In this document: positions 1 to 64,000 of the stretch, piece after piece
Layout: every line of letters starts with the position of its first letter
Numbering within the stretch: the stretch's first letter is position 1
Made by a program: the position numbers and the translations under genes
Source: Caecitellus pseudoparvulus
Lineage: Eukaryota; Protista; Bigyra: Bicosoecida
Reading direction: 5' to 3'
NCBI GenBank assembly: GCA_965644315.1
Contig: CBFFRQ010000057.1
Coordinates: 1 to 64,000, forward strand
DNA: 64,000 nucleotides
The notes under the pieces: model-generated
Told to the model about the DNA's origin: nothing
Databases searched by the model: none
The model's input: the letters and a program-made list of their open reading frames with translations, nothing else

Positions 1-3000
1 AAGCCTGCGCACTGCCGCCTGGCTACCACTGCTGCCTGACTGGCACGCGAAGACGTTGGGGCATGCCTGGATGTTGTCCAGCACCGCCCTGGCCATGGAG
101 TCAGTGCTGTTGCCGCTCCCTGCTTCGGCCTGCAGCGCTGCTTGCAGCTCCTCCAAGGGCCGCACAAGGGCAAAGCCAGGTGCCACGACGAGCTTGCCGT
201 CGCTGCACGTCGCCGATCGAGATGGACAAGGGTGGCACAGTGTCCCACCAGGCACAGCGAAGGAGCCATCGGCACACCGACTGCACACGCCAGCATCGCC
301 ACTTCGCTGCAGGGTGGGCAGGACACTGGCTGTGCCAGGTGGACACGCCACACACCGCACCTGTCGACCCAGCACCACTGCTGGGCGCACCACTTGCCAC
401 TGCACAGTGCGTGACTCCGATGCCGACCACTGCACTGTGTGCAGGGTGTGGTCACTGACGACAGCCGCTGAGCTGGGGCGGACCATGCCTGCCCGACACT
501 CGCACCCCAGACCATCTCCTGTCGCCACGGTGCCGTCAGCAGTGCAGACAGTGCGATGCACATGCAGCGTGGCTGGGCCGCCAGGACCGCCTGACACGAC
601 AGGCAACTGCACAGGACCGACGGCGCCCACCCCAGCCGCCGCTTGCACAGGCTCCAGCACCACCGCTGCCGGGGCCACACCCAGCTCGCCGCCTGATGCT
701 GATGGAGATGCTTGCAGTGTGAGTGCCAGAGACCCTGGCCGGCCTGGCCGCACGTACAGGCCCAGCAGCTGCCCGCCACCCAGCAATGACCCCCACCCAG
801 CCCCCGACTGCGCCTGCTCCCACGCCTGACCCACCGCATCACACCCTCCGCCCGGCACAGCCAAGCGCACTGCATCACGCACAGCGGCACTGGCGCCAGC
901 CGCACTGCACATGCGGCGCAGAGCAGGGAGACCCACAGGCAGCGGCAGGGGCTCCACCCACACGAGCCCTGACGTGGGCACAGCCTCACCCTGCTCCCCG
1001 TGGCCACTGGCCATCACCGTCACGACATCGCCGCCTGCGGGACGTGCCGTGCCGTACCTGTCCCTCAGCACAGCCACGCCCACCAGCACGCCATGTGTCA
1101 AGGCGACCCGGTGCACAGGCAGCGCCGTCACACGGCCCGCCACACCTGCCACCTGCACAGGCACACCACCATCGCCCGGCAGCAGGACTGGCATGTCCTC
1201 CCCCACCACCGATGACACCACCTGCAGCGCCGGCGACGTCGCAGCGTGCACTGCACCCACGCGACGACTGGCACTCACGGCAATGGACCGCACAGACAGG
1301 CTGGCACGGGCCGTCTCCCACACGATGACGTGCAGCACACCAGAGCTGTCTGCCGCTGGCATGGTGTCTGGCGTGTACAGAGCTGTCGCTCGCAGGTGCA
1401 GCTCGCCACCCACCTGCACCAGGGTCACAGACACGCCAGGGGTGGCGTCGGATGCCGCCTCGTGCCACGTGGCCTGCAGGCCCGAGCTGTACACGGCGTC
1501 CTGGCTGCCCGACCACCACGTGGCACGATCACCGCTCACACCTTGCACAGCGGCAGCAAGTGACTGCACGGCAAGCGGCAGGCCAGACACAGCAGCCGCC
1601 GCAGCAGCAGCAGTTGACGCCACCTGGGACACTCCAACACTGGGCCACAGCCAGGCCGCCTGTGGAGCGACACCTGCCCGCAGAGCACCCTGAGCCGGCA
1701 CGACAAGGCTGTCATTCACGGCAGCCACCATGTCCAGCACAGCCTGTGTGCCACTGCTGGCGCCAGTGCAGTTGCTGTCAGCACTGACCTGGACAGCCGG
1801 CACATCTGCCGTGCTGGGCAGGACACCCAGCACCACCACATCCCCATCCCCAGTGTTGGTCAGGGTCAGGTCACCGCCACTGGCGGGGGCGCTGGCAGAC
1901 ACATCGCCCAAGTGCACATACGCAGGACACACACGCAGCGGAGACGCCACCACCTGCACACCCACACGCTGTGTCGGCATCAGGGGGTCGTCGGAGACAA
2001 CCAGCAGTGCCGTGTCGTACACCCCTGCATCCAGCAGTGCCGTGTCCACCTCCACCGACACGCGGGCGATGGAGCCAGCCGCCGCCACACCATGGACTGC
2101 ACATGTCCAGCCAGCCGGCACTGCCACGGAGGCGGGAGGGGCGCAGGAGCCGTCTCCCGCCACAGCGCTGACCTGCATCCAGCACGGCGCAGAGGGCGGC
2201 TGCCACACACTCCACTGCAGTGGGCCGCTGCCCACACTGCGCAGTGACACTTCACGGCTCACAACACTACTGGCCGAGCCGTCGTCGTCATTACCGTGCG
2301 ACCGCACAGCTGCGACCGCGGCCACTTGCAGGGGCGACACCACGCCACGCGGCACGCGCACAGACACGAAGAAGGGCTGCCGCCACATCTCCGCCGTCGT
2401 GGCGCTGTCCAGCACGACCATGTCAAACCAGTACACACCTGGGTCGGGCACACTGCCCCCAGACCCCACTGACACGAGCAGGGTGGCGTCCTCCGACACT
2501 GGCGTGCTGGTGTCCTGACGCATGGTGCCACTGCGAGGCAGCACGTCCGCTGCCAGGGCAGGAGAGCCAGCCGATGGCACTGCAGGCTCCCCACCGGACT
2601 CACGGGCAACCAAGGCAGGGAAGGCTGCCCGCACCACCTGGGTGTCTTGGCTGGTGCTGGCGCCTGCAGCGGCGGAGTGACCCATGTACTCCACCGACAC
2701 ACTCCAGGTCGCACATTGACCAGCTGATCGAATGGACAGGCCTGTGGAGGATGGCGGTGGCACACCCGACCCAGACAAGACCTGCACCACGACAGGAATG
2801 TCACCTGGCACGACATCGAGGTATGTCAGGCCATTCGACGTCGTGTCACGCTCGTCCACGACATCGTCCAGGAGAGGGATGCTTGAGGGTGACATGGAAG
2901 GCGACGGCGGGGCGGGCGACGTGGATGGCGAGTGTGAAGGTGACGGCGACGTGGATGTGGAGGGCGAGGGGGTGGGCGTGTAGGTGGGGGTGGCAGTGGC

Positions 3001-5358
3001 ACAAGACGAGGGTGAAGGTGTGGGTGTGGGCGTGCCTGAGCCACTGGCCGATGGCGATGCACTGGGCGTGCCGGAGCCACTGGCAGATGGCGATGCACTG
3101 GGCGTGCCGGAGCCACTGGCCGACGCCGATGCACTGGGCGTGCCTGAGCCACTCGGTGACGCCGTACTGCTTGCCGTCCCCGATGCTGTCGCCGAGCTCG
3201 ACCCCGTTGGCGTCGGAGTCATCGTCACAGTGGGACTCGCCGATGCAGCCGGCACACAGTCTGAGGATGACTCCGTTCCAGTGCCTGGTGTTGTCTGGCC
3301 TGCAGGGCAATCTGTGCACGCTGTGTTGCCCAGGCCTGCAGCATACTTCCCCACGCCACACGTGCCGCAGTAGCTGGCAGAGTCCCCACCTGTGCCAGCT
3401 CCGGCTTTGCCAGCGGGACACTGTGTGCATGTGGTGGAGCCTGTGGACTGTGCAAACCGACCTGCCGCACAGCTCGTACAGCTGCTTGACCCCGACGATC
3501 CCACATACGTCCCACTGCCGCACTGGGCACACGACGACATCCCGACAGACCCCGCATACCGACCCGCCACACAGGACCCACAGGAGCCAGACCCAGCACT
3601 GGACGCCTTGCCCAGCGCACAGTCGGTGCAGGCCGACGCACCACTGCCTGCGTACCGCCCCGCCGCACAGCTCGTACAGCTGCTCGACCCCGACGATCCC
3701 GCATACGTCCCACTGCCGCACTGGGCACACAACGACATCCCGACAGACCCCGCATACCGACCCGCCACACAGGACCCACAGGAGCCAGACCCAGCACTGG
3801 ACGCCTTGCCCAGCGCACAGTCGGTGCAGGCCGACGCACCACTGCCCGCATACCGACCCGCCGCACAGCTCGCACAGCTGCTCGACCCAGCCCCGGCGAA
3901 TGTGCCAGCTGCACATGTGTCGCACGTGCTCTCAGCTGTGGCCCCCGTGGACCCGCTGGCCTTCCCCGCCGCGCAGACAGCACACGAGCCCGCCGATGTG
4001 CCGCCTGTGCTTGTGCGGTACCGGCCGGTCGGGCAGGCTGTGCAGGCCGACGCACCACTGCCCGCGTACCGACCCGCCGCACAGCTCGAGCATGACGCCG
4101 ACCCAGCCCCGGCGAATGTGCCAGCTGCACATGTGTCACACGTGCTCTCAGCTGTGGCCCCCGTGGACCCGCTGGCCTTCCCCGCCGCGCAGACAGCACA
4201 CGAGCCCGCCGATGTGCCGCCTGTGCTTGTGCGGTACCGGCCGGTTGGGCAGGCTGTGCAGGCCGACGCACCACTGCCCGCGTACCGACCCGCCGCACAA
4301 ATGAGACACGAGCCTTGTCCACTACCAGACGAGTACCCGGGTAGGCAGTTGGTGCATGCAGTGCTGCTTGTGGATCCAGAGGAAGGGTTCTTCCTCCCAG
4401 CTGCGCATGCCTTGCAAGTGGATCCCGGGGTGGAGTCTTGGTACCTCCCTTGAGCACAGTCGGTGCACGACGAGGCGCCTGGAATGGCAAACTTTCCAAG
4501 TGGACATCCCAAGCAGTTCGACGCACCAGTCGAACCCACATATCTTCCCGCCGCGCATAACGTACAGATAGAGTGGCCCGTGGATGCAGCATATCTGCCC
4601 ACCCCGCAATCCACGCATGCGCTTTGACCTGGGAACCCCGCCGCTCTCCCAGTCGGACAGACGTAGCAAGCTGAGGCAGATGTTGCACCAGTGAGTGTGC
4701 CATACTTGCCAGCAGCGCAGAATGTGCAAACAGTGGCGCTGGTTGACCCCGTCTTGTACCTGCCTTCCTGGCATTGTTCGCAGGTGTATAGCCTCCGGCT
4801 CGAGCGTCGTTCGTGGCTTGCCATCTGAGAACTCCGCTCATAAGCACCGGAGTCGCCTTCATCAGGCGAGGTCCGTGTCACCCAATCTGCGAAACTTGCA
4901 ACGGCTTCAGCCTGGGCTGATGGTATTGCAGTTCTCTCGCTGCGTGGCATGGTTCCTTGAGCTGCCAGGTCACTCAGACTCGGACCCTGCCTTGACAGCA
5001 CTTTCCTGACCGCATCAGCTGGCGAAGCAAGACCTTGCAGTGGCGTAAGGTATTCCACTTGGGATGTGTACGAGTAAGCACTTTCGCTAGAACTGGAGTA
5101 CTCGCTTTGCCCAGGGAGGAGCCGCTTTTGGGGACCAGGAGGGCTGCCGCAACCAGAGACGTACGTGCCAGCGCCACCTGCAGCAGCAAAAGGGGGGGAC
5201 CAAAAGTGCACAGCATGCTTTGGGTGACCAGCTCTTCATCTCAGGGAGCAGCTGCGGCTGTGCTTGGCCAGTTGCGAAGAGTGGCCAGACTCACACGTGC
5301 AGGTTGCGCCGGCAAAGGCGGCAGTGCCTGCAATGATCCACCAGAGGAACCCCAACAT
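1..5358 (-). CDS. Large secreted/cell-surface Cys-rich protein (signal peptide, GCC2/GCC3 ephrin-receptor-like CxxCxxG repeats, Ser/Thr/Pro stalk, Ig/filamin-like region); 3' end beyond left edge
   Basis: Not in the ORF track. Exon 1 5358-5295 gives MLGFLWWIIAGTAAFAGATCT (signal peptide); intron 5294-5178 (gtgagt..ctgcag, 117 nt); exon 2 reads CGAGTYVSGC...SSRRLYTCEQCQEGRYKTG...CTACPTGRY..., then STPSASPS-type stalk (~3250-2870), LTLTNTGDGDVVV and VLRDRYG beta motifs, and CADGSFAVPGGTLCHPCP...CPNVFAC near the edge. The overlapping plus-strand ORFs (56, 911, 1730, 2732, 2984, 3392) all share one frame, as antisense shadows would. Confidence 0.85.
3464..4300 (-). repeat. Intragenic tandem duplications: 2 x 198 bp followed by 2 x 216 bp (Cys-rich modules)
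   Basis: Anchor gccgcaca recurs at 3464, 3662, 3860, 4076 and 4292 (spacings 198, 198, 216, 216); copies within each pair are near-identical. Confidence 0.9.
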
Positions 5359-5852
5359 ACTGAAATGAATACTTCCTGAACACCACGGGGGTAGCTCTTG
5401 TGGAGCTACGAGCTGGTGAGGGTGTGGATGGTTCTGCTGCGGGATTGTCGGCAAGGTGCGCTGCCCCCGGCACGAGGTGTCCCACACCGCCTTGCCCTGG
5501 AGGCGAGGCGGACAGTCTGCCAAAAGTTAAGAATATGGTGGGACAAGAACGCAGAAATGAGGCGTCTGGGATGAGCTGATTCCATGACAGCCGTGGTGCA
5601 CGTCGAATTTTGGCATTGCGGTGGGAGTGGCTCGACTCGCGTTTCGGCTCGGTTACGGTGCAACGTGCTCGCACACCCAGAGAGTGGCCTGCACTGCAAA
5701 GGGAGCCGGGCGCAGGGTCAAAAAGCGCGCAAGTCTCTTAATGTTCCCCATCATGCCCCCATTAGCCTTGCTCGGGCAGGCTGCCTGGGGCCAAGCTGCA
5801 GATGTAACGATTCATTCACTTGGTTGCTTTTTGCTCTCTTTCTCCCTCTCTC

Positions 5853-6340
5853 TCACACTCTCATCAAAGAGATGTTGGTGTCGGGGCGGCTGCGCCTGAC
5901 CCCAACGCAACGAGCGGCTTCCCCAGCCGGAAAAATGAGCCTTGCATCCACACAGGCCTGTCGGATGCTGTCCATGCCCGGCCTGTGTGAGCTGCTGCGG
6001 GCCTTGCGCTTGGCACGGCGCAGCTTGGCGCCCACGAGGTCCTCCGCCACACTGAACGTGCGCAGCACCTCGTGGAACAGCCACATGCCAATCATGGCCA
6101 CGGCAAGGGAGAACGTCGCGCCTGCGCCCACAGGTACCAGCGCATTCGTCACACCTGCCACAATCGTCCACACCCACAGCACACTCGGCAGCAGCAGGGG
6201 CGAAAGGTCTGCAAACAAGGAGGCCCTGCACATTGAAAACACAAGATTGCACGTGTAGCTTTGCAGGCAAGATAGAAGAGCCCAGGATGGCTCAGCGCCA
6301 AGCCTTTAGTGCGTCTCTACGTACAGGCCTTGCTTCCCAT
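5853..6340 (-). CDS. Small predicted membrane protein (about 2 TM segments), unknown function
   Basis: ATG 6340 (MGSKA), intron 6324-6209 (gtacgt..ttgcag, 116 nt) joins in frame to YLSPLLLPSVLWVWTIVAGVTNALVPVGAGATFSLAVAMIGMWLFHEVL and a basic tail. The 3' end is uncertain; it might splice to the frame ending at 5812. Confidence 0.55.
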
Positions 6341-6692
6341 TTGACTTGGTCGTGGCACGAGGGAAGCAAAGTTGAATGCATAGCAGGTGTGGAAAGACCC
6401 TGAAAGTTCGCCATGGATTTATGGCGACTTTTCATTCTCCCGTTTCATTCTCAGGATCCCTGCAGTGGCTCGAGTTGCGTTGATTCGCGAACCTCCTTCT
6501 CGTATCCGCATGCGATACTCTGCGCCAGCAGTTGCGAGTGTCAGGCAGTAGTTAAAATTCACCGACAGGAAAACCGCAAACTGAGAAAGTTACTTATCTC
6601 TGTCGTGTATGCCTTGCTTCTCCGACACAGGTGTGGGCATTGGCTGTGTTTGACCAGCGGAAGTTGGCGGCTCTGCCCAACACGCCTGAGCC

Positions 6693-9600
6693 ATGGGCAA
6701 CACGCTCTCTGCGAATGAGGACTGTCGGAGGGCCTTGCGAGAGCTTATAGATGTGGAGCGCAGCATTGGCGATGTCAGCTTGTCTGCTTTGCGAAAGCTC
6801 GAGCCTGGGTGGGTGCAGAGGGCCGTTCGAGGCTCAGATGAGACTTGGAGCAAGAGTGTGCAGTACTTGGCGCCGTCCTCCCTGCGGAAGGGGCTCCACG
6901 AGCCAATAGGAAGCTTCCAGGCTGCTGTGGAGGCAGGTGTGCTGGAGTTTTCAGAGTCAGGCTCGAAGCGGCAGAGCTTGGCTCACTTCGCGCGAACTGT
7001 CTTGGCAGACACTGCTGGCGTGAACTCGTCAGCTGCGGCAGTGGCCGTGGAACGGCGTTGCGCGCTGCTCGTGGAGGCAGTGCGTTGGGGGTTGAAGCCT
7101 GAAGTTCGTGCAGAAAAACTCACCCCCGATGAGGCATACCGGCCGGCTGTGCTGGAAGTGGGCACCCGTGTGCGCAAGGGGCCGGACTGGACGTAAGATG
7201 TGCCCGAGCCACCACGCCAACTTGCCATTGCTTTCCGCACGTTCCCTTTTCCGCGTGCCGTGCAGGGCTAGAAGCTCAGGAGATGGAGACCGTGGCCAAC
7301 GTGGCGTTGTGCAGGGCGTCGTCCCCCTGAACGGAGTGCAGAACGCTGGTGTTGTGGTGGCATGGGACGGGGAGCAGGGTGTTGTAAGTTCCGCAGGCGT
7401 GCGCTGGCGGCGCCAAGCTTGCCGCTCACTCTGGGCTGCCTCGCGGCTCTTTACAGGAGGTGCACCGTTGGGGCTTGCCTGAGGAACATCGTGCCGAGGG
7501 AGACCCTGCGCCCCGCCGCGGGAATCAGTACTTTGACCTGGTTGTGGTGCGCCACGAGCCGGCAGTGGCGTCGTCGTTGTGGGAACAGGACGTGGAGTCG
7601 TGGGACGCCACCCACGGCGCTGGCGCAGCTACTTTGCTGGCCAAAAGTGAGATTTCCGTAGAACTCTTGAAGGGTCTGTTCTGTGGCGCTGTGGACTTGC
7701 CCGCGTTTGTCAGCAGCGCCAGTGTCGGACTGCTGGCAGCGATTCTCGGATGCCTCGGCAAAGGCGAAAGCGACCCCGAGCGAGCTGCCGCCGAGGACTT
7801 GGTGTGGCTGGTGCACCGCCGCGCGTTGGCTGTCATCCTGCACTCCACGCTGGCGTGCTCTGGGGGCGCTCCTCCGCCTGCCGCGCCAGCGGGTAGCAGT
7901 CCTGCGCTGCCCAAGGCGCTGATCACCATCGGATGCCCAGAGGCGGCAGCGGCCCAGCTGTGCCTGGGTCTTCAGTGGCTGTTGCTTGTTCTGCGTCGCG
8001 GATCCGCTGTGCCCCATGCACTCCTTGCGTCAGCAGTGTACGCTGTGGCAAGCTTGTGCGCGCTGGATCGCTCCAGCGGCGAAGGTTCTCTCCCCACACA
8101 AGAGCCAGCTGGTGCGACATCAGCACCAGAGCCGTCAGCGACTGCTGCTGGGCCTGCCAGTGCTGCTGCATCTCCCAGCCCCCGTCGCTCCCGCCGCCGG
8201 CGCGGTTCTCGCGGAGGCGCCGCTGCAGCCCCTGCTCCTGCGCCAGGCCCAGCACCCTCCCCTTCGCCACCGCGATCTCAGTGCTCTGCAAGCCTCGGGG
8301 TCATTGCCAACATGGTGGCAACGGTGTTCATGGCCCCGCTTGTGCAGCTGCAGGAAGCTGCCGCACAGGCCCTGTGTGATCTGCCAGAGGCAGCGAGGCG
8401 GCGACTGCAAGACGTCCAGGTGGAAGCTGACAATGCTTGGGCTGCGTGGTTGACCGGCAAGCGCAGTGGCTCTGCGCCAACTCGGCCGCGCCTGCTACAA
8501 GGGGTGACTTCAGAGGAGGAAGAGGCAGCCCTTGCGTCCGCTGCGAGGGCTGTGGACTGGGCCAGTTCGCTCGGCGTCGTGCTCGGCCGTGCCTGCAGCA
8601 CAGTGAGCCTGGGGCTGACCGAGACCCAGCAGGAGGAAACAGTGGCTGGGTGGCTCAAGGCAGCTGCGTTTTCTGGTGGACTGGGGGAGTCAGCGTTGTC
8701 CGCGACGCGGGCTCACCTGGCACACCCCATCCCTGGCCCGAAGGTGGACTGGGCTCGCATGCAGTCCTGGACACCCAGTGAGCATGGCATGGACGACTGC
8801 CCCGTTGCCCCCCTGGTCTTGGCGAGCTTGGGGGCCACGACAGCTGCGCCTTTCTCCAACACTGCTTTTGACCAAGTGAAGAAGACTGCGCTGCCCAGCG
8901 CTGGGTTCATGGGCTGCCTGCACGCCGCTGATGCCGCAGGAGAGACCTTGCTCAAGTTGGGCCTGCTGGACTCCAGTGCCTCTACCGACTCCATCCCCGC
9001 GCTGGGCATCGTAGCTGCGCATTGGCTGGACGCGCACTGCAGCTCCCTGCCGCCAGGGGCCATGCGCAGTCGAGCAGCCGCTGCCAAGCGAGCAGGGGTG
9101 CCCCTGGACAACCCCTTTGGCACTGTGCATGTTGAGAGCGAGTGTTTGGCTCTGGCCGCGCTCACGCAGCACTCGGGCCTGGCGGCGGAACTGCAGGCCG
9201 GCGTCAAGGCATGGCTTGCCGAGTTTGTGCAGCACAGCAAGACGGCCGGGCCCGGTGACGCTTGGGGCCTGAAGCATGCCAGCAAGGCGACGCCTCAGCC
9301 GTCTGAGCAGCTCAAGACTCTCCATCGCCGCTTCAGCGCTGCGCGGGAGTACTTGCGCAGCCTGCGCAAGGCTGACACTGCCGGGGACCTGCAGCGTGCC
9401 ATGACCGTGCTACCCGCGTCAGTGACCTCCACTCTCCCTCGTCAGGGCCGGGGTGGCAGGACGGCTTCCGGCGGTGCTGTCGAGAGCAAGGAGGAGGAAT
9501 TGGCCCACGCCTCAGAGAGCAAGGAGGGTGGCCCACGTGCCGAAGCTGCTCCTGTTGTGGGCTCGTTCTCGTTCAACGAGGCGCAGTCAGATGCGGCCGG

Positions 9601-12600
9601 GCGCCCCCTGCGCACAGTGGATGTTCCCACCAGCCTGCGCCAGGCCTTGCAGCAGTTCAATGATCGTGCAGCCCTGCTGTTGCTGCTGGCTCCAGGGGCC
9701 AGGTCAGTGGCTGGTGCCTCGCCGGCTTCAAGCCGTGCTTCAGCACATGACCTGGCCGCAGTGCTGGACACCCTGCCGGCGTGGGGCACTGCGCCGACAG
9801 TGTCTGCGTTGCACCTGCCAGGTGCTTCGTCAGATGCAGTGGGCGAGGATGCACCAGGCTTGGACTGCGTTTTGCAGGGCGCTGTGACATACCTGACACA
9901 TGGGCACAATGCCCCACCGCGTGCCCTGCTGCCGGCTCTGCTGGTGCGCCAGGTGCGTGCGGCACAGCGCACGGCAGGCCTGCTGGCCCTGCGCAACGCC
10001 GTGCGGGCTGCCCTGGCGCCGGTGGGGCAGTCTGGCGCCTTGTTGTCTTCCACTGCAGCCCAGGAAGACCGCTTGGCCCTGCTGCTGCCGACTCTGCGAG
10101 GCATGCTGCAGCCCTTCCGCTTCGCGGCAAGTGGCACCGTGCAGAAAGATGCGGCGGGGCGGGGTAGCAAGGGCGTGGCGGCTGGGCTGACCTATGTGCA
10201 GCGTGGCAGCACAGTGCGAGCGCACTACCTCAAGGGCACAGAGGGCGCGCCTCCCCGCACCGCTGCCGCGCTGCGGGCCGCCTGGACGGCGCTGAGCATG
10301 GACCTCGCCGACGCCTTGGCGGCCGCGGCGGGGCTGGGCGATGCCCTCACGGCGGCCTGCGCAGCCCACGCCTGGAGTGTGGACGTGCAGGGCTGCGACT
10401 TCCCCGTCCTGCTGGCGACGGACATTCTCCCTCGACTGGCTGCGGTGGCATCTGCGTACCGCGTGCGCAGTCCCTTGGCACTGGGGGGTGTCGGCGCAGA
10501 CGAAGAGGTGGCCTTGAGTGCAGAGCTGGGCCTCGACGCCGGCGAAGCGAGCGATGCCCAGGCGCGCCTGCGGCAGGTCGCAGACGAGCCAGGCACACCC
10601 CAGCCGGAGCACGGCGGCAGCGCGCCCCAGGGGTACACTCTGCTGGACCCCTCCACCGTGACAGGGGCGCTGCTGGCGCAAGCCATGCCGCCCGCGGATG
10701 TCGGGCGCAACATTCGACAGTTCGCAGAAACGCCTGTGGGGCGCGAGCTGCAGCTGCACAAGCTGAACAAGACGGCAGTGACGGCGCTGGGCCTGCTGCC
10801 GGGGCCAGGCCCCTTCATCCCTGACGAAGGCATGAGCGAGGAGGACCGGCAGAGGGCCATGCTGCGCCATGCCGAAGAGGCAGAGAGGCACGCCGTTGCC
10901 CACGCCCAGGCAGCCATGGCCTTGCCAGAGGCGCTCTCGTGGGGCGTGCCCACTGACCACCCCATGGTGCAGTGGTGGATCAGGCACAGGGCATACGACG
11001 GCGTGGGCGGGATCGTCCGCGCAGCGGGGAGCGATGAGGCGCTCTCCGCCGCGTTTGCCTCCTTTCACGACCTCGCCTCCACCATGCTTGCCGAGCGGGA
11101 GGTGCAGGAGCGCCTCGCCGCACAGGCTGACGCGCCGGCAGCGCAGGATGCCGGGGCCGCCGACGCACCGCCCTCCGCGTCTGAAGCGAAAGAGGCGGAG
11201 CCGGAACCACGCCCCAAGCCCTCCCCCGCTCTCAAGTGGCTGCTCTCGCGTGCCGCCGGTGCCCTGCTGCAGTTCCTGTCTGCCAGGGTGTTTGGCGCGC
11301 GCAGGGACGGCGGCGCGGCCTCCGACGCGCTGACCAACCTCGTCGTGGCCAGCCATGCCGTGGCGCATGATGTGCCGCCCCCTGCCGCAGCGTCTGCTGC
11401 GCCGGCCCTCGTGCGAGCAGCCTCCCGCACCGGCGTGCCGCTGCCTGGCGCAGACGGGCTGCTGTCCACCTTCAGGCGGTCAGTGCTCAGCTCCATCTCA
11501 AGTGGCGCTGTGACTGCTCAGGGGTTCCCGGCAGAGAGCGCCGCGGCACTGCTGTTCCACAGTGACGCCGCCTGCCGCGCCGTGGGAATGGCCCTGGGCG
11601 CGGGTGAAGGGGTGGCAGACATGCCCAGCACGGCCTTCCGCGCAGCCGCCGCTTACCTGCAGCGACAAGCCCTGGACTTGACGGTGCGGGAGCTGTGCGT
11701 GGCCAGCTCCCGCCTGCGGTGGGCAGCAGACGCGTCCCAACGTGAGGCAGCGCCTGGGGACTCCCCTGACCCATCTGCGGTGTGGAAGGCTGCCGATGCC
11801 GCTGCCCGCCACGCGCTCACCTTCCTGCTCAGCCTGCGTGACCTGCCCATGGTGCGGGCCTGGCTGGCGTCGGAAGGCGGGCTGCGCCTGGCGTGGACGC
11901 TGCTGCGCCACGGCTCGCCTGCTGTGCAGATGTGCGCCTTCCACTGGTGCATGGCCGTGCTTCCGCGCCTGGCACCGGCGGATGCGGATGCAGCTCTGTG
12001 GTGGGCGCTCACCACGCCCGTGGCGCTGCTCAGTGGCTCCGATGACGTGGAGGCCTTCCTCGCCACCGCCCCGCCAGAGGCAGCCCCCTTGGCAGGATCG
12101 ACCCCCGGAACACTCACCGCGCTCTTCCTCACCGCACTGGCTGGGGCGGTGCTGCCAAACCCCGGCAGAGGCTCGGCAGCAGGCACGGGCAAGGCCTTCG
12201 CGGTGCCTGCATCAGCCCGCACTTCGACCCTATCATCCAAGTTGGTGCGGGTGCTGGTGGGGGACTTCACCCTGCCCACAGCCTCCCTGGGCGAAGCGTC
12301 GCCTCTGTCCGCCGCTACACTGCTGCTGATGTCGGACTTCTCGGCTTCCAGTGCCCCGACCACCACCTTTGGCGGTGTGTTCGTCCCTGCCGGGTTCGGC
12401 AGCGGGCAGAGTGTCGCCTGCATCGCCTCGCAGAGCGTGCAGCTGCTGCGCGTGCTGGGGCAGAGCTTGACCCAAGTGCAGCCCTGCTACGGGCAGACTG
12501 AGGGTGGTGTGAGCATGCCGCCGCCGCCACAGCCCCTGAGCATGCGCCGCAGCACGTCCACTGGCGGCGCGTCCCTCCACGATGCGCCTCCGCCTGGCTC

Positions 12601-15600
12601 CTGGGCTGCGGCAGTGCAACGCTGTCTGCGCGACTGCCTGCACGCTGACAGCACGGGCCCTGTGCTGGAGGCAGCTCAAGGTGCAGCCTTCACACCCAGC
12701 TCCGACGCGTGCTGCGTCGGCAGCCACGCCCTGCACAGCGCGCTGGGGTGGATGCTGGGGGCGCTGCATGTGCTGGGGGGTCATGCAGAGGTGTTGCGCA
12801 CGGGGGGACGGGCGGCCACCATGAACATGCTGGCCCAAGCAGCCACGGCTGGGGCACGGGACGACGCGTCAGTGAACGCGAAGTACTCCGCGCAGGTCAT
12901 CAAGGCGGGGGAGGGGGAGGGCTCCGCTCGCCTCCTCTTCATGCCTTCCTCTGGGCGGTGGCACCCCGGCCTGCCCTCGCAACAGGTGCTGGCGCCACTG
13001 CTGCTGCCCATGCCGCTGGACCCCCTGCCCGCCCAGGCCGCCTTGCACGTGGTGCTGTCAGGGCCAGGCACTGAAGGCGGCGGCTTGCCCTCCCTCTCGT
13101 CCTGCTCTTGGTTCGACCAGGGCGTCCTGCTGACTTTGCAGAGCCTGCTCACCATCTCTGCGAGCCTGGCTCTGGAGGCGGCTCAGGAGACGCCAGAGGA
13201 TTCCGTGCTGCCTGCAGAGCCAAGCAGCGCAGACGGCGGGGCCGCCGCTGGAGACTTTGCCTCCGAAGCGCGCAAGGGGCTGTCTGTGACAAGCACAGTG
13301 CAGCGCAAGAAGCAGAGCAACCCCATCGTGCCTGCTGCAGCCACGACACTGGCTTTCGAGGAGGCAGTCATGGCGGGAGCAGCACCGGAGGCTCAGGCGG
13401 GCCTCGCAGCTGCCGAGGGCGGACTGAGCGCCGGGCAGCAAGTCAGCGCCCTCGGCATCGTGGGCGTGGATGCCCCCTCCGCCAAGCCCGCCGCGAACAC
13501 GGCGTCCTTCATGCTGGGTGCCGCCGCCGTCGCGGCAACGCGCGCCCTGGAGGACATGCTGGCTCGCGACATGCAGGGGGCGCCCCTGGCGTGCGCCATC
13601 ATGGCCGCCAGCCTGCAGGCGACTCCCCGCCACGCAGGCATCGCGCAAGTGCTGGTGGCGCTCAGCGCCGCGCCCCTGCCTCTGGCGCGCATGGTTGCGC
13701 CGCGTCACTTGACAGGCCTCGCGACCAGCATCACCAAGTGCGTCGCAGAGGCCAGTGGGCTGCTTGCGCGCGTGGGTGCGCTGGCCGTCAGCTCGGCGCA
13801 GGAGGAAGGGCCCAAGGAGGACTCGCCCGAAGTGGTGGCTCGCAAGGCCAAGGCGCGTGACATTGAAAGCATGGGCTTCGACTACGAGCTGGCGCTGAAG
13901 GGGCTGGAGCTCAAGGCGGACGACATGGAGCGGGTCATGGACTGGCTGCTGTCAGGGGAGGCGGAGGCCTTCCGCGCCGGAGACGGGCTCAAGGCGGGGC
14001 CCGCTGAGGGGGAGGAGAACCCGCGCTACGCTGCAGCACAGACGCTGGCCATGACTGCAGCCAAGCCCACCAAGCTCTGCATCCGTGCCCTGGAGCTCAT
14101 GAACGACGACGCCAACGCCGCGCTGAACTGGCTCTTTGACGTCGGCGTCGCGTACTTGCCAGGGCTGTCCGTCGGCGACGCGCCGGAGATGTCGGGGCCT
14201 GGCGGCCTGCGTGCTGGGCTTGCCTCCATCATGCGCACTTTGCAAGGCAGCACGGACGACGCGGCCGTCCTGGACGATGTAGGCGTTGGGGAGGGCGAGG
14301 AGGACCTCATCCCTGAGGAGCTGGGGGACGCAGAGCTGGTGTCTGAGCCTGGCTCGGACTCAGGTTCGGACTCTGCCTCCATTGCATCTCACTCATTCGG
14401 CGGCTTCCAGTCCGCCTCACGGCCCACACACGCCTTCCCGCCCGCCACGCGCTTCGAGATGGGAGGGGAATTATTTGGCACCCGCCCTGTGCCGGCTTCC
14501 ATCGTGCAGAGCCTGCAGCAGCACTGGCTGGACATCACCCCCCAGCGCCTGTCTATCATGGTCATGATGCTGCTGGTGTGCATGCGCTCCACCGATGGTT
14601 GGCACCCTCTCCTGGAGCTCTGTGCCCGCATCGCCAGCTACATTCACAGCGTCGGACCGGACCGCCCATTGCCCGCGCTGTCTTTCATCGATGAGGACGA
14701 AGTGGAGGAACTCGTGGAACTCGCGGGAGAGGTGGAGGATCAGCCAAGTCTGGAGGAAGGTGAGCCCTACATTGAGCACATGCTTGAGATTTTCACGCGG
14801 TGGGCACGGTCTGAACAAGCTGCAGCCTTGCCGCCATGCGTGCCTGGCATTTCTGCCGACAACATCATCAGCATCGTCTACTACGTCGCTTCACATTGCG
14901 ACGACGATGTGCAGGGCGAAACGGCTGGCATGGAGGGCTTCCTGGAGCACCTGTCCCAGGTCGCGGGCGGTGAGCATGACTTGCACACAGGCTCGGATGG
15001 GACCAGGTCCACCTCCAGCGGGCACTCCTCTGGCGGGCACTCTTCTGACGGCGGTGACCTGCACCGCCTCATTCAGGCCGAAGTGCGAGCACGGGAGGCG
15101 CAGCTCGGCCGCGAGCCTCGCATCCGCGGAGGGCCTCGCATGGGCGGAGTTGACATGGACATTCCGGGCATGGACTCTACCAGTGCCCGTGCTTTTTTCC
15201 GCGCCCAGTCACGTCAACAAACACATGGCATTGAGTCTGGCGAGCGGCCTAGGGGGCTCGATTTCCCCTTCGGCATTGCCATGGCCGCAGGCTCCGGGCC
15301 CCCGCCTGTGCCCCCTCAGCAGCAGATCAGGCGCCCCAGCACGGGCCAGGCGAAAGCTGAGCCAAAGGCTGACAAGCACAGCATTTCCGGTGGCTCCAGC
15401 GGCACGCTGCAGGTGGTGGCGCCGGAGCTGGCCGGTCCCCCCCAAGCCTTCCTGGCGCCGCTGCCCACAGGCAGGGACGTCCACGCCATCTGCGCCAAGC
15501 AGGGCATTGACGTGGCGTCTGCACCGTGGGCCGGCTCTGTCGTGTCCATCCTGGAGCGGCAGGGGGCCGTGCGGGTGGTGGGCGAGGACACCGGGCAAGG

Positions 15601-18600
15601 CACGGGCATGGGCCCTGACGGGCACGTGGCGTCGCAGTGGCGGGTGACCCTGACCACGGGCGTGCTGCTGGCAGACAGCCTGGACGCGCCCCAGCAGTCT
15701 GTCGCCGTGCTGGACGCTGCCTCGGGGCTGTGGACTGTGGTGAAGGTGCCACGCAGCCGCCTGCGGGTGCACGCCATCTCCTTCGGCATCGCAGGCAACG
15801 CCCTGCCCACCCCAGCGGCGGGGGCGGCGCTGTTGAACTTGGCGTTGAATGTGCAGGCGGCCCAGACCCGGTACACAGCCCGGCGTGTGCTTGCCAACCT
15901 GCTCTTGGCTCTGCCAGCCCTGCAGCGGCGCGCAGCAGAGCTGGAGGGTGGGGCGGCACCCGTCACCATGGCCACGCTGCTGCACCGCAAGGCACTCATG
16001 CGCATCGTGAAGCTGGTCGCAGCGACCGAGGACACCTTTGGCGTGCACACCCGCGGAGAACAGGCCATCGCCGGCGGCGCGGGTGTCGGCGCGACGCCCG
16101 GTGCGTACCTGTCCGCCCCTCGCGGCGGCGTGCAAGCGGTGCTGCCGGGGGCACCCTGCACAGGCGCCTGGCTGCTGCTGTTGCGCCGGTGGCTGGATGC
16201 CGATACCCTCTCCACTGCCGCGGGAGCAGCCGCCAGCGGCACGGCAGACCTCACCCTGGCCCTCACAACCGAGGCTGCGCGCCACATCGACCTGGCCACC
16301 AACCCCAGCAGCGCTGCAGGCGGGCAAGCCGCGGATGACGGCACGGGGTCCTCGGCTGGGCAGGTGTCCTTCCTCATGCGGGAGTCCCTGCACCCGCACT
16401 ACCACCGGTGCACCGCCCACGACACGCTGTCGTTCCCTGGCGCGCGGGCCCTGTGGGTCTTCTTTGACCCCAGGTCGCAGACGCACCCCGATGCTCGTCT
16501 GCAGTTTTTCGCCGGCTCCCGGGGCGGCGTGCCTGTGCACTCGGTGTCCGGGGAGGGCAGCGCCTTCCGGCCGTTCGTGGTGAACGGCGACACGCTCAGC
16601 TTCGCTTTCCACGCGGGGGGCAGCGCCGATTCGGCAGGGTGGGGCTACCGCATGTACGTCGCGCCCATGCTGGGCCTGGCGTGGCGCAACGAAGGCGGCG
16701 TGGCCACTGGGGACGCCTCCCTGGAGTGGGCGTGCTACGCTCTGGAATTCCTACTGGGGGATTTGCAGCGGTGCGTGGAGGCGGGGGAGCAGCCCCACCC
16801 CGCCACCAAGGCCGCACTGCACTCTTCCCAGGTCTTCAATGCCCTCGTCACCTACCTCCGTGCGCGGGGCACGCCCTTCAAATCCCGGGTGGTGTCCCTG
16901 CTCACGCAGCTGCTCAAGGCGCCGGAGGCCTTCCCAGAGCACGACCCACCCGACCTGGCTCTGCTGCACGGCATGGAGCGGGCCGTCTTCCGGCACATTG
17001 AGGAGCAACTCTCCCGGCGCTCCGGCAAGTCCTTCCCCTCCTCCCTCCTGCAGCTGGTGGAGCTGCTCATCACCGCCCGTGTCGCGGCTCGCACGCTGCG
17101 ACGGGGCGGCCGCACAGGTGCTCCCGGTGCGCCCGCCCTTGAGCGGCACGTCACCCTGGGCAGTGCGGAGGTGCAGGCGCCAGGGGGGCTGGCAGAGGTC
17201 TTCCTGCCTCACGCAGTGCGGCAAGGATTGGCTGAGGCTGCTGAGGCAGGCACAGCCTCTGCCGTGGGGTCGGGGGCCGGCGCAGCCAGCAGCAGCGTGA
17301 CCTTGACCCCCGAGCAGCGGGCGTACCTGTACGAGGTGCAGGCGACGGACACGTGCTCCTCGCCGCCCCCTGACGAGTCCGCCGAGGCGACGCGGTCCCG
17401 GCCCCTGTCTGACGTCCTCATGGAGTCCATGGACATCATCGAGACCATCCACGCGCAGCAGCAGGCCGCTGCGGCGCGGGAGGGTGCCGCCCTGCCGCCT
17501 CTGGAACAGGCCGCTCTGCACCTGCTGCCCCTGCCCCCTGCACTGCTGGCACGCTGCATGCTGGATGCAGGGTGGGTGCAGGGCCCCGAGGAGATCACGG
17601 CAGCCACCCTGGTCTCTGCCGCGGTGAGCCTGGGCACCTGGTCTGCTGACGCTGACCAGGAGCTGGTGCAGTGGCTGACCACCATCACGTCGCCTGCGCG
17701 CCGCGCTGTGGTGGCGGAGCTCACCAACCGCCTGAAGGAGGCGGGGGAAGACCCCGCTGCCTATGACTGGGACACGGCCTGCGTGGGCTCGGCCAAGTCT
17801 CCCCTCTCCATCAACACCGCCATGCTGCGCCTGCACCCGCACGGCACTGACGAGCCTGGCCCCTCGGGCCTGCCAGTGCACCCTGAAGCTCCAGACGACG
17901 CCCTGGCCTTCCCCGGCATCGCGCCGCCCAACATGCCGCTGCCTGCCCTGCGCCTGCGAGTGGCCCTGCTGCAGCTGCTCAACCGGCGCCTGGCCCGTGT
18001 GCTGCCCCTCATCGACGTCGTGCGCGCCGCCGGCGAGTCTGCGAACAAGCGAGGCAAGGGCGGCAGCGGGGCCGCCAACGCCGCCTCCGCCGGCAGCTCG
18101 TCGGGTGCCAACCAGTCCTTCTCCCTGGGGCACAAGCTGCGCATGCTGGCGCACTGCGTCTTCATCGACGTCAAGCAGCAGATGCTGGAGGTGTCCATCG
18201 CCGCCTCCTGGACTGGCTCCTCTGGCAGTGGCTTCAGCGTGCAGCTGGACAACCGCGAGGCGTTCAGCCACAGGGAAGCCGCCGCAGCCGACCCCTCCTT
18301 GCGCGCGCCAGACAAGGCCAAGAGCATTGCCGCCCAGCTGTACCGCGGCCTGCTCAAGTCTGCCACGGGCAAGGTGTCTGGCGGCAAGAAGGACTCCAAG
18401 GCGGTGGGCGAAGTGCTGGCCCGGGGTCTGCGCAGCCAGAACGACCATCGGGAGAGCCTGTGGAAGGTGGAGTACCGGGGTGAGGACGGCATGGACTGGG
18501 GCGGGCTGTACCGAGATTGCTTCTCCCGCGTCGTGGACGACCTGTTCTCGGCTGACCTGGACGTGTTCCTGCCGTGTCCCAACGCGGAACAGGGCGTGGG

Positions 18601-19528
18601 CGTGAACATGGACAAGTGGCTGCCCAACCCCAACCACACCACGCCCTCCTCCCTCGCCTTCTTCGTCTTCGTCGGGCGCCTCATCGGCGTCAACCTGCGC
18701 CACAACATGCAGCTGCCCTTCGACCTGGCGCCGGCGGTGTGGGACCGCATCCTCGCACGGCCCCTGCCCACCCACCGCCGCGGCAAAGGGTCCACCGCGC
18801 AGCTGTGGGAGCTGCACGACAAGCGGGAGGCTGACCGCGTCACGGCCCTCGAAGCCCTCACGCCGGAGGAGTTCCGCGCACAGTTCGGCGCGGAGCTGGC
18901 TGCCGGCGCAGCAGAGGGCGGCAGCGACGCTGCGCCGGCGCTGTTCTTCGTGGCGCCCCTGTCAGACGGCAGCGAGGTGGAGTTGTGCGAAGGCGGTGCC
19001 GAGCGCCGTGTCTCCAGCCCAGCCGACCTGGCGGAGTACTGCGCCCTGCTGCGGCGGGTGCGCAGTCGGGAGTTCGACGCCGCCTGCTCGGCCATGCGGC
19101 GGGGCCTCACCTCAATTATCCCCCCCCGTGCTCTGCAGCTGCTGACGTGGCGGGAGATGGAGCTGCTGGTGTGTGGCGACCCCATCATCGACGTCGCCCT
19201 GCTGCAGGAGTTCACGGAGTACTCGGGTGGCTACGAGGCGGGCTCCCCCGCCGTGCAGCGCTTCTGGCGCGGCTTCGAGGCGCTGTCCAACGCCGAGCGC
19301 TCCAAGTTCATCCGCTTCGCCTGGGGCCGGTCACGCCTGCCGCCGCGTGAGAAGTTCACGCGCCGCTTCAAACTGCAGCGGCGCGGGGGGGGCGACGACA
19401 CCCTGCCTGTCGCCCACGCCTGCTTCTTCTCGGTGGAGATGCCGGAGTACTCCTCCGACGAGCTCATGCTGCAGCGCCTGCGCGTGGCCATCAACTTTGG
19501 CATGTCCGGCGAATTCCTCATCGCCTGA
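6693..19528 (+). CDS. Giant HECT E3 ubiquitin ligase (~4229 aa): MIB/HERC2 domain, two UBA-like domains, ESxHPxY CUB-like domain, C-terminal HECT
   Basis: Exons 6693-7192, 7266-7383, 7457-19528 (two 73-nt introns) rebuild VGTRVRKGPDWT...VVVAWDG...VHRWG...YFDL (MIB/HERC2). UBA-like SMGFDYELALKGL..MERVMDWLL and LCIRALELMNDDANAALNWLF (~13855-14140). ESLHPHY..SFPGARALWVFFD..WGYRMYV (~16380-16665). HECT GEDGMDWGGLYRD..FIRFAWGRSRLP..LPVAHACFFSVEMPEYSS with catalytic Cys at 19421-19423. Confidence 0.93.
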
Positions 19529-19627
19529 GCCAGGCGCTGCAGTCAAGCCGTGCTTGCCCACCCACCGCCTTCCACGGTGACGGGCGGCACCGCTCCAACA
19601 AACCATCCAATGCATTGCGTGGAATCG

Positions 19628-21078
19628 TTAAGAGTAGTCCACCTCATCCTCCTCCGCACCCTGCTCTTCCTCCGCCTGGGTGCCCTGCGAGCTGGCGGGT
19701 GCGGCGTCGCCGGCGACCACGTCAGCGGCCGCACCCGCCTCGCCAGCTCCCTCCTCAGGCCCGCCGTCAGCGCCCTCTGCTGCGATCGCCACATCCCCGC
19801 TCTCGTCCTCACCACCTTCCACTGTGGCACCTTGCTCCGCTGGCTCTGCGCTTTGTGTCGCTGACTCCGCCGCCGCCTTGGGCTGCTCCTTGCCCTCGGG
19901 CTTGGCAAACTTGGACGAGAACACCAGGCCAAGCGCAGTGTCCGCCTTGGCTTTCGCGTCCACGACGTACCCCTGCCGGGCCCCGATGGCGGCTGTGGCG
20001 TCTTCCACAGACGCAAAGTGCACAAACACGACCGGGCGGCTGGTGCGCTCCCATGGGGGGAGGTTCTGTTCCCCCCGCTTATTCCGCACATCGACGCGCT
20101 TGAAGCCCGCGCAGCCCGCAAAGATGTCTGTACAGAGAGAAAACGTCGTCGTGGTGGTGGGAACGGCTGGGCAGCGGCGAGGCGCGCCTCGAGGGGGCGG
20201 GGGTGGCACGCACGGGTCAGCTCCCGCTCAGTGCAGTCATTGGGCGCGTTGGACACGTGCAGGACGTGTGAGGGGCGACCCAGGCCGTCTGGGCCCGGGA
20301 TGGGGCGTGCTGGCGTCATGGGTGCTGGGTTGGTTGGGGAGAATCGAGGGGGAGGGGGGGGGCGCGTGTCCCGGCGGGGGGGCACATCTCGTGGAGGCAG
20401 GTCACGGGGCTCCCACCGACCCCCCCCCCGAGGGGGGTGTGGGGGGGGCTCGTCGTACCGGCCAGCACGAGGGCGGTCCCGAGGTCCCCCACGGGGCTCC
20501 CCGTCGTACCTCCCTCGACCATCGTCACGGACATCCCGAGGGGGGTGGCGAGGGGCTGGTGGCGCATCCGCTTGGCGCCCTCCAAACCGCTCGTACGGCT
20601 CTGCGCCGCGCCCACGCCCAGAATACCCAGGCGCAGCACTTGGCGGTGCAGACTGTGCAGGGGGCTGGAACTCTCCAGCGCGTGGCGGGGGCGCCGAGCT
20701 CGGCCCGGCGTCCTCTGGCCCACCCCTGCTCTTGGGCGCAGGTGCAAAGGCGACGGCCACCTTGATGGATGTACCAGCCAGCGTGTAGCCGTCCACTTGC
20801 TGGCGGGCGTCTGAAGCCAGCTCTACGCTGGTGAAATCTGCATACCCCAGGAGGTCCCTGCAAGGTCACGTGGCGCTGCGTGCCGGCAGGCGCTCGGCGA
20901 AGCGCTGCCCGGCTCAAATTCCGCACCCGCTCTTCCTGCCCCGCCGCATGCGTGCGCTGCGGCTGATGTACCCTGGCTGCCGTGAGAAGAGGTTGTCCAC
21001 GTCAACTTCCGTGGCGTCCGATGGGAGCCCTGTCACACACAAGTGCGGCGTGGGGCCACCGTGGGAGCGGTACGCCAT
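19628..21078 (-). CDS. Two-RRM RNA-binding protein (U1A/RBPMS/nuclear-speckle RBP-like) with Pro/Arg/Gly linker and acidic tail
   Basis: Exons 21078-20927, 20857-20214, 20127-19628 (introns 69 and 86 nt). RRM1 LCVTGLPSDATEVDVDNLFS..LGYADFTSVELA..VDGYTL; RRM2 LHVSNAPNDCTERELTHIFAGCAGFKRV..VFVHFASVEDATAAIGARQGY. Confidence 0.85.
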
Positions 21079-21528
21079 GATGGCAGGGTTTCCGGCGCTG
21101 AGCGTTGGCTGCGACGCGTTGACGCCTGCTGGCTTGAGGGCGGCCACCGGACCTAAATGCTGGGGAGGGGCAACGACAGAGGGAGCGCAAGGTCGGGCCG
21201 CTTCCTCTTGCGTCCTTCGTCAACGGGAATGTGCAGCCTGCCCCGCGACTGTCAGGGCACTTGCAGTGAGGCACACCTGCGGAATGGCCAGTGCTGCGGC
21301 GCAAGCCAGCGAACGCCAAATCCCACAAGCGCCTGCTCCACGCTTGGCCACAGCCTACCGACTGCTGCTTGTAGGGTCCGTGGACTGCGCCAGGCTCCTG
21401 CGAGCCGCGGCACCGCCCACTGCACACGAGTGCCGGGGAGCCAAGCCACGCCAGGGCCAACGACACCGCTGTCCACGTGTCTTGGTGGCGGTCGCTGCAC
21501 ACTAGGTGAAGCTGCATTGGACCCCAGC

Positions 21529-24500
21529 ATGGCTACTACTGATGGGTCCCTGGAGGCCGAGCTCGCTTCCCAGATGGCGGCGGCTAAGCTCAAGTATGAA
21601 GGTATGCGAGGCGGCTGGTTGAGCGGAAAATGACGCTGTCACCCAGGCAAGCCGTGCCCCCCACAGAGTCCATGTACAAGCTGAAGGAGGAGGTGAAGCA
21701 CCTGAATGGACAGCGAAGGGAACTGCGTGAAAGCAACGACCTTCTCATGGAGCAGATCTCCCTCATGCAGCGGCAAAACAACGACCTGGCCTGGCAGGTG
21801 AGGGAGCTGGAGCTCGCTGGCAGCAGCCACGCCGCTCAACGCCACGCCTGCGTCCCTCCACAGCTACAAGAGGCCAAGGCAGAGGTGCGGAAGGCAAGGA
21901 GTCAAAGCACCCTCCTGGATGAGTTGGACGACGCACGGGCCCTGGCTGCTGCGAACGAGGAGGAGCGCAAGAGTGTGGAGGTGGAGAACGATCGCCTGCG
22001 ACAAGAGCTCCGAGATGTCCGCCTGCAGCTGGAGGAGGCTCAGTCCGCGCAGCCTGCAGCGGGGAGCGGGAGCCCTGACGAGTTGCTAGAGCTCCAGGGC
22101 CGTGTCGCGAGCTTGCAGGGTGAGCTGGAGGAAGCAAGAGCTGGACTGGCGGAGGCACGTGCGGAAGTACAGAGCCTGCAGGCTGGACAGGCCACTGCAC
22201 AGGCAGACTTGGACACCTCCACGGCCGCTGCGGACGCAGAGCGCGAATTGTACGAAAGTCACCAGGCCAGCCTGCAGGCCCGCAATGAGGAACTGAGTGC
22301 CACGATTGCTTCACTGCGGAAGGAGCTGGCAGAGACGGCGGCAGCCCAGGGCTCAGCTGCTGCCGCCTCCACAGTGGCAGCAGACCTGGGCGCCAAGCTT
22401 GCCGAGGCCACCAGCGCCGCCAGCACGGCAGGCGCAGAGCGGGACGCCCTGCGCAGTCGCGTGCAGAGCCTGCGCGAGGAGCTGCGAGCCGCGCAGGGCG
22501 CTGCCGAGGCGTCAGCACAGGAGGTGGCCAGTCTGCAGGGCACAGTGCAGGAGCTGCGCGGGCGACTGGTGCAGACAGCGCAGCCGAGCCGAGCGCCGAC
22601 GTCGCCCATTTCACCCCTCACGCCAGGTGGCCCCGCCCGGCGGCACGAGGGCAGTGCTGGCTCCAGCCTCGTCATGTCCACCTCTCCCGGCAGCGGCGGC
22701 AAGGTGCTCAGCCCAGTGGGCAGGGCCCTGCCTCCGCGCCCACACACGTCACAGCCCCCCTCGCCCCAGGCAGGCGGCGAGGGGGGCTACTTCGCCTCCG
22801 GCGTCAGCGGCATGTCTGCGCTGGAGGCGTCCTGGGAGGGAGACAGCATGCTGTCGGGCCTCTCCCGCCGCACAGGCGTCTCGGCAGCCTCCAGCGCGGC
22901 GACACGCAGCAAGGCCCACACGCGCCTGAAAGCCCTGCGGTCGGAGTGGGAGGCGGCAGCCGTCGCGCGCACGCTGGCTGCTGTGGAGGCCAAGGCTGAG
23001 AAGAGCGCGCCTGCTCCGCCGCACCTCGCAGCTGGCACGCAGACAGACACTCCCCCCGCACGCACCCTCATCACAACTGGCGTCGCCACCAGCCCGGCCC
23101 CTGACAACAGCGGTAGCAAGAGCCCCCCGCCTGCACCGGAGACGCGCCTCGTGCAGCTGTCGGAGGCAGACCTGCAGCTGCTCCAGGAGGCCCTGGACAG
23201 TGCACCGCCAGCGCTTGAAGCGGCGGACCTAGCCCAGCACCAGGCCATGCTGGCTCTGGGGACCACAGCTGCGTCGGGTACGCCCCTGTCCCTGTCCCAG
23301 CAGTTCGACGCCGTGGCGGGGGGCGGTGAGGCGCAGCGGGGGAGTCCCCCGCGCCAGGCTCCCACCAGTGCACGGACGGTGGCGGAGGAGGCAGAGGCGA
23401 TGGCCGAACTGCAGGCAGTACGGCACCGCCTGGACACACTGCGTGGGGAGCTGCGAACCGCTCAGACGCAGTTGGATGACGCCAGAGCAGAGCTGGGCCC
23501 AGTCAAGGCGCAGCGTGATACGGCACTGGCCGATGCCACGGCCGCCGCGAACCGCTGTGAACAGCTGGAGGCAGCCCTGGAGCGAGCCCAGGCCCGTGCT
23601 GCTGCGGCAGAAGCCGCCCACACCACCTCCTCTGCCTCCTCCGCGGCCACCCTGGCCACCCTGCACTCTGAAGCCGACCAAGCCAGGCGGCGCGCCAAGG
23701 CAGCAGAGGAGGCTGCGAGGCTTGCGGAGGGGCAGGTGGAGGAGCTGCAGGCACGCGTCGCAGTGCTGGAGAGCCAGAACGCTGCCTCGGCAGGCAAGGT
23801 TGAGCGGCTGTCTTCCCAGCTGGACCTCCGCAAGCAGGAGTCAGACGTGGTGGCTGAGCGCATCGATGCGCTGACCTCTGAGCTGGCCCAAACGCGGGAA
23901 CAGGCGGAGGCTGCCCAGGCGCGAGCAAGTGCTCTGCAGCAGCAGAACGCACACCTCAGCAACATCGTCGAAGAGGCCTCTGCTGCGGTTGTGGCGGGTG
24001 CAGACGCGAGTGACGTGAAGCGGCGCCTGGATCGCAGCCAGGCCGAGCTGGCTGCAACAGCCGATCGCGCCGCTGCAGCCGAGGCAGAGGCAGCCGCCGC
24101 GCGCACTGAAGTTGCGCGCATCACCGCACACGCCGCCCGAGTCGTGGAGCTGCTCAAGTCTGAGCGGGCAGAAACTGCTGAAAAAGTCGGCCGGCTGAAG
24201 CGGTCCTTGCAGGCGCAAGTGGCTGCGGAGGTGGCGGCCGTCACAGACAAGGTGCAGCAGGCAGCGCGCAACATGGAGAGCCTCCGAGAACAAGCCCACT
24301 CGGAGGGCGTGGCAGAAGGCAAGGCGCGAGCCAAGGCCTTCCTCCTGGAAAAGTACAAGGCAGGCCTGGACAAGCTGCAGGCAGCCCACAAGGCAGCCAT
24401 GGCGCAAGCTGTGCAAGAGGCCCGGGCTGAGGGGGTGGCAGAGGCCTCGGCCGCGGCCACTGCTTCCTTGACGGCGTCCAACTCCCGCCTGGCCGCCCTG

Positions 24501-27500
24501 CGCCAGGCGCTGGCGGCTGCCGAGGCGTCCAGGGATGCGCTGCAAGCCAAGGCTGCGTCTGACGGCGCCACGGCTGCAGCTGCTCGCTCAGACACGCATG
24601 CCATCATGACCAAGCTGGTGGAAAAGACCGAAGCGCGGCTTCGCGCACACCATGCTGAGGCACTTGCGCGCGCCAAGGCAGATGCTGAGCTGGCACAGGC
24701 CAGTGCTGTGGACGCAGCCGTTGCCAAGACCGCCTCTGCGGCACGGGCCACCCTCGCTCGGACAGTTGCTGCAGAGGTGGCGGCTGCAACTGAGCGCCTG
24801 CAGGCGGCAGCTGACGCAGAGAAGGATGCAGCAGTCAAGACGGCTGTCAAGACAGCTGTGGGTGCTGCCGAGAAACAGCACGCTGCCAACATGACGGAGA
24901 TCGAGGCCAAGCACGAAGCAGAGCTTGCGCGGTTGATTGCGGCACACCAAGCAGCGCTGGCTGATGCGACGCGGGATAGCGACGCTGCCCGAAGCCAGGC
25001 CTCCAGTGAGACCAAGGCGCTCGTTGCCGAAGCTGAGGCGCGCATCGCGAGCGACTGGTCCAAGAAGCTGCAGCAGGCTGAGAGGGAAGCGGCCGAGACA
25101 CAAAGTGGCTTGCAGGAGCAGCTGGACCGCGCCACGGCTCAGCTGGCCGACGCCCGGCGGGACCTGGCTGCGACCAGCAGCCAAGTGGAGGCCCTTCGCT
25201 CTGCAAGGGACGCAGCCGAGGCGGACGCAGAAGCTGCCCGCAGCGCCATTGAACGTGGCACGTCAGACTTGGCACAGCTGCGGTCTTCAAACGCTGACCT
25301 GCGAGAGAGGCTGCAGGAATCGATGAGCAGCTCTGCTCTGCAGGTGTCAGAAGCGCGTGGCGAGGCGGCCGAGGCGAAAACCTTGCTGTCCGAGGCGGAA
25401 GCCAAGTGCACCAGGTTGAAGGCAGAGCTGCAAGCAGTGCAAGCGGCCCACTCGCGTCTGGAAACCCGCCTGGCCCAGGAACAGGAACACCACACGGCGG
25501 CTCTAGCTGCGATTAAGGCTGATGCTGCAGCTGCTCTGGAAGAGGCGGTGAATGCCGCGAGGGCAGATGTGAGCGCTGGCGCAGATACCGCTGTTGCAGC
25601 GCAGAAATCGGCGCTTGCTGCAGCGAGCGAGCGGAACACAGCGCTTGCAGCAACTCTCGCTGAGGTCAGAGAGGAACTGCACGCTTCTCGCCTGAAGGCG
25701 GACGAGGAACTCTCTTCTCGCATTGCGCGCTTGCGTGAAGAGGAGGCAGCCCGCAGAGAATCTGCAGTGCAGGCTGCCGTGCAAGACACCCGCGCTGAGT
25801 TGGAGGCAGCCCACTCCAGGGCCATCACCTCAGTGAAAGCTGAGCTCAAGGCGAAGCACCAGGCTGTACAAGAGGCCGAAGTGCAGGCAGTGAGGGAAGA
25901 GGTGGAGGCAGCGTGCCTTGCTGATGCTGAAGAAAAGCTGCGCAAGGCACTTGCCTCGGCCAAGCAAGAGGCAGCAAGTGAACTCCGCAAGCGTGTGGTG
26001 GAGGTGAGACAAGAAGCGGAAGCAGATGCAGCCGAGGAACGCGACTCTGCCGTTAAGTTCGCTGTGGAAGAGGCACAACGCAGCTTGAGGGCAGCCTTGC
26101 AACGGGAGCATTCCCAAGCTCTGGCTGACCTGGAAGCAAAGAATAGCGTGGCCCTTGAAGAGCGGGTGGCACACTTGCAAGCAGAGCATGTTCGAATTCT
26201 GTCAACCCTGAAGAGTGAATTGGATACATTGAAGAAGGAACATTCTAAGAGTATCGAGCAAGCTCAGTCTGAGCGTGCAGCGGCGATCGAGGCCGCTGTG
26301 GCTGACGCCCGTGCGGCGGCGGTGGCTGAGGCACAGGTGACGGCGGAGTCTGAGCGTGCGGCGGCGATCGAGGCCGCTGTGGCTGACGCCCGTGCGGCGG
26401 CGGTGGCTGAGGCACAGGCGACGGCGGAGTCTGAGCGTGCGGCGGCGATCGAGGCCGCTGTGGCTGACGCCCGTGCGGCGGCGGTGGCTGAGGCACAGGT
26501 GACGGCGGAGTCTGAGCGCGCGGCGGCGATCGAGGCCGCTGTGGCTGAGGCCCGTGCGGCGGCGGTGGCTGAGGCACAGGCGACGGCGGAGTCTGAGCGT
26601 GCGGCGGCGATCGAGGCCGCTGTGGCTGAGGCCCGTGCGGCGGCGGTGGCTGAGGCACAGGCGACGGCGGAGTCTGAGCGTGCAGCGGCGATCGAGGCTG
26701 CTGTGGCTGACGCCCGTGCGGCGGCGGTGGCTGAGGCACAGGCGACGGCAGAGTCTGAGCGTGCAGCGGCGATCGAGGCCGCTGTGGCTGACGCCCGTGC
26801 GGCGGCGGTGGCTGAGGCACAGGCGACGGCAGAGTCTGAGCGTGCAGCGGCGATCGAGGCCGCTGTGGCTGACGCCCGTGCGGCGGCGGTGGCTGAGGCC
26901 CGTGTGACGGCGGAGTCTGAGCGTGCGGCGGCGATCGAGGCCGCTGTGGCTGAGGCACAGGTGGCGGCGGAGTCTGAGCGTGCGGCGGCGATCGAGGCCG
27001 CTGTGGCTGACGCCCGTGCGGCGGCGGTGGCTGAGGCACAGGCGACGGCGGAGTCTGAGCGTGCAGCGGCGATCGAGGCCGCTGTGGCTGACGCCCGTGC
27101 GGCGGCGGTGGCTGAGGCACAGGCGACGGCGGAGTCTGAGCGTGCAGCGGCGATCGAGGCCGCTGTGGCTGACGCCCGTGCGGCGGCGGTGGCTGAGGCA
27201 CAGGCGACGGCGGAGTCTGAGCGTGCAGCGGCGATCGAGGCCGCTGTGGCTGACGCCCGTGCGGCGGCGGTGGCTGAGGCACAGGCGACGGCAGAGTCTG
27301 AGCGTGCGGCGGCGATCGAGGCCGCTGTGGCTGAGGCCCGTGCGGCGGCGGTGGCTGAGGCCCGTGTGACGGCGGAGTCTGAGCGTGCGGCGGCGATCGA
27401 GGCCGCTGTGGCTGAGGCCCGTGCGGCGGCGGTGGCTGAGGCACAGGCGACGGCGGAGTCTGAGCGTGCGGCGGCGATCGAGGCCGCTGTGGCTGAGGCC

Positions 27501-30500
27501 CGTGCGGCGGCGGTGGCTGAGGCACAGGCGACGGCAGAGTCTGAGCGTGCGGCGGCGATCGAGGCCGCTGTGGCTGAGGCCCGTGCGGCGGCGGTGGCTG
27601 AGGCACAGGCGACGGCGGAGTCTGAGCGTGCGGCGGCGATCGAGGCCGCTGTGGCTGACGCCCGTGCGGCGGCGGTGGCTGAGGCCCGTGTGACGGCGGA
27701 GTCTGAGCGTGCGGCGGCGATCGAGGCCGCTGTGGCTGACGCCCGTGCGGCGGCGGTGGCTGAGGCACAGGCGACGGCGGAGTCTGAGCGTGCGGCGGCG
27801 ATCGAGGCCGCTGTGGCTGAGGCCCGTGCGGCGGCGGTGGCTGAGGCCCGTGTGACGGCGGAGTCTGAGCGTGCGGCGGCGATCGAGGCCGCTGTGGCTG
27901 ACGCCCGTGCGGCGGCGGTGGCTGAGGCACAGGTGACGGCGGAGTCTGAGCGCGCGGCGGCGATCGAGGCCGCTGTGGCTGACGCCCGTGCGGCGGCGGT
28001 GGCTGAGGCCCGTGTGACGGCGGAGTCTGAGCGTGCGGCGGCGATCGAGGCCGCTGTGGCTGACGCCCGTGCGGCGGCGGTGGCTGAGGCACAGGCGACG
28101 GCGGAGTCTGAGCGTGCAGCGGCGATCGAGGCCGCTGTGGCTGACGCCTTGGCTGCTGTCGTGCACACCTCTGGTCATAGGCTTGAGCCTGAGTCAGCTC
28201 CCGAGGCACAAGTAAGCGGTCAGGACGCAGATGCTGCTGCTCCTCTTGAAGGTCAGGTCGTGTTGCCTGCCGAGGGAGATGGCTGGGAAGGTTGGGACAT
28301 TGACACAGGCTCAGCGGGGTCGCCCTCACCTCTGGCTGATCAGCCTGCTGAGGACCAGGCTGTGTGTGAAGTGTGTGCCGACATGGCGCCTCATTTGACG
28401 AAGCTGCTGCAACTGGTGAAACGGGCCGAAACTAACGCAGCTGAGCTGCAGGCCTTGCCCCAAGCGTGCACTGAGCTGGCCGAGAAACTCCTCACGGACG
28501 GTGCTGCGAAGGCTGCATCAGCATGGGAGAGACCCAGCTCCACGCGCCTGGACCAAGAGGCTGCCGAGGGGGGGACTGTGCCCGTCAGGTCTCAGTCCTT
28601 GCCGCGCTCTCGGTCGGGGTCTGTGCCGCGCCCCAAGGGGCGCAGGTCGCTTCCGCCGATGCCCTCAGGTGCGGTGGTCGTGGAGACCAGCCCGAGAAAG
28701 GCCGTTCCTCCGAACATTCGGGAGGCATACGGGGCCCACATCAAGCTCCTCATGCACCAGCTGGCAGAGCAAGAGGCTGAGATCTTCCTCCTCCGCAACT
28801 CCATGGCGGAAATGGGCACTGAGTCAGAGACGGGCGCTTCTGTTGCCGACAGCATCCCGCGTTCGTGCCTCGGACCTGGGCACTCCTTTTCCCCACCTTT
28901 CCGGCAAGGCACCGCCGGCGAAGGAGATGATGACGAGGTGGATATTCTGACGCATTCACCAGCGCATTCAGACAGCTGGCAGGCTGAGGCGCCAGCAGTG
29001 CAGGTTCCCGAGGGGGGCACTTGGCTGGACCGGGGAGTGTACGTGCTGCCTGATGGACAGCAGTGGCGCCGCCTCTCTTCTCCTCGTGCTCCCGAGGCTG
29101 TTGTGGGAGACATCCCCGTGGAGCGGGTGCCCTCCGTGGAACGTTTGTCCGTGGTTTGGCATGATGGTAGTCTGGTCGATGTCATTTCCCCCCCAGATTC
29201 ACCCCTCCGCCCAGCGGCTGGACAAGCAGCGCAAGCCGAAGGTACCAGCGTATCCAGCCAAAGCACGGGCCCTTCCAAGGCCTCACACAGTACAGCAGAG
29301 GACGAGCACACCATGCCCGAAGCTGCAGAGAGCGCAAGCGAGCACAGTGCCAATGTTGGGCAGGGCTCGATGGCAGGGGAACACCAGGGCACCCTTGGGG
29401 ACGGTCAGGAACACAGTGCTTCTGGCACAGAGAGTGGAGATGGCTGGTCGGATTCAGGTGACTTTGATGACCACCTTTCGTCGTCCACCGCGTCAGGGCA
29501 AGCGCCCGATAGGGATGACGAACTGGAGCCAAGCTTGCCAGGTGATCGAGCGGTCACGAGCGATGGAGAAGCCGAACCCCCCGCACGTGAAGAACCTGGA
29601 GCACCAGAAGACAGCTCAGCCGCTGCGCAGGGTGCCGAGCAAGGCGACGCTGCAGTTGATGACACTCCCGTGTACCCCCCTGAAGGGCTGTGGATTACGG
29701 CACTTTATTTCGTGGACGGGCTCGGAGTTCACTACCACCGGGGTGACGCGGCATCTCCCTGGACCGAAGTGCCAGATGAAGATAGAGTTCGGCTCGTCTT
29801 CGCGAACGGCCAGTTGGTGTCGACGCTCCCACCTAAGGGGCCACCATCTCCGAAACACGGGAGCACCGGTGCGCCCGAAGTCGCACCCCCTCCGCCGCCA
29901 ACACCGCCACCTCCTCCCAGGCCCAGCTCGCCTGCATCAGCCACCTCACAGGTCGATGCTGCGACGCGCACGGAGACTTCTGACGATGCGGATCAACCAC
30001 CCCACGTCGCTGCCGAGAGTGCTGGACAGAAGCCAAGACCTGGTGCTGAGTTGGAGGATTCAGCATCCTCGAGCCCGGACGACCGAGGGGATGGACAGGC
30101 CAGTGAGCATTTCTCGGAAGGAGGCGTTTCTGCCGCGCCGTCCGAAAGTGGCGGAGGTGCAGCGTCCCCCAGTACTTCCGGCGGCGCGTCAGATGCAGAT
30201 GCCCTGCCGGTGGAGGCTCCAGACCTTGGAGTGCAGCTTGAAGGCTCAGTGGTCGGCTTCGTGCCTTCTGATCCGGACGGCAGCGCAGGCGCGGACGCGG
30301 CGGACGATGCGCAAGGTGGTATGAAGCCCAGTACATTGGAGCGGGCTGCTGCTGCCTTGACTGAAGAGGACATGAAGGCGATTGTGCCAGCACAGGGGCT
30401 GTGGCTGGACCAGGACTACTACATGGATGGCATGCTGCAGCACTGGCACCGTGAGACAGGGCAGGCAGAATGGTCCGGCGTCCCCGCAGACTCCCAGCGC

Positions 30501-31955
30501 TGGGATGAGGTCAGGGAGATGCTGGCGGCACTGCGGGCTGAGCAGGCGGCGGCAGAAGCTGCCACTCCCCTGCCGCATACCTCGGGGTCGCCTCGACCTG
30601 GCACGGCAGGCGGCGACGATGCCGAGGCGCCAGAGGAGAGCGACGCCCCGAACATCCCCCCCAGCGGCATGTACTTGTCTCAAGCGTACTTCATTGATGG
30701 AACAGGTGTGCACTGGGGCTGCGAGCCGGGGACAGGGGAGTGGAACGAGGTGCCCCAGTCCAAGCGCTTCCAGCTTGTGTGGCGGGACGGCCAGCTTGTG
30801 GACACGCTGTCCCCGCCAGAGTCAGAGGCGGGCAGCGTGGCTGGCGATGAGACTGCCTCTGCGGAAGGCGATAAAGCCGGCTCTGACGCAGGCGGGGAAG
30901 GTGGGTCGCGTGGGGGTGGCACCCCTCCCCCTGCGATGGAGTCGGAGGGTGTCCCCGTATCGCCAGTGCTGCCCATCGGCCCGCCTGAGGAGGCAGATGA
31001 GGAGGGCGAGCAAGAGGGCGAGGGTGGCGCGGCCGCCGGTGGGGCGGCTGACGAGGAGGAGGAGGACTCGCCGCCCCCTGTCATGCCGGCCTTCTTCAAC
31101 CCGTCAGCCATGGCGCAGAAGCCTGCAGCCGACGAGGACACAGCTGGTGGTGACCAAGACACGGCCCCCTTCGACGTGTCAGGCCTCGCACAGCTGCAAA
31201 CGGGACAGGCACCCTCCCCGGCCCAGCCGCCGCAGTCCAGTCGGTTCTGGGAGCAGGCTGCCGCTGCCGTGCAGTCCCAGTCTGCGCCCGCCTCCCCGGC
31301 GAAGGACGACGCTGAGAAGAGCCGGAACACGAGCGCGAACACGTCCACCAGCACAAGCATGTTGTCCTTCCTGCCGTCGTGGATGGGCGGCAGTTCAGGC
31401 GCGGGCGCGTCTGGCGCTGCGGACGACGGCGACGACATCCCCGACTGGCTGAAGGAGGAGCGGGCGGAGGGGGAGCTGGACCCAGACAGGCCGCCACCCG
31501 TCATCCCGGGCCTGCCCAGCGGGGACGCCGGTGTGACTGCTGGCGTGTCGCTGGACGCCTCGGCGCCGCTGGACGTGACGGGGCCCCCCTCCATGCCCAA
31601 CATGTTCTCTATGACAGGGGGCAAGGGCAAGGGCAAGGCACGCATGACGCGCTATGCGAACACTTTCACAGGCGCTGGCATGCTGCCGCCGGTGGGTGCC
31701 ACGCCGGCACCTTCCCCAGCCTCGACACCCGGCAGCGCAGGGGTGAAGAGCATGCCTGCCCCCCCCACAGCCGCGTCGGCACCCCCCCCCGCCGATGCGA
31801 ACGCCCCTCCCCCCATGCCTGGCGCAGAGGTCAGGGCTGTCAAACCAATCCGAGCACCTGCGACCGTGGAAGAGGGCGATGTCTCGGACGGCCAGTCGTC
31901 GTCAGATTCATCGGTTGGGTACCAGTCCGATGATGACTTGTACGACAACTTTTGA
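21529..31955 (+). CDS. Very large (~3430 aa) coiled-coil protein with central 27-aa tandem array and Pro/acidic C-terminal region containing a 4-copy unknown module
   Basis: ATG 21529; introns 21602-21666 (65 nt) and probably 21798-21863 (66 nt, in frame). Long Ala/Glu/Arg/Leu helical segments to ~26260; single ORF to 31955. Confidence 0.85.
26268..28147 (+). repeat. Coding minisatellite, 81-bp unit (AESERAAAIEAAVADARAAAVAEAQAT), about 23.5 copies
   Basis: tctgagcg anchor from 26268 to 28107 spans 1839 nt = 22 x 81 + one 57-bp unit lacking 8 codons; variants limited to a few sites (D/E, QAT/QVT/RVT). Confidence 0.95.
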
Positions 31956-32150
31956 GCAGCACTTCCAGCGGCAGAGCAGTTGTTCGGGGCTCTCACCCGT
32001 CACGCAAAATACACAACACAATAGTCCTGTCTCACACCTGAAGGTTGGCTGATCCAGTCTGCCCTTGCAACCTGTTCTGGGCCCGCAGCCGTCGGCAGGG
32101 AGCTGTGCCGGCACCAGCGAGGTGCGCCACGTAAAGGATCGTGCAGCGCG

Positions 32151-35100
32151 ATGGATTCCTTCTTTGACGCTTTCGACGACGATGAGGACACTCCATTGAT
32201 GACACGCAAGCTTCGTCCAAGTATCATCGACTTGCATGCCGTTCAAGTCGCCGTGTTCGAGTCTGATGCAGAATCCATTGCCGCAGCCCGCAACACTTGG
32301 GCAGGGCACGTACGTGGCAGCACACTGAGCCTCCATCACTGCTGAATACTTTATGCATGCATGCTTTGTCCTTCTCGGTGCAGGAGAGTGCGGGGACTCC
32401 GTGGCATCGCCTCGTAGGGAAGGTGAGGGTTCGCTGTGCTGCGCGAACCGAAACGCCACTGAAACGCAAGCTTTCCCCTGCGCCTGCACAGACGTTGGAC
32501 CTTGCAGAGCAGCTTGTGGGCGCTGAACTCCTGGAGATTGTCCTCAACTCTCCCGTTGCCAAAGTTGTGCTGACGTGCCCTGGTGCATCTCCAGAGTGGC
32601 AGCCAGCTGAGCTCGGCGCTCTTGTGGCCCACCTTCGAACCACGGCGACGCAGTATGTGGGCCAGAGCATCGCGGCCGGTGAAGAGGAGGACACATACGT
32701 GGACGACGAAGACATCTGCCCTCCATCACACCTTGCGCTGCATGTCGTGTGGCTGGCTGCTGCATGCGTGCAGCTGTTCATGCAGACCAACTGGACGGGG
32801 CCTGAGCTGGACCCGCGCCAAGAACACGCACTGCAAACCATGCCCATGTTCGCACCGTGGGTGGCCAAGCATGCCTCTGTACTCTTGGAGCCGCCTGCTG
32901 CTGTGGAGGCCTTCACGCCTCTGGGCTCCACCTCCCTCAGCTCTGCAGTGGTGGCCCCCGCAGCCAGTGACGCTGGGCGCAAGTCGACGGGAGCCACTGC
33001 CCCTCCAGACACGAAGTCGGCTGAGAACATCCGACAGCGAGCCATCCGCACCCTGCACTCGGCCTGCGTCACAGGGCTGGCCGTGGACGGCATGGACGCG
33101 TATGATCTGCTCAGCACTCCGCAGGTGCTCCTCGTGGCCCGAGCTCTACTCACCGCCGTGGCCCCACTTGAATCCTGCATCCCCTCTCTGCCCCAGGGCC
33201 TGCAGTCTGCCGTGCGCGCTGACCTCCCGCCGCCGCCGTCCTCTGGCTCGCCACGCGTGCACCCCTTGCTCTTGCCGCCCCTCACGCCCGAGCAGGCGGA
33301 CTGCGTGGCGGCCTGCAAAGCTTCACTGAGTGCCCACTGGTGGAGTTTGCGCCTCGCTGCGGTGCACCAGCAATCACTGGTTGACCAAGCCCCCAGCGGT
33401 ACCCTGCTGTCCGCGGCATTGACTCATGCCTGCCTGGCGGGGACCACCCTTGGCATGGACCACCCTCAACTCGGCGCCTTTGTTCCGGGTGATTCCTGGA
33501 ACAAGGACCTCGTCAAGGAAGTGCTGGCGTCCACTGCCACCCGTGTGGATGACACTGCAGCGGCCGGGGCCGGTGACGCCACTGCGAGGCAGGCAGTGGA
33601 TGCCATGTCCAGCGGCCTGGACCAGCTTGGACCCGAGGCAGCCTTCCGTCGCCGGCGCCTGTGGAGCCGGCTGCTGTTGGAGTGGGGGCAGGTGCAGGTG
33701 CACGGAGGGCGGCTGGGGGCAGCCAAGACCACCTTCTTCGTGGCGAAGGGCGTGTCGGGCCTGTGGACGCACCTGACGGGGGCCCTCGGGCGCCGCACAA
33801 AGTACCAGAAGTTCGATGTGTCGCAGCTCGTGCTGCGAGCTGCGTCCTTGCCTGCGCCGCCTGGCTTGCAGGCTCTGGACCACAGCGTCTCGGCCCCTGC
33901 GCTGGGGGCTGGGAACGTGGCTGCGCAGGACGAGCCTGGTGCTGTTGCTCCCCAAGCCACAGCGGAGGAAGATGCCCCCACGAAGCCCCCTGCTGCTGCT
34001 CCAGAAGGGACCACTGCTGCTTCCGCTGCAGGCGGTGCTGCTGTGGCTGGCGCAGCCCCGGCCGAGGAGGGACAGGGCGGCACAGGGGAGGAGGACCCTG
34101 GTTCGGCCGCAGCCGTGTCGCGGCGCATTGTGGATGCCGGAACCGTGAACAGGCTGGGCATCGCTGACGTGCAACTGGATGGCTTGGACGAAGACAACAT
34201 CCTGCTTGAAAAGATGGACCTTGCAGAGGACAGGGGCGAAGCAGCGCCGGTCCAGCGTGTGTTCCCGCCTTGGTACGACGGCGAGTGGGCCGCGGCACAC
34301 AGCATCGAGGCACCCGTGGAAGGCCCGCCCCGTGCTCCAGAAGCAGCAGCCCAGCCAGCTATGGAAGGCTTCCTTGCGTCAACGGCAGACGGGCACGTGT
34401 CCACCCTGGACCAGGCCATCCTGTGTGCCCTGTGCCTTGACATCAAGAACAACAACCCAGACGACGGCTTGACGCAGGAAGAGATGCGGTCGTACACGGC
34501 GCGTGTGCTGGCTGCTCCGCAAAACTGGATGGTGTACTCAACAGCTCTGCTCACCAAGTCTTGGCTCGAGTATGCAAACCACCGTACTCTGGAGCGTGCG
34601 CTGCTGCAGATGCAAGTCCTGGTGGATCAGTACAGCAACCGACTCACGCCCCTGCAGTTCTCTCAGCGCGTCATTGACGAGTCAGCCCCCGCCTGGGATC
34701 GCCTGCGGTACATGCATGCTCTCGTGTTCCCGGCCAGGTGGGCGCTGAAGCGGCAGCTGGCTGATCGCTACAAGGCCATGCACGTCGTGCGGTCGGCCCT
34801 GGGCCTGTACCAAGAGCTGGAACTGTGGGACGAAGTGATTGACTGCTACATCATGCTTGAGAAGCCCAAGCGCGCAAAGGCGCTGCTGGAGGAGCGCCTT
34901 GCCATCGCCCCGACGCCCCGTCTACTGTGTCGATATGGCCAGGTTACTGACACTGACCAGCCGTACGTAGACGCCTGGGAGCTGAGCCAAGGCACCTATG
35001 CAGCAGCCCAGCTGTCCCTGGCTCGACGATACTACAACCGGGAGGAGTGGGATGCCTCCGCTGCTGCGTTTGCCAAGGGCACAGCCCTCTCCCGCCACAA

Positions 35101-36238
35101 CGACGCAGACTTCATGACGCTGGGCACGGTGCACATGAGGCGCATGGACATGCCTGCGGCAATCTCTGCATTCACCCGGGTCGTGAGCCTGACCCCAGAC
35201 CACGGGATCGCATGGGCCAACATGGGTGGATGCCTCGTGCACTTGGAACGATACCGCGAGGCGTATGAGGCGCTCGTGCAGGCATCCAAGTACCGGCGCA
35301 CAGACTGGAAGGTGTGGCACAACCTCATGCGTGTGTCCTTGGTCACGCGTGCGTACTTCAAGGCCATCGCAGCCATGAAGCACATGGCGAACCTTGTGCA
35401 CCAAGACCCGTCTCGGCAGAACCAAGGGGTTGATGAAAAGCTCCTGAAGTACCTCGTTGCAGTGGTGTCAGAAGACGTGCAGCGGCATCGGTCAGAGTTG
35501 GCTGCTGAGCCAGCCACACCATCTTCAACTCAGCCTGAAGAGGCTGCGCGCGCAGACACCACCAGCTCTACCCCACGTGAAGAAGGCGGGGGTGGGGAAG
35601 ATGATGATGGGGCCGTGCTACCAACGTTGCCTGCTGGGTTGGACGATGAAGAGGAAGTGGAGCCGGGCGCCGACGGTGATGACATCCTCCGCTCCCTCGG
35701 CACAGACGGCCTCCTGCATGCGAGGCTGAGCACCCGACCCGCCGCTGCACCTGTGGAAGAGACCCTGCCAGTAACGGCACGGGACATGCTGCACAACCGG
35801 GCCCACCTGTATCAAGGCTCTGTGTTCCGACTCCTTCAGCACCTGACTGGCGCCCTCCCAAATCGCGCAGAAGTGTGGCACATCTTCGAGATGTTTGAGC
35901 GAGCGAGGGGCCGTGATGCGGAGGCCTTGGAGTGCTTGCAAAAACACGTGCGTGCTCTCATGTCAGGATCGTGGGACAGGCACAAGGAGCAGGTAGAGGC
36001 TGCCTGCACAGCTTCCAAGCGGCTCGTAGCGGCCCTGCACGAGGAAGGGTCTGCCGCCAGCATTTCCAACGCTGTCATGCACGTTCGCAACCTTGTAGCT
36101 CGCCTGGATGCGCGCAAGGCGTTCCATGACTTGCCTGTTGTGGCTGAGCTCCAGGCGATGACTGCGCCCATCGAAGAGGCGTACGCGGCACTTCGAAGCG
36201 GCGGCGCGGGTGGTGGTGGTGGCTCTGCCGCCGAGTAG
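32151..36238 (+). CDS. TTC27: TPR protein TTC27/Emw1 homolog
   Basis: ATG 32151; introns 32310-32383 and probably 32423-32491. Family motifs FMQTNWTGP, LTGALGRRTKYQKFDVSQLVL, GLTQEEM, NWMVYSTALL, ERALLQMQVLVDQ, ELELWDEVIDCY, followed by TPRs (AWANMG, WKVWHN). Confidence 0.88.
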
Positions 36239-36269
36239 GTTCACACGGAGGAATGCATGCATTAGACCC

Positions 36270-39068
36270 TTAAATGTCATCATCGGAATCAGGCTCTGCT
36301 GGCACAGCGGCCCCGGCAAGTGAGCTTGCTTGCACTTGAGCAGTGGCTGCCACGAGGAACTGGCCTGCAATGCGATCCAGCACCGCAACCCACAAGCTCG
36401 CTGTGGGCGCATCCTCTGCGGAGAACTGCAGGCACTTGCTGCCTTTCAGCTGCACTTCAAAGACGTTTGCTCGTCGGCCGCTGTCCTGCGCAGACGCCAG
36501 CCTCGCGCTGATCATGGTGGACAGTGGGACTGAGTTCTTGGCTCGCACATCCCCCTCAGCCTTGTAGTACCCCAACGTACCTCCCTGTACCTTGACGTAG
36601 CGCTTGAGCCAACGGTTCCAACGGCCCTTCCCCGCGCGGGAGCGCTTAAACATGCAGGACTCCATGATTACTGAAGATGAGCGTGAGAGGCAGGCATTGG
36701 CGAGCGACACCACCTTCTCAAATCCAGGCTCGTCAGCGGGCTCCGCCGAGGCCCCAGAGGAGGGGGGCGTTTGTGGCGCAGGCGAGCTTGACTCAGCTTG
36801 TGCGCCACCCGTGTCGGTCGCCCCGCCTGGGCTGCCGCTGTCCCCTGTGTCAGCCTTGGTCTGGGAGCCCTCGTGCTGCGCTGCTGTGTCGCTGGGCAGT
36901 GCTCCTGGACTGCCACTTCCTTCCTCCGCCACTGGGCTGGCAGGGCCGCCGCCCTTCCTCGGCGAGGCTGCCCCAGTGACCAGCTTGATGCCATCCACGA
37001 CAGCTCGAATAGACCGCCGCTTGTGGGGCGAGCGCGAACCAACAGATGCCGCAGGTGCTCGCTGGACAGCGGCGCGTTTGGGAGGAGGGGGAGGCAACCC
37101 CACAACTGGTGCCCCAGCATGCTGGCCTCGCTGCAACTGCGCCTGCAGAGCAGCAACCTTTCTGGCGAGGGCATCCCCTCGAGCTATCGCAGTCCTCTCG
37201 CCGTCAACCTTCTTCTTGAAGCGGACAGCCATGCCTTGCAGCTGCTTCTTCAACACAGCATACTCCTCCCACAACGCCCGTGTAGCCACCTCCAAAGACA
37301 TGTCCTTGGCAGCCGGCACGCACTGGGTGAGGGCCAAGTGCACGACACTGCGGAGTGCTTGCGACGTCTCCGCCCCAGCTGCACTGCCTGAGTCTGGCAG
37401 CGTTCGCAGCTTCTGGTCCAACTGCTCAGCCAGGAGGAACAGACCGAGCGCTCTGCTCTCGACCAAGTCTTCTCGCTGCTTCGCGTTCGCTTCCTCCAGC
37501 TCCTGCTTCAAGCCTTCCATCTCACGCGCCTGCAGCTGCACCTGTTCGCGCAGTTGGGCAGCCTCCACCCTGGCCTCATCCCTCTGACAAGCCAGCTGTG
37601 TCAGTCTCGCTTTCAGCAGCGCAAGCGAGTCCCCCACATCGCCTCCACCCAGTCTGAGTGCCTCGGCGTCCATGTCGAACAATGACATCCCCTCCACCAT
37701 ACCAGCCGTCAAGTCCGAGGGGCGGGGCGTGCCGTCGAAGGACTCGCCCCCCTCGCCCAGGAGCTCCTGCAGGCGCCCCGCTGAGCTCCGACGTGGCGCA
37801 CGCCACATGCCAGAGCCTCTCCGAGAGCTGTTGCTGCGCAGCAGGTCGGGCGACCGCGAGCTCGCGCCTGCCGCCTTCATGCTCATCATGCTGCTCATGC
37901 GTTGCGAGTGGGCAGCTTGCAGCTCGTCATGCTCAGCCTGCAGCTCCAGGTGCGCCGAGCGCTCGCAGCGCAGGGCGTGCTGCATGCCTTGCAGCTTCCT
38001 CTGAGCCATACGCAGTGCAGAGGCGAGGACCTTGAGCTGTGCTTGTCTCCTGTGCAGCTCCTGCTGGAACATGTTCTCTCGCTCCTGCAGCGTGGCTTCC
38101 AGCACTTCAATGCGCACCTGCAGGGTGGAGAAGCGTGACTGCAGAGACTCGTGTGCGCGGCGCAGCGTGGAGAGAGGGAACGTCGCGAAACGCAGGGTGA
38201 CAGGGCGAGCTGCTGCTGCCAGCATGTCACTGGCTGCGGCGGCCCGGGTCCCCAGCAAGTCCTTCCCTTCGATGTGAGTGAGCACCATGCCCTTTTCCAA
38301 GAGCCGAAGCTGCTGCAGGTTGTGAGGAAGCTGTTGCCGCTGAGGGCCTCCTGCTCCGCCGCCGCTGTGCTTGCTCCCCTGCTGGGAGGCAGCTCCCGGC
38401 GGACTGCCCTGGGAGGCGGGGGACGCCACCCCGCTAGGCAGCAGTGCCCGCAGCGTGCGGTCGGTCCCGTCGCCGTACTCGTCGCTGTGGTAGGCAGGGG
38501 TGAATCCGTCAGAGGCCAGCTGCACGAACTCTTGGATCTCCAGGGCATACCCCGTGTCTGGAGGCGCAGGACGAAACAGGATGCCAAGCGGGCCTGCCTC
38601 AAAGTGCACCTCCTGCAGCCGCACATTCACATTGTCCAGGGTGTTGTCTGTGCGCAGCAGCTGAGGCAAGGCTTCGTCCCACCGCACAATGTCTTCTGAA
38701 TGCCCCAGCCCGTCCACACCCAGCAGGCCCATGCCTGCACCTGGCTGCCGCGCCAGGCCGCTATCCTGAGCGGCACGCCTCATGGCAGCGTGGCGTTCAG
38801 CCAGGAGAGCATATTGCTGCTGAAGCACCTCGTTCGCAAACTGGAGCCTTTGCACTTCCTCGGTTGCGGCATGGCCTGCAGAGTCCTCTCCCTCGCTGGC
38901 CGCCTTGCCAGGCCCACCCGAAGCAAAGGAGACGTCAAGTGCACTGCCCCTCGCCATGCTGCTGCCTCGACTGCACAGGACCCTCCTTGGAACCCCAACC
39001 TGCGCTCGAAAGTCAAACGAACCCTCATCTTCATCTAATAATCCCTTCCTGGGCGTCTTGCTTGCCAT
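36270..39068 (-). CDS. PDZ-like + coiled-coil + C-terminal PH domain protein (932 aa)
   Basis: EVHFEAGPLGILF...GMVLTHIEGKDL...ARPVTLRF (PDZ-like, with insertion); heptad-rich middle; PH: CMFKRS..WLKRYVKV..LGYYK..FEVQL..LQFSAEDAPTASLWVAVL. Confidence 0.82.
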   Translation of the reverse strand: MASKTPRKGLLDEDEGSFDFRAQVGVPRRVLCSRGSSMARGSALDVSFASGGPGKAASEGEDSAGHAATEEVQRLQFANEVLQQQYALLAERHAAMRRAAQDSGLARQPGAGMGLLGVDGLGHSEDIVRWDEALPQLLRTDNTLDNVNVRLQEVHFEAGPLGILFRPAPPDTGYALEIQEFVQLASDGFTPAYHSDEYGDGTDRTLRALLPSGVASPASQGSPPGAASQQGSKHSGGGAGGPQRQQLPHNLQQLRLLEKGMVLTHIEGKDLLGTRAAAASDMLAAAARPVTLRFATFPLSTLRRAHESLQSRFSTLQVRIEVLEATLQERENMFQQELHRRQAQLKVLASALRMAQRKLQGMQHALRCERSAHLELQAEHDELQAAHSQRMSSMMSMKAAGASSRSPDLLRSNSSRRGSGMWRAPRRSSAGRLQELLGEGGESFDGTPRPSDLTAGMVEGMSLFDMDAEALRLGGGDVGDSLALLKARLTQLACQRDEARVEAAQLREQVQLQAREMEGLKQELEEANAKQREDLVESRALGLFLLAEQLDQKLRTLPDSGSAAGAETSQALRSVVHLALTQCVPAAKDMSLEVATRALWEEYAVLKKQLQGMAVRFKKKVDGERTAIARGDALARKVAALQAQLQRGQHAGAPVVGLPPPPPKRAAVQRAPAASVGSRSPHKRRSIRAVVDGIKLVTGAASPRKGGGPASPVAEEGSGSPGALPSDTAAQHEGSQTKADTGDSGSPGGATDTGGAQAESSSPAPQTPPSSGASAEPADEPGFEKVVSLANACLSRSSSVIMESCMFKRSRAGKGRWNRWLKRYVKVQGGTLGYYKAEGDVRAKNSVPLSTMISARLASAQDSGRRANVFEVQLKGSKCLQFSAEDAPTASLWVAVLDRIAGQFLVAATAQVQASSLAGAAVPAEPDSDDDI

Positions 39069-39370
39069 CTTGCTTCAAGGAGGGAGTAACATGTAGGCGA
39101 CTGCAGAGTTGCGGAAATTGAGCAAGCAGCTAGCGGTGTCCCCCGCAGCTTTGTCTGTCTGCGTCTGCGAAATCGAAACACGCCGCGTAACCGTGGTCGG
39201 TGACTTGCATCGGAGTCCTTTTGCTTTTTGGTCCCCTCTCTGCATTGATGCGTGCTTCATGAGTCTTGCCTATAGTTTGAGCCAGCGACGCCGCCTCCAA
39301 CCCACAAGAACGGCAGTCATTGGGATGGGAGGATGAACTGAAAGAGATAGCCATCCCAATCGTCCAAACC

Positions 39371-41541
39371 ATGGTGCCATCATTCTCCATCGGTCTTGCA
39401 GGCCTTGGTTTGGGCGTAGACGCTGCAGAACGAGTGCGTGGCGCATCGGACACTGCGCTTGACCCGCATGAAACTCCGTGTCCGGCACCACTCGAACGCA
39501 CAGATGCTGCAAGCCCTGTCCTCGCCCGCGTTCGCGCCTCTGGAGGATGCTGTGGCGTGGATTGAGGCTGCTTGTGGCCAGGTTTGGGCCCGTTCGCTTG
39601 TCTCGCTTGTAGCATTCAGCTTGCCGCATGCTCTTGCGTTTCGAATGGCCCCTTCAGTCGCAGCCAAGACTGCTTTAGCAGTGAGCGTCGGGACGCTTCA
39701 ACTACACTGGCTTGCTTCCTTTCGTGTTGCTGCATGGACATTGGCTGTGCTGGGCGCTTGGTACGCTTTCTTCTGTGTCCCTATGAATCCGACCCTGCGA
39801 AAGGCCCTCGTTTGGTTGGGTGTGGTTAGCACAACGGTTTGGTTTCATTGGGGGCTGGTAGCGAACGCATCAGCGTTTCATGATGACACCAAACGAGTCG
39901 CCTTTTTGCCCTTCCTCTGTGGCATGCGACTCGTCAGCTTGGCATGCAACCTTCCGTACCTGCAGCACAGCAACCTGCGCAGGGACACTCTCGCCCAAGC
40001 ATTGGTGGTTGTCCAGGCTGGCAATGACAAAAGGCTGCAGGCCACCAAACTGCAGAAGAATCTTCTGCGGAGGTTGTCGTTGGCAGGGGGGCCTTTTCCA
40101 AGTTGTGCGCAGTTCCTTGCTTGGATGCTGCACCCGGGAGCCGGAATGACAGGCTGCTTTCAAGAGTTCGCAGACTACCACGCTGCGCTTCACGGGAAGT
40201 CAGCCAGTACGGATGTTTGGCACGGTTTTCTAGCGGGAAAGGGAGTGCTCCTTTCCTCGAGTGGAATTTCGGGGGCCGCTGGTGACAGAGCACTGGAGCC
40301 CCTGGCCCGCAGCGCTCCACGGGCAGCACGTGCCGCGATCGTTGCCGGGGCTGGGATTCTGGCGGCTTTCACGTTACAGAGCTCGTTCGATCAAGTCTCT
40401 TTCGCTCTGGGAGAGCAAGGCACTTGGCTTCCGTGGTGGCGAAGACTGTACAGTGCTTTCCCAGACATGCCGGCGGCTGCTTGGAGCACCCCAACTCGAC
40501 TGCAGCAAGTATGTGGACCCCTGTGGTGGGCAATCAAGGTTGGTTTCAGGATGGCTTGGACCCGAGGCTTTGTGCTGGGCAGCTGGCTTCCGGCATTGGC
40601 GCTCGCGGGTAGAGTCGTGCTGTTCCAAGTGTTGGTCATGGAGCCCGCTCATTGGGGGTGGTGGAAGTTGGGGGAGTGCCTCATGGTCCTCTCAGGCATA
40701 GGGTGAGGCAAATCTGCGCCAAAGAAAAGTACTTTGACTGTGCACTGCATCCAGCTGCCCTGCTCCTCGCAGCTATACTCCCTCTGCCGCCCTAGACTGC
40801 AACTCTGGATCCAAAGTTGCCCGTCGAAGCGAACCGGTGCGGGTGGCCTTCACAGCAGCACCGACCCTGGCCGTGCCACGGGTACTCCTGAATGGCTGGA
40901 GTGCCTCCACTGCGACCCCTGTTTTCGCCATGCACTTTATGGGCTCCTTTAGGGACGCCATCCGCTGCTGGAACCCTGTGAGTGTGGCAGCGGCCAGGAC
41001 ACAGATCAGCATGCCCGCGGCTTGTCACCCCCCCCCCTGACTTTCACAGCGGATGTCATGGTGGCTTGAGCACTACGTTCACCGCGAAGTCCCTCAAGCT
41101 TGGGGCTTGAACTACCTCGCAACGTACGGCGCCAACGCGCTGATGCACGGCTCCCACCTCGGCAGTTGGTTCACCTACAGCACCTTCATCTTGCTGACTG
41201 TCCATGAGCGCACGATGCAGCAGCTCGCTGAGCTGTGCAGCGGGGCGATCCCCTGGCGCGTGGGCGAAATAGCCTCTAGACTTCTGATGGCAAGTCAAGT
41301 CTTCTTGCTGACCAACTACGCCTTCATGACATACACCATCAAGCCGTGGCCGATAGCCCTCCTCACGTGGGCAGAGATTGGGTTCCTGCCACATGCATAT
41401 GTCTTAACTGCCACCGTGCTGGGCATAATTTTAGTCCAAGTCAAGCTCCGAACATGCCCGGTCTGGGACCAGAGCCAGCAGGAGGCTGTAGCACAGCTGG
41501 GCCAGCAAAACCCACCACACCTTGAAAAGAAAGAACACTGA
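39371..41541 (+). CDS. MBOAT-family membrane-bound O-acyltransferase (lysophospholipid acyltransferase-like, divergent)
   Basis: Exons 39371-39433, 39504-40702, 40773-40977, 41050-41541 (introns 70, 70, 72 nt). Motifs WKLGECLMVLSGIGY, CWNPRMSWWLEHYVHR, NALMHG (putative catalytic His); multiple TM segments; ends KKEH (KKxx ER-retrieval type). Start is inferred. Confidence 0.8.
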
Positions 41542-41655
41542 ACATGCCATCCAGAGCGTTTGCAGCGCTGAAGTTTCTTGCCTTGTCTCGCTCGCGCTGG
41601 AGCAGACATCAGCGCAGGCCTGTGGCTGCGTCTCTCACACGCTCAACGCAGCATC

Positions 41656-42178
41656 ATGGCTAAAGCCGCACGGCCGGCAGCTCAAGAGGAGCACTGGGCA
41701 GAGCTATACGAGAAGCTTGGCCAGGCACTTCAACAGTCCAAGTCAACGAAGAAGCTCCGTGAAGCCGCCTCTGGCTTCCGCTCCAAAGCGGCAGACCTGC
41801 GACGCAAAGGTACGTTGCTGCCGCTGAAACGCCGATCGTTGAAGTGCCGCAGCACTAGCATGTCCTGAATCTGCAGCACTGAGCACACATCGGCAAGCCG
41901 CAAGCAAGGCCAGGGCCAAAGTTGCCCGCATGCGGGAGGTGTATGAGAGCATGCAACCATCGACGGGTGGAGACGAAGGGCACGGCTTGCAAGCGGCAGT
42001 GCAGAAGGGGAAAGAGGCCTTGCAGCAGCTGGAAACCGCCGAGAATGCGGTGAATTCCGCCAAAGCAAACATGGAGCGGGCCCTTCGAGACGTGCAGGGC
42101 ATTGTGAACACCACAAAAGCTTCGTTTGATCAGGAAGTCAAGCTCTACGTTGACAGCCTCACTGCGCCGCCCATCTAA
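41656..42178 (+). CDS. Small coiled-coil hypothetical protein (~151 aa)
   Basis: ATG 41656 MAKAARPAAQEEHWAELYEKLGQ; intron 41810-41876 (gtacgt..ctgcag, 67 nt) joins in frame to the 41930-42178 ORF. Confidence 0.65.
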
Positions 42179-42759
42179 TGCAACAGCAACGCGCACCTCC
42201 ATCCTCTTAGTGAGCGCCTGGCCATCCTTTTCTTGCGAATGGCTGTTTTGGATTGTACTCGTCAAGGCAATAAGTCTTACTATCTATGGCTATACTACGT
42301 GTTCGGACCACTCGTTTCTCGACCTGCTTAGGAGCCAGAATTATCTCGCATACCTGTTCCTCCTTTCTATAGTTCAGCCTCTTCAAATGGCCACTTTTGC
42401 GTACCCACTGCAAGCACTGCAGGATATGACACCATCCACCCCGCCTTAATTGCCGTGCGCTCCGTAGGGCCGGCTCGTGAGCCCAACGGCGTGTTGGCCA
42501 GTGCATGGTGGGCCAGCCTGCGAAGCGAGTCGAAGGGCACCCCGTTTGTATTGCATCGTTGCAGGCGCAGGGCGCTGGGGGAGGCGACAAAGGGTAACTG
42601 TAACAGAAATCTAACGTGAGGGCCGCGTGTGTCCTCGGCGAGTGGCGCCAGAGGCGCGACACAGGCCACCCTGCTCTGCGGCTCTGGAAGCCACACCAGG
42701 GCTCAATTCCCGCACATCACCACGGGCACCCTTCGCAGGCAGAGGCATCCAAGTTAGGC

Positions 42760-45700
42760 ATGGCACTCGCAGGGTACCTCTTCAAAGCAAACGCCCAACA
42801 CACAGCGTACCACAAACGGTGAGTCGTGTGTGAATTCCAGCTCGCCGTGCGAGGCGAGGCGAGGGTGGGCTGTGGCCACTGCACTCTCGCTGCACCGACT
42901 GCAGGTACTTGGTGTACTATGGAGCGCGCCAGGTGTCGTACTACGATAGTGAGGAGGATGCCGCGAATGGAAAGAGCAAGGGGGCAATTTCGTTGAAGGA
43001 CGGGGTTCTCCGTGTCGGCTTTGGTGCGTGTTCGACGCGACGGAAGGTTGCAGGCGACGCCAGGCACCTGTGCCCTGCCGGCTGCTCCCCTCACAGTGGA
43101 CGTGCAGCGGGCAAAGTCCCGTCGTTGGTTCTCTTTCAAGGCGGAAGCCGAACCACCCACCAGCCATGTCTTTTCGATCGAAACCCCGGATCGCGTGTAC
43201 AAGTTTGCTGCCAACAGCGAGGAAGACATGCTTGACTGGGCGAAAGCCTTGTCCAGCGCGATGCGCCCGGAAGGCGCACTCATGAAAGAAATTGCGGCTG
43301 CCCATGAAGCATCCAAGGCGGATGTGGCGAAGGAACGGGAGGCTCGCATCCGGAAGGTGAAGGGTGTGATTTCGCATGGACGGGGGGACTCAACAGTGCC
43401 TGCCCCGGATGACGTGGATGAGGCGTACTCCAAGCCTGTTCCCGAGGTGGATGCAGCCTACCTGCAGCGTGGCCCGCCCACGCACCTCCTCATCCACGTG
43501 CATCACTTGGCTGGCGTGCCTCGCCTGCTGGGGAAGGGTGTCGCCGACGGCGCTCGCCTGACAGTGGGCATCATGCTGGCGGATACTGACGATGCCGACG
43601 GCCACGTGTACACAGACGAGCTGCGGTACACAGCTGCGCTCCCCAGTAAAGTTGTGCGTGCGTGCAATGGCGTGTCGGCGTTTGACTCTGCAGGCACGCC
43701 GGATGTCGTCCCGACTGAGCCGGCTGAAGCCGAGGATGACCCCGCCCCCTCTACTTCGGGTGGTGCCGCGGCGTCAACAGCGGCCGACGGCGCGGCTGCC
43801 CCTGCTGCTACCGGCGCAGGCGATGCCCCACCGGCGCGCGCGGCAGAGGACTCTGGCTTCCCAGACGAAGAGAGTAGCGACGAAGAGCAGGCGGAGGGAC
43901 CGGGCGGCATGGAGCTGCCAGAGGAGGCAGACGACTTCGACGAGGACGTGTGCCCCCTGTCTGCCACTTTCTCCTTCCTCCTCCCCGCTGCGAGCGAGAC
44001 GCAGGATGGGCCCATTCCCGACATGCAGTTGCCTGACACGTCGAAGATGCGCATTGCTCTGCGCCTGCACAACAAGGGCTTGACTGAGACAATCGCGAAG
44101 AAGCGCCACCTGGTGCTTGCTCGCCTGCCCACGCTGGACGGGCAGCAGATCCGGCCATACCACCCCCAGCCCCTGCCCCTGCGTGTGCTACCACCCGAAG
44201 GAAGGGAAGTGGACGTGGCAGAGGAGACGGCAGGGGACACGCAGCCTGAGCTGCTGCTTGTGATGATGTGGGTGGGCGGAGGTGAACACCAGCTCCGTGA
44301 GGGGGTGCTGTCCAACGAAGAGGCCGCTGCTGCAGTCAAGCCGGTCCAGCCTGGTGACGAGGGTGGGGACGGAGACCCTAACCGCACTAAAGGAGTGTCG
44401 TTTACCTCCGGTGGGGCCTACGCCTTCGGCCTAGGCGACACATCTTCAGCCGTGACACTGCGCATGGCAGTGCCCGTGTTTCACAAGCCTGGCATCAGCG
44501 TGGCAGGGGCCAAGGCCAGCGACGATGCATGGCGCCAGCGGGCGCACGAAATCATCACCAACATGAACGCGGATTGGTACAAAGCTGGCGCCGTGGATGA
44601 GGCTGGCTCCGCGGGCGCCTTGGCACACCTGCGGTCGTCTCACCCATCGGCTGCGGCTGCGCGGCAGGCAGTGTGGAACCTGTACGGCCGCCCCATTGCC
44701 CGGCTCTCACCCACCGGCACCAACATGTGGGAGGCGGTGGACGGCGAGGAGGACCGCGTGCACGAGGACATCCCCCTCGTGCTGCAGCAAGCCTTTGATG
44801 CCGACTCTGCCGCCCAGCGCAACCGAGGAGCCATCGCAGACCGGGGTGGCGGGCAATTCCGTGGCAAGCTAGACCACCGGCATCTCGCGCTGCTGGGTGG
44901 CGGCGCAGGGGAGGATGAGTACGAGGCAGATGCAGTCAGCGTCGCGTCTGGCATGTCATACGCTTCTGACGACGAGGACAAGACCGGCATCCTGCGCCTG
45001 CACGGCGACGGTGTGGAGGACTACCACACACTTGCCGGTGGCCATGCCCAGCGCCTGGTGCAGGCAGCCGCCGAGGAAGGCGCAGGGGCAGTCATCCCCA
45101 CTAAGAGCCTGCGCCCGCCCAAGACCAAGTTCGCCGACGCCGTGCCGGGGGACGACATTGCTCTGAGTGGTATCGGGCTCATGCCGCTCACACTGCACCC
45201 AAGCACACACCCCGCTTTCATGGCCGCGGCGGCATTTGCCAACGCCCAAGCAGCGCTGCCGGATGACCCGCCGCCCCAGCCGCCTGCCATCGGCTTCGCC
45301 ATGGACATGGCCAAGGCCGGGCTGGAGGCAATGGGGAAAGCCCACGTGAAGCGCATGAAGTCGCAAGGCATGCGGAAAGGAGTGTACCAAGTCCTCGTCT
45401 CTGTGCGCAAAGTGCAGGACTTGGTGCTGCCACAGTCGCACCCCCACTCGGCAGCTGCGGCGGCCGCCCTTCTGTCCCAGAGCCCAGTGCAAGTGAGCGT
45501 GGATGTGGTGGGCCTAGGTTCAGACCAGAAAGAGGAGATGCTGTCCTCCCTCGGCCCCCTTCGCATCGCGCTGCCCATGCACGACCGCGCTGTGCGGCGT
45601 GACATCCGCAGCGTGGTCTTGGCAGAGGAGAAGCGCCTGTTCCAGAAACTGGAGGCTTCACAGAAGGCCACTGCACAAGGCGGGCTGCCAGAAGACTACG

Positions 45701-48700
45701 AGGTGCTGACAGAGGCTGGCGAAGACATGACTGACCTGGGGGAGGTCATTGATACCGCCACAGAGGCCGCCGCGGCGCAGGGGGCGGGGACAAACCCCGC
45801 AGTCTCAGCAGCCCTGTGCCGGGGCACGAGCACTTCATTGCCCATGTGCTGGGTCGTGGATGACGCCATTACGTTGCGTTTGCCGGCTGCCTCTGAGGAG
45901 CAGCTGGCAGGCGCCAACCTGCGCATTCGGGTGCGGGTGCCGACAGTGGCATCCCCCCCCGATTTGGCGGGCGGGAATGTCGTGGGAGAGTTCACAGCTC
46001 CACTGCCTGTCATGTACATGCAACAGCGCAAGTATGGGCGGGACGCTGCGGGGGGGACCAGTGTGGGCGGGGACACCTCTCTTTGGTGCAGGTGGGTAGC
46101 ACTGGGCGCACCTCCCGCAGCAGAGGATGCGGCAGTGAGCGTGGCTCGGGAGGGAGGCGACCCTTGCGCGGTGCCAGACCCAGGGGTGCACGGCAGTGTG
46201 CGAGGTTTCGCCCTCGTCACAGTGAACATCCGACCTCTCATCGTCAGCAAAGGGTACATTCCCGGGCGAGGCACTGCAGAGACGTCCAAGCGCCTGGCTC
46301 TCGGCCCACTGCTGGCTGGGCGTGTGTCCACAGACATGGGGCAAGGCAAGGGGGCAGAGGAGGTCGGTTTGAACGTGCCTGGCGCGGCCGCTGAGGAGGA
46401 GGGCGGCGCCACAGAGCGCAAAGTGGCAGAGCCCCCCCGCACAACAGAGGACGACAAGCTGCCGCCCCACCCCCATGACCACCTGGACCCGCACGCCCCC
46501 AATCCTGGCATGGGGGACGTGGAAGACGCCCGACCAGCCATGCACTCAGCGGACTGGGGCGCTACAGCCCGGACACCCAACGGTCGGCCGCTCAACCGGC
46601 GCCACCTGCCCCTGCGCCTCGGGTATGAGGGCATACCCACCGCCCCCCTGGTGTTCCCCCCCACGTTGACGCCTCGAATGGGGTCCCTCATCATCACGCT
46701 GCACAAAATCATCGACTTACCGGCCATGGATGCCGGCATTGCTGGCCTGAGCCCCGGCATCGACGCTTACGTCAAGGTGGCCTGTGGAGGTGCCGTTGTC
46801 AGTACATACGTGAACACCATCAAGGGCAAGGGGGTGCTGCAGACGGATGTCTGTGCACGCATCGTACTGCCTGTGTGGCTGCCTCTGCCCACCTACGGCC
46901 AGGCCCGATCCCTCACTCGTGGCTCTTCCAGGTCTGCTGCGGCAGCCGTCGCCGCGGCGGCCGTGGCCAGGGACCACACTCACGCACAGGGTGCATGGCC
47001 GGGCCTGCGCACTGGGTCCACGACGCGCCCTGGCTCCTGCTGGGCACTTGGGAACGGGCGTGAGGTGGGAGGCTGGGGACTGTCTTCGGACAGTGCCCGG
47101 GTGCCGGAGGCGAGCGGGGGCAAGGCCGCAGCGGCCCCCTCCACAACCAAGCTGGACGCCCTCGACCGAGTGCCGTTGGAGGCCCACCTCGCCGCTGCAG
47201 ATGCATCGCGAGACCCGCTGGGTGTGCCCTCGGCTGCGACACAGTCCACAGCGGCGAAGGCCATGGAGCGGGCTGCAGCGGCAGCCGTCGCGCGTGACTA
47301 TGATGTTGGAGCTGTGGTGGCCAGCAACGTCACCGCCCCGTCCATCACGGGTGGCTTGGCAGGTGGGGGCCAAGACAGTGCCATGCGCCACGCTGGGTTT
47401 GGCTGGAACATGGAGGATGGGTGTCAGTTGAGCAGGGTGACGTTGGGTGTCTGGGACCATGACTCGGTGGGCAACGACGACCGTGTGGCTTGCACTTCAC
47501 TTTCCCTCGCGGACATTATGGCGACACAGGCGCTGCGCACAGAACATCAGATGGACGAAGCCCCTGACACTGCCAACGCGCGCCCGTTAGGCGCGGGGCC
47601 TATCTGGCTGCCGCTGCACGGCGCCCGGCTAAACAAGGATGGCGGTGTGGGCGTGTTCTCGTCAGAGGGAAGCAGCACCGCTGCTGCCATGAACAGCGAC
47701 CCCCGACTGGGCAAGCAGTACCGTGGAGCCATCCTGGCTTCCTTCCGTATCGTGGAGTGGGCGGAAGCGGACGCAGGGCTTGCCGAGCGAGAGGCTGACT
47801 TGGCTGACTCCACGCTCTGGCTGCGACGCGGCATGGGGGGCTCGGAGCAGACGCTGGCCCACGAAGAGAACCACGACATGATTGAAGACATGGGTTTGCT
47901 GCTGCCGCAAGCGCCCTTCCTCTTCGCGCCGCCGCCCGACATGGACGTGTCCACCATGGAGACGTACGTGTGGCCGCCCCCGCTGATGGCACGCATGCAC
48001 TTGCGCCATGTGCACCCGCTGCAGCCACTGCAGTTGTTCCAGTCCCTGCGAGATCCCAGCCGTGCCTTCTTCACAAGGTATGCCGTGGCTGCCATGGTAC
48101 TTTCGGGGACTGACCTGCCCTTCCTGCTGTCCAGGACGAACGTCGGGCAACCGTCCAAGATGCACATCACTGTTGCCTTGGGCCCTCAATTCCTCATCAG
48201 TAGCCGGGAGACCCAGGAGGCTGGGCGCGTGTACTGGCACCAGTTGCTCACTGCAGCTGACTGGGTGCTGCCCACGAACCCCTCTGCACTCCCCGACCTG
48301 TTCGTGTACCTCACGGACCGAGATGGGCGCCACATTGCCCAAGGGCGCATCCCAGCTGCGAGGGTGATCTCAACACGGTGGGGCACGGGGCCGTTTTGGA
48401 TTCCCCTCATCCCTGATGAGACGACGGGAGTGGTCGATGTGCACAAGACGCTGACTCCTGACGACCGTGCAGGGTCTGTCGCAGTGTGGCTGGGCATGGG
48501 GCCGCTGAAGGAGTTGTTTAAGTCCCGCTCGAAGAAGCACCGGCAGATGCGCAAGCGCCTACGGGCTGCCCGTGCCATGGGCCTGAAAGTGTCCAAAGAG
48601 CAAATCTACGGCGGAGCGGCGGCTCACTTTGAGTCGGGCCCCGCGAAGCCCCTGCAAATGGTGCCCGTCTCTGCTGCACGCCGAGATGAAGGAGCGAAGC

Positions 48701-51700
48701 AAGAGCGTGCAGGAACGCCGGCTGGGGAAGCTGCTGCTGGGGCAGGGAGCGCCACTGCCGCGGGAGAAGCTGCAGCAGCTGCGCCGACCTCACCGCGAAC
48801 GCTGGATGAGTTCATGGAAGCACAGGCCGCAGCGGCAGCGGCTTCTGCAGCTGCCCCCAAGCTCAAGTCTGTGCACACCTTGCACGACAAGCACGGCAAG
48901 ATGAAGCTTCTGCCGAGCATGGGGCACGTGGAGGAGCCTGACGACGACACGCTGTCCATTTCATCTCAGTCCACCACGAACTCAGTCATGTCGGGCGTCA
49001 GTGCGTACTCCGAGACGCCTCTCACAGCGCCCACCCGTGGCAAGAAGGATCCCGCAACAGGCAAGCGCGCCCCGCGCCAGCGAGAGAAGCTGGTGGACTT
49101 GTCCAAGGTGACAGCAGACACTGTCGCAAAACGTCTGGGCTGGGAGGCCTCCCTTGCGGCAGCCTTGGACATGACCAAACGGTACCAACTGCGCCTGTTC
49201 GTGTATCAAGCCCGACACCTGCCAGCGGTGGACTGGGATGGGGCGTCGGACCCGTACCTTCGGGTTCGCCTTGGGGAGGTTTTTCGCGACACTCGCACCG
49301 TGACGAGCACGTTGAACCCTGTGTGGGGATCAACCGTCGTGCTGAACGCCAACTTGCCGCCGTACCCGCTGGCGCCAGAGCTGCTTCTTGAAGTGTGGGA
49401 CAAGAACATCCTTCGCGACAAGCGCCTTGGCATGACGCGTGTGAGCCTCGCAGACGCCATGATGGTGGACACAGAGCGCCTGTACAACCGAGAGGTGGCG
49501 AAGCTGGACACTGCCCGCGGCAGGCGCTTGGCCCGCGCCATAGGCCACGTGCCCATCACGCTGGACATCTCCAAGTTCATCCCCACTCCGTTTTGGGTGC
49601 CCATGGCCCTTGAACATGGAGGCGCGTGGCGAGCAGGGGACGGTGTGGGTGCGACCTATGGTTCTGTAGTTGCGTTTGCCCACCCCAGGACTCGGGGGCA
49701 GCACGTTTCAGCTGTGAGTGTTGGCGCTGGCTCCACGCAGGCGCCGCAGTTGCAAGGCGCCGCGCAGCCCGGTGCCAAGGGCACGCTGAAGAAGTACTCA
49801 CCAGAGCAGCATGCATCCTTCTACCGGGCTCTGCAGTGGCTCGCACCGTCAGCTGCCAACGAAGCCCGAAGAGCGCTGCAGCGCTCCTCAGGCTCTGGTG
49901 CTATCGGGGCCATGTTGGATGCGGCCGTGAAGCTGAACATGCTGGCGGAGAGTGAGCTGGGCCCCTCGGCGCCCTGTGTGCCAGAGCTGCTGCTGGGCAT
50001 GCAGCTGGTGCCACGCGTCATGATGTCAGCTGCAGCAGCTGGGAAGAGCTGGGGAACGAACATGGTGGAGGACGAGGTTCCTGTGCCACTGTCCCCCCCT
50101 CCGCAGCTGCTGCCCCCCACCCGAGATGTGAAGGTGCACATGGTGGTGCTGTACGCATACGGACTGGGCAGCCCTGTCGGCATCCCGTCTGGGGAAGCGC
50201 AGCATCCAGAGGTGACGCTGGGGTTCACCGGCGTGTATCGCAAGGGCAAGGGTGCAACGTCAGAGGATGGCTCCAAGAACTACAGCGCCTCCAAGACCAC
50301 CCGCACACTGCAAGAGGTGACAGCCCCCGTCTTGGCCTCTGGGACGCGGGATGTGGGCACGAAAATTCTCCAAGCTTTCGCCGGCGCAGGTGCTGCCATC
50401 GGGCGCATCTTCACCGGGGGCGACGACGACCCAGTGCCGCCGCCTGTGCTTGGGCTGCCAACTGTGGCGGGTGCATATGCGCGGTACAACGCTCGGCTCA
50501 AGGCAGGTGTCATGGCCCGGGCAGCTGAAGTTCAGCGCATGTTGTCAGGAGATGACCTTGGAGGCGCAAGCGTCGGCGATGGGGACGGCGAGGTTGCCAG
50601 GCGCCTGGCCCCAGCTGCAGCGGCCACTGCGGAGCGCGTCTTGTGGGAGTTTTCCACTCGGCGGTACTTCGTGAACCGTGTGGAGCTGGAAGTGGGGCTG
50701 CCTGATGTAGCCCAGCTGGTGTGGCAGGTGCAAGAAGACAATGCCGACGTGGAGCATCGTGACAAGCAGGAGACATGGGCGGATGAAGCTGAGGCAGCTG
50801 CAGAGGCAGATGCCAAGCAGGCTGCGGCTGCAGCCGAGGCTCACGTGGCAGTTGAGAAGCCTGACAAGGAGGGTGGCATGGCCCCCGTCCCCGAAGATGG
50901 GCCTGGGGATCCAGGGGCACCCAGCAGCCCTGACGAGGGTGCAGCGCGCCCTGAGCCTGTGAAGGCCCCAAAGGATGATGTCCCAGATGAAGGTGGAGGT
51001 GGGGCGGCCGCGGCAGACAGCGGCACTCCCGTGCCAGGCCAGGCGCCAAGAACACCCAATGGCGAATGGTCCCCCCTCGGCGCTGGGCTGCCTTCGCACC
51101 AGCTGCGCGCACTGCGAGCTTGGGCTGCCAGCATGGCCCCCCGCATCCGGCTCAGCGTGGCCGAGGGGGCCGGCATTCTTGGACTGGGTGTCGGGGATGA
51201 CATGTTCGCGGCTTCCACGACCAGCGCTCTGACACCTCTGCCCCCGGCCAAGGTGTACTCAGCCACGCACAAGAAGGGCCACATTGGAGACGCCAGCATG
51301 CCCCTGCCACTGGGGGAGCTCTGGTGGGCCACGCCAGGCAGCCAAGGCGATGACTTGGGGGACGACGAGGCCGACGCTGCAGCGGCTGCTGCCCGCACTG
51401 GCATGTTCTCACCCCACGCACGCAAGCCCAGTGCGCGTGTGGAGGAGCCCCCTGCAGGCTCGGGTGAGAACATTGCCGCTGGGCGCATCCAAGCAATCGC
51501 TCGTCGACGCCTTCTTGAGCGTCGCCGGCGGCACGAGGCTGGCGCGACGCAGCGGGCATTTGCAGCGCACGCTCGCGCCAGAGCACAAGCTGCAAGCAAG
51601 GGTGGCGCCGCCGGCAAGCTTCGGTCTTCATTGAAGACCGCCATCGGGAAAGTGCACCTGGCAGGCGTGTTGTCCGGAGCAGCAAGCGCATTGACACAGG

Positions 51701-54700
51701 CATCGGAGGGCAAGGAGCATGTGCTGCTGTCTCCCGCTGAGACGGATGGGTTGGCGGTTTTCCGCGCGCCGCCCCCGAACGTGCGGCGGACGAAGGAAGA
51801 GCTGTACAAGATGCTGCTTTCCCGCAGGCGCCTGTTGCGCAGGCGTGCAGTGTATCCACTGCCGTTGGAAGACATGCTGCCGCGGCATGGGAACCTGTTC
51901 AGAGACTACCCTGTGTACACGCACGTGGGCGCAACACCCACAGGCGCGACCCCCCGCATGCGGCACAAGATCGCCGGTCTGGTGCGAGCTGCCGTGCTGA
52001 TCGAAGACCTCAGTGAAACGCGCTCTTCTTCCCAGTGGAAGTACAAGCAAGCTCGCCAGCAAGCCAGGAACCGAGCCAGCGCCCTGGAAGGCGGCATCGC
52101 TGCTGACGCAGCGCGAACTGCTGTCGTGGAGGGCATGAAGGCGGGCCATGTTGCCATGCCAGGCATGAACAAGGAGCAGGACAACATGGATGCCATCGCT
52201 GCGGCTGCCAGCACGCGGTCGCTGTATGTGCAGCGAGTCTTGGCGCTGGGGGGAACGCTGCAGAAGGTGAAGGTGCGGGTGTATGCCATGTCCATTTCTG
52301 CGGCCTTGTCCTGTGTGCCCCGCTCCGGCGTGTCGTACGTGGCACCGGTACTGCGCCAGGAAGGCTACACACGGCCACACCTGGAAGGCCCGCCTGGTCG
52401 CCTGGGTGTGTCTCTCCGCGTGCACGTGTGCGGGCAAAGCGTCGCGAGCAAGGCGGTGCAGTGGCAACCCCGCAGCATCTCGACGTACCAGCGATTGGAG
52501 CAGGACATTGACGAGGCGTACCTCATCCCCGGCACACCTTGCGCCTTCAGCAAGTTCGGAGCCAACAGGCGCAGTATCAAGGGCCTGGCCACAGACCTTC
52601 AGGCGGTGGGGCAGCCCATCCCCCCCACCTTGCAGCGAGACTTGGAGCTGGCTGAGACGTGCAGCAGCACCGACAGGCGCCAGCCGTATGACCAAGTAGC
52701 TGACATCATGCAGTGCATGGAGATCGAGACCACCCTGCCTGGTGTGCCGCTCATGACTTTGGAGGTGTGGCACACGTACGCGACGGACCACGTGGAGGTC
52801 GTGCCTGGCAAGCCAGCGAAGCCTGGCGGGAAGGAGGTGAAGAAGCTGCGGCGAACGCGGAGGTACCATGAGGCCCTCATCGGAGGCACGATCATTGACC
52901 TGGAGCAGCGATGGCTGCACCCTGCGTGGCACTCCATGGGTGGCAAGTACCACGTCACGCCGGAGAGCTTGACTGAAGCGCAGCGACAGACTCAAGGTGA
53001 CCTCATCCAGTTCCACCCAGTTGCGGTGGAGACTCGGCAGCTTGTCGCGCCGTCCTGCCGTGCGATGGCTGTCCTTGAGGCAGCCGGAGACCCAGGCGCA
53101 TCCACTGAGCTGGTGGCCGCCACTTCCAGCCACGGGACAGTGAAACTGGGGCCTCTGGAGGTAAAAGACCGAGGTGGAGCAGTTGTTCCTGACGCGGAAG
53201 GGCGCCTGCCCACTGACAACACTGATGTCGGCGTGACCACCGGTGCCATGCAGCTATGGGTGGACATTATGACAGCGGAAGAGGCCAAGACCTTCCCCCC
53301 TCTGAAGATCGAACGCCCCCCCAAGCTGCACATGGTGTTCCGGGTCACTGTCTGGCGAGTGCGCCGCATCGTGCGCATCAAGTCCTCATCGCGACTTGCT
53401 GATCTGATGAACCTGCCGAAAGGCAAGCGCGCAGATGCGGACCCCACGTCTGCCACCAACCTCTCTGCATCTGCACAGCAGGCCCTGGCGCAACAGGCCG
53501 AGTTTGCAACTTGGTGGCCGAAAGATGCAGCAGCTGCAGATGCCGCCGCCGGCGCCGAGAAAGACGCCCCTGCGCAGTTGGCAATCGAAGCTGCGCCTGC
53601 CGCAGATGAAGACCCCGGCGCCGGTGCAGCAGCCGCAGGCGAAGTAGCCACCTCTGGGGCGGCGAAGGACGAACGCAACCCGGAAGGTGCGCGGCCAAGT
53701 CAAACTATGGGCAGCGCCAAGGGCGACGATTATGTGTACTTTGACGTGCCCATGCCTCCATTCGGCCCCCCGCTTGAACGGGATCGCATTGCCCACAAGG
53801 CCGCGACCTTAAGAGCACTGCACAGCCGCAAGCGCAGCAAGGGCGGCCCCACGGCCAGTATCGTGGACAATTTAGCCGTCGGTGCCAACGTGGCCGTGGC
53901 AGCGGTGGACACAGTGCTAGACAGTGCGGGGGAAGTCATCAAGGCTGTGGACAACAAGGCCGAATTGAAGACGTTCCTGCCTCCCTCCATGTCGGTGCCT
54001 CCGTCAGACGAGCTTGCCAATCGGTACACTGGCCAAGGGACAACTTCTTTCTTTGCCCGAGCATGCCTGCTTGACCCTGTCGCGAAGCACAAGGATCAGG
54101 ACACTCTGGACGTGGACAAGGGTGACGAGGGGCGTGGTCACGAAGGTGCCGGTCAGGCTGCAGAGGGCAAGGAGGGCGATGCAAGAGCCGAAGGCGACGA
54201 GGAAGAGATGGCTCCTGTGCACAGTCTGATGGCGCCCGCATCCGGGGGCGTGTCTCAAGAGGTGGATGCGGGCCTGGACACGAGCGCGTTCGTGCGCCCC
54301 ACCCACGAGTCCTGGCTCAGGGCCCCCGCACAGGCGAGCAAGGTGGGCTCTGTAGTGCCGCAACTGACCTTCGTACCGCAAGGCATGGACCCGGCAGAGG
54401 CGGACGAGGTGTTCCTGCATGGCGGGGACCAGCCTGATGCGGCTGCGGACGACGACGACGACGAGCTGCCCGACGCCGACGGGGACGGCGAGCCCGACGA
54501 CGTCCGCACTGGCTGTGTGAAGTGCCTGGGGTGCTGCTGCCACTGCGGCGAGATGCTGTGTGCCAGCATCATTTGCTCCTGCTGCAGCGGCCCAGCAAAC
54601 TGCTGCATTGATTGCTGCGCCTGCTGCTGTGGTGCGTACAAGGAGCCTGTGCCGCCGCCCATGGACGTGAAGGTTGAGAGCGAACACACGCTCTTCAACT

Positions 54701-55518
54701 GGCGCATGACGCTGCCAGTGAACCACGAGAAGTGGGGCAGGTGCCCGCCTCCTGACCGGCTGCGCATCGAGCTGTGCCGCACGGTGCCACGTGAGCAGCT
54801 CATCACCAGCGTGGACTTGCGTGGCAGCGCTGTTGCGGCAGGCTTGGCTGCGGGTGTGGGTGCTGTAGTGGACGGTGTGTCATCTGTAGCAACTGCAGCG
54901 ACTGCCGCCCTCACTGGTGGAGCAGCGGCAGAGGGCAAGGTGGAGGCAGCGGTGGAAGCTGCCGCTGCCCCTGCTGGCCCGGTCCAGGACCGCCTTGGGT
55001 ACGTGGATGTGCCCATTGCACAAGCAGTCATGAGTGCCGCAGCTCAGGCAAGCCACACAATCACGCCAGTGAACTACGCAGCGTGGGAAGGCGCCCAACG
55101 CCAGTGGGTAGCCAAGGACAACCACCTGGTCAGCGCCCACGCTGCCAGTGTCATGGGTGGTGCCGGTGTCTGCACGGAGGGCGTTTGGTTGCCGGTAAAG
55201 ACCCACGCTGTGCCACACGTCCTGGACGCGGCTGGGCGTGACTGGGGCATTGCCGCTCTTCCCCCCCTTGAGCACTTGGATGGCTCAGATCGGGAGTGCT
55301 TCCAGGTGTTGGTGTCTGCCGAGATGGTGCCGGAGGCTCTCGCCGAAGAGTACCCTGCCGGCTTCGGGCGCGCCAAGCCTAACCTGAACCCTGTCCTGTA
55401 CAACCCCAGCAAGATGAGAGCAGCAGCAGAGACTGCTATCCGCGCCCACAAGCCGCCTAGGTGCCTTGGCTGCGTCGTTGACGCCTCGGATGGCTCCGTC
55501 GGGTGCAGCATTATGTAG
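42760..55518 (+). CDS. Ferlin-like multi-C2 protein (~4199 aa) with N-terminal PH domain, IQ-like motif and C-terminal CaaX
   Basis: Exons 42760-42818, 42905-43023, 43097-55518 rebuild a PH domain (LAGYLFK..KRYLVYY..VSYYDSE..KGAISL..FSIETPDRVYKFAANSEEDMLDWAKAL). Ferlin hallmarks in order: LPAMD..IDAYVKV, VWDHDSVGNDD, GPIWLPLHG..MN..YRGAIL, LPDLFVYL..GRIPA, YQLRLFVYQARHLPAVDWDGASDPY, VRVY, LIGGTIIDLEQRW, VETRQL, GAMQLWVDIM, FNWR, PAGFGRAKPNLNP. Confidence 0.9.
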
Positions 55519-55825
55519 GGCGGTCAGCCGCCGTCCATCGTCGCCTGGCAAGGCATAGGCTGCATTCGTGCACAGCTCCTAAATCCACTGCCTTCTGGAC
55601 AACACTGCGGCCATCGATGCCCTGCTTGGTCAGCAGCCCCCTCTGCGTGTGTTCGCAACTGGCACAGGGGGCAGTTTCTCGATCATCCAACTGTCAGGGT
55701 GTGCCTGGAAGCAGCGTGCTCAGGCGCAACTGCAGGTGCCGACGCTCGGCCCCGCCTCCCGCATGCTGTGGGCAACTCTCGCCGTGCTCTTGGTACAAGC
55801 ATTCAGAACCGCGCAACTGTAAGCC

Positions 55826-58800
55826 ATGACGCACCTCATTTCGGGCGGTGGTGACGAGGACCTCCGGCTGAGGCCGCTCACGTCACCTCGATTCGGCTAC
55901 CTCTGCCCGTCGTGTGGGGAAGACGCCCCCGACAATCGCTGCTGCGAGTGCTGGACGCAGTGTTTGTGCAGCGTTACTGACCGGTACTACGATGGGGCTG
56001 TCATGCACGGCACGCCCCACGGACGGGGGCGCATGCTCTTCCTGTTCAATGGCTCCTCCTTTTTGGGTGAGTGCGCATGTGTCGCATGCGACAGGCGAGC
56101 AGCGAGGCAAGCTTGCAAGGCAAGCACTGGCGCCGCCGCTGCGTGCAGGGAACTTTCAACACGGCGCTTTCAAGGGGAAAGGGCGCTACACTTGGTTCGA
56201 AGGCAGCGTGCTGTATGCTGAGTGGGCGAAGGGCGAGCCCATTCGGGACAGCCGCTTCGCTGGCGTTGACGGCACGCGCCTGTACGACATCGTGTACAAA
56301 GCCGGCGCAGTCATCTCGGCCAGCCGGCTTGTACTGCCTCACGGAGCCGGTGAAGTTCGCCAGCTCAGTGCAGAGGTGTCCGGAAAGAAGCGAGGAGGGG
56401 GCTCCAAAGCCCTGCCCGGGGACTCCATCAGCACGGGTGGCCCGACGGGCAACGCGCGCCTCGCACGTGCTGCCGCGGTGCAGGACGCCGCTCGAGAGGA
56501 GGCATCTACAACGTACGCATACTATGCAGATCCACGCTACGGCGTGGGGCACTGCCAGAGTGCATGCGGTCGAGTGGCACAAGTTCCGCTGCTGGCGTTG
56601 CCGGCTGTGTTGGTGGCTGCCACCATTGCCTTGGACTTTGCCGCCTTCGCGACCGCCTACACTGGCACCACGTGCCGCATGACTAATCCCCAGACACGCA
56701 GCTGCTTCGGCCAGGAGCCGGGCACTTGTTGCAAGGGCGAAGAGGTGCAGGGGCTGGGGTTCGCCGTGGTCAGCCTGTTGCTCCTGGCGGCCAGCTTGGC
56801 CACCGCTGTCCTGTACGCAGTCAGCAAGCGTGACCTCACCATCGGCGCAGCTCTACCCTCCGTGTTGCACTCTCTGGGTTTGAGCCCCGTGTGGCATGCT
56901 GTGCGCCTGATCTGGGCCCTGCGCACGCCTCGCACGCTGAGCAAGGGTGCGAAGGCTGGCAAGGCCCAGTCGGGCTCTCCCGGCGAGGGGCCTGCGCGGA
57001 CTCCCGCCTCCCGCGCACCAGTCATGTCCTTGGGGCTAGGGAAGACGCGTGGGCGCAGTAACACCAGCTTCAAGGAGGCCAACCCGATGGGGGACGTGGA
57101 GATGCCACCCAGTGCGTCGGGGGGTCAAGGGGGGGACACGGCCGGCCGCGGAACACTGTCCGCCCTGCCTGGCCCCCTCACAGCGGTCAGCACCTCTGTG
57201 CGAGCCATGTTGGAGACGACAGCACCGTGGCTGTTCACAGGTGTCAGCCGTGCCCAGCTGCATCGCGTGGCGCAGCATTGCGTGCCAGCGCTGCTGCTGC
57301 ACGCCTACGGGCTGTTCGGGCTGTGGACGTTTGAAGATGTGCCCCCGCTGGAAGCCGCTGCGGCCGCCTGCGGTGTGGTTGTGTTGTGGTGGACGCTGGT
57401 GGCGTCGGACTTGGGCGGCATCACCATGAAGTCCCTACGGTTCATCCTGCCGCCGCCGGACACGCCTCTGTGGAAGGACCCCAAGATGCCGTCTCTGTTC
57501 GTGCGGGAGTCCCCGCATGAGAACAGTGCACTGTGGCTGACCCTGGCAGCCATCATCAGCGGCCTCTTCCGCGCTATGGAGTTGCTGAGCCGGCTGGCCA
57601 TCCTAGGCGGCGTGCTCGCAGCCACCAAGGGGGTCTTGTTGGCCCTGCTCCTGCCGGGGTGGCTCGGCAGTTACTACTTGTACGCAGCGTGGTCGTACCC
57701 CCGTGAGAGGGACTATGAAACACGCGAGCGGCTCAAGGCATGGGCACTGCCCCACTGGCCCAGCGTGCGCGAGCGTCAGGCAGCGGAGGCTGCAGGTGGG
57801 GTAGGCGGGGCTGGCGGCACTCTTCGGCGTGGTTCCAGCGACGCAGGGAAGGTCAGCCCCAAGCGGCCCGCAACACTGGAGGACAGCAAGGCTGCCTCCG
57901 GGGCGATTGCCTCGCCGCCAGCCGTGCCTGGGAAGTCATCGGGGGGGTTGAAGGGAGGCAGCGGGGCTGGACGGGGAGGCGGCGCCCGAGCATCTGACAG
58001 CGTCAGTGCCCGCCCCCCCACGAGCCCCCGGGAGAAGCCCAGCTCGACGCCGACAGGCACGCCGACGAAGCCTCGCCCCAGCGCCGGCAAGGCAGGGTCT
58101 GACACGGCAGCCAGCTGCCCGATGCGCACCCGGCACTTCTTTGAGGCTTGTGGCGTGCGGTGCTGGGACTGCCTGCGCCCGGGGCTGCGAGATGCCAGTG
58201 TGTGGTGGCGGGAAAGGGCCATTTCGCCCATGGACCCGCGGCTATTAATTTCCTTGGTCGCCTTCCCAGCTCCGAATTGGTCCCCTCTCTTCCCCACGGT
58301 GGCGTCGGTTGGCGCGCCGCTGACCGCCCGCTTTCCTGTGTGGAGCTACTTCGCATCTCGAGCTGCGGAAGACATCCTCGGCATCTTGCTGTTCGCTGCT
58401 ACACAGCGGTACGGCGAAAACCCAGTTTCCTCTTTCCTGGAGTCGTCTGCTCTCGGCACGCCTGTGCGAGCCTGGTGTTGTCGGGAGTCTTTGTGGCTGC
58501 TGCTCGTCGTCTGCACTCTCGTCAAGTACATCCTGCTGCCGTTCTACCTCAATCTGTTCCAGGTGCTCGCACAGCCCCCCCTCGAAGAAGATGGGGAAGA
58601 CGTGCAGGCCCAGTCCACCTTCTCCTTTGCTTGGTGGCGCAAGGTGGACCCACGGAAAGTGCCAGATTGGGCCACGGAGGCGCTGCCAGGGCAAGCGGGC
58701 TACAAGAGTGCCCATCGTCCCAGCACTATGGCTGCCCAGGTGCTGTCACCAAGTCAGGCGGAAGAGGAGAAGAAGGCCGCACCCGCTTCTCGCGCGGAAC

Positions 58801-58853
58801 GGCTGCGGCACTTGTCTGATGCGGGGGGCGACGCCAAGGGTGAAGACGCCTGA
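55826..58853 (+). CDS. MORN-repeat + polytopic XK-related (scramblase-like) membrane protein
   Basis: ATG 55826; intron 56067-56148 (82 nt). MORN-like YYDGAVMHGTPHGRGRMLF..FLGNFQHGAFKGKGRYTW..YAEWAKG. TM region with LFRAMELLSRLAILGGVLAA and YFASRAAEDILGILLF, resembling XK-family motifs. The gene is well supported; the XK assignment is less certain. Confidence 0.7.
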
Positions 58854-59040
58854 GCAAGCCCTTGCGCTGAGGCACACTTTCCTTCTGGCACAATGCACCC
58901 TGACTGCACTGCCTGGAAGACGCAGCAGGTTGCAGCACCCTCTAGTTTGATTGGCGCCTCCTTTCCAGTCTAGGCTTTCCCTGCAGAGGCTGCACCTTGT
59001 GGGTTGTCGGCACTGTTTGCAGCTCTCCAACTTCCGCAGC

Positions 59041-60099
59041 ATGGCCGGGCTCCCTGCTTGGGACAGGCACCCGTGGCTTTTGCAGCTCTTCACCAGCTTG
59101 GCAGTCTCCATGGTCATGCTGCCGTTGACCATGATCTCTTTTTTTGTTGACTTGGTGTGGCCTGCGCCCCGCATCCCACAATCGAAGCACAAGGTGCGCG
59201 TGCGCGTGTTTGAGTGGCGTGGGGTGGAGTTGGAGCACTTGTCGCGTGTCACGGCCCTGCAAAGACTTCGCGCGCCCATCTGCGCTCATGCACAGACCAT
59301 CCTCATCACTGGGGCCTCCTCTGGCATTGGCCGCGCCCTCGCCGTCGAGTACGCCGCGCCTGGCGTCACCCTCCTGCTTACTGGGCGCAATGAGGACAGG
59401 CTGGCTGGCGTGCAGGCGGACTGCGAGAGCCGGGGGGCGCAGGTGGTGCTGAAGGCGCTGGACGTGACGGATCGCGCTGCTACGGAGGCGTGGGTGTCGG
59501 CGATGGACGAGGAGCACTGCGTGGACATGGTGGTGGCGAACGCCGGCGTGACGGCAGAAACCCTGGGCCTGACAGGGCCTCAACGGGATGCCGTCAGCGA
59601 AGTCACACGCCAGCTGTTCTCCACCAACGTGGACGGCGTGTTCAACACCGTCTTGCCGCTTGTGGCGCCCATGAAGGCTCGTGGGGCAGGGCAGATCGTG
59701 CTGATGGCATCGCAGGCCAGCTTCGCACCCACCTTCATGTACTCTTACGGCGCGACGAAGGCCGCGGTGCGTTTTTGGGGGGAGGGCCTGCGGCAGGACC
59801 TGGCCGCGTGGGGTGTTGCTGTGAATGTGGTGTGCCCGGGCTTCGTGCGGTCGCCCATGACGGACGAGTTCACGTTTGACATGCTTGGGCTGGTGGACAT
59901 GCAGGGTGCTGTGGCGGCTACGAAAGAAGGGCTGGAGGCAAACACTGCTGTCATCTGCTTTCCTGCTGTGGTCACCATTGCTACCTCTGTGCTGAATGCC
60001 GTGGCGCCGACGCTGCGGGATGTCCTGGCACGCCTGGGTGTGCTGCATTCGTGGAGGCAGCGCCGCAGCCAGGAGGCGAGGCAGGGGGCCATGTGGTGA
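59041..60099 (+). CDS. Short-chain dehydrogenase/reductase, copy 1, N-terminal membrane anchor
   Basis: Intron 59194-59295; TGASSGIG, NAG, S..YGATK, PGFVRSPMT. Confidence 0.92.
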   Translation: MAGLPAWDRHPWLLQLFTSLAVSMVMLPLTMISFFVDLVWPAPRIPQSKHKVRVRVFEWRGVELEHLSRVTALQRLRAPICAHAQTILITGASSGIGRALAVEYAAPGVTLLLTGRNEDRLAGVQADCESRGAQVVLKALDVTDRAATEAWVSAMDEEHCVDMVVANAGVTAETLGLTGPQRDAVSEVTRQLFSTNVDGVFNTVLPLVAPMKARGAGQIVLMASQASFAPTFMYSYGATKAAVRFWGEGLRQDLAAWGVAVNVVCPGFVRSPMTDEFTFDMLGLVDMQGAVAATKEGLEANTAVICFPAVVTIATSVLNAVAPTLRDVLARLGVLHSWRQRRSQEARQGAMW

Positions 60100-60242
60100 C
60101 GTGGCAGGCGGTCCAACCTGCCCAGTGCAATGAAACAACACAAAACCCCTCACTCTGTCACTTGGCGCGCCGCATCCACATCTCTGCTCTGTGCTTGCTT
60201 GAACGGCGTGGTGGACGAGCTCAACTTCCGCACGCTCCGAAC

Positions 60243-61249
60243 ATGCCGTTGCCCGCATACCAGCAGGCCCCCTGGGCTCTGCAGCTCATGTTGAGCCTGT
60301 TGACTACGTTGATGACCCTTCCTTTGTCAATCTTCACGCTGGTCTATGACTTGGTGGCACCCCCCAAGCCTGCTCCCAAAGCCAAGGTCGGCAGCTGCCT
60401 GTCCACACAGCGCCCAAGACAGCCTGGCAGCACTTTGCCCCACGCCACCTCCATGCACAGACCATCCTCATCACTGGGGCCTCCTCTGGCATCGGCCGCG
60501 CCCTCGCCGTCGAGTACGCCGCGCCTGGCGTCACCCTCCTGCTCACTGGGCGCAATGAGGACAGGCTGTCTGGCGTGCAGGCGGACTGCGAGAGCCGGGG
60601 GGCGCAGGTGGTGCTTAAGGCGCTGGACGTGACGGATCGCGCTGCTACGGAGGCGTGGGTGTCGGCGATGGACGGGGAGCACTGCGTGGACATGGTGGTG
60701 GCGAACGCCGGCGTGTCTGGCAGCACTGCTGGCGTGGAGCCGGACGACGTGGCAGACCTCACCCGGAAGGTGTTCGCGGCCAACGTGGACGGCGTGTTCA
60801 ACACCGTCTTGCCGCTGGTGGCGCCCATGAAGGCTCGTGGGGCAGGGCAGATCGTGCTGATGGCATCGCAGGCCAGCTTCGCGCCCATGAATTCGTTCGC
60901 TTACAACGGCAGCAAGGCCGCGGTGCGTTTTTGGGGGGAGGGCCTGCGGCAGGACCTGGCCGCATGGGGTGTGGCTGTGAATGTGGTGTGCCCGGGCTTC
61001 GTGCGGTCGCCCATGACGGACATGAACAGCTTCGCCATGCCAGGCATGGTGGAGATGCCGGAGGCTGTGGAAGCCATTGCAGCCGGGCTCAGCCGCAACG
61101 ACGCCATCATCAGCTTCCCAGCCATCACGTACGTGGCAGCAGGTTTCATGGGGTCACTTTCCGGGACTGTGCGCGATGCTATGGCCCGAGCACGCATCTC
61201 GCCAGCCCTGAAGGCGCGCAAGTCAACCAAACCACGCACAAGCAAGTGA
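60243..61249 (+). CDS. Short-chain dehydrogenase/reductase, copy 2 (tandem paralog)
   Basis: Intron 60387-60460 at the same position as in copy 1; TGASSGIG, NAG, YNGSK, PGFVRSPMT. Confidence 0.92.
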
Positions 61250-61480
61250 ACGTTGGCCGCCCCAATTCACTGCACGGCGCCGCGCCACTTTCAACACACC
61301 CTCAGCTCTTTCATCACACTCCTAGGATAAGCCTAGGACCGCCCCCCTCTGACCCTGAAGGCTTTGTGGGGCTTGTTTGATTCGCGTCTGTGCTCAGCAG
61401 TGCTTGTGTCGCAGCAACCTCAGACAGCAGACATCACGGGCTGTCGGCTTTGAGTTGTGGTCAGGCGAACCCGTAACTTC

Positions 61481-63209
61481 ATGGCCATGCTTCGAATCAA
61501 GAAGATGTTTGTGTCCCGCATCGGGTGCGTTGTGTGCCCGCCCGCGCCCTTGGCTGCAGGGGTGCAGGCTGGCTTGCAGAGCGGCAGGCGCTGAGAAACC
61601 TCACACTGCGGCACTTGTCCCTGCACGTGCACCTTTCAGGAACACAAAGCTTGGGCGTGAGGAAGTGCACAAGCGTCTGGGCGAAGACGCCCAGACAATC
61701 GTGGATTCCATGATGTCCTGCACCGAGAAGTGTGCGTGCTGTGTGTGCGGAGGGTAGCGTTTCGGCTTCCTCATGAGCAGGCCCGCTGCCCGCCCGCAGT
61801 TGCTGGCGAGGAGCTCGCAGACGACTTCAACAAGGACCTTATCAAGCTGGTGCTGAAGGTGGGATTCATGTGGCAGGAGAAGCAGCTGACAGAGGAGGTA
61901 AGCCGCCGTTCCTTTGCCTCTGCAGGGAGTCCAGCTGCCGCCCAGCTGGCCCGTCTTGGATGCCCCCTCCATACTGTTGCCCGTGCAGGACGTGGAGCCA
62001 GCGAGGGACTGCAGCACGAGCCTGGCCCAGACGCTGATGGAGTACTTGTCCCGGCCCCCCGGGGAGATTGACTGCACGGACGTGTGTCACATGATCCACG
62101 AGGTGAAGGATGCCGTTATTCCCATCGTGCAGCCACACATGACTGAGAAGAACTGGAGTAAAATCGGCATTTTGGCGGGGTTCTATGGCTCCCATGAGTT
62201 TGCCTCTTTCTTCCTGAACGATCCAGACGTCGCTGAGGAGCGTGCGGCGTTCCTGAGCGTGCTGCAGACGCAGCTCCCGGAGGCTGCTAGGCGGCAGGTG
62301 TGCTCCGTCGTCGGCTGCTTTCTGCCGCGCTGCACCATGCCCGGCTCCCTGTACTGTTTCCCACACCACGCTGTGAAGTTCCAGGCGCCCCCCACTCTGG
62401 ATGACTTCCTGCGCAACTCGCACTACTGCGCCCTCCTGCGGGAGTGGATGGTCACACAGCAACCCGCCTCCATGCCCCTGCTCGAGTTCTACTTCAAAGC
62501 AGAAGACTACGCCGAGGTACGGTCACGCCAGACACTGGCCGCGCGTGCACCCACCCTATGGCGCAAGTACCTCGCCTCGACAGCTTCCACCCGCGCGCCG
62601 CTGGGAGACTTTGACGGCGACGCAGAGCTGCGAAGCGCCCTGGAAGCCATCAAGGCTGTGTTGGACGGAAGCACGCCGCCGAAAGCCACCCTCTTTGCTG
62701 AAGTGCAAGCCAGGGCGCACGCAGCTCTGGAGGAGGTGTTCCAGGGGCCCTTCAAGGCCAGTGACGCGTATGCTGCGTGGGCGGAGGTGAACACTGGCTT
62801 GCCTCTGCCCCAGGTTCCTGCAACGCGTGCGGCGTTGCTGGAACAGCTGGGAATTTCTCAGGAATCTGCCTATGGCATCCTGGCTGCAGCGCCAGGGACG
62901 GCTTCGGAGGCAGGCGCGACAGCTGCCCCGGCAGCAGCAGCAGGAGGCGAAGCAGGCGCCGGCAGCACGAGCCTGGCGAGCGCCTTCCTCACCACTGCCG
63001 AAAAGGGAGGCACTGGAGCAGATAGCAGTGTATCAGCGACGTATGCTGGGATGGCTTCTACCGCCGACGTGCACATCATGGCTGGGGGGTACTCCGGTGG
63101 CGCTGCGGCTGCTGAAGAGGGTCCGGGGGGGGGCGCCGCTCCCAGTGAACCTGTGTCGGAGGGTGCTGCTTCAAAAGCCCCCACAAGCGCAACCACCTTT
63201 GATGAATGA
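61481..63209 (+). CDS. TNFAIP8/TIPE-like domain + CCCH-type Zn motif + RGS domain fusion protein (~484 aa)
   Basis: Exons 61481-61524, 61640-61731, 61800-61897, 61989-63209. TIPE-like KDLIKLVLKVGFMWQEKQLTEED and IVQPHMTEKNWSKI..FYGSHEF; CSVVGC..YCFPHH; RGS TLDDFLRN..LLEFYFKAEDY..LWRKYL..LFAEVQ..GPFKASDAY. Confidence 0.85.
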
Positions 63210-63300
63210 AACAGCCCCCTGCTCCCCGTCTCCGTGGTCTCGTAGGCACGCTTGCTTGGCACTTGGAGAGGTGCGGTATTTGGTCCCCCTCGCCAGCAGC

Positions 63301-64000
63301 ATGACGACCAGCTTCGTCGACAGCAGCGGCGCGCCTCGCCAGCAGGCTGTACACCTCATGCCCTTCTTTGTGGATCATGATGGCCACCACCCTGCGCTTG
63401 TTGGTGGCTTCCCTCACAAGCAGACCGGTGAGCAGTTCTGTCTGAGCAGCGTGGCGGGCGCATTTGAAGCGAATCCAAAGCCACATGACCCCCTCGAGCC
63501 TGTTTCGCAGACGGTGGGGATTTGACGGCGAAGTTTCGCGGCAGAGAGCTCACGGCAAGCCGTGTTGCGCTTCCAGAAGGCGCACAGGGCCGTGTTCTGG
63601 CGCTCTCCAAGGCGCCTGCTGCTCCTCGCCCAAGCAAGAGCTCAGCTGCTGCAAAGAAAGGAAGCTGGCGGAAGCTGCGAGGGCGTGGGAGGTCTGCGTG
63701 GAGTGACGAGAGCGATTCTGGCGAGGAGGGCGCGGAGGCATCTGTGGATGCCGCGCCAGCTGCCGTGGCATCGCTGGCTGACCGCCTGCAAGCCGCCCTT
63801 CGCCCGGACATGGCTTGGGCAAGCGAAACATCTTTCACCACAGTCAACCAATGGTGCGTGCCCGTGCGCACACAGGACGGACGAACAACCTCATGTTCCT
63901 CCCTCGCCCACCCCTTTCGCAGGTTGTGGGATCAAGAGCCTCACGGGAGCGACCATATTCAGCAGTGCGTGACCTGGGTTGGTGTGGCAGGTGCGCTGGC
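63301..64000 (+). CDS. RNASEH2C: Ribonuclease H2 subunit C (3' end beyond right edge)
   Basis: Introns 63428-63510 and 63854-63922 give VHLMPFFVDHDG..AKFRGRELTASRVALPEGAQGRVL..FTTVNQWLWDQEPHGSDHIQQCVTWVGVA, matching the HLLP, FRGR and W..D..P...W motifs of the family. Confidence 0.85.

What the first reader, a model, noticed from the sequence alone, without database searches (positions are those of the whole stretch)
55350..55518. Ferlin apparently anchored by prenylation: CaaX replaces the C-terminal transmembrane helix
Seen: right after the conserved ferlin pre-TM motif PAGFGRAKPNLNPVLYNP the ORF reads SKMRAAAETAIRAHKPPRCLGCVVDASDGSVGCSIM-stop, with no hydrophobic helix; it ends in CSIM (55504-55515) with two upstream Cys. 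I see no TM-coding exon in the 307 bp before the next gene. Knowledge: ferlins are classically tail-anchored; CaaX ending in Met is a farnesyltransferase substrate and nearby Cys are often palmitoylated. Inference: a lipid-anchored, potentially reversibly membrane-bound ferlin class that I do not know to be described.
Basis: partly seen in the sequence, partly recalled or inferred. Interest (0 to 1): 0.88.

Follow-up and report, generated by a model that had tools for sequence, protein, structure and literature searches.

The report
Ferlin with a prenyl-anchor tail
A marine flagellate and at least six relatives carry a giant ferlin (a calcium-sensing membrane-trafficking protein) in which the usual membrane-spanning tail is replaced by a lipid-attachment signal, a natural variant I could not find described.

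Summary
Observation confirmed. The stop-free frame 43012-55518 ends CSIM-stop, 34 residues after the ferlin pre-transmembrane motif, with no hydrophobic helix. It is ferlin-derived: seven or more blocks are colinear with canonical ferlins, and the top PDB hits are myoferlin, dysferlin and otoferlin. An independent 99%-identical assembly has the same stop (50 synonymous, 16 non-synonymous changes, no gaps). Six orthologues, down to about 30% identity, also lack the helix and end C-x-x-Met (CSVM, CSIM, CGFM, CATM), five of them as CCxxM like Ykt6. The five that could be placed form one clade among TM-bearing ferlins; 37 of 40 other ferlin hits keep the helix. No convincing spliced TM exon lies downstream. 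The genome encodes farnesyltransferase, ICMT and a separate canonical TM ferlin. Acidic Ca2+ ligands persist in C2C and partly C2D, and are lost in the two C-terminal C2 domains. Best reading: a farnesylated, probably palmitoylated, PH-bearing ferlin paralogue acting as a membrane tether. Prenylation, expression and reversibility are inferred: no read data could be obtained. No paper found. The scan's notes cover this genome only and show no earlier report of this tail.

The parts
55504..55518 (+). CaaX box CSIM plus stop TAG; predicted farnesyltransferase substrate (X = Met)
   Evidence: sequence; C and M kept in 7 of 7 family members with intact ends; X rule from PMC9141697
55462..55473 (+). 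Two upstream Cys (C-L-G-C); the first sits at offset +28 from the motif's PN and is invariant in all 7 members; candidate palmitoylation site
   Evidence: palmitoylation is inferred
55408..55461 (+). Polar, net-basic linker in place of the juxtamembrane segment and TM helix; probably helical
   Evidence: net charge +1 to +5 and mean hydropathy below 0 in all 7 members; the AlphaFold model is too poor to rely on
55273..55407 (+). Last strand of the final C2 domain and ferlin pre-TM motif (G-x-G-R-x-x-P-N-x-x-P-x-L)
   Evidence: domain E 5.8e-11 to a canonical-ferlin HMM; aligns with the myoferlin motif; E 2.7e-4 to the genome's TM ferlin
54499..54639 (+). Cys string, 17 Cys in 40 residues, inserted in the last C2 domain; possible second lipid anchor or metal-binding segment
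   Evidence: 13 Cys in P0002, absent in P0004
52699..54801 (+). Penultimate and last C2 domains (C2F, C2G of Cretu 2025; C2E, C2F of Lek 2010), split by long insertions, acidic Ca2+ ligands lost
   Evidence: domain E 1.7e-28; hhalign 90%; loop table
49156..49614 (+). C2D; four of five acidic ligands kept here, degenerate in P0004
   Evidence: Pfam C2 E 5e-20
48049..48546 (+). C2CD/FerB-region homologue between C2C and C2D
   Evidence: domain E 6.6e-17 to canonical HMM
46648..47766 (+). C2C, split by an insertion; all five acidic ligands kept; most likely Ca2+ sensor
   Evidence: domain E 1.3e-9 and 3.1e-10; loops
45844..46230 (+). Degenerate C2B, no acidic ligands
   Evidence: hhalign probability 92%, E 7e-7
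42760..43266 (+). N-terminal PH domain, first part on short upstream exons (42760-42819, about 42906-43010); exons read frame by frame and not joined
   Evidence: Pfam PH E 5.7e-5 on the in-frame part; frames; PH also weak in P0004
43012..55518 (+). Stop-free frame of 4168 codons under purifying selection
   Evidence: 50 synonymous vs 16 non-synonymous codons against L008

Best explanation
A ferlin gene duplicated in a bicosoecid-like lineage. One copy stayed a canonical TM ferlin. The other lost the TM helix and now ends in CaaX-Met. SHOWN: ferlin ancestry, no TM, conserved CaaX-Met in one clade, intact frame under selection, prenylation enzymes in the genome, Ca2+ ligands kept in C2C/C2D and lost in C-terminal C2s, N-terminal PH. 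INFERRED: farnesyltransferase modifies the CaaX Cys, followed by aaX removal and ICMT methylation. The neighbouring Cys (palmitoylation, or a second prenyl as in Ykt6) or the basic patch gives the second membrane signal. The protein then sits on the cytosolic leaflet and, through PH and Ca2+-bound C2C/C2D, tethers or docks a second membrane (vesicle, food vacuole or plasma-membrane wound) rather than transmitting force through a bilayer. The anchor switch is about 85% likely; the tether role about 50%. A plausible origin (inference) is a stop gained in the Cys-rich stretch that starts the TM helix of protist ferlins.
For: CaaX-Met in window, P0002, P0003, P0004, P0007 (unbiased phmmer hits), P0070 and L024. 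Clade support 99.1/100 and 96 under a mixture model. 37 of 40 other ferlin hits have a TM at +31 to +40 or later. Tail codons vs L009: 22 synonymous, 9 non-synonymous; identity falls to 0.20 after the stop. FTase beta E 2e-51, GGTase-I and RabGGTase beta, alpha subunits, ICMT. Canonical TM ferlin on the same contig. 30 of 37 TM ferlins have Cys at +26 to +40; the CaaX family has Cys at +28.
Against: Met-stop always reads as a GT donor, and is GTGAG in three loci. RCE1 and DHHC enzymes were not searched. The Pfam Ferlin_C, FerI, FerA and FerB models do not hit. Only seven sequences, hosts unnamed; two were found with queries that contained the CaaX tail.
Confidence: 0.83

Rival explanations
1. 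The Met-stop is really a phase-2 splice donor (AT|GT), or an upstream GT is used. The Cys pair would then be the start of a TM helix finished by a downstream exon, and the protein an ordinary tail-anchored ferlin, wholly or as one isoform.
For: Context is GTGAG in L005, L006 and L009. Canonical protist TM helices start with a Cys cluster at a similar offset. A weakly hydrophobic 11-mer lies at 55763-55795 in frame +1.
Against: Donor context is non-consensus in the window (GTAGG), L004 (GTAAT), L021 and L024 (GTGAT). TGAG is simply the commonest stop context, 10 of 37 long ORFs. No phase-2 downstream exon in eight loci reaches the canonical minimum KD17 of 1.88: best 1.52 in the window, 0.8 in L021 and L024. 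No translated similarity after the stop between orthologues. 40 of 300 shuffles match the window's 11-mer score. One candidate donor at 55461 is lost in L008 by a synonymous change.
Confidence: 0.07
2. The end is real but the C-x-x-M is not prenylated. The Cys residues are only palmitoylated or bind metal, or the protein is soluble and reaches membranes through PH and C2 domains.
For: Most members have several tail Cys. CGFM and CATM have non-aliphatic residues at an 'a' position. No experiment exists.
Against: Cys is fixed at exactly -4 and Met at -1 although the tail length differs by 14 residues. The long-tailed members have a second C-x-x-M at their new end. This is what a prenyltransferase reads and palmitoylation does not need.
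Confidence: 0.07
3. Assembly error or decaying pseudogene.
For: The protein is very divergent and full of low-complexity insertions.
Against: Four further 4168-residue database entries; L008 has the same stop, no gaps and a 50:16 synonymous excess; six orthologues share the end.
Confidence: 0.01
4. Not a ferlin descendant, but a multi-C2 protein that picked up ferlin-like segments.
For: Pfam finds only one C2 and a weak PH; no FerI, FerA or DysF hit.
Against: Six HMM blocks plus C2B occur in ferlin order over 3200 residues, full E 2e-103. Best PDB hits are the three human ferlins. Atlas look-alikes carry Ferlin_C, FerB and dsrm_Ferlin. The canonical paralogue also misses Ferlin_C, so that model is blind to these protists.
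Confidence: 0.02

Closest known systems
Ferlins (myoferlin, dysferlin, otoferlin; non-DysF type II protist ferlins such as the paralogue at G000:C57 about 375827-382000, minus strand)
   Same: Order of C2B, C2C, C2CD/FerB region, C2D, penultimate and last C2, and the pre-TM GxGRxxPNxxPxL motif; Ca2+ ligands in C2C and C2D
   Different: No TM helix; CaaX-Met end; N-terminal PH; twice the length through insertions; Ca2+ ligands lost in the two C-terminal C2s, which are the best conserved in ordinary ferlins (PMC2923515)
Ykt6, the TM-less R-SNARE ending CCAIM (PMC9141697)
   Same: A fusion-machinery protein whose relatives are tail-anchored but which uses a di-Cys CaaX-Met; five of seven members here end CCxxM
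   Different: Unrelated fold. No longin domain to hide the lipid, so cytosol-membrane cycling cannot be assumed. Analogy only.
C. elegans Fer1L truncated ferlin (PMC2923515)
   Same: A natural ferlin paralogue without a TM helix
   Different: It lacks the C-terminal C2 domains as well, and no lipid-anchor signal is described; here the C-terminal C2s and motif are kept and a CaaX is added
Engineered geranylgeranylated SNAREs (PMC2192637; PMC2185554, abstracts seen)
   Same: TM replaced by a lipid anchor in a fusion protein
   Different: Artificial; Snc1/Sso2 versions block exocytosis after docking. The ferlin case is natural and conserved.

Membership tests
Ferlin family | Multiple tandem C2 domains in ferlin order | tested here: met
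   six colinear HMM blocks, full E 2.2e-103, plus C2B by hhalign 92%; top PDB hits are ferlins
Ferlin family | Single C-terminal transmembrane helix | tested here: not met
   tail KD19 0.89 vs 1.85-3.5 in canonical hits; none in downstream exons. It is therefore filed as a ferlin-derived variant, not a ferlin by the strict definition.
Ferlin family | C2-FerI-C2 sandwich | tested here: inconclusive
   C2B and C2C present and in order; no FerI Pfam hit, whereas the TM paralogue has one at E 1e-5
Ferlin family | FerB motif / C2CD region | tested here: inconclusive
   homologous block E 6.6e-17 to the canonical alignment; Pfam FerB hits neither this protein nor the TM paralogue
Ferlin family | Two C-terminal C2 domains next to the anchor | tested here: met
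   E 1.7e-28 and 5.8e-11 blocks, hhalign; Ca2+ ligands lost
Ferlin family | Descends from within ferlins on a tree | tested here: met
   one clade among TM-bearing ferlins; 142 columns, midpoint root, sister group weak, P0003 and P0070 too short to place
Ferlin family | Ca2+-dependent membrane binding, docking or fusion | not testable with these tools
   only ligand conservation was examined
CaaX farnesyltransferase substrates | Cys fourth from the end, X = M/S/Q/A | tested here: met
   7 of 7 members end C-x-x-M
CaaX farnesyltransferase substrates | Second membrane signal (nearby Cys or basic patch) | tested here: met
   1-4 extra Cys in all; 5-8 Lys/Arg in P0007, P0070, L024
CaaX farnesyltransferase substrates | FTase and ICMT encoded in the cell | tested here: met
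   RCE1 not searched
CaaX farnesyltransferase substrates | Motif is the true end of the translated protein | tested here: inconclusive
CaaX farnesyltransferase substrates | Covalent isoprenoid on the Cys | not testable with these tools
   needs labelling or mass spectrometry

The most novel reading that the evidence does not exclude
An old, conserved subfamily of doubly lipidated, TM-less ferlins that cycle between cytosol and membranes. They are targeted by a PH domain and triggered by Ca2+ at the ferlin core rather than the C-terminal C2s. This would be a natural test of whether ferlin docking or fusion needs a bilayer-spanning anchor, and possibly part of a wider shift to prenyl anchors in this lineage's fusion machinery.
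Probability: 0.4. Interest if true: 0.75.

Novelty: new variant of a known kind. Interest (0 to 1): 0.62.

Why it matters
The C-terminal TM helix is part of the definition of ferlins (PMC2923515). Removing it lowers docking in otoferlin (PMC8351550), tagging it blocks exocytosis (bioRxiv 2024.03.20.585901), and a TM-less FER1 disturbs microneme traffic in Toxoplasma (PMC11410953). Whether the helix is only an anchor or an active part of fusion is open. A natural ferlin that has kept a lipid anchor across about 70% sequence divergence, next to an ordinary TM paralogue in the same cell, offers a ready tail for swap experiments and a drug handle (farnesyltransferase inhibitors). The limits are a narrow, non-model lineage and a known precedent for such swaps in SNAREs.

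Tried and rejected
Spliced models were not joined: the PH exons and candidate downstream exons were read one by one. The AlphaFold model of the last 269 residues had pLDDT 32 and was not used; no fold search was run. Pfam Ferlin_C found nothing in the genome, not even the TM paralogue. The search for related loci rejected the alignment as too variable. The DNA pattern scan gave 6 loci: one new member (L024), three out-of-register matches in ferlin-motif loci (L023, L027, L028) and two unrelated; it sees only short tails ending in Met. Cluster look-ups did not name the hosts. Paper searches for ferlin with CaaX, prenyl, farnesylat, lipid anchor or Cafeteria gave no description of such a protein; the library lacks most subscription papers. 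Frameshift, pseudogene and downstream TM exon were considered and rejected as above.

Full report
Observation. The window holds a stop-free frame from 43012 to 55518, 4168 codons. It ends with the motif PAGFGRAKPNLNPVLYNP (55354-55407), a 36-residue polar tail and CSIM-stop (55504-55518), with two more Cys at 55462 and 55471. The tail's best 19-residue hydropathy is 0.89 and no part of the frame exceeds 1.65. Only 2 of 2972 stop-ended stretches sampled from this genome end C-x-x-M, one being this gene.

Is it a ferlin? Pfam sees only one C2 and a weak PH, and the Ferlin_C model finds nothing in the genome. A search of the genome with the last 290 residues found a second gene on the same contig. 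It is a 2057-residue canonical ferlin with seven C2 hits, FerI, the same motif and hydrophobic helices after it, and it matches human ferlins at E 1e-91. An HMM of this paralogue and 18 related ferlin hits matches the window protein in six blocks in the same order, full E 2e-103. Profile alignment adds a degenerate C2B. The best PDB matches of the window protein are myoferlin, dysferlin and otoferlin, and its motif aligns with myoferlin's pre-TM motif. It is a ferlin descendant stretched to twice the usual length by insertions, with a PH domain in front whose first part lies on short upstream exons (read apart, not joined).

Is the end real? An independent metagenome assembly (L008) is 99% identical, has the same stop and no gaps, and differs by 50 synonymous and 16 non-synonymous codons. 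Against a more distant orthologue (L009), the last 53 codons show 22 synonymous and 9 non-synonymous changes, and identity drops to 0.20 right after the stop. I tested splicing in particular, because Met-stop always spells a GT donor and reads GTGAG in three loci. It is non-consensus in the window and three other loci, and TGAG is the commonest stop context anyway. No phase-compatible downstream exon in eight loci reaches the weakest canonical TM score (best 1.52 in the window against a minimum of 1.88). Sequences after the stop share no translated similarity between orthologues. A weak hydrophobic 11-mer at 55763-55795 is matched by 40 of 300 shuffles (7 of 300 in L008) and is not conserved.

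Is the CaaX conserved? An unbiased HMMER search of 1.8 billion representatives returned four family members with intact ends: P0002 (CSVM), P0003 (CSIM), P0004 (CGFM, about 30% identical) and P0007 (CSVM). A profile added P0070 (CATM) and a DNA pattern added L024 (CSVM); these two queries contained the CaaX and so are not unbiased. Of 40 other ferlin hits with the motif, 37 have a TM helix and 3 end early with neither TM nor CaaX, probably truncated gene calls, which I did not check. The five members long enough to place, plus fragment P0006, form one clade among TM-bearing ferlins, support 99.1/100; the five alone get 96 under a mixture model. The tree has 142 columns, a midpoint root and a weak sister group. 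A Cys at +28 from the motif is invariant. In four members the next Cys (+29) is the CaaX Cys. In the window's subgroup the tail is 13-14 residues longer and ends in a second C-x-x-M. Keeping Cys at -4 and Met at -1 while the length changes is what selection for a prenylation signal predicts. Five of seven end CCxxM, like Ykt6's CCAIM (PMC9141697).

How it likely works. The genome encodes FTase, GGTase-I and RabGGTase beta subunits, alpha subunits and ICMT. X = Met points to farnesylation. A single farnesyl is a weak anchor, and every member has a second signal: one to four extra Cys, and five to eight basic residues in three of them. The window protein also has a 17-Cys string inside its last C2, so it may be held stably rather than reversibly. 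All five acidic ligands are kept in C2C, four in C2D, none in C2B or the last two C2 domains, where basic residues appear instead. In ordinary ferlins those last two are the best conserved (PMC2923515). I infer a cytosolic-leaflet protein, lipid-anchored at the C-terminus, that binds a second membrane through PH and Ca2+-loaded C2C/C2D: a tether or docking factor, with the TM paralogue doing the classical job. Lipid-anchored SNARE mutants stall after docking (PMC2192637, abstract), which fits but does not prove this. As to origin, 30 of 37 TM ferlins have Cys at +26 to +40, where the helix starts; a stop gained there would create a CCxxM in one step. The tails do not align well enough to show it.

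Organism. The genome is 30.6 Mb and intron-poor, with a 1697-nt 18S. From my own knowledge this fits a Cafeteria-like bicosoecid. The neighbouring gene clusters with an NCBI protein labelled Symbiodinium sp. KB8, which I take for a flagellate contaminant of that assembly; I did not verify this. The orthologous contigs are unnamed and range from 45% to 72% GC, so the clade is old, but its breadth is unknown.

Novelty and verdict. Six paper searches found no prenylated ferlin; coverage of subscription journals is poor. The only natural TM-less ferlin I met is the truncated C. elegans Fer1L. Swapping a TM for a lipid anchor is known in SNAREs, so this is a new variant of a known kind, not a new kind of system. 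It fails the strict ferlin test on the TM helix and passes on architecture and descent. Confidence in a real, prenylated, TM-less ferlin paralogue is about 0.83; interest 0.62.

Noticed in passing
L003:1828-8001 minus (G000:C57 about 375827-382000): Canonical ferlin paralogue with what look like two hydrophobic helices and a long acidic tail after the motif; several related hits (P0008, P0023, P0024, P0033, P0050, P0051) also have long tails with a second hydrophobic stretch, unlike single-pass animal ferlins.
   Followed up: partly
window 54499-54639: Cys string of 17 Cys in 40 residues inside the last C2 domain; 13 Cys in P0002, shorter Cys-rich patches at another place in P0007, P0070 and L024, none in P0004.
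   Followed up: partly
G000:C68:224519-231157 plus: A 3650-codon frame with at least ten C2 domains, four with identical scores, suggesting recent internal repeats.
   Followed up: no
G000:C32:484764-485105 minus and G000:C96:79258-80034 minus: C2 domains inside very long frames of 9255 and 5242 codons.
   Followed up: no
window 61914-63209: Frame with an RGS domain (E 1e-6) preceded by a weak TNFAIP8-like match (E 6e-4).
   Followed up: no
window 55826-60099 and L006:13130-17237: The two downstream genes (a membrane protein without Pfam hit and a short-chain dehydrogenase) keep their order in the genome of P0002, confirming orthology by synteny.
   Followed up: partly
G000:C213:27842-29337 minus: A second, low-scoring SSU rRNA of about 1500 nt (451 bits), probably mitochondrial or bacterial.
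   Followed up: no
window 55763-55795, frame +1: Short hydrophobic stretch in the intergenic gap; not conserved in orthologues, two non-synonymous differences in that frame in L008.
   Followed up: yes

What the first reader, a model, noticed from the sequence alone, without database searches (positions are those of the whole stretch)
61481..63209. TNFAIP8/TIPE lipid-binding domain fused to an RGS domain
Seen: three introns hide an N-terminal domain that aligns by eye with TNFAIP8 (KDLIKLVLKVGFMWQEKQLTEED vs recalled human KNLIKTVIKLAILYRNNQFNQDE; IVQPHMTEKNWSKI..FYGSHEF vs IIQRHLTAKSHGRV..HFSDCEF), followed by Cx4C..CxxH and an RGS box. Knowledge: animal TIPE proteins are stand-alone phosphoinositide-binding/transfer proteins with reported links to G-alpha-i; RGS domains bind G-alpha. 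Inference: a Rosetta-stone fusion coupling lipid transfer to heterotrimeric G-protein signalling in a protist. The RGS lacks the usual EN and EVN asparagines, so it may be an effector rather than a GAP.
Basis: partly seen in the sequence, partly recalled or inferred. Interest (0 to 1): 0.85.

Follow-up and report, generated by a model that had tools for sequence, protein, structure and literature searches.

The report
TIPE lipid-cavity domain fused to RGS
A real four-exon gene in a probably stramenopile protist joins a TNFAIP8/TIPE lipid-pocket domain, a small zinc knuckle and a non-canonical RGS domain, and belongs to a widespread, undescribed protist family that ties the TIPE fold to heterotrimeric G proteins.

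Summary
Observation confirmed. Window 61481-63209 (+) is an intact 4-exon gene (GT-AG introns) for a 484-aa protein.

- **Domains:** A public model that differs by one residue scores TNFAIP8 PF05527 at 64.9 bits and RGS PF00615 at 29.6 bits, both above cut-off.
- **Fold:** The AlphaFold model (pLDDT above 90 for aa 1-375) matches TIPE3, TIPE2 and TIPE1 (Z about 20), Dictyostelium Gip1 (Z 18.9) and RGS16 (Z 14.8).
- **One gene:** Half of the TIPE domain, the Cys/His knuckle and the RGS lie in one uninterrupted exon.
- **Conservation:** A relative's complete transcript and two orthologous loci keep the same architecture and all three intron positions.
- **Family:** About 60 clusters (50% identity) span both domains. 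Named members are Platysulcus, Mataza, Paulinella and Rhodelphis.
- **RGS residues:** The GAP-critical residues are replaced here and family-wide. The genome's three other RGS loci keep them.
- **Partners:** The genome has two G-alpha genes, one starting MGCGGS.

Best reading: a non-GAP G-alpha-docking module joined to a lipid pocket that holds either a phosphoinositide or a G-protein lipid anchor, as Gip1 does. The function is inferred. No paper describing this architecture was found. I could not obtain RNA reads. The scan noted this stretch twice before.

The parts
61481..61524 (+). Exon 1: start codon and the basic alpha0 helix (aa 1-15; R5, K7, K8, R13).
   Evidence: Translation is found at P0009 positions 1-14. 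K7 and K8 are at least 90% conserved in the family.
61525..61639 (+). Intron 1 (115 nt, GTGCGT..CAG), splitting codon G15.
   Evidence: The position is conserved in orthologous loci L014 and L015.
61640..61731 (+). Exon 2: aa 15-46, the end of TIPE helix alpha0 and helix alpha1.
   Evidence: Translation is found at P0009 positions 16-45. It is 67% identical to the L014 exon.
61732..61799 (+). Intron 2 (68 nt, GTGCGT..CAG), splitting codon F46.
61800..61897 (+). Exon 3: aa 46-78, TIPE helix alpha2, with invariant K65.
   Evidence: Pfam TNFAIP8 21 bits, profile positions 50-79. K65 is invariant in A3.
61898..61988 (+). Intron 3 (91 nt, GTAAGC..CAG), phase 0.
61989..62282 (+). First part of exon 4: C-terminal half of the TIPE domain (aa 79-176), with the PHMxxKN and GS-x-x-F motifs.
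   Evidence: Pfam TNFAIP8 20 bits, profile positions 111-163. Model range 1..178 aligns to TIPE3 at Z 20.9.
62301..62369 (+). Cys/His knuckle C183-x4-C188-x12-C201-x2-H204-H205, a presumed zinc site that links the two domains.
   Evidence: Present in 32 of 58 family members. pLDDT is 87-91. No Pfam family matches it.
62397..62774 (+). RGS-homology domain (aa 215-340) lacking the canonical G-alpha-contact residues.
   Evidence: Pfam RGS 29.6-29.7 bits. Genome search gives the same coordinates. RGS16 Z 14.8, rmsd 1.5 A. Residue mapping.
62793..62879 (+). Conserved post-RGS segment (aa 347-375; LPLP..P..R....EQLG motif), modelled as short helices.
   Evidence: Conserved in P0006, L014 and L015. 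pLDDT is about 90.
62880..63209 (+). Disordered Ala/Gly/Ser-rich tail (aa 376-484) holding one conserved short motif (SLA-x-AFL-x-T), then stop TGA at 63207-63209.
   Evidence: pLDDT is below 50. The motif is seen in P0002-P0008.

Best explanation
The locus is an intact 4-exon gene for a soluble 484-aa signalling protein. In order it has a TIPE/TNFAIP8-homology domain (a basic alpha0 helix plus a six-helix cylinder), a C2CH(H) zinc knuckle, an RGS-homology domain, a short conserved helical segment and a disordered tail. It belongs to a conserved protist family with this architecture.

Most likely mechanism, which is inferred and not shown:
- The RGS-homology domain docks on G-alpha as a binding or effector module. 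It is probably not a catalytic GAP, because the switch-contacting residues are replaced.
- The basic alpha0 helix brings the TIPE domain to anionic membrane.
- The hydrophobic pocket takes up a lipid. This could be a phosphoinositide, as in animal TIPEs, or a lipid anchor of the G protein (the G-gamma prenyl as in Dictyostelium Gip1, or the G-alpha acyl group).
- The protein would thereby tie the G-protein activation state to membrane-cytosol partitioning of the G protein, or to local phosphoinositide handling.

Confidence that the architecture is real is about 0.97. The number given below is for the functional reading.
For: What is shown:
- Gene model and one continuous exon-4 ORF covering TIPE alpha3-alpha6, the knuckle and the RGS.
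- Pfam TNFAIP8 64.9 bits and RGS 29.6 bits on P0009. Exon-wise colinear hits on the window itself.
- AF2 model pLDDT above 90 over aa 1-375.
- Foldseek and VIA-align: TIPE3 Z 20.9, TIPE2 Z 20.3, Gip1 Z 18.9 (rmsd 2.2 A over 159 residues), RGS16 Z 14.8.
- Family TIPE profile against PDB: TIPE3 2.2e-19, TNFAIP8 1.6e-16, Gip1 3.4e-16.
- Family RGS profile against PDB: RGS16 8.7e-18.
- Conservation: 212 representative clusters at E<=1e-3, about 60 of which span both domains in one stretch. Of 58 members, 54 hit TNFAIP8 and 49 hit RGS.
- A relative's complete transcript has the same architecture.
- Orthologous loci keep all three intron positions.
- The RGS4 E87/N88/N128/D163/R167 equivalents are P/L/P/V/P. 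Across the family, Asn occurs in 1 of 54 and 2 of 54 members at the two Asn sites.
- The paralogous RGS loci keep EN and (V/I)N.
- Alpha0 K7 and K8 are at least 90% conserved.
- The genome has two G-alpha loci, one beginning MGCGGS, an N-myristoylation/palmitoylation-type start.
- This is the genome's only TNFAIP8-type locus.

From papers:
- The Gip1 TIPE-like cavity binds the G-gamma geranylgeranyl group and sequesters G proteins (PMC6219514).
- Tnfaip8-PE forms a complex with G-alpha-i3 (PMC5524748).
- The TNFAIP8 alpha0 lysines are needed for PIP2/PIP3 binding (bioRxiv 10.1101/2021.03.26.437243).
Against: - No binding, GAP or lipid assay exists for any member.
- I could not measure the pocket, because the model's coordinates cannot be inspected here.
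- The entrance residues H86/R87 of mouse TNFAIP8 map to W70/Q71, and Gip1 D208 maps to R84. Neither known ligand site is copied exactly (my mapping from the alignments).
- RGS-homology domains without the Asn pair can have partners other than G-alpha (Axin, SNX).
- No G-gamma gene was detected, although that search also rang in no control genome and so is uninformative.
- No RNA reads were obtained for this organism.
Confidence: 0.5

Rival explanations
1. It is a working GAP. The RGS domain accelerates GTP hydrolysis on G-alpha through a non-canonical interface, and the TIPE domain only targets it to phosphoinositide-rich membrane, as DEP, PX or C2 domains do in other RGS proteins.
For: - By sequence and fold the closest solved relatives are R4-type GAPs: RGS16 at 67.9 bits, Z 14.8, rmsd 1.5 A.
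- The basic alpha0 helix is conserved.
- Multidomain RGS proteins with membrane-targeting modules are common (PMC3971589).
Against: - All five mapped G-alpha-contact positions are replaced: P241, L242, P282, V328, P332.
- The two asparagines are absent family-wide.
- Three paralogues in the same genome keep them.
Confidence: 0.15
2. The RGS-homology domain no longer deals with G proteins. It acts as an Axin-, SNX- or AKAP10-like scaffold for some other partner, and the protein is a TIPE lipid-transfer protein carrying an unrelated interaction module.
For: - The canonical G-alpha contacts are lost.
- Axin, SNX13 and SNX25 RGS-homology domains match almost as well: Z 13.4, 14.1 and 11.9.
- RGS domains that lost GAP activity and became scaffolds are known (PMC3971589).
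Against: - Two independent precedents link the TIPE fold itself to heterotrimeric G proteins: Gip1 (PMC6219514) and Tnfaip8 with G-alpha-i3 (PMC5524748). A chance pairing with an RGS fold is therefore less likely.
- The genome retains G-alpha genes.
Confidence: 0.2
3. It is an artefact: two neighbouring genes wrongly joined, a pseudogene, or chance similarity to TNFAIP8.
For: - Each exon alone falls just below the TNFAIP8 cut-off, at 20-21.7 bits against 22.5.
- No RNA reads were obtained for this organism.
Against: - One stop-free ORF carries TIPE helices alpha3-alpha6, the knuckle and the RGS.
- The full-length model scores 64.9 bits.
- Fold Z is about 20.
- A relative's complete transcript has the same architecture.
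- Intron positions are conserved.
- Dozens of full-span homologues exist.
Confidence: 0.02

Closest known systems
Dictyostelium discoideum Gip1 (G protein interacting protein 1; PDB 5Z1N, 5Z39)
   Same: - A TIPE-type six-helix cylinder in a protein dedicated to heterotrimeric G proteins.
- The family TIPE profile hits Gip1 at E 3.4e-16.
- The model aligns at Z 18.9, rmsd 2.2 A over 159 residues.
- In the alignments, the ...N and GS-x-x-F motifs are shared with Gip1 and are not seen in the animal TIPE chains.
   Different: - Gip1 has an N-terminal PH domain and neither an RGS domain nor a zinc knuckle.
- Its partner is G-beta-gamma, through the G-gamma geranylgeranyl group.
- Gip1 D208 maps to R84 here.
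- The strongly conserved alpha0 KK motif lies outside the part of the profile that aligns to Gip1.
Animal TNFAIP8/TIPE1-3 phosphoinositide-transfer proteins (Pfam PF05527; PDB 5JXD, 8GYN, 3F4M, 4Q9V)
   Same: - Pfam family hit at 64.9 bits.
- Fold Z 19-21.
- Basic alpha0 helix with a KK motif.
- Three of the four cavity-floor leucines of TNFAIP8 map to hydrophobic residues (M39, L59, L90) and the fourth maps to A150 (my mapping).
   Different: - Animal TIPEs are stand-alone proteins of about 185-290 aa.
- The entrance residues H86/R87 are W70/Q71 here.
- This protein carries a zinc knuckle, an RGS-homology domain and a long tail.
R4-type RGS GAP domains (RGS16, RGS4, RGS8)
   Same: - Nine-helix RGS fold: RGS16 Z 14.8, rmsd 1.5 A.
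- Profile E 8.7e-18.
- The conserved F..F..S core motif is kept.
   Different: The RGS4 E87, N88, N128, D163 and R167 equivalents are P, L, P, V and P.
Non-GAP RGS-homology domains (GRK2, Axin, SNX13/25)
   Same: An RGS fold without the catalytic asparagine pair. Matches are GRK2 at 58 bits, Axin at 51 bits and SNX13 at 53 bits, with Z 11.8-14.1.
   Different: The domain contexts are unrelated (kinase, DIX, PX). None is joined to a TIPE domain.
Lipid-anchor solubilising factors (RhoGDI, PDE-delta, UNC119)
   Same: A possible functional analogy: a hydrophobic pocket that hides a lipid anchor of a GTPase. PMC6219514 draws this analogy for Gip1.
   Different: These have a different, beta-sandwich fold and no homology. 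The analogy is inference only.

Membership tests
TNFAIP8/TIPE (Pfam PF05527) | Profile match above the curated cut-off (22.5 bits). | tested here: met
   - 64.9 bits on P0009, which differs by one residue from the window's product.
- Window exons alone score 21 and 20 bits, colinear.
- I did not score the window's joined product.
TNFAIP8/TIPE (Pfam PF05527) | Alpha0 helix plus a six-helix cylinder fold. | tested here: met
   AF2 model helices 2-14, 18-28, 30-47, 49-71, 77-98, 108-128, 131-144, 147-155 and 157-173. Z 19-21 to TIPE1, TIPE2, TIPE3 and TNFAIP8.
TNFAIP8/TIPE (Pfam PF05527) | Central hydrophobic cavity occupied by a lipid. | tested here: inconclusive
   Only sequence mapping of four cavity-floor positions was possible (M39, L59, L90, A150). 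The model's coordinates could not be inspected.
TNFAIP8/TIPE (Pfam PF05527) | Phosphoinositide binding and transfer. | not testable with these tools
   The alpha0 KK motif is conserved, but the entrance H/R pair is not. A lipid-binding assay is needed.
RGS domain (Pfam PF00615) | Profile match above the curated cut-off (23.9 bits). | tested here: met
   29.7 bits on window exon 4 and 32.8 bits in the genome search.
RGS domain (Pfam PF00615) | Nine-helix RGS fold. | tested here: met
   RGS16 Z 14.8, rmsd 1.5 A over 119 residues. TM by target is 0.87.
Catalytic (GAP-competent) RGS proteins | Switch-contacting residues equivalent to RGS4 N88 and N128 (also E87, D163, R167). | tested here: not met
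   - The equivalents are L242 and P282 (also P241, V328, P332).
- Family-wide, Asn occurs in 1 of 54 and 2 of 54 members.
- Paralogues in the same genome keep both.
Gip1-type G-protein sequestering factor | TIPE-like cavity domain homologous to Gip1 residues 146-310. | tested here: met
   Profile E 3.4e-16. Z 18.9.
Gip1-type G-protein sequestering factor | N-terminal PH domain. | tested here: not met
   The protein starts directly with alpha0, and Pfam finds no PH domain.
Gip1-type G-protein sequestering factor | Binding of the G-gamma geranylgeranyl group and cytosolic sequestration of the G protein. | not testable with these tools
   Pull-down and competition assays as in PMC6219514 are needed.

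The most novel reading that the evidence does not exclude
The TIPE-RGS family is a two-handed solubilising and shuttling factor for heterotrimeric G proteins. The RGS-homology domain recognises G-alpha, while the TIPE pocket hides the G-gamma prenyl or G-alpha acyl anchor. Taken with Gip1 and the TNFAIP8/G-alpha-i link, this would mean that the ancestral job of the TIPE fold was handling lipidated G proteins, and that phosphoinositide transfer in animals came later.
Probability: 0.2. Interest if true: 0.8.

Novelty: new variant of a known kind. Interest (0 to 1): 0.6.

Why it matters
TIPE proteins are studied almost entirely in animals, as regulators of immunity, cancer and chemotaxis. One paper states that single-celled organisms have only the weakly related Gip1 (PMC7170861).

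This locus shows a true TNFAIP8-family domain in protists, permanently joined to an RGS fold. It belongs to a family with named members in several major eukaryote lineages.

Such a conserved fusion is independent genomic evidence that the TIPE fold and heterotrimeric G proteins work together. Until now that link rested on Dictyostelium Gip1 and on a few mammalian TNFAIP8/G-alpha-i reports.

The family gives a compact natural construct for testing what the pocket carries (a phosphoinositide or a G-protein lipid anchor), and for testing how an RGS fold without the GAP asparagines engages G-alpha.

Tried and rejected
- **Haemoglobin hits:** PDB phmmer gave weak haemoglobin alpha matches (E 0.008) to the KNWSKIG..GFYGS stretch. 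I rejected these as chance, because the fold and profile searches give TIPE.
- **Profile-word search with A1:** this returned only 9 proteins, all but one already in hand.
- **ESM Atlas search:** only generic RGS clusters at lead-level scores.
- **Pfam on the Cys/His knuckle and on the tail:** nothing significant. CFC, CxC6 and Zf_WRKY19 scored far below cut-off, and there was no GoLoco hit.
- **G-gamma (PF00631) search of the genome:** blank, but it also rang in no control genome, so it is uninformative.
- **Literature:**
  - No paper holds TNFAIP8 or DUF758 together with an RGS fusion.
  - The TSA prefix GECG was not found.
  - Anantharaman et al. 2011 (PMC3396428), the main survey of RGS architectures, is not held. 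Prior mention there cannot be excluded.
  - The supplements of PMC3971589 are not held.
- **Organism name:**
  - The best named G-alpha relatives are only about 59% identical (Platysulcus, Albugo, Bolidomonas).
  - No LHC genes were found.
  - I conclude only 'probable heterotrophic stramenopile'.
- **Joining the exons:** Full-length analyses used the public protein P0009 by reference.
Full report
**What is in the sequence**

The region reads as a GC-rich (about 62%) eukaryotic gene on the + strand. The model has four exons:
- Exon 1: 61481-61524.
- Exon 2: 61640-61731.
- Exon 3: 61800-61897.
- Exon 4: 61989-63209.

The three introns are 115, 68 and 91 nt. All are GT-AG (GTGCGT, GTGCGT and GTAAGC donors; CAG acceptors). 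Two codons are split and give G15 and F46. Intron 3 is phase 0.

Each exon was searched by reference.

A public 484-aa protein came back from the cluster look-up: P0009 = CAE7859499.1, labelled 'TNFAIP8L3 [Symbiodinium sp. KB8]'. It contains the exon 1-3 translations at positions 1-14, 16-45 and 47-78, with G and F at the junctions. It differs from the window's exon 4 by a single residue. An independent annotation therefore reached the same model, and P0009 served as the referenced full-length sequence.

**Domain identification**

Exon by exon, Pfam gives colinear TNFAIP8 pieces. Exon 3 scores 21 bits at profile positions 50-79. Exon 4 scores 20 bits at profile positions 111-163. Exon 4 also scores RGS 29.7 bits, above the 23.9 cut-off.

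On P0009, TNFAIP8 scores 64.9 bits (E 1.1e-17, aa 3-159, cut-off 22.5) and RGS scores 29.6 bits (aa 215-340).

An AlphaFold2 model of P0009, built with a 58-sequence alignment, has pLDDT above 90 for nearly all of aa 1-375 and a disordered tail at aa 376-484.

| Match | Z | Detail |
|---|---|---|
| TIPE3 | 20.9 | model range 1..178 |
| TIPE2 | 20.3 | |
| TIPE1 | 19.8 | |
| TNFAIP8 | 19.1 | |
| Dictyostelium Gip1 | 18.9 | rmsd 2.2 A over 159 residues |
| RGS16 | 14.8 | rmsd 1.5 A, model range 214..346 |

Foldseek agrees. TM by target is 0.70-0.84 for the TIPEs, 0.75 for Gip1 and 0.82-0.87 for RGS16.

**One gene, not two**

The C-terminal half of the TIPE domain, the Cys/His cluster and the whole RGS domain lie in one stop-free ORF, exon 4. 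Their union needs no splicing.

Three relatives support the model:
- A complete transcript-derived protein from a relative (P0006, EukProt entry GECG01007514.1, 470 aa, 44% identical) has both Pfam domains. It matches the window across all three junctions.
- Orthologous genomic locus L014 (GC 61%) encodes the same protein and keeps all three intron positions, with one extra intron.
- Orthologous locus L015/L016 (GC 44%) does the same, with two extra introns.

**A family, not a one-off**

An exhaustive phmmer search of aa 1-345 against 1.84 billion representatives found 212 proteins at E<=1e-3 and 85 at E<=1e-10. By my count from the table, about 60 of the best 150 align in one stretch across both domains.

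Of 58 members scanned, 54 hit TNFAIP8 and 49 hit RGS.

Members that carry a species name:
- Platysulcus tardus (stramenopile)
- Mataza sp. D1 (Rhizaria)
- Paulinella micropora (Rhizaria)
- Rhodelphis marinus

Several of these are transcriptomes of predators, so prey contamination cannot be excluded for single entries.

**The Cys/His cluster**

The cluster is C183-x4-C188-x12-C201-x2-H204-H205 (window 62301-62369). It is present in 32 of 58 members and cleanly absent in 26, which defines two subfamilies. It matches no Pfam family. I take it as a small structural zinc knuckle in the linker. This is inferred.

**The RGS domain is not a canonical GAP**

Alignment to RGS5 and of the family profile to RGS16 maps the RGS4 contact residues as follows:

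| RGS4 residue | E87 | N88 | N128 | D163 | R167 |
|---|---|---|---|---|---|
| Here | P241 | L242 | P282 | V328 | P332 |

Across 54 family members, Asn occurs once at the N88 site and twice at the N128 site.

The genome's three other RGS loci serve as an internal control. Two are on C69 and one is on C80. All three keep both motifs, reading AENV..KQVN, AENV..AQIN and RENV..RMVN.

**The TIPE domain**

A profile of the family's TIPE parts hits solved structures as follows:

| Structure | E-value |
|---|---|
| TIPE3 | 2.2e-19 |
| TNFAIP8 | 1.6e-16 |
| Gip1 | 3.4e-16 |
| TIPE2 | 7.6e-15 |
| TIPE1 | 3.6e-14 |

The domain is therefore about as close to Gip1 as to the animal proteins.

The alpha0 helix is strongly basic (R5, K7, K8, R13, K18, R21). 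K7 and K8 are at least 90% conserved, and K65 is invariant.

In TNFAIP8, the alpha0 lysines K17, K18, K22 and K26 and the entrance residues H76, R77 and K93 are needed for PIP2/PIP3 binding (bioRxiv 10.1101/2021.03.26.437243). My mapping from the alignments gives:
- The KK pair and the K93 equivalent (R84) are kept.
- The H/R pair is W70/Q71.
- The cavity-floor leucines map to M39, L59, L90 and A150.

**Context in the genome**

- G000 is 30.6 Mb in 215 contigs.
- It has two G-alpha loci about 12 kb apart on C18.
- One G-alpha gene begins MGCGGSK, which fits the N-myristoylation/palmitoylation pattern of G-alpha-i-type subunits (the pattern itself is established knowledge).
- This is the only TNFAIP8-type locus in the genome.
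- No light-harvesting-complex genes were found.
- The best named G-alpha relatives are stramenopiles, at about 59% identity.

High GC, GT-AG introns and the small genome do not fit a Symbiodinium nuclear genome (my knowledge). The NCBI label probably marks a contaminant contig.

**Mechanism**

Three lines of published work bear on it:
- Gip1 uses its TIPE-like cavity to hold the geranylgeranyl group of G-gamma and so keeps G proteins in the cytosol (PMC6219514).
- Mouse Tnfaip8 loaded with phosphatidylethanolamine forms a complex with G-alpha-i3 (PMC5524748).
- Animal TIPEs carry PIP2/PIP3 and steer chemotaxis downstream of GPCRs (PMC7170861).

A conserved covalent union of this fold with an RGS fold fits a protein in which one domain recognises G-alpha and the other handles a lipid at the same membrane site. 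I rate the options as follows:
- A non-GAP, G-alpha-docking reading with a lipid-pocket partner: about 0.5.
- A membrane-targeted true GAP: 0.15.
- A scaffold unrelated to G-alpha: 0.2.

Which lipid the pocket holds remains open.

**Novelty**

Full-text searches found no paper that describes a TNFAIP8/DUF758 plus RGS architecture. PMC7170861 states that TIPE proteins are conserved in animals and that Dictyostelium has only the weakly related Gip1.

The gene is present in public databases under an automatic name, and Pfam hits for both domains are precomputed for a homologue. The sequence is therefore known but the architecture is undescribed. Anantharaman et al. 2011, a survey of RGS architectures, could not be read.

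The scan had noted this same stretch twice before.

**Limits**

There are no reads for this organism.
- No multimer prediction or cavity measurement was possible.
- The G-gamma search was uninformative.

Noticed in passing
window 61481-63209; P0009: The public protein CAE7859499.1 is labelled Symbiodinium sp. KB8 and sits on a 2.8-kb contig. The window's genome is 30.6 Mb, about 62-64% GC, uses GT-AG introns and has no LHC genes. The NCBI record is probably a contaminant from a heterotrophic, stramenopile-like protist.
   Followed up: partly
window 62793-62879 and about 63190 upstream region (aa 347-375 and aa 402-412): Two short motifs outside any Pfam domain are conserved down to relatives at 44% identity. 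One is LPLP..P..R....EQLG, just after the RGS domain. The other is SLA-x-AFL-x-T, inside the otherwise disordered Ala/Gly-rich tail. They may be docking motifs.
   Followed up: no
G000 contig C18, 259.6-260.9 kb (+) and 272.8-274.0 kb (-); loci L001-L006: Two G-alpha genes lie about 12 kb apart in opposite orientation. The first begins MGCGGSK, an N-myristoylation/palmitoylation-type start.
   Followed up: partly
L009 (C69), L010 (C69), L012/L013 (C80): The three other RGS loci keep the canonical EN and (V/I)N GAP motifs. One lies in an open frame of about 1800 aa and one in an open frame of about 1000 aa, so they are large multidomain RGS proteins.
   Followed up: partly
alignment A1 (58 family members): The family splits cleanly into members with the C-x4-C-x12/13-C-x2-H-H knuckle (32) and members with a short linker lacking it (26). 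About a third of members carry Asn one residue before the canonical RGS4 N88 position.
   Followed up: partly
L014 3262-4918; L015 3048-4891: The orthologues keep the window's three intron positions but have one (L014) or two (L015) extra introns inside what is exon 4 here. This means intron loss in the window's lineage or intron gain in the others.
   Followed up: no
window 61250-61480: Only about 230 bp separate the stop codon of the upstream SDR gene (61247-61249) from the start codon of this gene. The promoter and 5' UTR must be very compact.
   Followed up: no
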